Positions 1 to 64,000 of a stretch of DNA of 64,000 nt are shown piece after piece. The DNA comes from Eledone cirrhosa (lineage: Eukaryota). A program made the translations under genes and the position numbers. The notes under the pieces are model-generated. The model was given only the letters and a program-made list of their open reading frames with translations. It was not told the DNA's origin and did no database searches. The stretch covers positions 46,810,001 to 46,874,000 of the forward strand of contig OZ024751.1 in NCBI GenBank assembly GCA_964016885.1, given 5' to 3'. The first letter of the stretch is position 1. The number at the start of each line of letters is the position of its first letter.

Positions 1-150
1 TTGTCCAGACGCTGGGCCTCCGAGTTCAAATCCTACTTAGCATACTGTCACCGGAAAAGCGGTGTCGCTTCAGTCAACATTTGCGACCGACAGATAGTAT
101 CAGCAATGAAAAGATCAATGGAAACATTGTTTCCTTGGTCCGGTTAGGAA
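1..150 (+). mobile_element. Partial tRNA-derived SINE (family 2 tail)
   Basis: B-box-like GAGTTCAAATCC near 22-33. The tail TTGCGACCGACAGATAGTATCAGCAATGAAAAGATCAATGGAAACATTGTTTCC matches 62320-62380 and the reverse complement of 41480-41550. Confidence 0.65.
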
Positions 151-496
151 AAGTGGGTCCTTTTCCTTTCCCAATTTTTTAAGTATATATTTCTTTTTTC
201 GTTTGTTTGTTTTTACTGTCCGTTGTGTGTGTTTTGTGCACGTGTTAATACCACTACATCTTTTGTTAGTGGACATGATGTGTGTAACTAGCTGACGGGT
301 CACTTGTAAAGTATTGTGAAGATTGTGTAAAAAAAGAATAGTTTCAGGGTGTGTGGGTGGTAGTTAATATGGGAGATGGGAGGACAAGGTATTTTACCAG
401 GCGGTGTGTATATGTGTATGTGCTCAAACGTGTATGTATACATGCATATGCGTGCGTGTATGTATGTATATGTATGAAAGTGTATGTGTGTGTATA

Positions 497-687
497 CAGC
501 TAGAATTCCGTTATAACGAATACCATTATAACGAATTTTTCAGTATAACGAATTTTTTTTCAATCCCCGTGGTAATAACAAACAAATGTTCCATTTGTTT
601 CGGCCGATCTCGTTATAAAGAATTTTTCGTTACAACGAATTTTTTTTTTATATACCTCGTAAATTTCGTTATAACGGAATATCACTG
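497..687. mobile_element. Tc1/mariner (pogo/Tigger-like) MITE
   Basis: Flanked by TA on both sides. Imperfect TIRs CAGCTAGAATTCCGTTATAACGAA / TTCGTTATAACGGAATATCACTG, internal TATAACGAA repeats, no coding capacity. Confidence 0.8.
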
Positions 688-1493
688 TATATGTATAAGT
701 CACGAACGTATATGTATATATGCGTACGCTTGCGTGTATGTATGTGTATCTAAGTGTATGTGTGTATATATGTATGAATTACGAACATGTATGTAAACAT
801 GTATACGCGTGTGTGTGTGTGTATGTATGTATATGTAAGTCTATGTGTGTATATATGTATTGTTGGTGCTGTTACTGTTGTCGTGTCTGTTTAGGGTTGT
901 GTTGATGATGGTGGGAGGTGAGACGGTGGTATTGCAGTGGTATGGCCCGTAGCTTTATTTGGAGGAGGGGAGGGGGGGGGGGGCAATGGTGATCATGTTA
1001 ATAATAATCAAACCAACGATCAAAGGCGTTCCATCCATGACCCCTTATTTAAAGAGTTCTTCCATTTTGAAAGAGTAATTGGGAGGATCTTTTAGTTGTT
1101 ATCTCTAACAGGGAGAGCAACCATCTAGTGGTCGAGGGTGGTGGAGGTAGGTGTGTTAGGGGCTGGGGTGTGGTTTCAGGCGATGGGGTCAATTTGAACA
1201 ATACATTATTGGTAATAGAACTATTGCGAAGAGAAGTGATAAAGAAATAGTGAAAGGAGTGACATGATTAGAGGTATGGGGGTTGGGGGGTTGGGGGGGG
1301 GGATAAGTGGCTTAATTGATTGACCAGTGACGTCACAGTATGTGGGCGCACGCCTTTATATGGAGTGGTGTGATGGCGGAAGATATGTAGGTAAATGAAA
1401 GAGAGACACACATAATGAGACTGGGATACATACAAACATTCATACATACATGTATATGTGTATACATATATACATGTATACATATATATGTAT

Positions 1494-1528
<35 letters not shown>

Positions 1529-1683
1529 AATATATATAAATATATATATATATATAAATATATATAAATATATATATATACACGCCCACAGACATACATA
1601 AATATATGCTATATGCTTGCATATATACATACGCATACATACATGTACATATATGTGTGTATACACACACACACACACACATA

Positions 1684-1771
<88 letters not shown>

Positions 1772-1786
1772 GTATATATATTATCT

Positions 1787-1824
<38 letters not shown>

Positions 1825-1844
1825 GTATACATATATGTGTGTAT

Positions 1845-1945
<101 letters not shown>

Positions 1946-2019
1946 GTATATATATTATCTATATATATATATAAATATATATATATATATGTATATATAT
2001 ACATACATACATATATATT

Positions 2020-2121
<102 letters not shown>

Positions 2122-2122
2122 A

Positions 2123-2157
<35 letters not shown>

Positions 2158-2428
2158 TATACATAAATATATATATATATGTGTATATACATGTATATAT
2201 GTCCTGTAGTCATGTTGTTAGTTGTGTCGTTCAAGAGTCCTTAATGAAGTAATGTGGTCAGTGACACGTGCAGTGATTTTAGACAATGAAACTGTTAGGG
2301 TGGCGAGGGTGGTAGTGGTAGTGATGGTGGTGGTGGTGGAGGTGGTGGTAGTGGCGGAGGTGGTGCTGGTAGTGGTGGTGGTAGTGGTGCTGGTGGTGTC
2401 GGTGCTGGTGGTATTGTGGCAGTGATAG

Positions 2429-2502
<74 letters not shown>

Positions 2503-2517
2503 AAACTTTTGCATATA

Positions 2518-2643
<126 letters not shown>

Positions 2644-2711
2644 TATATATATATATATATATGTATATATCAACTAGAAATAGATTGACATATATAGATA
2701 TATAGTGGATA

Positions 2712-3218
2712 TGGCGCATTTCTCTCAGACATGACAACCCTTAATTTAATTTTGGATATATATATATATACATATATACATATATGTATATATATATATA
2801 TATATATATAACTGTTTCTATTTTTGGCACAAGGCCACCAATTACCCACAATAACAACATCAATAACAACAACAACAATAGTAATAACAACAACAACAAC
2901 AGTAACATCAACAACAGGAACAATAATTGCAACAACAATGGCAATATCAAATAAGTGTTTCTACTTTTGGCACAAGGCCAGCAATACACCAGTGCATTAC
3001 TGGTACTTTATTTTATCAACCCCGTAAGGATGAAAGGCAAAGTTAACCTCGACGGGATTAACTTTGCCTTTCATCCTTATGGGGTCGATAAAATAAAGTA
3101 CCAGTAATGTACTGGGTATTGTTGGCCTTGTGCCAAAAATAGAAACAGTTATTTATATATATATATATATATCCAAAATTAAATTAAGGGTTGTTATGTC
3201 TGAGAGAAATGCGCCATA
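2712..3218. repeat. Composite fold-back (SINE 3' half + (TA)n + adjacent element end)
   Basis: Arms are reverse complements around ~3047-3057: TATGGCGCATTTCTCTCAGACAT...GGCAAAGTTAA / TTAACTTTGCC...ATGTCTGAGAGAAATGCGCCATA. The left arm has an extra duplicated segment. Confidence 0.85.
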
Positions 3219-3419
3219 ACGGAGATGAATTAGTCTTGCGAGGTTTTTGATATGAAATCGTGTGTCGAAACAAATATTGTTATACTTCGGGAGGGTCATA
3301 TTTGTGTAATAATATTGCCAGAATTAATAACAGAATACACTCAATAGGCATACAATACAACGGGAGGAAACATAGTAGCATATCAAGAAAATATATATAT
3401 ATATTTTCTTGATATATTT

Positions 3420-4393
3420 CTTTTTTCTTTTTTTCTTTTTTCTCTTTTTTCTTTCTATTCTTTCCTCTTTAATGTTTATTTATTTTTTATTTTCTTAGTT
3501 TATAGATACATCTATATTAGGCAGTCTGCTCAGACCGTTGAATACTGACCTCTCCCCCCCCCCCCCCCCTCCCACCTAATTTCTGTATCTTGATCTAAAA
3601 ATGTGTGTGCCAGTGTTTATGTGAGTGAATTAATATCCATGTGCTTATGATTTTATATCCACATATATAAATGTGAGTGGGGGTGTGTGTGTGTTTGTAT
3701 GTTCGTGGTTATGTGTATATTTATGCATATACGCGCGTGTATGTGTGATTGTACGGATATGTGTGAGTATGAAAAAATATATTTATATACTTAATTTCAT
3801 ACTTGTGTCAATACGCATCTTATCTGTGCATTATAAACTTACAGAGACATTAACCTTGAAATTTTGTATTTGCATCCATCCTTTTAGTATGCGTATACAA
3901 ATTATACATACATTTTTGTAAAATATGTGTAAGGGTTTTACATGTATATACACACACGGAACTGCATTTAACCCTTTGTGTTTTCATTGGTCAATTTTTG
4001 TTCCCAAACGGACCTGAAATTTTGAATTGTTGTTATTATCAATAAATATACTTCATTATTTCTGAAGACGGCGTATATATGTGTTGGTATGTATATTTAA
4101 TCTTGATAGTTTGTATAATTTTGTATAATTTTGTACATAGATCTGTTGAATATGCATACCAATTCTAACACATATATATCCTAGAAACGATCGTTAAATA
4201 ATGAACTTTTTTTGTTTAATATAAGGAATTGTTTATTCATTATTTGTTTAATATTTTATCTTGACTCTGTATACCGTTTATCTTTCACCGAAAGTGATTT
4301 TTCATTACATCTCTTCTTTCCATGATATCCGGAATACATTGAGTTCTTCATACGGATTGGACACTACCGTAAATTCTTGGTAGATTTATCTAC
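3420..4393 (+). mobile_element. 3'-terminal ~1 kb copy of the Penelope-like element (3' region + pLTR)
   Basis: Near-identical reverse complement of ~12925-13880, ending GGTAGATTTATCTACA directly into (TA)n. Confidence 0.88.
4052..4205 (+). ncRNA. Type I hammerhead ribozyme motif with long stem II (PLE pLTR)
   Basis: Stem I TTCATTATTT/AAATAATGAA (10 bp), CTGAAGA core, ~115-nt stem II (TATATATGTGTT/AACACATATATA, TGGTATGTATATT/AATATGCATACCA), GAAA-CGATCG-TT with palindromic stem III and GUU triplet. The base of stem II pairs imperfectly. Confidence 0.7.
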
Positions 4394-4438
<45 letters not shown>

Positions 4439-4442
<4 letters not shown>

Positions 4443-4586
4443 AACGAGTAGGACCCCGACGGCTGAGCTCAAGCCGTTTCGACGGCTAATTCTGGACTAC
4501 TCGTTCCTATTACCCACTCTACTACCCTAAGTATTGAGTACTTTGGTGCGTTATGGTCCACCTGGTTCCTTACCACATTTCCTTCG

Positions 4587-4589
<3 letters not shown>
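4439..4589 (+). mobile_element. TA-inserted fold-back element, family A
   Basis: Inverted arm TAGGAACGAGTAGGACCCCGACGG... joined to the tail CCTATTACCCACTCTACTACCCTAAG...CCTTCGTTA, with (TA)n on both sides. Confidence 0.85.
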
Positions 4590-4645
<56 letters not shown>

Positions 4646-4687
4646 CAACATGACCCTCCCAAAGTATAACAATATATATATATATAT

Positions 4688-4730
<43 letters not shown>

Positions 4731-4740
4731 CATACATATA

Positions 4741-4885
4741 TAACAAAGAAGGTGTGGTAAGATGCCAGGTGGACCATAACGCACCAGAGTACTCAAAACT
4801 TAGCGTAGTAGAGTGGGTAATAGGAACATGTTCAACACCCCGACGGCAGAGCCCCGGCCGCTTCGACAGCTAGGTCCGGACCACG
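4741..4885 (-). mobile_element. Family A element, diverged copy
   Basis: Reverse-orientation match to the family A tail and the GACGGC...GCCG region. Confidence 0.75.
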
Positions 4886-4949
4886 TTGCTGAATGGAGTA
4901 ATTGTACCATTCTCCATAGTTAGCAGCAAAAGCAACTACAATCAACATC

Positions 4950-4965
4950 TCCACCACCACCTACC

Positions 4966-5051
<86 letters not shown>

Positions 5052-5971
5052 CACCACCACCACTACCACCACCACCACTGCCACCACCACCACTGCCACC
5101 ACCACCACTGCCACCACCACCACTGCCACCACCACCACTGCCACCACCACCACTACCACCACCACCACTACCACCACCACCACTGCCACCACCACCACTG
5201 CCACCACCACCACTACCACCACCACCACTGCCACCACCACCACTGCCACCACCACCACTACCACCGCCACCACTGCCACCACCACCACTGCCACCACCAC
5301 CACTGCCACCACCACCACTGCCACCACCACCACTGCCACCACCACCACTGCCACCACCACCACTACCACCACCACCACTGCCACCACCACCACTACCACC
5401 ACCACCACTGTCATCACCACCACTACCACCACCACCACTGCCACCACCACCACTACCACCACCACCACTGCCACCACCACCACTACCACCACCACCACTG
5501 CCACCACCACCACTACCACCACCACCACTGCCACCACCACCACTGCCACCACCACCACTGCCACCACCACCACTACCACCACCACCACCACTACCACCAC
5601 CACCACTGCCACCACCACCACTACCACCACCACCACCACTACCACCACCACCACTGCCACCACCACCACCACTACCACCACCACCACTGCCACCACCACC
5701 ACTACCACCACCACCACTGCCACCACCACCACTACCACCACCACCACTGCCACCACCACCACTGCCACCACCACCACTGCCACCACCACCACTACCACCA
5801 CCACCACTACCACCACCACCACTGCCACCACCACCACTACCACCACCACCACTGCCACCACCACCACTACCATCACCACCACTACCACCACCACCACCAC
5901 TGCCACCACCACCACTACCACCACCACCACTGCCACCACCACCACTACCACCACCACCACTACCACCACCT

Positions 5972-6029
<58 letters not shown>

Positions 6030-6030
6030 A
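4950..6030. repeat. 15-bp minisatellite (CCACCACCACCACTR)n flanked by (CTA)n
   Basis: Regular period visible, producing the LPPPP pseudo-ORF. Confidence 0.9.
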
Positions 6031-6099
6031 GTAGCATCACTACCGCCGCCACTTCTATTAACACTACTTCTACTATCAGTAGCGCGATAACAAACTCAA

Positions 6100-7060
6100 A
6101 CATCACCACCACCATCATCAGCACCATTACCACCACCACCACCACCATCATCACCACCATTACCACCACCACCACCACCATCATCATCATCACCACCACC
6201 ACCATCATCACCACCATCACCACCACCACCTCCACCACCACCATCACCACCATCACCACCACCACCATCATCACCACCACCACCACCACCACCACCACCA
6301 CCATCATCACCATCATCACCACCACCACCTCCACCACCACCATCACCACCATCACCACCACCACCATCATCACCACCACCACCACCACCACCACCACCAT
6401 CATCACCATCATCACCACCACCACCTCCACCACCACCATCACCACCATCACCACCACCACCACCATCACCGTCACCACCACCACCATCATCACCGTCACC
6501 ACCACCACCACCATCATCACCATCACCACCACCACCACCATCATCACCGTCACCACCACCACCACCATCATCACCATCACCACCACCACCATCATCACCG
6601 TCATCACCACCACCACCACCACCACCACCACCACCATCACCACCACCACCATCACAACTCTCCTATTCCGCCTCTCATCTTTCTTCTTATCTATCATCGA
6701 CATCATTAAAACACACACCACTGTCTCCCCCACCCCAACCCACCTCCTTCTATTCCAGGCCCGGGCACTATTGCCCCCACCCCCCTCTCCACCATCTCCA
6801 CATCACCACAATCGCCTTCTGCATCTCCACCACCACCTACACCACCACCGCCACTACTACCGCCATCACCACCACCACCACCACCGCCACTACTACCGCC
6901 ACCGCCATCACCACCACCACCATTACCACGACGACCAACACCACCAAGATCCCACTACTACTGTCGGCTGTACTACAACTACTACTACTACTAATATTAC
7001 TACTACTACTACTACTATTACTGCTACAACTAATACAACTACAACTACTACCACTACTAG

Positions 7061-7105
<45 letters not shown>

Positions 7106-7108
7106 AAA

Positions 7109-7155
<47 letters not shown>

Positions 7156-7178
7156 CGCTACCACTACTACTATAACAA

Positions 7179-7240
<62 letters not shown>

Positions 7241-8130
7241 GCCGGCAGCTCCACCACCTCCAGCACCACCACCACCACCTCCAGCACCACCACCACCACC
7301 TCCACCACCACCACCACCTCCACCACCTCCCTACCTCCACCACCACAACAACCACCACCACCACCACCACCACCACCACCACCACCACCACCACCACCAC
7401 CACCACCACCACTTCCACCACCACCACCACCACCTCCACTACCCCCACAACACCACCACCACCACCACCCTTTACAACCCCCCGCTCCCTTCTCATCGTT
7501 TGTCCACCTCTGAGATATACGGTCGCTTCTCTGTGGTCGACCAAAATGTCTTCCAAAAACAATGAAAGCCGAGACGAAGTGTTGTTTCGAGCGCCATCTG
7601 TGTGTAAGGAACATTAACATACAGGCCCCACGTAGTGCTACAGACCACCACCACCACCACCACCGTTCAACCGTCTCCACCACCACCACCATCACCCCCA
7701 CAGTTACACCACCGTTCAACCGTCTCCATCACCACCACCACCACCACTACCGTTACCACCAACACCACCATCACCCCCACAGTTACACCACCGTTCAACC
7801 GTCTCCACCACCACCACCACCACCGTTCAACCGTCTCCATCACCACCACCTCCACTACTACCGTTACCACCAACACCATCACCACCACAGTTACACCACC
7901 GTTCAACCGTCTCCACCACCACCACTACTGCCATTACCATTACCACCACCAACACCACCACCAACAACACCACCACCAACACCACCACCACAGTTACACC
8001 ACCGTTCAATCGTCTCCACCACCATTACCACCACCGCCATCACCACCATCATCCCCACCACCATCACCATTACCACCACCGCCACCATCACCGCCACCAC
8101 CACTGTTCAACCGTCTCTGAACCACACCAC
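6100..8130. repeat. CAC/CAT/TAC low-complexity tract, including a recurring CACCACCGTTCAACCGTCTCCA motif (~7655-8120)
   Basis: Direct inspection. Confidence 0.85.
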
Positions 8131-8751
8131 CACCGCCACCTTCACAAAAATCTTGATATCATCCCCTCATCTTCACACCCCAAAATTTTAATTCTGTTAA
8201 CCAATCACTCCCCCTCCTCTCTCTCCTTCCTTTTCCTTCTTTTTCTCTGATTATTAAATATAACCCTTCCCCCTTCACTTATTACTTCATTCCCTCTCTT
8301 TCTCTTTCTCTATCTTCTCGCGGTTTCTCTCTCTCACTCTCTCTCTCTCTCCTTATCTTCTCTCTCTCCCTCATACTCTCTTTTCCACCATATTTTTCTT
8401 TTAATATCTCCGTTCTCCTCCCCCCCCCCAAACTCTTACGCACTCTCTCCTTTTCTCATTCTCTCATGATATCTCTCTTCTACAATATCCGTCCGCCACC
8501 CCACCCACCCCCGTTACAGCCTCCCCCACTACACAGCTCTCGGTATCTCTACGGGTGAGCGGTAGGTGGTTTGTCAGTTAAACTGAAGCAATGACAATCG
8601 GCAGATTTGACTGGGCGACCATTTTCTCTTTAGTTTTTCTTTCTTTCTAACCGCCTCCTCCATTTTGTCATTTCATTAGTGTTGTTGCTGTTATTTATTA
8701 TTGTCATTACTATCATCATCATCATCATCATCATCATCATAATTATTATTA

Positions 8752-8802
<51 letters not shown>

Positions 8803-8893
8803 GCTCGAGTAAGCTCGAGCTTATTGTAAACCCCCACTGTCCGTGTCTTTGTATTGTCCTCTACATGTCGGCCCTTGTGGCTAATAAATGAAA

Positions 8894-8942
<49 letters not shown>

Positions 8943-9400
8943 CATTATTATTATTGTTGTTGTTGTTATTGTTGTAGTAATTGTCATCATTGTCATAGTC
9001 GTTGTTGCTGTGGTTGTCGTCTTTTTTTTTTTTTCGCCGTCAGCAATTCAATGTATGATTGCCAAATAAGCCAACAAATAGATAAATAAATAAATAAACC
9101 AATAAATAAATCAAGAAAGAAATAAGTAAATAAATAAATAAATAAGTACAACGTATATAAGGACGAAAGCAACAATATGTACAGTAACAACTACAAGATC
9201 AACAGTAATAACGTAATTGAGTGCCCGAATCATTCAGCTAACGACCATCTACAATTGTTCTCCCTCTCCCACTATCTCCCCATCGTCCCACAAAAATTGA
9301 AGAAATGGGAGTGGGTATTCCTAGCTCCAAGAGGTTTTGTTATTTATTGCCCCAGAATAATGGTGAAGTTTCTCTTTCGCTATCAGTTGATCTGATCTAT

Positions 9401-9600
9401 AATTGTTTCTACTTTGGGCACAAGACCAGCAATTTGAAGGGAAGGGGAGGAGAAAGTCTATTATATCTACCCGAGTGAGTTACAGGCATTTTATTTTATC
9501 GATCCCGTAACGGTGAGAAGCAAAGCTAACCTCGGTGGGATTTGATCTCAGAACGTAAAGGGACGTAACTATATGCTGCAAAGAATGTTGTACAACGCTA
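9401..9600 (-). mobile_element. Diverged tRNA/Nin-domain SINE (family 1)
   Basis: AATTGTTTCTACTTT..GCACAAG, TTTATTTTATCGATCCCG and CCTCGGTGGGATTTGATCTCAG match the family 1 consensus. Confidence 0.75.
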
Positions 9601-9824
9601 CACCATGATTTCTTACTAAGGCACAAGGCCAATGATTTTTTTTAGGGGGAAAAGGGAGAGTTTTTCAATATGGAAGTCTTCTTCTTTGTGATTAAATGAC
9701 ATCTATTTGTACCATACACATAGGATGTGTTTTACTCTATGATCTTCCATTTAATATCAAAATTAGTACCATCTACTTTTAAGTCCAGATTTAGAATGAC
9801 AGCATGTTTGAAGGACGCAATATG

Positions 9825-9887
<63 letters not shown>

Positions 9888-9891
<4 letters not shown>

Positions 9892-10112
9892 TAAACAAAA
9901 AACGGTTAATTCATAGTAAAACTGAGTTTTACTATGAATTAACCGTTTTTGTTTAATTTCATTGTTTTAATATTTCTATTTTTGACTCTGTATCCAATGA
10001 ATTATATCGTTGAAAATTTTGTATTTTAAACTTTGCTTCACGACATCTTCTACATACGGATTACATTGAGTTCTTCATGCGGTTTAGACCCTACCATTGA
10101 TTGGTAGATTTA

Positions 10113-10117
<5 letters not shown>
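9888..10117 (+). mobile_element. Short fold-back PLE 3' end related to the large element
   Basis: 5' hairpin AAATTAAACAAAAAACGGTTAATTCATAGTAAAAC-TGA-GTTTTACTATGAATTAACCGTTTTTGTTTAATTT. The tail TACATTGAGTTCTTCATGCGG...TGGTAGATTTATCT resembles 4335-4392. Sits in (TA)n. Confidence 0.8.
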
Positions 10118-10152
<35 letters not shown>

Positions 10153-10207
10153 AAAAGAGTCAGGACCCCGACGGCTGAGCTCCGGCCGTTTCGACAGTTA
10201 GATCAGA

Positions 10208-10256
<49 letters not shown>

Positions 10257-10338
10257 TGTATGTATGTATGTATGTATGTATGTATGTATGTATGTATGTA
10301 TGTTTGTATTTATGTATGTATCTATGTATGTATGTATG

Positions 10339-10366
<28 letters not shown>

Positions 10367-10371
<5 letters not shown>

Positions 10372-10730
10372 CAGCAGGAGGGCTCAAACGACATGCAAAA
10401 GTACATGAAATCCAACCACAGCCGGCTATTCCCAGTGAATGTTTTGGTTGCCAACTCTGTGCAAGACATTTTAGATCATTGGCTGGGCTAAAAGGCCACA
10501 TTCGATCGCAGCGCTGTTAATTGCTATCGTGTGTGTGTGTGTAGATATGTTTATGTGTGCGCGTGTGTATATATATATATATATATGTATATTATTATTG
10601 TTGTTGTTGTCGTTATTATTATTGTTGTTATTATTATTATTATAGTTATGAAACAATTATTGTTATTATTATGGGTTTTTTTTTCTCGTGCAATGGCCAT
10701 ACTCGATAACGAGGGGGCAGCCATCATGTA
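10367..10730 (+). mobile_element. LINE (RTE-like) 3' end relic with C2H2-like motifs
   Basis: Translation CKSAGGLKRHAKVH...CQLCARHFRSLAGLKGHIRSQ. The terminal GGCCATACTCGATAACGAGGGGGCAGCCATCAT matches the end at ~53864-53895. Confidence 0.6.
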
Positions 10731-10859
10731 TGTTTGTGTGTGTATGTGCATTCGTATACACAGAGAGCCCTTAATTTAGGTACAGCGTATTTTCTGGTAG
10801 ATGTTGAAGCAAAAGACAAGATGATGTGTGTCTGACATACGATAAGCAAAGCTTTATCT

Positions 10860-11090
10860 GTTGTTCTAATAAGAGATAACAAAATATTCCTACTGTGTCT
10901 GCATATTGATATTAACTGTTGGTGTGGACTAATATTGATATGATATTTCTCTGTCAAACATAGATTGCACTGTTTTAGATTATAATTGTATAAAGTAGTT
11001 CTGTCTAAGATAGAACATGATATGTCAGTGAACTGAACCATATCTTTCATGTGTAAAACGTATTTCGAAAATGGTGCTCTTCTTTTTGAG
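10860..11090 (-). pseudogene. Degenerate Penelope-like GIY-YIG endonuclease C-terminal fragment
   Basis: ISCSILDRTTLYNYNLKQCNLCLTEKYHI...QLISICRH aligns by eye with LTWSVLKRATPYQNNRNECRLCSQELFEI...ELIISCNH of the 17508-18908 ORF. Confidence 0.75.
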
Positions 11091-12080
11091 AGTGGAGGCG
11101 ATAGACAATAAAGACCGAAGGTAAAGTACAGCAGAAGAGGGCGTGGTTTTTTTTACCTGAGAGAAAGAGTGGGGGATCCTATAGTAAAGAGGGAGGTAAT
11201 TCGCTGTGCATCAGGGAAAGACAGAGAAAGAGAGAAAAAGAGTTAGAGAGAGAGAGTGTGTGAGTGTGAGAGAGAGAGAGAGAGGTAGAAAGACTGTAAA
11301 GGTGGAGAAAGATAGACTTATTAGAAAGAGAGTTTAGAGAAAAAGAGAAAGGTGCGGCGATACTTGCCGTAGTGGACTTTGAGAAGAAATGGAGAGAAAT
11401 CGCAAGGAAGAGGGAGGGAGGGAGCGAGAGAGGAGCGTTTCCAGCCGTGGCTGAACGAATATATGGGCGGGTCTGATATGTCTTGACAAAGATCAGGAGA
11501 GAAGATTTGTTGTAGCAGGCGAAGAGAAGAAGCAAGAGAAAAAGAGAGGAGGGGGAGTTAGAGAAAGAGAGGAGAGGGAGTTAGAGAAAGAGAGAAGGGG
11601 GACAGAGAAAAGGTGGAGGAGGAAGCAGAGAAAGAGAGAAGAAGGATGCAGCGAAAGTAAGGAGGAGGCAGCGAAAGAGAAGAGAGGAGGCAGAGAAAGA
11701 CAGAGGAGGGCTAGAGAAAGGAAGGAGGGGGATGTAGAGAAGGAGAGGAGGGGTAGAGAAAGAGAGGAGAGAGGGTAGAGAAAGAAAGGAGGGGGAGGTA
11801 GAGATGAAATGAGAGAGAGAGAGAACGGGAAACACAAGAGAGAAACAAAGACGACGTGAATGGGAGGTTACATATTGCGTAAGTAGGCGGGGAGAACAGA
11901 GAGAATGTAGGCGTGGAGAACAGAAAAAGTAGGCGTAGACTAAAAATTGACCATCCTATCTAATATATGACCACGACTACATTGTCCAATGTCTTTCATT
12001 AAAGATAATAACGCTTGGTTCGAAGCGGATTTCCTTACTATACAAACTATACAAAGTTCAAGACGCTACATTTTAGGGAC

Positions 12081-12204
<124 letters not shown>

Positions 12205-12212
12205 CACACATA

Positions 12213-12243
<31 letters not shown>

Positions 12244-12257
12244 CATTTTTTTTTTTT

Positions 12258-12685
12258 TCAAAATATTAATAAATGAAGACATTCACATAATCAAAATATA
12301 TGTTTTATTATATATATTTCGAAGGTACTGTGCTGTTTTTTCAGTACGTCCTCGTCAGATAAAATACATGAATTGATGTATGACATACCTCAACGGTCTT
12401 GATGGTTCAATTCCAGTATTGGCAGTACTGGAATTGAATCATCAAGACCGTTGAGGTATGTCATACATCAATTCATGTATTTTATCTGACGAGGACGTAC
12501 TGAAAAAACAGCACAGTACCTTCGAAATATATATAATAAAACATATATTTTGATTACGTGAATGTCTTCATTTATTAATATTTTGAATAATATTAATAAC
12601 TCCAGAAAACTTCATTGTAGAGTGCTTTTAATCTATTGTAAAACTATATTCATTGAGTAATCAATGAACCATATTAATCTTTGGT

Positions 12686-12688
<3 letters not shown>
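12258..12688 (+). mobile_element. TA-inserted fold-back element, family B (hammerhead-bearing)
   Basis: ~160-bp near-perfect inverted arms (12258-12418 / 12427-12587), followed by a ~100-bp unpaired tail (ACTCCAGAAAAC...GAGTGCTT). Confidence 0.88.
12475..12544 (+). ncRNA. Type I hammerhead ribozyme motif (mirror copy on minus at ~12300-12370)
   Basis: TTTTAT-CTGACGA-GGACGTACTG..CAGTACCTTC-GAAA-TATATA-TA-ATAAAA. Confidence 0.8.
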
Positions 12689-12718
<30 letters not shown>

Positions 12719-12751
12719 ATGTATGTATATATGTATATATATATGTATATA

Positions 12752-12855
<104 letters not shown>

Positions 12856-12860
12856 TATAC

Positions 12861-12929
<69 letters not shown>

Positions 12930-13114
12930 GATAAATCTACCAAGAGTTTACGGTAGTGTCCAATCCGTATGAAGAACTCAATGTATTCCGGATATCATGG
13001 AAAGAAGAGATGTAATGAAAAACCACTTTCGGTGAAAGATAAACGGTATACAGAGTCAAGATAAAATATTAAACAAATAATGAATAAACAATTCCTTATA
13101 TTAAACAAAAAAAG

Positions 13115-13269
13115 TTCATTATTTAACGATCGTTTCTAGGATATATATGTGTTAGAATTGGTATGCATATTCAACAGATCTATGTACAAAATTATACAAA
13201 ATTATACAAATTATCAAGATTAAATATACATACCAAACACATATATACGCCGTCTTCAGAAATAATGAA
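13115..13269 (-). ncRNA. Hammerhead motif in the 3' pLTR (sense to the ORF)
   Basis: Reverse complement of the 4052-4205 motif. Confidence 0.7.
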
Positions 13270-13919
13270 GTATATTTATTGATAATAACAACAATTCAAA
13301 ATTTCAGGTCCGTTTGGGAACAAAAATTGACCAATGAAAACACAAAGGGTTAAATGCAGTTCGGTGTGTGTATATACATGTAAAACCCTTACACATATTT
13401 TACAAAAATGTATGTATAAATTGTATACGCATACTAAAAGGATGGATGCAAATACAAAAGTTCAAGGTTAATGTCTCTGTGAGTTATTGACACTTATGAA
13501 GTTAAATATATAAATATATTTTTTCATACTCACACATATCCGTACAATCACACATACACGCGCGTATATGCATAAATATACACATAACCACGAACATACA
13601 AACACACACACACCCCCACTCACATTTATATATGTGGATATAAAATCATAAGCACATGGATATTAATTCACTCACATAAAACACTGGCATACACATTTTC
13701 AGATCAAGATACAGAAATTAGGTGGGAGGGGGGGGGGGGAGGGGTCAGTATTCAACGGTCTGAACAGACTGCCTAATATAAATGTATCTATAAACTAAGA
13801 AAAATAAAACAAATAAAACATAATAAATAAAACATTAAGGAGGAAAGAATAGAAAGAAAAACAGAAAAAAGAAAAAAGAAATATATCAAGAAAATAAATA
13901 TACACAAATACACATACAT

Positions 13920-13968
<49 letters not shown>

Positions 13969-14530
13969 TATATATATATATAAAAAAAACATACATATAT
14001 ATACACACATAGACACTCACACATCCATACATAAATATACACACATATATAAATACATACATACATATACACACATCCACACTAAGAACATACATACACA
14101 CACATATATAAACATATACATATACACACATACATACATATACACATATACATACAAATACACATACACATATATATACACACATATATATATATATATA
14201 TATACACATATATATACATACATATGCATATACACGTACATATACACACACATATACATATAATCACACATACTATACAGACACAGATATATATAACCAC
14301 ACACATACATGCAAATATACAACACTTACATACTAATATACATACAGATATACACATACATAGCTATATATACACACAAATATATACAGATTTACATATA
14401 TACATACAGACAAATACTTACGCATCTATATATCGGTATATCCATACTAACACCACTACACTATCACACAACATAGAAATACAAAGAGAAAGGTATATAC
14501 CTATACACACATAACATATACAAATAGAAA

Positions 14531-14578
<48 letters not shown>

Positions 14579-14895
14579 TACATATACATATATATATATA
14601 TATAACATATATATATATATATATAAATATATATATATACATATATACACACACAAATACACATACATATACATACAGATATATACACATACATACATGT
14701 ACACACACACAGAAATATATACGCATACATACATACACACATACATATAAAGTCATACACACATATACATCTACACGAACATACACATACACATATATAA
14801 AGATATATATACACACACACACACACACGCAACACATACACACATACACATATATATAAAAAATAAATAATAAAGATATATACATATATATATAT

Positions 14896-14942
<47 letters not shown>

Positions 14943-15313
14943 CACCTAAATATACATACACATACATACATACATAGACATACATGTACATACATATACG
15001 TACATCGATATACATATATATATATACATACACACATAGACATATACATACATACACACACAACTTACATACACACATATATATACATGTATATTCATAC
15101 ATAGAATTAGAAATATAATCATACATACATATGCACTTACTTATACTCATATATACAAATACATACGCATCCATTTATGCGTATATACATAAAAAACACT
15201 ACAACCTTACCTAACTCAGACATACAAATAAAATATTAATAAAAAGGCATATGTATATACATACACACACGCATTAATAGAGATATATATATACACACAT
15301 ACACATATACATA

Positions 15314-15368
<55 letters not shown>

Positions 15369-15476
15369 ACTCATACATATACATATATATATATATATAT
15401 ATATACAAAGATACCTACACATTCATACCACCATAAATACACATACAAACACCCACATATACATATATATACACAC

Positions 15477-15517
<41 letters not shown>

Positions 15518-15686
15518 AAAAACAGACATGCACATATATATATATATTTTTCTACGCTTATATATAGACATATTATATACATATACATAACTTCACTTAT
15601 ACACACATACACATAAGTTATATTATAATAATAAAAAATAATATATATATATATATATATATAACATATATATATATATACATACC

Positions 15687-15728
<42 letters not shown>

Positions 15729-15796
15729 CAAACACATACATACACATATACACACATATGAATATAGATATATATTCACACATAGACACCTATATA

Positions 15797-15832
<36 letters not shown>

Positions 15833-17507
15833 CACACATACATATACACAGACACATATACACACTCACATATATATATCTGTGTGCATGCACACATACA
15901 TATATACATACATATACATATATACACATAAACATATATATGTGCATACATGCACATACACACACATATATCACATAGATACGGAGATAGACATATAAAT
16001 AGAGAGACATACATATATATACAACACACATACACACACATACATACACACGCATATACATATACATATATATATACATATATATATTCCTATATATACA
16101 CATAACATATATATATACACATATATACACATACATACACATATACGTACACACATTCACATACACATACATATATAGATGCATATATACACACATATAC
16201 ATACATACACACACTCATATATACACACACAATCTTACATTCATATTTGCATGCACATATATGTATTTTTATATTTAGATATAAATACCCAAACCTATAT
16301 AGACACCTACCTACATATATATTCATACATAGACGCTTACAAATACAGATGATAATAGTATGGGGGAAAGGGGGGGTTTGGAGAAGGGGATCAAAGTAAA
16401 TATATGTTTCAAGAAACATAGAAAATTTTCCGTATCTTTATCCAATGTATGTTTTTTTTACATATTTTCAGTGTTATGAAATACAACAAATAAAAACTAA
16501 GGCAAAATCTATGCATCTCAAAATAAACAAGTATACCATTAACTATATGTTAACTAAACCAAAGATAGTTAACATATTGATTTCTAAGGTGTAAATTAGT
16601 TAGGTTTATAATATTTGAAGCAGAATTTTGAAGTTAAATAGTAGTAGAGTATTAATTACAGTATAACTAAATTAAAGTTAATAACGTTATGGTATCAATA
16701 TTAGGAAATGAAATTAGTAATAGGGAAAAAACAAATAAAATAAAGTAGTACATCGGTAGTAGAATATAAATTATAGGTTAACTAAATTAAAAATTATATA
16801 TTTATTTCTATAGTATATGTTAATTAGGTATACAATACATAAAGCAGATATTGTATTTCATCAATAGCATAATATAATTATATGCAAATAGAAATCAAAA
16901 TTAATACGCATACATATACATATACATACACATACACATATACACACATATACACACAAATATATATATATATATATATACATATATATACATATACATA
17001 CACACACACATACACATACACATATACATATACATATCATTTTCAAAAAATTGCATAGAATATATTAACTAGGTATATATCCAAAACACATCGCATTCTA
17101 TGATTACATGACATTCTGGAATTCGTCTGTATAAGGATACTAATATTAAGCAAATTAAAATTAAATTTTTAGGTTGATTAAAACTAAAACCAAATTATAA
17201 ATATATTACTAAAATGTATATTAATTAGGTCAATAATACTAAAAACTATTTCTCTGTCATTGGATACACGATATTATTTTGTTATATTTTATCTGTAAAA
17301 GAATTATAATAAAAATAATAAAAGGTTTAAATAAATTAAAATTAATCTATAAATTAAATTACTAAGTATATATTAGTAATATTTAAAGGTTTTTCACAAT
17401 TTATGATTACATAATATTTTATATTCTGATCTGTAATAAAATTTTAATTAAATTAAATATATAGGTTAACTAACATTTAAATTAAATTAATTTCTAAAAT
17501 AATGTTG

Positions 17508-18908
17508 TTAATTAGGTTTATAATATTTAAATGTTTTTTTTAGTTTATGATTACACGATATAATTAATTCCTGTCGTTTATTTAATAAGATATCCTTAGA
17601 CTTCATTATTTCAAATAGTTCTTGGGAACATAATCTACATTCATTTCTATTATTTTGATAAGGGGTGGCTCTTTTGAGCACACTCCAGGTCAAATCATAT
17701 TTTATATTCTTATTTTTATAACTATTGATTTTTTCAGCTAGAGATGTTGTATTAGCCAGTGCAGCATTTTTAAAACTATGCTTATGGGTATTAAACCTTG
17801 TCTTAAAATTGTTAGAGGTAGCTCCTATATATGAGCAAATAGAATCTTTAGTTTTAACATTACATTTATAGACTATGTTGTTAACAAGACAATTCCCTTT
17901 TAATGGGCAGTTTGCTTTGTTTCTACAGTTACATCCTTTCGTTAATTCTGTATTTGAGGAGATATTATGGTTAATTTGATGTACTGGTGGTATAGTTATG
18001 GTTTTCTTACATTTATATGCATTATATGCACTTATATTTTGTTTTATGTTATTTGTTGTAGAGTATGAGAATTTAACTGTAGACCTATTTAAGATTTGAT
18101 GGTATTTGTGGTTTGGCGGGAAGTTTTTCTCAAGGATATAAAAAAATTTTTTAGCAATATTATCCTTAACTTGTAAATTAAAAGGAGCATTATACCAAGT
18201 AACCCGTCTATTACGGTTTCTATGTTGTTTATTATTTTTATTATTTTTATAGGTTGTATCGTGATTTTTACTAGGAGGATTAATGTTAATGATCTCACCA
18301 CAACTATTTTTAGTTATATTTGTAGATTTAGGTGTTTTATCCTTTTTATTAGGAGTTTTATTATTAATATTTATTAGAGTTGTATGATGAGTAGTTTTTT
18401 GAGAGTTACTATACTTTATATTAGAAGATTTGGTATTTTGGGGTATAGTGTGGGTGGCATTTAGGTGTGTACTTTTCATTTGGTGTTTGTTGGTAATATT
18501 ATGTTGTATGCTTTCAGTATTTTTAGTAGAAGGTATATACTCTAATCTATTTTTGTGGCCACTTCTATCTAGAGCTTCGTTATAGAAGGTCGCATTTTTA
18601 TCAAATACATCTTGGTTAGAAGAAAGGTTAGAAATTCTAAGTGATATATTATATGCAAGGTTTTTAAGGATAGATTTAGGGTGATTAGATTGTGAGTGTA
18701 TGTAATGTAAGTTTTGGTTAGGTTTATGGTAAGGTTGGTAGATACCCGTAGCTAAATCTAAAGTTATATCTAGGAAATTTACTACTTTACTTGTTTTTTC
18801 AAAAGTAATATTAAGATTATAATAGTCTTTAAGGAAAGTTCTAATATGTTTTTTGTTTTTTTCAATTTCTGAAAGGCTAAGGTTGCATTTAACCCTTTGT
18901 GTTTTCAT
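17508..18908 (-). CDS. Penelope-like element protein, N-truncated: RT C-terminus + GIY-YIG endonuclease
   Basis: VNFLDITLDL, YHKPN..YIHSQSNHP, VTWYNAPF, CNCRNKANCPLKGNCL, IVYKC..YIGAT..FKTRFNTH, CRLC..E, LLNKRQEL. The catalytic YxDD is absent (truncated). The first ~8 codons derive from the inverted pLTR arm. Confidence 0.92.
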   Translation of the reverse strand: MKTQRVKCNLSLSEIEKNKKHIRTFLKDYYNLNITFEKTSKVVNFLDITLDLATGIYQPYHKPNQNLHYIHSQSNHPKSILKNLAYNISLRISNLSSNQDVFDKNATFYNEALDRSGHKNRLEYIPSTKNTESIQHNITNKHQMKSTHLNATHTIPQNTKSSNIKYSNSQKTTHHTTLININNKTPNKKDKTPKSTNITKNSCGEIININPPSKNHDTTYKNNKNNKQHRNRNRRVTWYNAPFNLQVKDNIAKKFFYILEKNFPPNHKYHQILNRSTVKFSYSTTNNIKQNISAYNAYKCKKTITIPPVHQINHNISSNTELTKGCNCRNKANCPLKGNCLVNNIVYKCNVKTKDSICSYIGATSNNFKTRFNTHKHSFKNAALANTTSLAEKINSYKNKNIKYDLTWSVLKRATPYQNNRNECRLCSQELFEIMKSKDILLNKRQELIISCNHKLKKTFKYYKPN

Positions 18909-18972
18909 TGGTCAATTTTTGTTCCCAAACGGACCTGAAATTTTGAATTGTTGTTATTATCAATAAATATAC

Positions 18973-19127
18973 TTCATTATTTCTGAAGACGGCGTATATA
19001 TGTGTTTGGTATGTATATTTAATCTTGATAATTTGTATAATTTTGTATAATTTTGTACATAGATCTGTTGAATATGCATACCAATTCTAACACATATATA
19101 TCCTAGAAACGATCGTTAAATAATGAA
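18973..19127 (+). ncRNA. Hammerhead motif in the inverted pLTR arm (antisense to the ORF)
   Basis: Near-identical to the 4052-4205 motif. Confidence 0.68.
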
Positions 19128-19172
19128 CTTTTTTTGTTTAATATAAGGAATTGTTTATTCATTATTTGTTTA

Positions 19173-19384
<212 letters not shown>

Positions 19385-19442
19385 GAAAGTGAGGGATTTT
19401 TTACAAAATGAAAAATAACCGAGGTGTCCTACACGAGTGAAA

Positions 19443-19671
19443 GTATAAAGGAAAAAAGATGAAATCGAAAATGCAACTGGAGTCTTATTTAAAAATATAT
19501 ATATATATTTATTTGGTTCACAGATGTGAGAAAAACCACAGACCCTCCATCTCAACTCTACTTTTGAAAAGCAGAAGAACTGCGAAACCGGTAAAGAAAC
19601 CAAATAAATATATATATTTTTTAAAAATAAGACTCCAGTTGCATTTTCGATTTCATCTTTTTTTCTTTATA
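19443..19671. repeat. Inverted repeat (~75-bp arms) beside (TA)n, probable fold-back element
   Basis: GAAAAAAGATGAAATCGAAAATGCAACTGGAGTCTTATTT / AAATAAGACTCCAGTTGCATTTTCGATTTCATCTTTTTTC. Confidence 0.8.
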
Positions 19672-19993
19672 TATATATATATCTTGATCGCTCATGAAAT
19701 CCACCCAGATTATGCTGACCGGATAACCATGTTGCTTGTTTATTTTCCTATCTTCGGTTTGCTTTTATCCTTCTATGTTGTTTACTTGTCTCACTCGCTT
19801 TACGCGATTTACATGTCCCAATAGCTTTTTTTAGCTATTGCTCGCACCAACCTGAGGTATATGACTTTTAATGCGATGAAATATCAATGATGGTTGGCAA
19901 ATCACTGACGAGGGACTAATTTTATAATATGTAACCCATGTGCCAACCACGCAGTATTCTTCTTTCTTCTCATGTTTTATATATATATATATA

Positions 19994-20521
<528 letters not shown>

Positions 20522-20954
20522 TCTGCGCAGTGTGTCAGATGCACCCCGCGGACAAAATAGCAAAGATATTATCGCGGAGAATGACCAGAGACGCTGCTGC
20601 AACAACCACCCCCACCGCCGCCTCATGGGGCTTCTTCCTCACGTGGGTCGCTATCTTTCCCATTTTACTAACACCAGAAGTCTGGATGGAGACCCGGGTA
20701 CAAAGAGGAAGCGGTTGGTCAGGCCACGATATTTAACTTGTCCTTTCTCTTCTCTGTATTGCGGGTAGCGGAGCCCCAGGTTTTGTGGCTGAAGTGACAA
20801 GGTTGGAGGCGGAGAACGAGTGGCAGCACCTGGCGTCCCACCATCCACCCCACCCCACCTCGAAAGAGAAGAGGGTTAACCAATCAAGTTAATTATAGTA
20901 TAGATTAACAAGAGTCCCTTCTCCCAGCCCCCCCCCACATATATATATGTATAC

Positions 20955-20994
<40 letters not shown>

Positions 20995-21026
20995 TTATAC
21001 ACACACACACACATATATATATGTAT

Positions 21027-21062
<36 letters not shown>

Positions 21063-21258
21063 GTATACACACACACACATATATATATGTATACACACAC
21101 ACACACACACATATATATATGTATACACACGCACACACACACACATATATATGTATACACACACACTCACACACACACACATATATATATGTATACACAC
21201 ACACACACACACACATATATATGTATACACACACACACACACACATATATATATGTAT

Positions 21259-21295
<37 letters not shown>

Positions 21296-21453
21296 ACTTA
21301 AAATGCAGTGGGAATACGAAGAAAGCAAGAACGGGGGTGGGGGAGTTTTCCTCACCAGTTGTCTACTGGGGATCTAGGATATTTCTACGCATTTTAAGTT
21401 ACCTTAAATAGCAACTACACAGCCATTTCTATTCTCCATATACGTATTTCATC

Positions 21454-21500
<47 letters not shown>

Positions 21501-21566
21501 ACATATATGTGTATACGTATATAGGTATACATATATATATATGTATGCATATTCATATATGTATAT

Positions 21567-21651
<85 letters not shown>

Positions 21652-21817
21652 GTTACTAAAAGTTATAATAAGTACACAGTATTCCAAACATATATATTAT
21701 AATCCAAATCTAAATCCAGGCCCTTCCTGTTGGGAGAGCCCCTCCCTGGCTGGCCTTCACCGCTTCCTATCTCTGACCACACTGGACCACGTGGAACCTA
21801 ACTGTCGACTCAGGAAA

Positions 21818-21871
<54 letters not shown>

Positions 21872-22298
21872 TTAATCTAATGAATAATGAGAGGTTCAGT
21901 TGATTTAACAAATAATCCTGGTCATCGAAACCGACATTTATTCGATAATACAGAACCAAATTAAACCGAATCAGAGTTTAAATCGATAATGCTCGGAGTA
22001 CGAGAAATATATTGACGTGCACCTGCCGAGGCTCTTTGATTAGTTTCTACGCAACCAGAAAACTTGAGGGAAGGAGTAAGAATAGGTTTAACAACATGGT
22101 TTTGTCTTTGATAAAAACAATCGAATTTCAGTGGATCACTTATCAGTCATTGTTCATAAGAGTCATTGAAGTTAGTCATGTTTGTGTTTGTTTTTTTAAC
22201 GTCTTCCAGCTGTCTTCTTTGCATCTTATTTCTAGATATAGGGGAATAGAGAAGGACAGAAGTGAGGGAGCAGAAGTGAGAAGGACCCCCAGGACTTG

Positions 22299-22437
22299 TC
22301 TGGTGCTTTTTTTTATCGACCTCGAATGGATGAAAATCAAAGGTGACCTCGGCAGGATTTGAACTCAGAGAAGAGAGCAGAAAGTCGAAACGAATACCGC
22401 AAAGCATTCTATCCAACGTTCTAGCGACTCTGTCCAT
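22299..22437 (-). mobile_element. Diverged family 1-type SINE
   Basis: TTTTATCGACCTCGAATGGATGAAA..CCTCGGCAGGATTTGAACTCAG (Nin-like core and B box on the minus strand). Confidence 0.7.
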
Positions 22438-22466
22438 TGTATATATATATAATGTATGTATGTGTG

Positions 22467-22522
<56 letters not shown>

Positions 22523-22858
22523 GTGTGTGTGTGTGTGTGTGTAAAAGAAATCAAAGAACGCCTACATACTCATACAATTTTTATTTGCTAACAATGTTTC
22601 ATCCATACCATTGGGCAGGAATCATCAGAGCTTTAAAAATAAAATTACAATGTTGAGTATAGGCTCTACCGAGCTTCGTCACATGAACATTAGAAATACA
22701 ATAGAGGGCAACCAAAGGGAGATTGGAAATGGCGAGTATTTAGAAAGTGCATAGTGGGGTTGTTTTTCAGCACTACAGCTAAATGCAATGGTACAGGCAG
22801 ATTTTTACAAGATGCAGAAGAACGTGAGGGCACACAAAAGAAAAAATATAAACAATAG

Positions 22859-22955
<97 letters not shown>

Positions 22956-23414
22956 TTGCTCAGAACATCAACAAATAACCTTCCAAAAGTTCAACCCGGG
23001 CGTTAACCCTATTAACAGCTCCTACCACCGCCACCAACAACACCAATACTACAACTATCGCCACCACCACCACCACCACTACAACCATCACCACCACCAA
23101 CAGCACCACCACTACCACCACCACTCCACCACCACCACCACGACTACCACCACCACCACTACAACTATCACCACCACCAACAGCACCACCACTCCACCAC
23201 CACCACCACGACTACCACCACCACCACCACCACCACTACCATCATCACTGCCACATGCTCAAGTCTCGGAGAGCGAAGAAAGGCTACGGGCAGCGCCCTT
23301 CCCTTCAGAAGCAATGGTAATTTTCTTTAAGATCGTTTAAATTCGGATGTTGGTGTTGGTTGGGAGGATGGTGTGGTGTGTAGGTGGAAGATGTGTGGTT
23401 GGGAGCGGGAAGGC

Positions 23415-25250
23415 AGTGGTGAGGTGGTGGTTGTGGTGGTGGTAGTGGTGGTAGTGGTGATGGTGGTGGTGATGGTGGTTGAAGTGATGGTGGTGGTGGT
23501 GGTGGTGGTGATGGTGATGGTGATGGTGGTGGTTGTAGTGGTGGTGGTGGTGGTGGTGGTGGTGGTTGTAGTGATGGTTGTGGTGGTGGTGGTGGTGGTG
23601 GTGGTGGTGGTGGTGGTGGTGGTGGTGGTGGTGGTGGTAGAGGTGGTGTTGGTGGTTGTAGTGATGGTTGTGGTGGTGGTGGTGGTGGTGGTGGTGGTGG
23701 TGGTGGTGGTGGTGGTGGTGGTGGTAGTGGTGGTAGTGGTGATGGTGGTGGTGATGGTGGTTGAAGTGATGGTGGTGGTGGTGGTGGTGGTGGTGGTGAT
23801 GGTGATGGTGATGGTGGTGGTTGTAGTGATGGTTGTGGTGGTGGTGGTGGTGGTGGTGGTGGTGGTGGTGGTGGTGGTGGTGGTTGTAGTGATGGTGGTG
23901 GTGGTGGTGGTGGCGATGGTGATGGTGGTGGTTGTAGTGATGGTTGTGGTGGTGGTGGTGGTGGTGGTGGTGGTGGTGGTGGTTGTAGTGATGGTTGTGG
24001 TGGTGGTGGTGGTGGTGGTGGTGGTGTTGGTGGTTGTAGTGATGGTTGTGGTGGTAGTAGTGATGATAGTGGTGGTGATGGTGATGGTGGTGATGGTGGT
24101 TGAAGTGATGGTGGTGGTGGTGGTGGTGATGGTGATGGTGGTGGTTGTAGTGATGGTTGTGGTGGTGGTGGTGGTGGTGGTGGTGGTGGTGGTGGTTGTA
24201 GTGATGGTTGTGGTGGTGGTGGTGGTGGTGGTGGTGGTGGTGGTGGTGGTGGTAGAGGTGGTGTTGGTGGTTGTAGTGATGGTTGTGGTGGTAGTAGTGA
24301 TGATAGTGGTGGTGATGGTGATGGTGGTGATGGTGGTGGTTGAGATGATGGTGTGGTGTGTAGGTGGGAGATCTGTGATTGGGGGCGGGAAGAGGGAAAG
24401 CAGTTGCGAGGTAGTGGAGGTGGTGTAGAGGAAAAGATATCTTCTGTGTGTATGTGAGGGTGGGGGAGATGAGTATGTGGGTGGGGGTGATAGGTTACAC
24501 GGGCAAAGTTATAATGGTACTTGTAATAATGATAATGACGATAATATTAGAAGTAGTAGTAGTAGTGATGGTGGTAGTAGTAGTAGTAGTGGTGGTGGTG
24601 GGGGTAGTAGTGATGGTGGTACTAGTAGTGATGGTAGTAGTAGTAATAGTGGTGGTGGTGGTGGTGGTGGTAGTAGTGATGATGGTGGTGGTTGTGGTTG
24701 TGGTTGTGGTGGTAGTAGTGATAGTGGTGGTGGTAGTAGTGATGATAGTAGTGGGTGTGGTGGTGGTGGTAGTAGTGATGATGGTGGTGGTTGTGGTGGT
24801 GGTGGTTGTAGTGATGATGGTGGTGGTGGTGGTGATGGTAGTAGTAGTGATGGTAATAGTAGTAATAGTGGTGGTGATAGTGGTGGTGGTGGTGGTAGTA
24901 GTGATGGTGGTGATGATAGTGGCGGTAGTAGTAGTGATGGTGATGGAGGTGGTAGTAGTAGTGATGGTGGTGGTAGTAGTGATGATAGTGGTGGTTATGG
25001 TGGTGGTGGTGATGGTCGTGGTGGTGATGACTGTGATAGTGGTTATGGCGGTGATGTTGGTTGGGGTTGTTGGTGTTGTCGTGGTGGTGGTGGTGGTAGT
25101 GATGGTGGTGGTGATGATGTTGGTTGCAGTGGTTACGGTGATTGTTGCTGTTGTTGTGGTGGTGATTGTTGCTGTTGCTGTTGTTGTTGTTGTGGTGGTG
25201 ATTGTTGCTGTTGCTGTTGTTGTTGTTGTTGTGGTGGTGCTAATGGTGGT
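23415..25250. repeat. GGT/GAT/GTA low-complexity tract
   Basis: Direct inspection. Confidence 0.9.
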
Positions 25251-25734
25251 TGTGTATACACAGTAGCGGCGGTGCGGTGTTGGCGTGAGATTGACGTCAG
25301 TTAGCCATGTGCCAAATGGCTATTGGTGAGCAATCGGAAGTCAGATGTGGGTTAACACATAAGGGTGGCAGGGGCGAGGGGTTGGTGGTAGGATATGGGG
25401 GTGGGGTGAGGTGGGGTGGCAGGAAAGAGGAGGGGTAAAAAAAAAAAACGAAAATGTAATGGAAACAAACTAAATCAAAACAACTAAAACTTCAATAATA
25501 AACAAATCAAGCCCCCCCCCGCTCAATCTTACCTCCTCAAGCCCAACCCCTTCAAGCCCACCCCCTCAAAATCCGACCCCCGATTCCCACCCCTTCAAGC
25601 TGACCTCCAACCACCCCCCACCTCCCAAACGTTTGATGAAAATAAATGAAATTAAACAAGACAAAACAAAAGACTATCTGCTGTCACCCGAATGATCTCC
25701 ACACATATAACCACCTCACCCCCTCATTTCTGTT

Positions 25735-26360
25735 ACACCACCACCACGCTAGCCAACACCGCCACCACATTCACCACCACCACTACCACGACCCTAGCCA
25801 CCACCGCCAACACGGCCGCCGTCACGGCCACCACCATCACCACGACCCTAACCAACACCGCCACCATCATCACCAACACCACCACGGCCGCCGTCACCTC
25901 CACCACCACGGCCGCCGTCACCTCCACCACCACGGCCGCCGTCACCTCCACCACCATCACCACGACCCTAACCAACACCGCCACCATCATCACCAACACC
26001 ACCACGGCCGCCGTCACCTCCACCACCACGGCCCCCGTCACAGCCACCACCATCATCACCACCATCACCACGACCCTAGCCAACACCGCCACCATCATCA
26101 CCAACACCACCACGGCCGCCGTCACCTCCACCACCACGGCCGCCGTCACCTCCACCACCATCACCACGACCCTAACCAACACCGCCACCATCATCACCAA
26201 CACCACCACGGCCGCCGTCACCTCCACCACCACGGCCCCCGTCACAGCCACCACCATCATCACCACCATCACCACGACCCTAGCCAACACCGCCACCATC
26301 ATCACCAACACCACCACGGCCGCCGTCACCTCCACCACCGCGCCGCCGTCACGGCCACCA
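25735..26360. repeat. GC-rich minisatellite (CACCACCACGGCCGCCGTCACCTC and related modules)
   Basis: Repeated modules with a ~200-bp internal duplication. Confidence 0.85.
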
Positions 26361-26446
26361 CCACTACAACCACAACCACCTCCAACGTCATCACCGCAAC
26401 TACTACCATCACAACCACCACTATCACCACAACCAACACGATCACC

Positions 26447-26488
<42 letters not shown>

Positions 26489-26573
26489 AACTTGCCATTG
26501 AACCACACTGGCATATGATCGGACTATACATGTGTCCCTGTGTGTATTAATTACATGTAGGAACATATACTTT

Positions 26574-26614
<41 letters not shown>

Positions 26615-26618
<4 letters not shown>

Positions 26619-26881
26619 AGTAAGTAAGACCCCGACGGCTGAGCTCAAGCCGTTTCGACGGCTAATTCAATGCTAATACTTAACTCCCACATCAAGACGT
26701 AAAATATCCACGTATAGATCAACTATATATATATATCAACTAGAAATTCAGAATTAGCCGTCGAAACGGCTTGAGCTCAGCCGTCGGGGTCTTACTTACT
26801 CCTATTACCCACTCTACTACCCTAAGTATTGAGTACTTTGGTGCGTTATGGTCCACCTGGTTCCTTACCACTTTTCCTTCG

Positions 26882-26884
<3 letters not shown>
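26615..26884 (+). mobile_element. Family A fold-back element with captured sequence in the loop
   Basis: Arms as in family A. The loop 26676-26748 is the reverse complement of ~27341-27413. Confidence 0.85.
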
Positions 26885-26934
<50 letters not shown>

Positions 26935-27025
26935 AAATTAAATTAAGGGTGTCATGTCAGAGAGACATGCACCATATCCACTGTAGAATATGCTCCAAGA
27001 TTCCAATGAATAGATCCGAGCATTT

Positions 27026-27357
27026 TATATCAACTAGAAATTGATTGACATATACATATATATATATCTAAAATAAACATATGAAACAATCACAGGGAAT
27101 AATCTGTAAACGTGTGTAAGCACACATAGCCAGGTAGCTAACTAATTAAAGTTTAACTAGAACTTTAAAAATAGATACCTTATAAATTGATTAATCAATT
27201 TATTTATAAGGTTTCTATTTTTAAAGTTCTAGTTAAACTTTAATTGGTTACCTACCTGGCTATGTGTGCTTACACACGTTTACAGATTATTCCCTGTGAT
27301 TGTTTCATATGTTTATTTTAGATATATATATATGTCAATCAATTTCTAGTTGATATA
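27026..27357. repeat. ~330-bp palindrome
   Basis: TATATCAACTAGAAATTGATTGACATA...CCTTATAAAT / ATTTATAAGG...TATGTCAATCAATTTCTAGTTGATATA, with few mismatches. Confidence 0.9.
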
Positions 27358-27649
27358 TATATATAGTTGATCTATACGTGGATATTTTACGTCTTGATGT
27401 GGGAGCTAAGTATATGTTTTGTTTATACCATCAGTTATTTGCATAGCGAACGTTTCCACAAACCAAAGTATCGTCTTCCTGTCTTCCTCCGGTTGCAACG
27501 TTTTTTGAAATATCCACTTCTGCGTTTACAGATTGACTTTGTTAGTTTCAGAAGATCCCGTTAAGGGTGAAAGCAGCGATTCTTTGCTTAAACTTTAATC
27601 TGTTATTTTAATATATATATATATATATATTCAATGGCAAGATAATATA

Positions 27650-28010
27650 TATTATAGTTGAAACAGAAAACAAAAAAAACAATAACGAGGAAGCGAAGAG
27701 GCAGTACAAAATGTTAATATTAGTTTCACGCTTGAGAGTGCGGGATGGGGGACGATGTTTCGGGCATAAGCCCTTCATCGGGAGAAAAGTGGGCAGAAAA
27801 GAATTCCGAAGGTGTGAAGGGGAGTGATGGAAAGACATTAAAAGGGGCGGGGGAGTAAAAAGGGAGGAAAATAATTTTTTATCCAGGGGAGGAGAGATGG
27901 GCTCCACCAGGTTTAAAAGACCGTATGTCGATCTGATGATGGTTTCGGCAAGAGCATCATTTGTCAAACATGCCGGCATCGGAAATGATGCGTGCTTCTG
28001 AAGCAGGGTC
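27650..28010 (-). mobile_element. Probable PLE 3' end with degenerate hammerhead-like core
   Basis: Minus strand reads CCGATGA-AGGGC-TTAT-GCCC-GAAAC. Related sequence lies at 43722-43830. Confidence 0.45.
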
Positions 28011-28023
28011 ATATTTAGATCTT

Positions 28024-28572
28024 GAGTGCCCCGGGTAGTTCAGGTTTGGGAGAGCCATGACTGTTCCTAGAAGGGGACCCTGTTTGACAAGGGGTACCCA
28101 GGCCAGTAAAGTTTGGGTGTGCCCATGACTGTTCTTACAGACGGCTCTATTTCACAAGGAGTGCCCAGGTCTGTAAGGTTTGGGGGTGCCCATGACTGTT
28201 CTTACAGACGGCTCTATTTCACAAGGAGTACCCAGGTCTGTAAGGTTTTGGTGTGCCCATGACTGTTCTTACAGACGGCTCTATTTCACAAGGAGTACCC
28301 AGGTCTGTAAGGTTTGGGGGTGCCCATGACTGTTCTTACAGACGGCTCTATTTCACAAGGAGTACCCAGGTCTGTAAGGTTTGGGGGTGCCCATGACTGT
28401 TCTTAGAGAGGGCTCTATTTCACAAGGAGTACCCAGGCCAGCAAAGTTTTGGTGTGCCCATGACTGTTCTTATAGACGGCTCTATTTCACAAGGAGTGCC
28501 CAGGTCTGTAAGGTTTGGGGGTGCCCATCACTGTTCTTAGAGAGGGCTCTATTTCATAAGGAGTGCCCATAG
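28024..28572. repeat. 67-bp minisatellite, ~8 units
   Basis: CCCATGACTGTTC recurs at 28122, 28189, 28256, etc. Confidence 0.92.
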
Positions 28573-28654
28573 TATTTGCCCTCTCCGTCCATCGATAAAT
28601 CCGGCCTTGTTCTGAAGCTGTCCCTTTGACTGCGAGAGAACCTCGAAAGTTGTT

Positions 28655-28890
28655 TCAAGTATCGATATTCTCAAGCTTGCAGCGTTTGAGTTTCTTAATG
28701 TTTGAATGTTTTTTTGAGCGCCGTAAGCGGCCTAGCTGCAATGTGACCTTTGTTAATATCGTACGATGATCTACCCACCAACCAGCTCCTATGCTTATTA
28801 GATGAGTGAGCATAACATCTTTGAGGTCTATCCACCTGACCATGATGTAATCGATATGATGATGGTGTTTCGATCTAGGAGGAATCCGTG
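28655..28890 (-). pseudogene. RTE-clade LINE AP-endonuclease C-terminal fragment
   Basis: PPRSKHHHHIDYIMVRWIDLKDV...WVDHRTI resembles the RTE motif HPRSKHWHLIDY...TDHRLV. Confidence 0.8.
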
Positions 28891-29545
28891 ATGTTTTATA
28901 TTTGTTTTTACTGTTGGAACCTCATGTGATAGTCTTCTGGTGGTTTGGTAATGGTCATGTGATGGTCATGTGATGGTCATGTGATGGTCATGTGATGGTC
29001 AGGTAATGGTCAGATGATGTTCTGTACATAGGGACAGACGTCTGATGCTGTTGTTACTAATTTTCCAAACGCCTTGGTTCTTGATCATTGCCACCTCACC
29101 CTCAGATTTTGGGTTCCACCTTACTCATGCAGGAGAATCACCCAGGATTTTGTCTTGTGACACACACACACTCACATATATACATACATACACACACAGA
29201 CACACTCACACACACATACACACACACACACGCACACACACATACACACATACACACATACACACACATGTACATACATAATTACACACACACACACTCG
29301 CTTACATATGTACATACATAATTACACAAACACAAGCACAAACATACACACACATACATACATACAGAGACATACATACACAGACACATACATATACACA
29401 CAAACACACCCATACATATACAGACATATATACAGGTTACACACAGGGACACAGACAGACAGACAGACAGACATAAACATATCCATATAATACCATTAAC
29501 AAACAATTAGTTATTTGACTGGAACAACATATGACATTAGTAATT

Positions 29546-29578
<33 letters not shown>

Positions 29579-29588
29579 GTACACACAG

Positions 29589-29649
<61 letters not shown>

Positions 29650-29701
29650 TATTGTTATATTTGGGTGGGGGTGGGGTCATATCAAAAACCTTGGTAAACA
29701 A

Positions 29702-29804
<103 letters not shown>

Positions 29805-29838
29805 AATGTATATATATATATATATATATATACACACA

Positions 29839-29888
<50 letters not shown>

Positions 29889-29889
29889 G

Positions 29890-29965
<76 letters not shown>

Positions 29966-30385
29966 CCTGTCCTTCTCCTCCCCTTCGCTACTCTATTGTA
30001 ATCCAGCGGCCCCCTTTTTTTATTATGTTCTTCTGTGTGACATGTGAAAATACAGAGAACTGATAATACATACGAGATGGGGCAACATGGCTTCTTGCAG
30101 TCCAGTTGGTCAGTTTCCTACATACCTTGGCCCCTTCTTTCCCACCCCCCATTTATTGTAACTTGGTCATCCATCTTCACTGTCGTATATCTCTTGTTAT
30201 TCTCGTGTTTGGTGTGCTTGTTCTCATTGTTGTTGTTGTTGTTGTTGGTCCTCTATATCTGCATACATGTCAGTGTGTATCTGTGACTGTGTTTGGTGCT
30301 TGTTTATACGTATCTATCTATCTATCTATCTATGTATCTATCTATCTATCTATCTATGTATCTATCTATCTATCTATATATCTAT

Positions 30386-30461
<76 letters not shown>

Positions 30462-30574
30462 ATTTTCATATACCTGTATGTAAACTCCCCATTTGTATTT
30501 GTCCCCTTCTTTTGTGCCCTTGTGGCTAATAAAGAAATTTATCTATCTATCTATCTATCTATCTATATATCTAT

Positions 30575-30622
<48 letters not shown>

Positions 30623-30677
30623 ATATATATATATATCTATATATCTATCTGTCTGTCTGTCTATTTATCTATCGATT

Positions 30678-30727
<50 letters not shown>

Positions 30728-30741
30728 CATACATACATACA

Positions 30742-30934
30742 TAACGAAGGAAGTGTGGTAAGGAACCAGATGGACCGTATCGCATCAGAGTACTCGACAC
30801 TTTGGGTAGTAGAGTGGGTAATAGGAAAAGAGTCAGGACCCCGCCGGCAGAGCTGAAGCCCTTTCGACGGCTATTTCAGAAATAGCCGTCGAAACGGCTT
30901 GAGCTCTGCCGTCGGGGTCCTGACTCTTTTCCTA
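30742..30934 (-). mobile_element. Family A fold-back element
   Basis: Tail then hairpin around GGCTATTTC-A-GAAATAGCC, arm ending at CCTA(TA)n. Confidence 0.87.
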
Positions 30935-31412
30935 TATATACATACATATATATAAAATCTTGAAATTATTCATATGACTATTCTTGGGGTATATTTGGAG
31001 CGCTGATTCCAGATATATCAATATAACTAAATATTTTCTTACCGCGTATGTTCAAAACAGCATTAATCAAAACCGCGTAAGATACGGGCCCAGCGTATAT
31101 GAAAAAAAAAATGATCTGTTCAGGTGAGATTTCTTTATTAACAATACGAATTAGCACCTGTGTTAACTTATTCAGCGCTAACTGATGATATAGTGTATGC
31201 ATACTGCATATGGCCATGAAGGGTTAACAAGAGGTTAACGAGAGGTTAACGAGAAGTTAGCGAGAGGTTAGCGAGAGTTTAGCAAGAGGATACAGTATCG
31301 TATGTCTCATAGGAACTGATCAGATCATCTGTATGCCGCAGACGTCGTTTAGTGTTTGAATTTTAATGTATTCCGGAAATCAATCAATCAACTATTATCC
31401 TCATCCTAATCA

Positions 31413-31446
<34 letters not shown>

Positions 31447-31603
31447 CACTAACATCATCATCACCATCACCTTCGTCCCAATTACCACCGCCACCACTAC
31501 CACCACAACCATCACAACCAATAACAAAGGTAACATCATCATCTTCATCATCTTCATCAACATACTTATCATCATCATCATCATCATCATCAACATACTT
31601 ATC

Positions 31604-31637
<34 letters not shown>

Positions 31638-31890
31638 ACATACTTATCATCATCATCATACTTATCATCATCATCACCATCACTCTTGTCTCCATCAACA
31701 CTGCCGGTTGAAACGAGCCAATGGGTGTTCCTCTAAACAGTCGCTTGACTTGTTAGAAATAGCAGCTAAACTTCCTTATACAATGTAAATAAAGACCCTC
31801 ACAGGACTAATTCTGCTGTGGCTTTAGTTAAGGATTCTTAAATTGAAGGAGACACTTTTTAATAAATTAATATATATATATATATATATA

Positions 31891-32097
31891 TAGGAACAAG
31901 TAAGACCCCGACGGCTGAGCTCAAGCCGTTTCGACGGCTAATTCTGGACTCGAATTAGCCGTCCAGAATTAGCCATCGAAACGGCTTGAGCTCAGCCGTC
32001 GGGGTCCTACTCGTTCCTATTACCCACTCTACTACCCTAAGTATTGAGTACTTTGGTGCGTTATGGTCCACCTGGTTCATTACCACATTTCCTTCGT

Positions 32098-32099
<2 letters not shown>
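31891..32099 (+). mobile_element. Family A fold-back element
   Basis: As above, with a short internal duplication at the turn. Confidence 0.87.
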
Positions 32100-32129
<30 letters not shown>

Positions 32130-32209
32130 ACTTACAAAATTAAGTTCTATTCAAATAGAACTCACAAAATTAAGTTATGAATATGTCACTATCTGTTAAA
32201 CAAATTTTG

Positions 32210-32270
32210 TATTTTATCTGATGAGTGCGCACCAACATTTTGGTACCCTTGAAATATATATAATAAAATA
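32210..32270 (+). ncRNA. Type I hammerhead motif (family B element ~32130-32407)
   Basis: TATTTTAT-CTGATGA-GTGCGCACCAACATTTTGGTACCCTT-GAAA-TATATA-TA-ATAAAATA. Confidence 0.78.
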
Positions 32271-32694
32271 AATATGATTTTATAAAGATAGTTTCCATTT
32301 ATTAATATTTTTGATATTATACTCCAGAAGAAAACTGTTGAGTGCTTCTAATCTGTTATAAACGAAATTTGTTGAATAATCAACAAATTAATGAACTCAT
32401 TGCTTATATACATACATATATATATATATACATATACATATATATATATACATATATATATATATGTATCATTATCATCCGCCTTTCAGGATTCTATCTC
32501 GCGTCCTACGGACGTGTTTTGCGACTCTAAATGAGGTATCCTCTTGATAAGTCGGCAAACCTCACAAAAACACTGCATCTCTGTGATGTAGTGTTTTTGC
32601 ATAATAAGCCACGAAACTACGTAGTCGAGGATTACGACGAAATTTAGGTATGGTATATTTTATTAATTATATCTAGTGTTTCTTCTTTCTTTAT

Positions 32695-32878
32695 AATTGT
32701 TTCTACTTTAGGCACAAGGCCAGCAATTACCCAGTGCATTACTGGTACTTTATTTTATCGACCCCGTAAGGATGAAAGGCAAAGTCAACCTCGGCGGGAT
32801 TTGAACTCAGATCGTAAAGGGACGTAACTATGCTGGAAAGCATGGCGTCCGACCCTCCACCGATACTGCCAATCCACC
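32695..32878 (-). mobile_element. tRNA-derived SINE with Nin/Deu-like core (family 1)
   Basis: Minus strand has A box TGGCAGTATCGG, B box GAGTTCAAATCC and core GCCTTTCATCCTTACGGGGTCGATAAAATAAAGTACCAG. Confidence 0.88.
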
Positions 32879-32911
32879 TTCTTTCTTTATGATGTATTAT
32901 ATATATATATA

Positions 32912-33083
32912 TAACAAAGAAAGTGTGGTAAGGAACCAGGTGGACCATAACGCACCAGAGTACTCGATACTTAGGGTAGTAGAGTAGGTAATGGAAAAAG
33001 AGCCCGATGGCTGAGCTCCGGCTGTTTCAACTAGCTGTCGAAACGGCCGGAGCTCAGCCGTCGGGGTCCTGGCTCTTTTCCTA
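32912..33083 (-). mobile_element. Family A fold-back element (variant)
   Basis: Same tail, hairpin and CCTA(TA)n boundary. Confidence 0.82.
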
Positions 33084-33106
33084 TATAAATATATACATAT
33101 ATACAT

Positions 33107-33294
33107 AATTGTTTCTACTTTAGGCACAAGGCCAGCAATTATCCAGTGCATTACTGGTACTTTATTTTATCGACCCCGTAAGGATGAAAGGCAAAGTCAA
33201 CCTCGGCGGGATTTGAACTCAGATCGTAAAGGGACGTAACTATGCTGGAAAGCATGGCGTCCGACCCTCTACCGATACTGCCAATCCACCGCCC
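33107..33294 (-). mobile_element. Family 1 SINE, full length
   Basis: Near-identical to 32695-32878. Confidence 0.88.
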
Positions 33295-33345
33295 TCCCAT
33301 TATGTATATATACATATATACATAATATATATATATATATATATA

Positions 33346-33733
33346 TACGATATTAAACAAATGGAAACTATATTTATAAAACCATATTTATTTCGTTATA
33401 TATATTTCGGGATATCATATTAAAAATATGGTATGCCTTCCTCAGACAAAATACAATGCATAAGCTGTTTTATAAATAATTAGTGACATACCTTGTAATA
33501 ATGCAACTTCCTTTTAAAAAGTTGATTTGGTAGTATATATATATAGAGGAAGGCATACCATATTTTTAATATGATATCCCGAAATATATATAAGGAAATA
33601 AATATGGTTTTATAAATATAGTTTCCATTTGTTTAATATCGTAAACCTACTCCAGAAACTGTTGAGTGCTTTTATATCAGTTATAAAATATTTACTCGTT
33701 GTAACCCAACAATCTTAAATAAAACTTTTGCAT
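33346..33733 (+). mobile_element. Family B fold-back element; intact hammerhead motif on the minus arm (33390-33453)
   Basis: Arms ~33346-33443 / 33546-33643. Minus strand reads TATTTTGT-CTGAGGA-AGGCATACC..GATATCCC-GAAA-TATATA-TA-ACGAAATA. Tail ACTCCAGAAAC..GAGTGCTT. Confidence 0.82.
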
Positions 33734-34523
33734 ATATATATATATATAGTAATAATAATAAATATGAAGACTAAAATCCAGAGAGGGTTCGATAAGGATA
33801 AATATATATCAAATATATAAGAACCCTAGAGCAAATATTGTATATATATATATATATATATCGGTGTGTGTGTGTGTGTGTAACACGTACATACTACACA
33901 CACGCTCACACACACACACACACACACATATGGGGGAGTCGCCGCAGTTCCCGTATTTAAAAACATAACGATAGACACACGGGTAGTGATGTGAAGTGAG
34001 GCGTCAGGTATCAACTTTCGGGGCACGCGGGGGGACGGGGGGTGGATTTGTGAGGGTAGGTGTGAGGGGGATATGTATGTGTGTGGGGTTGGGGTTGGTG
34101 GGGGGGGGGGGGGCTGTCAGGTTCTGAGAAGCTCCGCACGTGCCATATCAGTTTGAACCTAATAACCGTTCATTTCCTGATAGGGGTTTGGTCATTGTGG
34201 GGATCACACTCTGGGGCACAGAGTCCTTGGTTAATGGGCTCACACTGAATTACTAGCTCGTTTGTCAGTGAAGTGTCAGAGAGAGAGAGAGAGAGCGGGA
34301 GAGAGGAGGGAGAGTGATAGAGGGGGAGAGTGAGGGAGAGAGTGAGGGGGGAGTGATAGCGAGAAAGAGAGAGAGGGGCAATATGTGAGTGGATGATAAA
34401 GAGAAAGAAAGAACCATAGGGGTGTATTGATGGAGGCGTGGGAGCGTGTGTATCTGTGAGTATATGTACGTAAACGTTTATATATACACACACACACATA
34501 TATATATATAAATACACACACAT

Positions 34524-34576
<53 letters not shown>

Positions 34577-34607
34577 AACACACACACATACACACATATA
34601 TATATAT

Positions 34608-34638
<31 letters not shown>

Positions 34639-34651
34639 AACACACACACAT

Positions 34652-34706
<55 letters not shown>

Positions 34707-34719
34707 AACACACACACAT

Positions 34720-34784
<65 letters not shown>

Positions 34785-34823
34785 AACACTCACACACACA
34801 CATATATATATATATACACTTAC

Positions 34824-34854
<31 letters not shown>

Positions 34855-34974
34855 CATAAACATATATATATATATATATATATAAACATATATATATATA
34901 TATATATATATGTATATGTGTATATATAAATATATATATACATATATATATATATATGTATATGCATATATATG

Positions 34975-35025
<51 letters not shown>

Positions 35026-35105
35026 GTATGTTGTATATATATATGAGTCCAGAAATAGCCGTCGAAACGGCTTGAGCTCTGCCGTCGGGGTCTTGAACAT
35101 TTTCC

Positions 35106-35138
<33 letters not shown>

Positions 35139-35287
35139 ACGTGTGTGTGTCTGATGGTAGCTAAGATGCTTCCGTTTACTACTCTCTCTCTATATATATA
35201 TAGGAAAATGTTCAAGACCCCGACGGCAGGGGTATTAGTACATCGTATTTGTAGTGATTGTAAAAATGCTGCAAATATTAGTTTGAC

Positions 35288-35364
<77 letters not shown>

Positions 35365-35495
35365 ATTGTATGTGTCTGTCTGTGTGTATGTTCAAATTTG
35401 TTGACTTTCAATTACCTTGTCTTTTTCTTTCTTTTTCCCTCTCTCTTCATCTATCTCTATCTATGATAATGTGCATACACGAACATATATATACG

Positions 35496-35530
<35 letters not shown>

Positions 35531-35543
35531 GAACATATATACG

Positions 35544-35640
<97 letters not shown>

Positions 35641-35684
35641 TTTCACTGCTCGCAAGTGTTTTTTAAGCTTCATATCATGTCTCC

Positions 35685-35757
35685 GTATTTTATCTGATGA
35701 GAACGCAAATATCATCCCATGATGATATTTGTTTTTGAAATGCGCATAATAAAATAC
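35685..35757 (+). ncRNA. Type I hammerhead ribozyme motif
   Basis: Perfect 9-bp stem I GTATTTTAT/ATAAAATAC, CTGATGA, stem II CAAATATCATC-CCAT-GATGATATTTG, GAAA-TGCGCA-TA. Confidence 0.85.
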
Positions 35758-35803
35758 ATGGAACTCTTTTAACCATCTTTTGATCTTATATTATATATAT
35801 ATG

Positions 35804-35831
<28 letters not shown>

Positions 35832-35834
<3 letters not shown>

Positions 35835-36039
35835 CGAAGGAAATGTGGTAAGGAACCAGGTGGACCATAACGCACCAAAATACTCAATACTTAGGGTAGT
35901 AGAGTGGGTAATAGGAACAAGTAAGACTCCGACGGCTGAGCTCAAGCCGTTTCGACGGCTAATTCTGGACCCATTAATTCTCGTTCAGAATTAGCCGTCG
36001 AAACGGCTTGAGCTCAGCCGTCGGGGTCTTACTTGTTCC

Positions 36040-36041
<2 letters not shown>
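35832..36041 (-). mobile_element. Family A fold-back element
   Basis: Same architecture. Confidence 0.87.
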
Positions 36042-36095
<54 letters not shown>

Positions 36096-36232
36096 TAGAA
36101 GGGATATTTAATTTGTTGGAAATACAACAAATAAATATAAATTTTTATAACTGATTCAGAGCACTCGACAGCTTTCTGGAGTATAATATTCAATGATATT
36201 AAATAAATGAAACTATATTTATAAAACCATAT

Positions 36233-36295
36233 TTATTCAATTATATATATTTCAAGGGTACCAACATTTTGGTACGCTATCATCAGATAAAATAC
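36233..36295 (-). ncRNA. Hammerhead motif (family B element ~36092-36358)
   Basis: Minus strand reads TATTTTAT-CTGATGA-TAGCGTACCAAAATGTTGGTACCCTT-GAAA-TATATA-TA-ATTGAATA. Stem I is imperfect. Confidence 0.7.
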
Positions 36296-36398
36296 AAAAT
36301 GTTTTATAAATATTTGACATGACCAAGCATAATATACCTTAACGGTTCAAGTTATCCCTATATATATATATATATATATATTTATTAAAATAACAGAT

Positions 36399-36468
<70 letters not shown>

Positions 36469-36496
36469 ATATATAAATATATAAATATATAAATAC

Positions 36497-36528
<32 letters not shown>

Positions 36529-36677
36529 ATATATATATTTATATATATATATTTATGTATATATTTATTTATATATTTAAATATATATATATATAAATAT
36601 ATATATACACACACACACATATATATATTTATATATATATATATAAATATATATATACACACACACACACATATATA

Positions 36678-36709
<32 letters not shown>

Positions 36710-36777
36710 ACCTGCGCACACGTCGAGTGCTCCAATCTGCATACTTAGGTGTTGGTATACAACCAACATATACTCAA

Positions 36778-36836
<59 letters not shown>

Positions 36837-37284
36837 GTTACCCATATGGACATATGGATGAAGGTTTGGGTGTCGGAGGGTCGGGCTCGGTGTGGTATGG
36901 AAGATGAGCGCAGTAAACAATACTGCCCCCCCCCCCACGTCCTTGCAGAACCACCGCACCACCCTTCCCCCATCGCCAACACGACCCTTGCCTCTTCTCC
37001 TTCCCAAACCTCATCCTACCTCTCTCTCTCTCTCTCTCCACACACACACACACACACTCTCACTCTCTCTCTCTCTCTGTCTCTTTCCACACAGAGACAC
37101 ACATACACACCTTCTCTCTCTCCACACACACACACTCTCTCTCTCTCTGTCTCCACATACACTCTCTCTTTCTCTCTCTCTCTCTCTCTCCATACACACT
37201 CTCTCCCTGTCTCCACACACACACTCTCTCTCTCTCTCTCTCCACACACACCCTCTCTCTCTGTCTCCACACACACACACTCTT

Positions 37285-37385
<101 letters not shown>

Positions 37386-38475
37386 TCTCTCTCTCTCTCT
37401 TTCTCTCTCGTCCTCCTTTCCATCTCTCTTCCCCACCCCCTCGAGCTCTATATCAACCAGGGTAGTAGGAGAAGGGGATGTGAAGGAGATATAGCCGTCA
37501 GTCATTGGAGCGGAACTTTTGTGGACAAACGTAGCCATTTTGACATGGTTGATTCAATTCTCGTTGTGGTCAGAATCACATAATTAGTTTCTCACAACAA
37601 TGGAACTTCTACAACCCCGCCACCACCATCACCACCACCTCTATCACAACCACCACCACCACCACCACCACCACCACTACCACTAGCACCATCAACACCA
37701 CTATCACAACCACTACCACCATATCACCACCACCACTAGCACTATTACCACCACCACTAACACCCACCACTACCACTATCAGCAACACCACTACTACCAC
37801 CTCCACCACCATCACCACCACCTCTATCACTACCACAACCACCACCACAACCACCACTACCACTAGCACCATCAACACCACTATCACAACCACTACCACC
37901 ATATCACCACCACCACTAGCACTATTACCACCACCACTAACACCCACCACTACCACTATCACCAACACCACTACTACCACCACCACCACTATCACCACCA
38001 CTACTACTATCACCAGCACTACCACTATAACCATCAATACTCCTACGACTATCACCATCAATACTCCTACGACTATCACCACCACTACCACTATCAACGT
38101 GAATACCACTATCACAACCACCACCACTACCACTATCACCACCATATCACCATCAATACTACCACTATTACTATCACCATCAATACCACTATCACTACCA
38201 CTATCACAATATCACGACCACAACTACCACCACTTCCACCACTACTACTATCACCATCAATACCACGACCACTACCACTATCACCACTGCTACCACCTTT
38301 CCCACCACCACCATCAACACCACTATCACCACCACCACCACCATCACCTTCTTCACTGTCTCTCACATTGTTGCGTTGGAAGGAAGAAGGTGATAAGGTT
38401 AGTGGGTAAAGGGGAGGGGGAGGAGGGGATAGATAGAGAACATTGTGTGGGTGGGAGGTAAGGCGACTGTGAAAG

Positions 38476-38582
38476 GGGTTGGTTAGGGTTAGGGTTAGGG
38501 TTAGGGTTAGGGTTAGAGCTGAGGTTAAGATGTAACACGGGTTAGGGTGTCGTTAGTGTAGGGTTAGGGTTAGGGTTAGGGT
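38476..38582 (+). repeat. Short interstitial (TTAGGG)n
   Basis: Two runs of GGTTAG with a degenerate spacer. Confidence 0.8.
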
Positions 38583-38869
38583 GTTGCTAAGGTGGTTTTT
38601 AAATAGTTTGTTGTTGGGTTATCGACGTTTTGGGTCTATATGATTACAGTGAGTGGTTATAACAACAACAAACACAACAACCACTACCACCAACAACAAC
38701 TACCAACCATCAATCACCATTAACCACCTCTACTACCAACCACCTCCACTACCAACCACCTCCACTACCAACGCCATCAACAACTAATACCTCCCTAAAC
38801 AGCAATCACCAACAACCACCACTACCCGCCTCCTACAACAACAACAACAACCACCACTACCCGCCTCCT

Positions 38870-38903
<34 letters not shown>

Positions 38904-39261
38904 CCATGTTTAGAGTCAAACAATTACCGTTACTGTTATTTAAATATGTTACTGTGACAAGTCTTTTGTCACACTCCTGACACCTGCTCACTCAACCATG
39001 ATGTATATCTCTCTCCTCGAAAGATTGCACTATGGATAAAAACTAAATTATAGAGAAGTGAATTTCACAGGTATTATTAATTAATTAGTTAATTACTTAA
39101 TTAACTGTGTGAGCAGATTAATTGATTTAATCAAGAAATTGCTAAAATGATAAATAAACAATCAATATTTCATCATAGATAGTCCAGTATCTATTTTCAG
39201 TCAATCCTTTCCGATCAATATCTTTAGTGTAGTAAACATATATAGGGAATACAGTTAATAT

Positions 39262-40465
39262 CTGTATATATACAGTATATATACAGTATATATACTGTAT
39301 ATATACTGTATATATACTGTATATATACAGTATATATACTGTATATATACTGTATATATACAGTATATATACAGTATATATACAGTATATATACCGTATA
39401 TATACTGTATATATAGAGTATATATATACAGTATATATACAGAAGCTTTAGCATGCGACAGCGGCCACACCCCGGTAAACCGCCTTGGCTGACGGGCCGA
39501 ACCAGGTTGAGGGTAGCCCCCCGGTGAGTTAGATAGGGATGCCTGCCCCTGCATGCGAAGACTGGACCCGGCGGAGTGAGTGGAGGAGGACAACATCGTC
39601 CCAACAGTCACGAAGGCGGCGACAGCAAACTGTGTAGAGTGCTAGGGCACGGCAAGGCACTACAGACGTCGTGGCCATCCACTGCAGCCAAGGAAGTCCC
39701 TGGTCGTGGCGGTCCTCCGTACCACCGGTTCTGCTTTCTGCGGCCGAGTGAGTGAGTGGGACCCTCACTGTGCACTGGCCCACCCACTATAAACCTTTCC
39801 CGCACAGGTTTCCTCTTTAGCGTGCACTCCGAAAGCCCTGCGGTGATGGGCGAGAGGCGGAGGTAACAGGTAGAGGTAACCTCTGAGAGTTGCCAGTCTC
39901 AAACCCACACGAGGCATCAATAGCTGCCCCAAGCGACTCTGGTCTCTTCCCCTGCCCCACTGTCCTCGGACCTGCAAGTCAAGGAGCGGCCTCCACAGCC
40001 ACCTTCGTACCCACGGCAGACAGGAGCTAAAATAAAGAAGATGTCATCATCGTTTACGATGGACAACCAAGAAGAGAGATACAGTATATGTACAGTATAT
40101 ATGCAGTATATATACTGTGTATATATACAGTATATATACTGTGTATATATACAGTATATATACAGTATATATACTGTGTATATACAGTATATATACTGTG
40201 TATATATACAGTATATATACTGTGTATATATACAGTATATATACAGTATATATACTGTGTATATATACAGTATATATACTGTGTATATATACAGTATATA
40301 TACAGTATATATACTGTGTATATATACAGTATATATACTGTTTATATATACAGTATATATGCAGTATATATACTGTGTATATATACAGTATATATACAGT
40401 ATATATACTGTGTATATATGCAGTATATATACTGTGTATGTATACAGTATATATACAGTATACAG
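39262..40465. repeat. Mixed-orientation TATATACAG/CTGTATATA minisatellite interrupted by a GC-rich insert
   Basis: Tracts at 39262-39440 and 40078-40465. Confidence 0.85.
39441..40070 (-). mobile_element. GC-rich interspersed element, possibly RTE-LINE 5' region
   Basis: Abrupt GC-rich block splitting a minisatellite. The RTE assignment is a by-eye resemblance only. Confidence 0.4.
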
Positions 40466-40791
40466 ACAACCGAGGAGTGCAGCAATGTGTATATAAATTT
40501 ATATATTGAATGTCTAGAAATAGAAATATATGTACTGGACCCGCAATGGAATATATGTACAACCGCAATGGAATACGTAACACGGGTAACCGAGGGGATT
40601 AAATATTCTATCACTTATAGCAGCATCACTGGATTTACACAATAAGGTTCGAAAATCATTATTTATTGACCTGGAAAGGAAGAATGGAAAAGTTGACCAC
40701 CTTAATGAAGTTAAATTGATACTTCGTTCCTGCTCCTAATTATATACATACATACGTGAATATATATGCTGTGCTGACTACATATCTGTCT

Positions 40792-40823
<32 letters not shown>

Positions 40824-40900
40824 CTTCCATATACTGTACCGATTGTGCTGTTATTTCTGTTTACCTACATACATATATATATATATATATATACGAATCT

Positions 40901-40951
<51 letters not shown>

Positions 40952-40995
40952 ATATTTGGGGAGGGTCATATTTGCGTAATATTGCCAGAATTAAT

Positions 40996-41038
<43 letters not shown>

Positions 41039-41420
41039 ATATATATATATGTAAGATTCGTGATCAATCAATTCAGTAGCTCATTCTTGCCACACGCAAG
41101 CATTAGTATTGGGTACTCAAACTGGTGAACCATAAGCATAAACTCGTATAAAAGCCTGAAGAAAGGTCACTAATTTGATCTCTCTTGTATTCTGGATGTC
41201 TGGTCAAATTTGAGCCTTGAAATATTAGGTAGCGCTTTTGATCCGTGTCTTTTTGTTCTGTTTTTTCCTTATAATCTATGTAGAGTGTGGAACTTTACTC
41301 CTGTTTTTAACCCTACATACAGAAGCATAATACATAATATAATAAATAAATACATACATACACACATACATACATATATACATAAATATCTATCTATTTC
41401 TCTCTCTCTCTCTCTCTCTC

Positions 41421-41460
<40 letters not shown>

Positions 41461-41466
<6 letters not shown>

Positions 41467-41686
41467 CAGTCGATCGACTTTCGTCAAATCGGACCGAGGA
41501 AACAATGTTTCCTTTGGTCTTTCCAATTGCTAATACTATCTATCGGTCGCAACTCCAGGTAGAAGGAGCAATGTGAAATAAAATGTCTTGCTCAAGGACA
41601 TAACGCATCAACCGGTTCGGGAATCGAACTCACAACCTCACGATTGCGAATCCAATCCTCTAACCACTCAGCCACGCGCCTCCACA
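41461..41686 (-). mobile_element. tRNA-derived SINE (family 2), full length
   Basis: Minus strand has A box TGGCTGAGTGG, B box GAGTTCGATTCC and CORE-like TGTCCTTGAGCAAGACA. Confidence 0.85.
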
Positions 41687-41798
41687 TAAACATATATATA
41701 TATATCTATTTATCGACTATAATATACAGGACTAGAACTGTTTCATTCGAAGGAAGTCATCATTACTGTGGTCACCCCCGATTGAACCCGGGATAAGC

Positions 41799-41864
<66 letters not shown>

Positions 41865-41865
41865 A

Positions 41866-41959
<94 letters not shown>

Positions 41960-42044
41960 TATATTTTGAGAATAAACTCTCAGTCGTTTACAATAATTAA
42001 GCACCAGGAAAAGGGGCTCTTCCGAGCAGTTAAATACATTAAAA

Positions 42045-42422
42045 TATATGATAAACACGAAATGTGTTTATATTGCAACAGACAAAGTTAGCTATTAATG
42101 AAATAAACTAATTAAAGTGAATACAATTTGTCTGTCTCGATATAAGTCAATAAAGACAAGCTTATATTGGCAACGGCCATGATTCCTGGACAGATTCAGA
42201 TTTCAAAATTCAAACCTGTTCTGTAGACGAATTTAAACCTCGAAACCTAAATAAGTTTCGCAACGGTGGAATGTGAATTGAAAAATAAAGCCGTTGCCAA
42301 TATAAGCTTGTCTCTATTGACTTATATCGAGACAGACAAATTGTATTCACTTTAATTAGTTTATTTCATTAATAGCTAACTTTGTCTGTTGCAATATAAA
42401 CACATTTCGTGTTTATCATATA
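42045..42422. repeat. Inverted repeat (~130-bp arms) in (TA)n, fold-back element
   Basis: TATGATAAACACGAAATG...TTGGCAACGGC / GCCGTTGCCAA...CATTTCGTGTTTATCATA, with an unpaired flank at ~41965-42045. Confidence 0.88.
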
Positions 42423-42461
42423 TATATATATATATGCGTGTGTGTGTGTATATATATATGT

Positions 42462-42587
<126 letters not shown>

Positions 42588-43115
42588 ATACGACACCCAT
42601 CAGAAGTCAAAAGCAGATAGTGTTCTCATCAGATATTGAACCCCGAGTCTCCACAGTTGGTTGGTTCCAAACTGAGCAGATAAGATCAAGAAACTGTTTA
42701 CTGGAACTAATGAGGTGAAAGTCCAGCTGGTAAGTCACGTGGCCCTCTCGGAGAAATTGGAGATCTTACGGAAGACCCGGATGTTGAGGGTGGTGGTGGT
42801 GGTGGTGGTGGTGGTGCTTGTTAAAGAGAGGTTGAGATTTGTTGAGTGAGGGGGCTGCAGCAGTGTTTGAAACATTTTATTTTCGGTGAACATATACCCA
42901 CACATACACACACACACACACACATACACGCTCTTACACACACACACACGCAGACACACACCAACAAACTAATGCATACACACACAAAATCTCACTTATA
43001 CATGTACACATATAAACAAACGAGGCGGCGATTTGACAGAATTTATAGAGCGTAAGACAGAATGCCTTGTAAGAGTTTCTACCACAAACACCACGCCACA
43101 CCACACCACACCACG

Positions 43116-43152
<37 letters not shown>

Positions 43153-43244
43153 TTGTGTGTGTGTGTGTATACACACATCTTTATATACATATATATACAT
43201 GCCGTCGAAACGGCAAGAGCTCAGCCGTCGGGCACTAACTCCCT

Positions 43245-43282
<38 letters not shown>

Positions 43283-43288
<6 letters not shown>

Positions 43289-43460
43289 TAACAGATTAAA
43301 GTTTAAGCAAAGAATCGCTGCTTTCATCCTCAACGGGATCTTCTTTAATGTGTTATTTTAATAAATATTTGCTCTAGGGTTCTTATGTATTTGATATATA
43401 TTTAATCCTTATCGAGCCCTCTTTGGATTTTAGTCTTCGCATTTATCATTATTACTATAT
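43283..43460. mobile_element. TA-embedded repeat family C
   Basis: Reverse-complement matches to 27550-27610 and 33748-33840. Confidence 0.7.
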
Positions 43461-43463
43461 ATA

Positions 43464-43640
43464 GGCGGTGGTTTGGCAGTATCGGTAGAGGGTCGGACGT
43501 CATGCTTTCCAGCATAGTTACGTCCCTTTACGATCTGAGTTCAAATCCCGCCGAGGTTGACTTTGCCTTTCATCCTTACGGGGTCGATAAAATAAAGTAC
43601 CAGTAATGAACTGGGGAATTGCTAAAGTAGAAACAATTAT
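43464..43640 (+). mobile_element. Family 1 SINE
   Basis: GGCGGTGGTTTGGCAGTATCGG...GAGTTCAAATCC...Nin-like core. Confidence 0.88.
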
Positions 43641-43676
<36 letters not shown>

Positions 43677-43872
43677 TCATACATATACACACAAACACGT
43701 GTATATATATCTGTATATATATATAGTTGAAAATGAACAAACAAAACACAGGAGGCAATTGTACACAGTTATATTAGATTCACGCTTGATGGAAGTGGAG
43801 GAGGTTTCGACGTTTCGGACAGATGTCCTGGAATGAGTTTGAAGCTGATGTGTGTATGTATATAAACATGTA

Positions 43873-43912
<40 letters not shown>

Positions 43913-44043
43913 AGCAAAGGGATATTTAATTTATTGGTAATTCAACAAATATATTTATAACAGATTCGAAGCACTCGACAAGTTTTCTGGAGTATAATAT
44001 CAATGATATTAATAAATGGAAACTATATTTATAAAACCATATT

Positions 44044-44103
44044 TATTCTATTATATATATTTCAAGGATACCAAAAGTTTGGTCCGCTCTCATCAGATAA
44101 AAT
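44044..44103 (-). ncRNA. Hammerhead motif (family B element ~43912-44125)
   Basis: Minus strand reads ATTTTAT-CTGATGA-GAGCGGACCAAACTTTTGGTATCCTT-GAAA-TATATA-TA-ATAGAAT. Confidence 0.75.
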
Positions 44104-44331
44104 TCATTTATTATTATCATTGATATATATATATATTTATATATAAGTTTATCCCGGGTTCAATCGGGGGTAACCACAGTAAGTAAAGTACTCAATACAT
44201 AGCAGAGTATAAATATTTAATAAAGAAATGTCTTTTACAAGGCTTCCTGGTGATTTCCCCCGAACCGAATGAAACAGTTCCAGTCCTATAGAAGCCATTT
44301 CTATATTAAATTTATATATGTATATATATAT

Positions 44332-44975
<644 letters not shown>

Positions 44976-45033
44976 TTAAGTAAGTGCCATACTAAGAGTG
45001 AGAAATGAAATTTCGTTTTCATTTTTTTCAACT

Positions 45034-45102
<69 letters not shown>

Positions 45103-45103
45103 G

Positions 45104-45458
<355 letters not shown>

Positions 45459-45510
45459 CATATATTTACTGTCATTGATAAATATGCTGGGTCCGTCAAC
45501 CCTTATTATA

Positions 45511-45803
<293 letters not shown>

Positions 45804-46129
45804 TGAGTGAGTACGTGTATGTATATGTAAACGTGTATGTATATAAGTATTACTCTAATCAATGTATTAAACAAAAGCAAACGCTATGTGGTTGCCGGAT
45901 TAGCGGATGTTGTTAACAAAGGAATAATAAAATTGATAATTCAGAAGTTCAAAAGAAAATAAAGGGGTATTTAGTGTTCCTCTTTCTGATGTGTTTTTGA
46001 TTTAACCACCCGTATAGGGTGTTCTGTAGTGTGTATCGTAGAGTATAGGGGTAGTTATGGCCCCTGTATTGTGACTGGCCGACTGTGTGGTCGGTGTTGT
46101 TTGTATTGTTGGGGCTGTGTAGTACAGTA

Positions 46130-49100
46130 TAGTAGAATGTAGTATGGGTGGTGTGGTGTAGTGGTATATAGTATGGGTGGTGTGGTGTTGTGGTATATAG
46201 TATGGGTGGTGCGGTGTAGTGGTATATAGTATGGGTGGTGTGCTGTAGTGGTATATAGTATGGGTGGTGTGCTGTAGTAGAATATAGTATGGGTGGTGTG
46301 GTGTTGTGGTATATAGTATGGGTGGTGTGGTGTTGTGGTATATAGTATGGATGGTGTGCTGTAGTGGTATATAGTATGGGTGGTGTGGTGTTGTGGAATA
46401 TAGTATGGATGGTGTGCTGTAGTGGTATATAGTATGGGTGGTGTGGTGTTGTGGTATATAGTATGGATGGTGTGATGTTGTGGTATATAGTATGGGTGGT
46501 GTGGTGTTGTGGAATATAGTATGGATGGTGTGCTGTAGTGGTATATAGTATGGGTGGTGTGGTGTTGTGGTATATAGTATGGGTGGTGTGCTGTAGTGGT
46601 ATATAGTATGGGTGGTGTGGTGTAGTGGTATATAGTATGGGTGGTGTGGTGTTGTGGTATATAGTATGGATGGTGTGCTGTAGTATAATAGAGTGTGGGT
46701 GGTGTGATGTTGTGTTATATAGTATGGGTGGTGTGGTGTTGTGGAATATAGTATGGGTGGTGTGATGTTGTGGAATATAGTATGGATGGTGTGCTGTAGT
46801 GGTATATAGTATGGGTGGTGTGCTGTAGTGGTATATAGTATGGGTGGTGTGGTGTAGTGGTATATAGTATGGGTGGTGTGGTGTTGTGGTATATAGTATG
46901 GATGGTGTGCTGTAGTGGTATATAGTATGGGTGGTGTGGTGTTGTGGTATATAGTATGGGTGGTGTGCTGTAGTGGTATATAGTATGGGTGGTGTGGTGT
47001 AGTGGTATATAGTATGGGTGGTGTGGTGTTGTGGTATATAGTATGGGTGGTGTGGTGTAGTGGTATATAGTATGGGTGGTGTGGTGTAGTGGTATATAGT
47101 ATGGGTGGTGTGGTGTTGTGGTATATAGTATGGGTGGTGTGTGTTGTGGTATATAGTATGGATGGTGTGATGTTGTGGTATATAGTATGGGTGGTGTGCT
47201 GTAGTGGTATATAGTATGGGTGGTGTGGTGTTGTGGTATATAGTATGGGTGGTGTGTGTTGTGGTATATAGTATGGGTGGTGTGGTGTTGTGGTATATAG
47301 TATGGGTGGTGTGGTGTTGTGGTATATAGTATGGGTGGTGTGGTGTTGTGGTATATAGTATGGGTGGTGTGCTGTAGTGGTATATAGTATGGGTGGTTTG
47401 GTGTTGTGGTATATAGTATGGGTGGTGTGGTGTTGTGGTATATAGTATGGGTGGTGTGATGTTGTGGTATATAGTATGGGTGGTGTGGTGTTGTGGTATA
47501 TAGTATGGGTGGTGTGTGTTGTGGTATATAGTATGGGTGGTATGGTGTTGTGGTATATAGTATGGGTGGTGTGTGTTGTGGTATATAGTATGGATGGTGT
47601 GCTGTAGTGGTATATAGTATGGGTGGTGTGATGTTGTGGTATATAGTATGGGTGGTGTGGTGTTGTGGTATATAGTATGGGTGGTGTGTGTTGTGGTATA
47701 TAGTATGGGTGGTGTGGTGTTGTGGTATATAGTATGGGTGGTGTGTGTTGTGGTATATAGTATGGATGGTGTGCTGTAGTGGTATATAGTATGGGTGGTG
47801 TGATGTTGTGGTATATAGTATGGGTGGTGTGGTGTTGTGGTATATAGTATGGGTGGTGTGTGTTGTGGTATATAGTATGGGTGGTGTGGTGTTGTGGTAT
47901 ATAGTATGGGTGGTGTGTGTTGTGGTATATAGTATGGATGGTGTGCTGTAGTGGTATATAGTATGGGTGGTGTGATGTTGTGGTATATAGTATGGGTGGT
48001 GTGGTGTTGTGGTATATAGTATGGGTGGTGTGTGTTGTGGTATATAGTATGGGTGGTGTGGTGTTGTGGTATATAGTATGGGTGGTGTGTGTTGTGGTAT
48101 ATAGTATGGATGGTGTGCTGTAGTGGTATATAGTATGGGTGGTGTGATGTTGTGGTATATAGTATGGGTGGTGTGGTGTTGTGGTATATAGTATGGGTGG
48201 TGTGTGTTGTGGTATATAGTATGGGTGGTGTGGTGTTGTGGTATATAGTATGGGTGGTGTGTGTTGTGGTATATAGTATGGATGGTGTGCTGTAGTGGTA
48301 TATAGTATGGGTGGTGTGATGTTGTGGTATATAGTATGGGTGGTGTGGTGTTGTGGTATATAGTATGGGTGGTGTGATGTTGTGGTATATAGTATGGGTG
48401 GTGTGGTGTTGTGGTATATAGTATGGATGGTGTGCTGTAGTGGTATATAGTATGGGTGGTGTGATGTTGTGGTATATAGTATGGGTGGTGTGGTGTTGTG
48501 GTATATAGTATGGATGGTGTGGTGTAGTGGTATATAGTATGGGTGGTGTGGTGTTGTGGTATATAGTATGGGTGGTGTGTGTTGTGGTATATAGTATGGA
48601 TGGTGTGCTGTAGTGGTATATAGTATGGGTGGTGTGATGTTGTGGTATATAGTATGGGTGGTGTGGTGTTGTGGTATATAGTATGGGTGGTGTGCTGTAG
48701 TAGAATATAGTATGGGTGGTGTGATGTTGTGGTATATAGTATGGGTGGTGTAGTGGTATATAGTATGGGTGGTGTGGTGTAGTGGTATATAGTATGGGTG
48801 GTGTGGTGTTGTGGTATATAGTATGGGTGGTGTGTGTTGTGGTATATAGTATGGATGGTGTGCTGTAGTGGTATATAGTATGGGTGGTGTGATGTTGTGG
48901 TATATAGTATGGATGGTGTGCTGTAGTGGTATATAGTATGGGTGGTGTGATGTTGTGGTATATAGTATGGGTGGTGTGCTGTAGTAGAATATAGTATGGG
49001 TGGTGTGATGTTGTGGTATATAGTATGGGTGGTGTGGTGTTGTGGTATATAGTATGGGTGGTGTGCTGTAGTAGAATATAGTATGGGTGGTGTGGTGTAG

Positions 49101-52100
49101 TGGTATATAGTATGGGTGGTGTGGTGTTGTGGTATATAGTATGGGTGGTGTGGTGTAGTGGTATATAGTATGGGTGGTGTGGTGTTGTGGTATATAGTAT
49201 GGGTGGTGTGGTGTTGTGGTATATAGTATGGGTGGTGTGGTGTAGTGGTATATAGTATGGGTGGTGTGGTGTTGTGGTATATAGTATGGGTGGTGTGGTG
49301 TTGTGGTATATAGTATGGGTGGTGTGCTGTAGTGGTATATAGTATGGGTGGTGTGGTGTAGTGGTATATAGTATGGGTGGTGTGGTGTTGTGGTATATAG
49401 TATGGGTGGTGTGCTGTAGTGGTATATAGTATGGGTGGTGTGGTGTAGTGGTATATAGTATGGGTGGTGTGGTGTTGTGGTATATAGTATGGGTGGTGTG
49501 GTGTTGTGGTATATAGTATGGGTGGTGTGGTGTAGTGGTATATCGTATGGGTGGTGTGGTGTTGTGGTATATAGTATGGGTGGTGTGCTGTAGTGGTATA
49601 TAGTATGGGTGGTGTGATGTTGTGGTATATAGTATGGGTGGTGTGGTGTTGTGGTATATAGTATGGGTGGTGTGCTGTAGTAGAATATAGTATGGGTGGT
49701 GTGATGTTGTGGTATATAGTATGGGTGGTGTGGTGTTGTGGTATATAGTATGGGTGGTGTGCTGTAGTAGAATATAGTATGGGTGGTGTGGTGTAGTGGT
49801 ATATAGTATGGGTGGTGTGGTGTTGTGGTATATAGTATGGGTGGTGTGCTGTAGTAGAATATAGTATGGGTGGTGTGGTGTAGTGGTATATAGTATGGGT
49901 GGTGTGGTGTTGTGGTATATAGTATGGGTGGTGTGGTGTTGTGGTATATAGTATGGGTGGTGTGGTGTAGTGGTATATAGTATGGGTGGTGTGATGTTGT
50001 GGTATATAGTATGGGTGGTGTGCTGTAGTAGAATATAGTATGGGTGGTGTGGTGTAGTGGTATATAGTATGGGTGGTGTGGTGTTGTGGTATATAGTATG
50101 GGTGGTGTGTGTTGTGGTATATAGTATGGGTGGTGTGCTGTAGTGGTATATAGTATGGGTGGTGTGGTGTAGTGGTATATAGTATGGGTGGTGTGGTGTA
50201 GTGGCATATAGTATGGGTGGTGTGGTGTTGTGGTATATAGTATGGGTGGTGTGGTGTTGTGGTATATAGTATGGGTGGTGTGGTGTAGTGGTATATAGTA
50301 TGGGTGGTGTGATGTTGTGGTATATAGTATGGGTGGTGTGCTGTAGTAGAATATAGTATGGGTGGTGTGGTGTAGTGGTATATAGTATGGGTGGTGTGGT
50401 GTTGTGGTATATAGTATGGGTGGTGTGTGTTGTGGTATATAGTATGGGTGGTGTGCTGTAGTGGTATATAGTATGGGTGGTGTGGTGTAGTGGTATATAG
50501 TATGGGTGGTGTGGTGTAGTGGCATATAGTATGGGTGGTGTGGTGTTGTGGTATATAGTATGGGTGGTGTGCTGTAGTGGTATATAGTATGGGTGGTGTG
50601 GTGTAGTGGTATATAGTATGGGTGGTGTGGTGTAGTGGCATATCGTATGGGTGGTGTGGTGTTGTGGTATATAGTATGGGTGGTGTGGTGTTGTGGTATA
50701 TAGTATGGGTGGTGTGCTGTAGTGGTATATAGTATGGGTGGTGTGGTGTAGTGGCATATAGTATGGGTGGTGTGGTGTTGTGGTATATAGTATGGGTGGT
50801 GTGGTGTTGTGGTATATAGTATGGGTGGTGTGTGTTGTGGTATATAGTATGGGTGGTGTGCTGTAGTGGTATATAGTATGGGTGGTGTGATGTTGTGGTA
50901 TATAGTATGGGTGGTGTGGTGTTGTGGTATATAGTATGGGTGGTGTGCTGTAGTAGAATATAGTATGGGTGGTGTGATGTTGTGGTATATAGTATGGGTG
51001 GTGTGGTGTTGTGGTATATAGTATGGGTGGTGTGGTGTTGTGGTATATAGTATGGATGGTGTGCTGTAGTGGTATATAGTATGGGTGGTGTGGTGTTGTG
51101 GTATATAGTATGGATGGTGTGGTGTAGTGGTATATAGTATGGGTGGTGTGGTGTAGTGGTATATAGTATGGATGGTGTGGTGTAGTGGTATATAGTATGG
51201 GTGGTGTGGTGTAGTGGTATATAGTATGGGTGGTGTGGTGTTGTGGTATATAGTATGGGTGGTGTGGTGTTGTGGTATATAGTATGGGTGGTGTGGTGTA
51301 GTGGTATATAGTATGGGTGGTGTGGTGTTGTGGTATATAGTATGGGTGGTGTGGTGTTGTGGTATATAGTATGGGTGGTGTGCTGTAGTGGTATATAGTA
51401 TGGGTGGTGTGGTGTTGTGGTATATAGTATGGGTGGTGTGCTGTAGTGGTATATAGTATGGGTGGTGTGGTGTAGTGGTATATAGTATGGGTGGTGTGCT
51501 GTAGTGGTATATAGTATGGGTGGTGTGGTGTTGTGGTATATAGTATGGGTGGTGTGCTGTAGTAGAATATAGTATGGGTGGTGTGATGTTGTGGTATATA
51601 GTATGGGTGGTGTGGTGTAGTGGTATATAGTATGGGTGGTGTGGTGTAGTGGTATATAGTATGGGTGGTGTGGTGTTGTGGTATATAGTATGGGTGGTGT
51701 GTGTTGTGGTATATAGTATGGATGGTGTGCTGTAGTGGTATATAGTATGGATGGTGTGCTGTAGTGGTATATAGTATGGGTGGTGTGGTGTTGTGGTATA
51801 TAGTATGGGTGGTGTGGTGTTGTGGTATATAGTATGGGTGGTGTGTGTTGTGGTATATAGTATGGGTGGTGTGCTGTAGTGGTATATAGTATGGGTGGTG
51901 TGGTGTAGTGGTATATAGTATGGGTGGTGTGGTGTTGTGGTATATAGTATGGGTGGTGTGTGTTGTGGTATATAGTATGGATGGTGTGCTGTAGTGGTAT
52001 ATAGTATGGGTGGTGTGGTGTTGTGGTATATAGTATGGGTGGTGTGGTGTTGTGGTATATAGTATGGGTGGTGTGTGTTGTGGTATATAGTATGGGTGGT

Positions 52101-52222
52101 GTGCTGTAGTGGTATATAGTATGGGTGGTGTGGTGTAGTGGTATATAGTATGGGTGGTGTGGTGTTGTGGTATATAGTATGGGTGGTGTGCTGTAGTATA
52201 ATATAGTGTTGGTGGTGTAGTA
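46130..52222. repeat. 29-bp satellite array (~6.1 kb, ~210 units)
   Basis: Consensus TATAGTATGGGTGGTGTGGTGTTGTGGTA with a few recurrent variants. Confidence 0.97.
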
Positions 52223-52226
52223 TAAT

Positions 52227-52410
52227 AATTGTTTCTACTTTAGGCACAAGGCCAGCAAATACCCAGTACATTACTGGTACTTTATTTTATCGATCCCGTA
52301 AGGATGAAAGGCAAAGTCAACCTCGGCGGGATTTGAACTCAGATCATAAAGGGAGGTAACTCTGTGCTTCAAAGCATGGCGTCCGACCCTCTACAGATAC
52401 TGCCAATCCC
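52227..52410 (-). mobile_element. Family 1 SINE
   Basis: Matches the family 1 consensus and abuts the satellite. Confidence 0.87.
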
Positions 52411-52781
52411 CCCCCCCCCCCCCTACATAGCGTCCGACCCTCTACAGATACTGCCAATCCCCCCCCCCTACATGGCGTCCGACCCTCTACAGATACTGCC
52501 AATCCCCCACCCCCCTACATGGCGTCCGACCCTCTACAGATACTGCCAATCCACCACCCTAACATGGCGACCGACCCTCTACCCATACTGCCAATCCACC
52601 ACCCTAACATGGCGACCGACCCTCTACCCATACTGCCAATCCACCCCCCTAACATGGCGTCCGACCCTCTACAGATACTGCCAATCCACCCCCCTAACAT
52701 GGCGTCCGACCCTCTACCTATACTGCCAATCCACCCCCCTAACATGGCGTCCGACCCTCTACAGATACTGCCAATCCACCA
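52374..52781 (-). repeat. 45-bp tandem array (9 units) derived from the SINE 5' head
   Basis: Unit CATGGCGTCCGACCCTCTACAGATACTGCCAATCCACCCCCCTAA matches SINE sequence at 33253-33292. Confidence 0.9.
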
Positions 52782-53026
52782 ATAATAATTAATATTTACT
52801 GTAGCTAACAACAACAGTGGTTATAAAGACTAAAAGAAGTTTGCAATTTTCCTAATCGTTGTTGTTGCTGCTGCTGCTGTTGTTGTTACTGTTGTTGTTG
52901 TTGTTGTTGTTGTGCTGTTGTTGTTGTTGCTGCTGCTGCTGTTGTTGTTGTTGTTGTTGTTGCTGCTGCTCTTGTTACTGTTGTTGTTGTTGTTGCTGTT
53001 GTTGTTGTTGCTGCTGCTCTTGTTAC

Positions 53027-53063
<37 letters not shown>

Positions 53064-53218
53064 GCTGCTGCTCTTGCTGCTGTTGTTGCTGCTGCTGTTC
53101 TTGTTGTTGTTGTTGATATGAATAAATTTCTTGGTCTGTGGTTCAGTTACTTTCTATTAATACGTGTTTCAGTCTTTGCCTGTATGTGTGTGTATGTATG
53201 TGTACATGTGTGTATATG

Positions 53219-53249
<31 letters not shown>

Positions 53250-53286
53250 TTGTATGTGTGGGGTGTATGTGTGTATATATATATAT

Positions 53287-53895
53287 GTCAGGTCACCAGT
53301 TGGTGCTACTGGTAACATGTATCCCAGTACAACCTGTCTCATGGTCGGGTCGTTGGCGACTAAACTGGCAACCCCACCAAGGTTTCTTGGTGAGGAGGGT
53401 GACTTTGGACATCCTGCAGGACTAAAAACAAAACCTGTCAAAGGGCAAAGGAGCTCTTAAGAGTCAATGGCCATCCAAAATCAGTGGGAGAGATGACCCC
53501 TTAGCCTTTGTCAAGGCAGAATTCTAGGAGAAGGAAAACTCTGATATAACACCTGCAACCCTGATGGTATCCAATGATGTTGACTTGTTCTTCTTTTTGG
53601 TAAATATCATCTTGGTTAAGAGAGTGGGACTGGCTTTGTGCAGTGCCTTTGCTCACTATAAAAGCTTCACGGCACAGGCATTGCTTTATATCTGGAGATC
53701 TCTCTGCACTTGTCGTGACATGGTACCATGGGCCCAGCACTATGTGTCAATAATTGTCACAAGTGTAGTGTTTGTACCAGAGTTTTCAAGTCGCTGGCTG
53801 GACTAAAATGTCACACTCGTTCAGCACATCGGTAGGAGTTCTCCTACATGGATATAAAGTAGTGGCCGTACTCGAAAACGAGTTGGCAGCCACCA
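53287..53895 (+). mobile_element. Internally deleted RTE-like LINE derivative
   Basis: 3' part translates CSVCTRVFKSLAGLKCHTRSAHR* and ends like 10695-10728. The 5' part resembles RTE 5' UTRs (by eye). Confidence 0.55.
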
Positions 53896-53915
53896 TATAT
53901 ATACATATATATATA

Positions 53916-54107
53916 TAACGAAGGAAATGTGGTAAGGAACCAGGTGGACCATAACGCACCAAAGTACTCAATACTTAGGGTAGTAGAGTGGGTAATAGGA
54001 ACCAGTAAGACCCCGACGGCTGAGCTCAAGCCGTTTCGACGGCTAATTCTGTACAGAATTAGCCGTCGAAACGGCTTGAACTCAGCCGTCGGGGTCTTAC
54101 TTGTTCC

Positions 54108-54108
<1 letters not shown>
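53916..54108 (-). mobile_element. Family A fold-back element
   Basis: Hairpin centred on TCTGTACAGA with the same boundary. Confidence 0.88.
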
Positions 54109-54142
<34 letters not shown>

Positions 54143-56079
54143 CGCGTGTGTGTGTGTGTATGTATGTGTCTGTGCATGTGTGTATGTGTGTATATATATA
54201 TATATATATGTGTGTGTTCCAGTCACCTTCAAACAGATCAAAGGAGTCAAGCTGGAAGCTAAATTAAGTGGAACACAGCATCAATACAACTGTTAGAACT
54301 TTATTACTCTTATATCTACCCCCCCCTACCACCACACACACACACATGCACACATATACACTCACACACACTCACACATGCACACACACATATACATGAA
54401 CATACACTTACACACATTAACACAACTACACATACACCAACACACACATACACACACCTACCCTCATATATATGAACACCCACTCACACACACCAACACA
54501 CATTCACATACATCAATACACACACCAACACACACTCACACACATACACACACATATATATGAACACACACTCACACACACCAACACACATACATCAATA
54601 CACACACCAACACACACATATATATAAAAACACACACTCACACACACCATATGAACACACACTCCATATATGAACACACACTCACACACACCAACACACA
54701 TACATCAATACACACACCAACACACACATATATATATAAACACACACTCACACACACCATATGAACACACACTCCATATATGAACACACACTCACACACA
54801 CCAACACACATACATCAATACACACACCAACACACACATACACACACATATATATAAACACACACTCACACACACCATATGAACACACACTCCATATATG
54901 AACACACACTCACACACACCAACACACATGCATCAATACACACACCAACACACACATACTCACACATATATAAACAAACACTCACACACACCTTTGAACA
55001 CACACTCCATATATGAACACACACTCACACACACCAATACACATACATACATCAACACACACACCAACACACACATACACACACACACCAGCATACACCC
55101 CCACACACAAAAGGCCACCATTCACTGTTATATAGGTACCTACTTATGTATGTACCCACCCACCTTATATTACTTCCTGTTAACTCACACATCCACAACC
55201 AACCCGGTTTCGTCGTCGTTTTCCTCGGTTAACTATCTATACAGTAACCCGGTCTCGTTTATTGTCGGCTAATATCTCTCAAAGTCGAGCATTTTGACTC
55301 TGAAGTGACCGCTGCTATTGTTGTAGTGCAGTGGTGTTGGTGGTGTTGGTGGTGTTGGTGGTGGTGTAGTGCTGTAGTGTGGTGGTGTGGTGGTGTGGTG
55401 GTGCAGTGGTGTTGGCGGTGTTGGTGGTGGTGGTGGTGGTGTAGTGCTGTAGTGTGGTGGTGTGGTGGTGTGGTGGTGCAGTGGTGTTGGTGGTGTTGGT
55501 GGTGTTGGTGGTGGTGTAGTGATGTTGGTGGTGGTGTAGTGATGTAGTGTGGTGGTGTGGTGGTGTGGTGGTGCAGTGGTGTTGGTGGTGTTGGCGGTGG
55601 TGTAGTGCTGTAGTGTTGTGGTGTGGTGGTGTGGTGGTGCAGTGGTGTTGGTGGTGTTGGTGGTGGTGTAGTGATGTTGGTGGTGGTGTAGTGGTGTAGT
55701 GTGGTGGTGTGGTGATGTGGTGGTGGTGTAGTGATGTAGTGTGGTGGTGTGGTGATGTGGTGGTGCTGTAATATGGTGGTGTGGTGAAGGGGTATGGTGC
55801 TGTAGTGTGGTGGTGTGGTGGTGTGGTGGTGTGGTGGTGCAGTGGTGTTGGTGGTGTTGGTGGTGGTGTAGTGATGTTGGTGGTGGTGTAGTGATGTAGT
55901 GTGGTGGTGTCGTGATGTGGTGGTGCTGTAGTATGGTGGTGTGGTGAAGGGGTATCGTGCTGTAGTGTGGTGGTGTGGTGGTATGGTGGTGCTGCTGTAG
56001 TATGGTGGTGTGGTGGTGTGGTGGTGGTGTGGTGGTGTTTTAGTGATGGTGTTGTTCAATGGTGTGTAGGAGGGGCGAT

Positions 56080-56530
56080 TTACCTCTTAAAGCTTTGGCA
56101 GAAAGATAGGTCTGTGTGTTTAGTGTAAGTTTATGCACTAAACAAAGAGTCTAAATACAGATCCTTCCTTGATGGAGTCTCTACCGCGTTAGATGTAGTT
56201 AAGACTGAGCCATATACCCTAATGGGGGACTTCAGTGCACATGTTAGCACAGGCCATCTAATATGGAATGGTGTGATTGGAAGGAACGGCGATCCCGAGC
56301 TAAATACTAACGAAGAGGCCTTACTCGACTTCTGTCTAATAAGGCTCTAATGGGCTCTCTATTATGAACACCTTCCAGCACAGAGACATCCATAAATCTA
56401 CATGGTATAAGGGAAATTAGGGAAAGAGATCAATTATCAATTTTATATTGTCTCTGAACTCTTCAATTCTAAGCTGGATGTTCGTATTAAGAGGGGGGCT
56501 GAGCTGTCAACTAACAACCCATCTGGTTCC
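56080..56530 (+). pseudogene. RTE-clade LINE AP-endonuclease fragment (frameshifted)
   Basis: VYALN..FLD..LMGDFSAHV..WNGVIGRNGDPELN..LLDFC..NGLSIMNT..STWY..RSII..LDVRIKRGAELST, with stops and frameshifts. Confidence 0.85.
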
Positions 56531-56601
56531 AAGATGTTTTTTGTTGAAAATTATTAAAAACAAGGGATATTTTTCTATTCGGTTATTATTTGGTTAAAAG
56601 A

Positions 56602-56702
56602 AGGCGATGGGTTGGCAGAGTCGTTAGAGCGTCAGACAAAATGCTTTGCGGCACTTGTTTCAGCTCTTTAACTTCTGAGTTCATATTCAGGCTGAGGCCA
56701 AC
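56602..56702 (+). mobile_element. SINE 5' head (diverged)
   Basis: TGGCAGAGTCGTTAG A box and GAGTTCATATTC B-box-like motif. Confidence 0.6.
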
Positions 56703-56729
56703 TACGGTCATTGTAAGTTAGTCGGTAAG

Positions 56730-57162
56730 AGAGAGAGGGGGGGGGGGGGCTATCGGAGGGTGAGTGAGAGAGGAGAGGAGAGGAGGGAGACTAAAAGATA
56801 TCTTCGGATGAGAGAGAGAGAGAGAGAGAGGGCGAGAGGGGGGGATATCGGAGAATGAGAGAGAGAAAGAGGGAGAGGGGGAGAGTGAAAGATATCTTCG
56901 GATGAGAGAGAGAGAGAGAGGGCGAGAGGGGGGGATATCGGAGAATGAGAGAGAGAAAGAGAGAGAGGGGAGAGTGAAAGATATCTTTAGATGAGAGAGA
57001 GAGAGAGAGAGCGAGAGGGGGGATATCGGAGAATGATAGAGAGAGAGGGAGAGGGGGAGAGTGAAAGATATCTTTAGATGAGAGAGAGAGAGAGAGAGGG
57101 GGGGGGATATCGGAGAATGAGAGAGAGAGATGGGGAGAGGGGGAGAGTGAAAGATATCTTTA

Positions 57163-57200
<38 letters not shown>
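56730..57200. repeat. GA-rich ~88-bp tandem repeat, ~5 units
   Basis: AAAGATATCTT..GATGAGAG and GGATATCGGAGAATGA recur. Confidence 0.85.
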
Positions 57201-57201
<1 letters not shown>

Positions 57202-57753
57202 GATGAAAGAGAGAGAGAGCATGCAAGTGTGTATGTGTGTATGAGTGTGTGTGTGTGAGTGTGTATGTGTGAGTGTGTGTGAGTGTGTGTGCGTGAGTGA
57301 GTGTGTGTGGGTGAGTGCGTGTGTGAGGGCGTGTGTGTGAGTGTGTGTGTATATATGTGTGTGTGTGTGAGTGTGTGTGTCAGGGCGTGTGTGTGTAAGG
57401 GCGGGTGTGTGTGTATGTGTGTATATGAGTGTGTGTGTGTGTGTGTGTGAGTGTGTGTATGTGAGTGTGAGTGTGTGTGAGAGGGTGTGTGTGTGAGTGT
57501 GTGTGTGTATATGAGTGTGTGTATGTGTGAGTGTGTGTATGTGTGTGTGTGTGTGTGAGGGCGTGTGTCTGTGTGAGAGTGTGTGTGTATGTAAGTGTGT
57601 GCGTGTGTGTGTCATCATCTTACAGTGAGTTGAATAGAGAATAGGAAGAAGTGAGAAAATGTTATTGGAATAGAAACTGGAGAGGAAGAGGTGAATATGG
57701 AATGTGACGTGAAAGAATAATTCTGACTCCAGAGTTGTGAATGGAGTCCTTGT

Positions 57754-58114
57754 TATATTTAATTGTTTCTACTTTTGGCACAAGGCCAGCAAACACCCAG
57801 TACATTACTGGTACTTTATTTTATCGACCCCGTAATGGTGAAAGGCAAAGTTAACCTCGGCTGGATTTGAACTCAGAATGGCAAGGGCCGTAACTCCATG
57901 CGTCAAAGCATGGTATCCGACCCTCTTGATATATTTAATTGTTTCTACTTTTGGCACAAGGCCAGCAATCACTCAGTACATTACTGGTACTTTATTTTAT
58001 CGACCCCGTAATGGTGAAAGGCAAAGTTAACCTCGGCTGGATTTGAACTCAGAATGGCAAGGGCCGTAACTCCATGCGTCAAAGCATGGTATCCGACCCT
58101 CTTGATATATTTAA
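57754..58114 (-). mobile_element. Tandem dimer (176-bp period) of 5'-truncated family 1 SINE
   Basis: AATTGTTTCTAC at 57761 and 57937. Both units end at CCGACCCTCTTGATATATTTAAT. Confidence 0.88.
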
Positions 58115-58810
58115 TAAGTTTGTGTCATATACCAGCTTAATCAGAGCTGACTTAGGAGTTAAACCTACCACAAACACATATTAAGTATGCAGCAACTTAA
58201 CACACACACACATACACACATACACATATATATACACACACATACACACACACACATACACATATATATATATACACACATACACACACACACACATACA
58301 TACACACATACACACACAAACACACATATATATACACACACATACACACACATACACACATATACACACATACAAACACACATACACACACACATACACA
58401 CATATATACGCAGATACACACAGATACACACACATACACACACATACACACACATACACACACACACACATAAACACATGCACACACATACACACACATA
58501 CACACATACACACACATACACACACATACACACATACATACACACATTTATACACACATACACACATACACACACATACGCTCATTCATACATAAACAAA
58601 ATATAGTTAGTAAACTTCTTCATTTAACTCTTCTTCTTCTTCTTCTTCTTCTTCTTCTTCTTCTTCTTCCATCGCCACCCATCATTGCCCCCACCCGGGA
58701 AGGATGCAATGGGGCTGCTCCATTGAAAGTAAAGGTGGGGTGAGGGGTGTTATTGGGGTGACCCCCGAGAGAGGAGAACAGTTTATTTATTTATCTATTT
58801 ATTTTTATAG

Positions 58811-58906
58811 CTACTTTCACACTTTCACTTTTTGTCACAAGCGGCTGTGCGCATGCCCGGCTCACCACTGAAATCGATCCCTCGTTACAAGACATACGAC
58901 ATGACG
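58811..58906 (+). CDS. Candidate 96-bp internal host exon, product unknown
   Basis: Acceptor TTTATTTTTATAG| and donor |GTGAGT, length a multiple of 3, open in two frames, unique sequence amid repeats. Confidence 0.45.
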
Positions 58907-59854
58907 GTGAGTGCGTGTCATTGGTGAGTGGCGGTGTGGTGGTGTTGTGGTTGGTGGTGTGGTGGTTGGTGTGGTGGTGTGTGGTGGTGTGGTGGTATGG
59001 TGGTGTGGTGGTGATGTAGCGGTGGTGGTATGGTGGTGTAGCGGTGGTGGTGTGGTGGTGTGGTGGTATGGTGGTATGGCGGGGTGGTGGTGCTGTAGCG
59101 GTGTGGTGTGGGTGGTGGTGGTGGTGGTGTGGTGGCATGGTGGTGTGGTGGTGATATGGCGGTGGTGATTGTAGCGGTGGTAGTGTGGTGATATGGTCAC
59201 GTGGGTGGTTGTGGTGGTGTGGCGGTATGGTGGTGTTGTGTGGTGTGGTGGTGTGGGGATATGGACGCGTGATGGGGATGTGGCGGTGGTGGTGGTGATG
59301 TAGCGGTGATGATGATGTATTTGTGTGGTGGTATAGAATGGTGTGCTAATGTGGCAGTGATGCAGATGTGGTGTGGTGGTGCGGTGGTGTGGTGGTGTGG
59401 CCGTATGGTAGTGATGTATTTGCATGGTGGTGTGGTGATGTAGTGGTGTGTGTGTGGTGTTGTGTGATGGTGGGGTAGGGTATAGTATGATAGCGTAGTG
59501 GTGATATGGCTGTGAGGATTTGGTGATGTAGTGCTGTAGTTGTTTGGTAGTAGCTTATTGGTGTGGTGTGGTAGTTTGTTGATGTGGTGTGATAGTTTGT
59601 TGGTGTGGTAGTTTTGTTGGTGTGGTGTAGTGGTAGCTTGTTGGTGTGTGGTGTAGTGTGGTGTGGTAGTTTGTTGATGTGGTGTGATAGTTTGTTGGTG
59701 TGGTAGCTTGTTGATGTGGTGTAGTGGTAGCTTGTTGGTGTGGTGTGGTGGTAGCTTATTGGTGTTAGGATGTAGTGGTGTGGTGAGATGAGATGAATTA
59801 GAGAGCTGTCGAGTACCGCAGGATGGGAGAAAATTGAGAGTAATTGACTAGTGT

Positions 59855-60297
59855 AGGCCGGGTGTCGACTGGGTGAAGGTCGGGTGGAGGTCGGGTGGAG
59901 GCTGGGTGAAGGCCGGGTGTAGGTCGGGTGTCGGGTGGGTGAAGGTCGGGTGGAGGTCGGGTGGAGGCTGGGTGAAGATCGGGTGGAGGCTGGGTGAAGG
60001 CCGAGTGGAGGTCGGGTGGAGGCTGGGTGAAGGCCGGGTGTAGGTCGGGTGTCGGGTGGGTGAAGGTCGGGTGGAGGTCGGGTGGAGGCTGGGTGAAGGT
60101 CGGGTGGAGGCTGGGTGAAGGCCGAGTGGAGATCGGGTGGAGGCTGGGTGAAGGCCGGGTGTAGGTCGGGTGTCGGGTGGGTGAAGGTCGGGTGGAGGTC
60201 GGGTGGAGGCTGGGTGAAGGTCGGGTGGAGGCTGGGTGAAGGCCGAGTGGAGGTCGGGTAGAGGCTGGGTGAAGGCCGGGTGTAGGTCGGATGGAGG
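59855..60297. repeat. G-rich 11-bp-based minisatellite
   Basis: GGTCGGGTGGA / GGCTGGGTGAA / GGCCGGGTGTA modules in repeated order. Confidence 0.88.
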
Positions 60298-60405
60298 CTC
60301 GTTGTAGGATTTATGCAAGGACTACGCTGGGTCAGCCTCCTCCCATCTTTACTTCCACAACCCATTACACCCTGGTTATCAACTTTCTTCTCTTCCAGCT
60401 TCTGC

Positions 60406-60458
<53 letters not shown>

Positions 60459-60478
60459 CAGCATCAGCAGTATCAGCC

Positions 60479-60523
<45 letters not shown>

Positions 60524-60759
60524 CTACTACTACTACGATCACAACCACTACCACCACCACCACCACCACCACTGTCACCACCAGTCTGTCTGTGTGTCTG
60601 TGAAGTATTTCAAGGGTTTGATTGATGAGGGCCACACCTTCTAGTTAGGGTCCACATGCCAGTGGGATGCTGCAGCAGCCCTACACGTGTCTAACATAGA
60701 ACCTTACTGGTTACTTAGATGGTGACCACCTCACATCAGACACACACCGCTGGTGTTGT

Positions 60760-60775
60760 TTATACCACCACCACC

Positions 60776-60837
<62 letters not shown>

Positions 60838-60844
60838 CACCACC

Positions 60845-60912
<68 letters not shown>

Positions 60913-60948
60913 CACCACCACCACCACCACCACCACCACCACCACTGC

Positions 60949-60984
<36 letters not shown>

Positions 60985-61010
60985 CACCACCACCACCACC
61001 ACCACCACCA

Positions 61011-61041
<31 letters not shown>

Positions 61042-61105
61042 CACATCTACAACCACCACAAATAACTACACTACTACTACTACCACCACCACCACCACCA
61101 CCACC

Positions 61106-61161
<56 letters not shown>

Positions 61162-61225
61162 ATCTACCACCACCACCATCACTACTACTACTACTACTAC
61201 TACCACATCTACCACCACCATCACC

Positions 61226-61260
<35 letters not shown>

Positions 61261-61568
61261 CACCACCACTACCACCACCACCACCACCACCACCACCGCC
61301 ACCGCCATCACAACCACTACTACCAGCACCACCATAACCACTACTACTACCACCACCACCACCACTACTACCAGCACCACCACCACCACCACTACTACCA
61401 CCACCACCACCACCACTGCTAGCACCACCACCACCACCACCAGTACTACTACTGCCTCTACTACTACTACTACTACCACCACCACTAAAACCTCTACTAC
61501 CACCACCACCACTACTACCACCACCACCACCACTACTAGCACCACCACCACCAGTACTACTACTGCCT

Positions 61569-61605
<37 letters not shown>

Positions 61606-61688
61606 TAAAACTTCTACTACCACCACCACCACCACTACTACCACCACCACCACTACTAGCACCACCACCACCAGTACTACTACTGCCT

Positions 61689-61737
<49 letters not shown>

Positions 61738-61765
61738 TAAAACCTCTACTACCACCACCACCACA
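60760..61765. repeat. (ACC)n/(ACT)n compound microsatellite
   Basis: Direct inspection. Confidence 0.9.
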
Positions 61766-62231
61766 ACTGTACGTATGTATGTATATACACACACAAACAG
61801 TTCTCGTCACTTAGAATGGAAGAAGAAATCTCCACAACACAAAGTAAACAAAAGCATGTAAAACATCTACATTGTTGAGCTATTGTTTTCGGGTTCGAAT
61901 CCTAGGAAATCACTGATCCGATACGTGAAATAATTGAATGAATAAATAAATAAATAATGGTAATAATAGCTAATATAGGCGGCACAAGACCCTTCAATTT
62001 GTGGTAGTGTGCTGGAATATAGACGATGGTCGATGGTAATAGGAGCTGAGTGGTGGTGATTGGGGGGGGGGGGGAATGATGGATTGGGATGATACATTAA
62101 AGACGATAGCTTGTTTCCAGTCTGGGAACTTATCCCACATTTGATTCCCAAGCCTTTGTTGTCCACGGCATCAGCTCCTTTCCTTCCTGGTTCCTATATA
62201 TTATATTATATTATATATATATATATATATA

Positions 62232-62405
62232 TTGAGGTTGTGAGTTCGGTTCCCGGATCGGGCGATGCGTTATGTCCTTGAGCAAGACACTTTATTTCAC
62301 GTTGCTCCTTCTATCTGGAGTTGCGACCGATAGATAGTATTAGCAATTAGAAAGACCAATGGAAACATTGTTTCCTCGGTCCGATTTGACGAAAGTCCAT
62401 CGTTC
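62232..62405 (+). mobile_element. Family 2 SINE, 5'-truncated
   Basis: Reverse-complement match to 41465-41640. Confidence 0.83.
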
Positions 62406-62421
62406 CTTATATATATATATA

Positions 62422-62890
62422 TACTAACAGTGGTACCCGGCGTTACACGGGATAAGGTATTTTGGAACGCGGGCCGCCAACAGACCTAATCGTGGAAAAA
62501 CTGCATGCCTGGACTATATGTAAAGAAAATAAACCGAATACTCTGATGGCTGGATAATCTTTAAGATTTTCCAGGAAAATCGGCTAGACGTAACACCTTT
62601 TTCACCTAATAATTTTCTTTGCTCACGGTTTGAAGAAGAGACTGACTAATACAAAGTTACAATTTCAAGGAAATCGGTCTGACGTAACGCGTCAAAAAAC
62701 CCCTAAAAAGCTGAAAAAACGCAGCTTTTCACCTAATGCGGGCCCTAGGGGATCAAAAAGTTGAATTTTTTATGTGCATGACACTCCCTGAAACATAAGT
62801 AATACAAGTGTAAAGTTTGAAAAAAAATCGGTTGGGTACTTCTCGAGTTTTAGGGATTCAAACTCACAGACACACACACACGCACACAGA
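62422..62890 (+). mobile_element. Non-autonomous Helitron/Helentron-like (DINE-1/HINE-type) element
   Basis: Starts TACTAA..ACCCGGCGTTACACGGG (hairpin) and ends AAATCGGTTGGGTACTTCTCGAG..ACAGACACACAC, the layout typical of these elements. Confidence 0.6.
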
Positions 62891-63664
62891 TTCCGGGTTC
62901 AATCGGGGTTAACCAGGGTGATGATTTCTCCTGAATGAAACAGTTCTAGTCCTGTAGAAGGTATTTATGTGGTTCTGGTAGTTGTATAGCCCCAAGGTAA
63001 TCGAAAAAAAAACCTATGACCAAACACATATTAACCGAACACTCCAGTCATTTTCTTATGTGCATGAAATCTAGGCTCATATTGTGAGAAAAAGATTTCG
63101 TTGTTATTTCTAGCAGAACAAAAAACCACGATGAGGCTCTTAAGTCGGTTTGCATGACGTAGGGTATAACTTTGTTGTATGTCATTGTGCTATGACGTTG
63201 TGGTATGACGTTGTGGTATCGCGTTGTAGTGTGACGTTTGGATATGACATGGTGTGATATTTCGGTGTGATGTTGTGTGACGCTGTGTTGCTAGGCTGTG
63301 GTATGGCGTTATGGTGTGACGTTGTGGTGCTAGGCCGTGGTATGACGTTATGGTGATACGTTGTGGTGCGACGTTGTGTGACGTTGTTGTGGCGTTGCAA
63401 TAAGACAATCTTATGTGACGTTTTGATATGACGTTATCGTGTGATCTTGTGGTGTGACGCTGTGGTTCTAGGCTGTGCTATGACGTTGTGGTGAGGTTTG
63501 GGTGTGACATTGTGGTGTGACATTGTGTTATGACGTAGTGGTGTGTTTAACGTAGTAGTGTTGTGACGTAGTGGTGTGTTTAACGTAGTAGTGTAGTCCA
63601 TGTTGTTTCTGGCATGTTGCTTTGCATTTCTCGTTTTAAACGTGTGTAAATGTGCAAGTGTGTG

Positions 63665-63696
<32 letters not shown>

Positions 63697-63697
63697 C

Positions 63698-63818
63698 AGG
63701 AAAATGTTAAAGACCCCGGGGTCTTTAACATTTTCCTATTACCCACTCTACTACCCTAAGTATTGAGTACTCTGGTGCGTTATGGTCCATCTGGTTCCTT
63801 ACCACACTTCCTTCGTTA
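63698..63818 (+). mobile_element. Minimal family A fold-back element
   Basis: Perfect palindrome AGGAAAATGTTAAAGACCCC|GGGGTCTTTAACATTTTCCT followed by the tail. Confidence 0.87.
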
Positions 63819-63904
63819 TATATATATATATGTGTGTACACGCACATACATACATATATATATATATATATACATAATTATGTATATATATATATGTGTG
63901 TGTG

Positions 63905-63973
<69 letters not shown>

Positions 63974-64000
63974 GTATATATATATATAGATTATATATAT

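Follow-up and report, generated by a model that had tools for sequence, protein, structure and literature searches.

The DNA analysed in the present study, which we call the window, is a stretch of 64,000 nucleotides from Eledone cirrhosa (contig OZ024751.1, positions 46,810,001 to 46,874,000 of the forward strand), and all plain coordinates below refer to it. The insert at 63698 is a stub, in mirror-image form, of a Hydra-type Penelope-like retroelement (PLE), and both of its arms stop at the predicted hammerhead cut. It lies in a (TA)n target whose left side occupies 63672..63696 (at 63697 this copy has C and the others T) and whose right side occupies 63820..63831. An inverted arm on the minus strand (63698..63717) reaches from the short fixed end (+20, with G1.1 as +1) back to G1.1, the first base past the predicted cut. 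On the plus strand follow a forward arm (63718..63737), which is the pLTR part with the 3' strand of stem I and the next bases, and a one-sided tail of about 82 nt (63738..63819), which in the full element runs on into the 5' UTR and ORF (L174:4905-4990). The two arms form a perfect 20+20 palindrome (63698-63737) centred between 63717 and 63718; an earlier, sequence-only reading had reported the turn at GACCCC|GGGGTC, right after GUC, and it was found exactly there. In the hammerhead register this fold-back centre (63717..63718) is the predicted cleavage site C17|G1.1, and it corresponds to the bond 3' of GTC in the read-through copies of the window, for example at 20084-20095. Since C17 and G1.1 together make CG, a microhomology, the position of the junction in this copy is ambiguous by one base in either direction. 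The copy belongs to a minor subfamily, the nearest long relatives of which have U3.G8 or U3-A8 cores.

Results

The repeat family to which the insert belongs, family A, has 14 insertions in the window, with the longest arms reaching -45. The block GAAAC-GGC-N-GAGCTC-N-GCC-GTC-GGGGTC, previously described as conserved, is present in the other family A copies of the window. On the plus strand, the fold-back at 19995..20190 represents the common class, with arms ending at -41 (with an extra base matching G) and -35; that at 4440..4590 has a tail-bearing arm that begins downstream of the site, that at 26617..26886 has unrelated sequence between its arms and that at 31893..32101 carries a short duplication at the junction. 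Further fold-backs lie on the minus strand at 30741..30935, 32910..33082, 35830..36042 and 53914..54110. The solo copies are those at 35045..35108 (+), which begins with an extra G (35045) ahead of the likely capped start, the A at -41 (35046); at 4739..4880 (-), with a tail and of a diverged subfamily; at 10150..10207 (-), without a tail; and at 43200..43247 (+), a diverged arm. In addition, a short arm at 35202..35230 (-) ends at -8.

Several other repeats were seen in the window. A second hammerhead family has the canonical CTGANGA at 12486, 32218 and 35694 (+) and at 12358, 36286, 33445 and 44096 (-), a stem I that is AT-rich and a stem III that is palindromic (TATATA or TGCGCA); its copies at 12358 and 12486 form a back-to-back pair, and it offers a ready test set for a count of junctions at a cut site. 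A frame of 467 aa on the minus strand (17508-18911) holds the C-terminal part of the RT and the GIY-YIG domain of another Hydra-type element, together with a long low-complexity insert, and gave no Pfam match. Three near-identical repeat copies at 4062 (+), 18983 (+) and 13259 (-) carry CTGAAGA and then a stem-like stretch, and are possibly the pLTR of that element. A dispersed repeat, presumably SINE-like, shares GGGGTC by chance (3081 and 43580 on the plus strand; 32765, 33177, 57831 and 58007 on the minus strand) and forms a 176-bp tandem pair at 57749-58115. A 6-kb array at 46140-52218 is made of 210 copies of a 29-bp unit with 93% matches and extreme GC skew. Pfam gave no match in 5 ORFs of the window, and the best 150 of the 374 Rfam rows for the window were microsatellite-driven, miRNA-like matches below the gathering score.

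Searches of the animal's own genome led to a whole element (L174) consisting of pLTR, ORF and pLTR, in which the unit between the hammerheads is 3118 nt. The tail of the family A stubs is the sequence past the upstream pLTR, leading into the ORF. The single ORF (L174:5080-7236) encodes 719 aa, an RT followed by a C-terminal GIY-YIG domain, with FDIES, YRDD and VIY..YIG recognised by eye. Clade motifs were likewise matched by eye, to the definition and the supplement alignment in the available part of PMC8557442. The protein has DKT in place of DKG (HSDKTGN), RWR where the Hydra clade has RWK, a CxCX5C linker (CNC-x5-C), and CxxC (CNLCSEE) and CxH (LLNK..CKH) motifs flanking E and N; it is without CCHH and has one Cys between VIY and YIG. 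Protein search returned 2054 relatives, mostly unnamed, the best of which also carries PF01541, while Pfam gave no match for 3 element ORFs and a PDB sequence search with the element protein matched no solved structure. The inspected fold-backs at the cut site had (TA)n on the short side in 30/30 and on the tail side in 29/30. These motifs and this target identify family A as the terminal part of a Hydra-type PLE that inserts into (TA)n. Membership of the Neptune or Nematis clade was considered and rejected in view of the Hydra motifs of the protein. A non-LTR retrozyme, with tandem non-coding units that each hold a hammerhead, was rejected as well, the copies being dispersed stubs of a coding element. 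A few fold-backs depart from the one-sided tail rule and bear a long tail on both arms (C11:24711758-24711807 and C6:12444671-12444733 in G000), of which L020 is a long example.

The ribozyme core was examined with a pattern in which positions 3, 7 and 8 were free and positions 4-6, 9 and GAAA were fixed, and which gave 5447 matches. Among the first 100 of these long arms, counted by hand, position 3 was T in 77, C in 21 and G in 2, and position 8 was A in 97 and G in 3, so that the 3-8 pair was U3-A8 in 74, U3.G8 in 3, C3.A8 in 21 and G3.A8 in 2. The canonical C3-G8 core (CUGANGA) occurred in 0/100 of these arms. Position 7 varied (G, T, C or A) while position 8 was A in the 97 arms, which is the hammerhead pattern; G10.1 was present in 98/100, giving G10.1-C11.1 as in hammerheads. 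The sequence-only reading had stated that the CTGANGA half is missing here and had proposed a search for GACCCC-CTGANGA in longer copies. No arm of the window indeed reaches the 5' half of the ribozyme, and the long copies do supply the stem I partner ACCCC and a core in register, but the missing half has the U3-A8 core and not CTGANGA, with no arm among the first 100 combining C3 and G8. U3-A8 is a natural and active hammerhead variant (PMC3088659, as far as its available text goes), already known from the Schistosoma PLE Cercyon (PMC4209133, available part).

Three other arrangements of the core were tried and rejected. A type II arrangement, in which the core would lie 3' of the cut, is contradicted by the tail, which holds no core; a deletion of N7 in the C3 register by the free variation of position 7 and the predominance of T3; and the minimal PLE hammerhead (min-HHR) by a stem III of 5-6 bp without an extra base between 9 and 10.1.

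The helices comprise a stem I of 5 bp, a stem II of 7-9 bp whose loop holds about 35 bases, and a stem III of 5-6 bp with a palindromic loop; the palindrome formerly assigned to stem III thus belongs to its loop, the stem being an ordinary helix. This three-helix structure, open at stem I (type I), was paired in 91% of 300 cells across 15 diverse copies. Four full-length monomers were folded, and the minimum-energy fold was the full three-helix hammerhead in one (L174) and nearly so in another (L135), though not in L020 and L184, with folding z-scores from -2.6 to +0.4. Covariation was not above shuffles: double changes occurred in 3 pairs, each of them in stem II, a level reached in 39/500 shuffles, and stem I was invariant. 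Rfam gave 0 matches to the full motif at E up to 10 (L174:4760-5000). Minor subfamilies with U3.G8 (L121, L140 and L184) are possible intermediates between C3-G8 and U3-A8, and in L184 stem II shows compensatory changes.

The 3' strand of stem II can also pair with the 5' strand of stem III, giving a 6-bp hairpin at -30 to -15 (e.g. 20060-20075). In folding, this hairpin was the preferred structure of an RNA beginning at the likely start site, and it could possibly act as a switch that keeps the ribozyme off.

Since a single copy that turns on CG may be due to a micro-palindrome, a count of copies truncated at this base had been proposed, and it showed clear enrichment. Exact folds at the cut site, the position of which is ambiguous by one base, gave 106 matches genome-wide (two of the listed rows being one locus), and 30/30 inspected matches were genuine fold-backs in (TA)n. 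At a matched CG that lies three bases further upstream there was 1 match, drawn from 30 matches in which both arms reach at least 2 bases past the site with a middle of up to 14; the difference is about hundredfold, somewhat overstated as the matched control holds more CpG and leaves out the GCTGTC variant. Reversed control patterns gave 0 matches.

The enrichment was also found where CG plays no part. Fold-backs with 1-30 bases between the arms gave 925 matches genome-wide. Among the first 100 of them, after two ambiguous rows near the site were dropped, both arms stopped at G1.1 with 1-6 extra, mostly A/T bases in 21 and at -2 to -5 with 1-6 extra bases in 0; one arm ended at -1 in 1 row, and both ended at -1 with at least 2 added bases in 0. 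In ten rows of the same 100 the inverted arm is longer, and these are compatible with either -1 or +1. Because the arms of the insert class stop at G1.1 with 1-6 bases between them, the CG micro-palindrome is ruled out for this class. Short fold-backs behaved likewise: among the first 100 of 1192, both arms were at +1 in 19 and one arm in about 18 more, and none was symmetric with an insert at +2 or +3. For solo and short-arm copies, in which raw counts are inflated by overlapping starts, only distinct listed loci were counted; 21 of 58 started at +1, 5 at +2, 4 at -2 and 3 at -3 (p=0.002 and 0.001). The pure solo copies among them had 14 starts at +1 and 3 at the next best position. The peak is therefore independent of both CG and fold-back, as it is present with inserts and in solo copies. 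These proportions are hand counts on the first 100 listed rows, nearly all of which lie on contig C1, except for the exact site folds. By extrapolation, both arms stop at the site in about 300 copies (106 + about 21% of 925), compared with 18,490 read-through copies plus about 6,200 of a variant that the pattern misses (37/100 listed rows of 16,813). The cut-site class thus makes up about 1% of family A copies.

The subfamilies of family A provide a natural control for the core. It is chiefly the CTACTCG subfamily that carries the C3.A8 mismatch (13 of its 21 rows, about 60%, among the listed long arms), whereas long copies of TTACTGG and TTACTTG have U3-A8 in 11/11, with one C3 row of TTACTTG type among the listed arms. 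The CTACTCG subfamily is under-represented at the cut site, with 14/89 exact site folds vs 35/96 listed read-through rows (p=0.0015) and, when the insert class is added, 16/106 site rows (p=0.0006); rows of other subfamilies were dropped (11/100 at the site and 4/100 in read-through). The read-through denominator was 100 of 16,813 rows, the set of 18,490 matches being set aside as it misses the GCTGTC variant. TTACTTG, with the same stem III as CTACTCG, had 23 site folds vs 12 listed read-through rows. In the GCTGTC variant stem III is weaker, but the subfamily that carries it shows no depletion at the site. Subfamilies of ATAC type form about 1/4 of the listed read-through rows but 0/100 of the listed exact site folds; three of their long copies have U3-A8 or U3.G8, and this absence runs against the reading that cut RNA was copied, although some ATAC-type solo or asymmetric copies do start at +1. 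Besides the core, the subfamilies may differ in age or other traits.

For the upstream ends, 197 arms were collected from the window itself, from 200 kb of DNA flanking it and from 80 stretches that surround read-through copies; most of the tail-bearing arms were chosen to pass -6, which makes this sample uninformative on the cut site itself. At or before -47 ended 183/197 arms, mostly at -30 to -47 with a mode at -41, and 14 went further. Position -41 is the A of TTAGTC, inside loop II, a sequence that resembles the initiator consensus; the bases at +28 to +32 from the likely start did not match the consensus of a downstream promoter element. Copying of a cap would give an extra G at the RNA 5' end. 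An unexplained G precedes -41 in 17/24 arms vs 8/37 at neighbouring positions (one duplicate locus dropped). The cap G is weak in solo copies, where the base before the A at -41 was G in 2, C in 2 and A in 1 over about 38 listed loci, and the tally in 100 listed rows (47 G, 43 C and 10 A) is confounded by microhomology with the partner arm and by a subfamily variant. Taken together, -41 is likely a capped transcription start, judging from the genomic copies. At some junctions near -41 to -46 (L200, L247, L234, L172 and L003), A or T runs lie between the arms, which suggests long tails added on run-off.

Discussion

In the present study, we not only confirmed the mirror-image copy at 63698 but also placed it in a class of copies that stop at the same base throughout the genome. 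The hundreds of junctions, the control site and the subfamily with the core mismatch point to a cut RNA that was used as template in about 1% of copies. We consider it probable that this minority was made from RNA that had cleaved itself at the hammerhead. The earlier proposal that the template of the 63698 copy owed its 5' end to ribozyme self-cleavage gains support from the enrichment and from the core in register; this copy probably comes from self-cleaved RNA itself and is a candidate member of the cut-site class.

Two RNA 5' ends would account for the copies, a common capped start near -41 and a rarer cut at G1.1. A start in loop II would leave the core half outside the transcript, and for this reason most copies would look like half-hammerheads and RNA from this start would be unable to cut in cis. 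The cut at G1.1 would be possible in RNA that spans the whole pLTR, and the cut RNA could be either a read-through transcript from upstream or a small 3' piece off the downstream pLTR. After the model of the anole element in vitro, both target strands would be cut and extended, with two internal RT starts setting the tail; under such double priming both cDNAs would run to the RNA 5' end and then be joined.

The strongest alternative, which we regard as unlikely, is that the RT halts on uncut RNA, either at the foot of the stem III hairpin or at the three-way junction, adds a few bases and is released. In favour of this, few junctions fall within stem III (30 matches) and many lie directly 3' of it, the stem begins two bases away from the site, and the exact CG folds and the 10 rows with a longer arm fit an end at -1. 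However, a stall should leave C17 on the arm, at -1, and the 21/100 listed insert rows have both arms at +1. CTACTCG (14 to 35) and TTACTTG (23 to 12) gave different outcomes at equal stem III, which argues against a hairpin stall, and so does the undepleted subfamily of the GCTGTC variant, despite its weakened stem III. Moreover, the preferred hairpin of start-site RNA, at -30 to -15, is away from the site.

It is much less probable still that the RNA end at G1.1 is real but was produced by a protein nuclease or by a second, minor start of transcription. The data give a defined end and not its chemistry, and a few rows do have an extra G before G1.1. Nevertheless, the end lies exactly at the scissile bond of the hammerhead, the extra bases are for the most part A/T whereas -41 shows an excess of G, and the subfamily with a broken 3-8 pair is depleted. 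An origin at the DNA level, by end-joining at the CG micro-palindrome or by later collapse of longer palindromes at their centre, would suit a 63698 copy that turns on CG and a family in which many junctions use microhomology, but it is the least credible of all and is largely refuted already by the insert, matched-CG and solo counts, the matched CG three bases away giving 1 match vs 106 and the peak persisting with inserts and in palindrome-free solo copies (14 at +1, next 3).

The preferred reading, that cut RNA was copied, has some consequences. A share of about 1% fits a working ribozyme that is not the main route of spreading. We go further, with no more conviction for than against, in suggesting that the family holds a fossil cleavage assay, in which the share of copies stopping at the cut follows the intact 3-8 pair while the promoter splits its own ribozyme. 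If this is true, junction counts could rank the in vivo activity of ribozymes across PLE families from DNA alone. The results yield exact wild-type and natural-mutant constructs, and the counting method may be used on any PLE-rich assembly. In the literature covered, outside which most subscription journals fall, we found no junction count at a PLE cut site. Whether PLE hammerheads cut in vivo and the cut RNA is copied is stated to be open in the available parts of PMC4209133 and PMC8557442, the former noting that in vivo evidence for these hammerheads is absent.

Among known systems, the C-terminal EN+ PLEs of the Hydra clade (PMC8557442, available part) are the nearest relatives. They share with family A an ORF with RT and GIY-YIG, the DKT, CxCX5C and CxxC/CxH motifs, the (TA)n target, the pLTR hammerhead and the inverted 5'-truncated copy with a one-sided tail, the last two features being typical of these elements. 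Family A differs in its U3-A8 core, a loop II of about 35 nt and a tail of about 82 nt instead of 30-40; the hammerhead of Hydra-1_Obim, as given in a supplement row, is also different in sequence, which makes family A a separate family. In its available part, that study contains no junction counts at the hammerhead cut site that we could find. On these comparisons, family A is new as a family, whereas its clade and its core variant are known. Like the metazoan PLE hammerheads and Cercyon (PMC4209133, available part), its ribozyme is of type I with a stem I of 5 bp, an irregular base in a long stem II, G10.1-C11.1, a palindromic loop III and the U3-A8 covariant; in contrast to those hammerheads, it has a full stem III of 5-6 bp and is thus not the minimal, dimer-dependent form.

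In Penelope of D. virilis (PMC2377424, available part), transcription also starts within the pLTR at an initiator, whereas the likely start of family A, as judged from DNA, would lie in loop II and split the ribozyme. Poseidon from Anolis (PMC11167929, available part) has a hammerhead in its pLTR as well; its insertion likewise involves cutting and extension of both strands of the target, and its tail is set by two internal start sites of the RT. Hammerhead cleavage of the anole PLE depended on the protein and was dispensable for insertion in vitro, and RNA-seq showed no reads with an end at its site, neither beginning nor finishing there, whereas the genomic copies of family A pile up at theirs. 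A parallel in method is the HDV-like ribozyme of R2 (PMC3774820, available part), in which the cut was likewise read from 5' junctions shaped by bases added on run-off and by microhomology. R2 belongs to another ribozyme class and another kind of element, and its cut makes the normal 5' end, whereas in family A the cut-site class is about 1% of copies.
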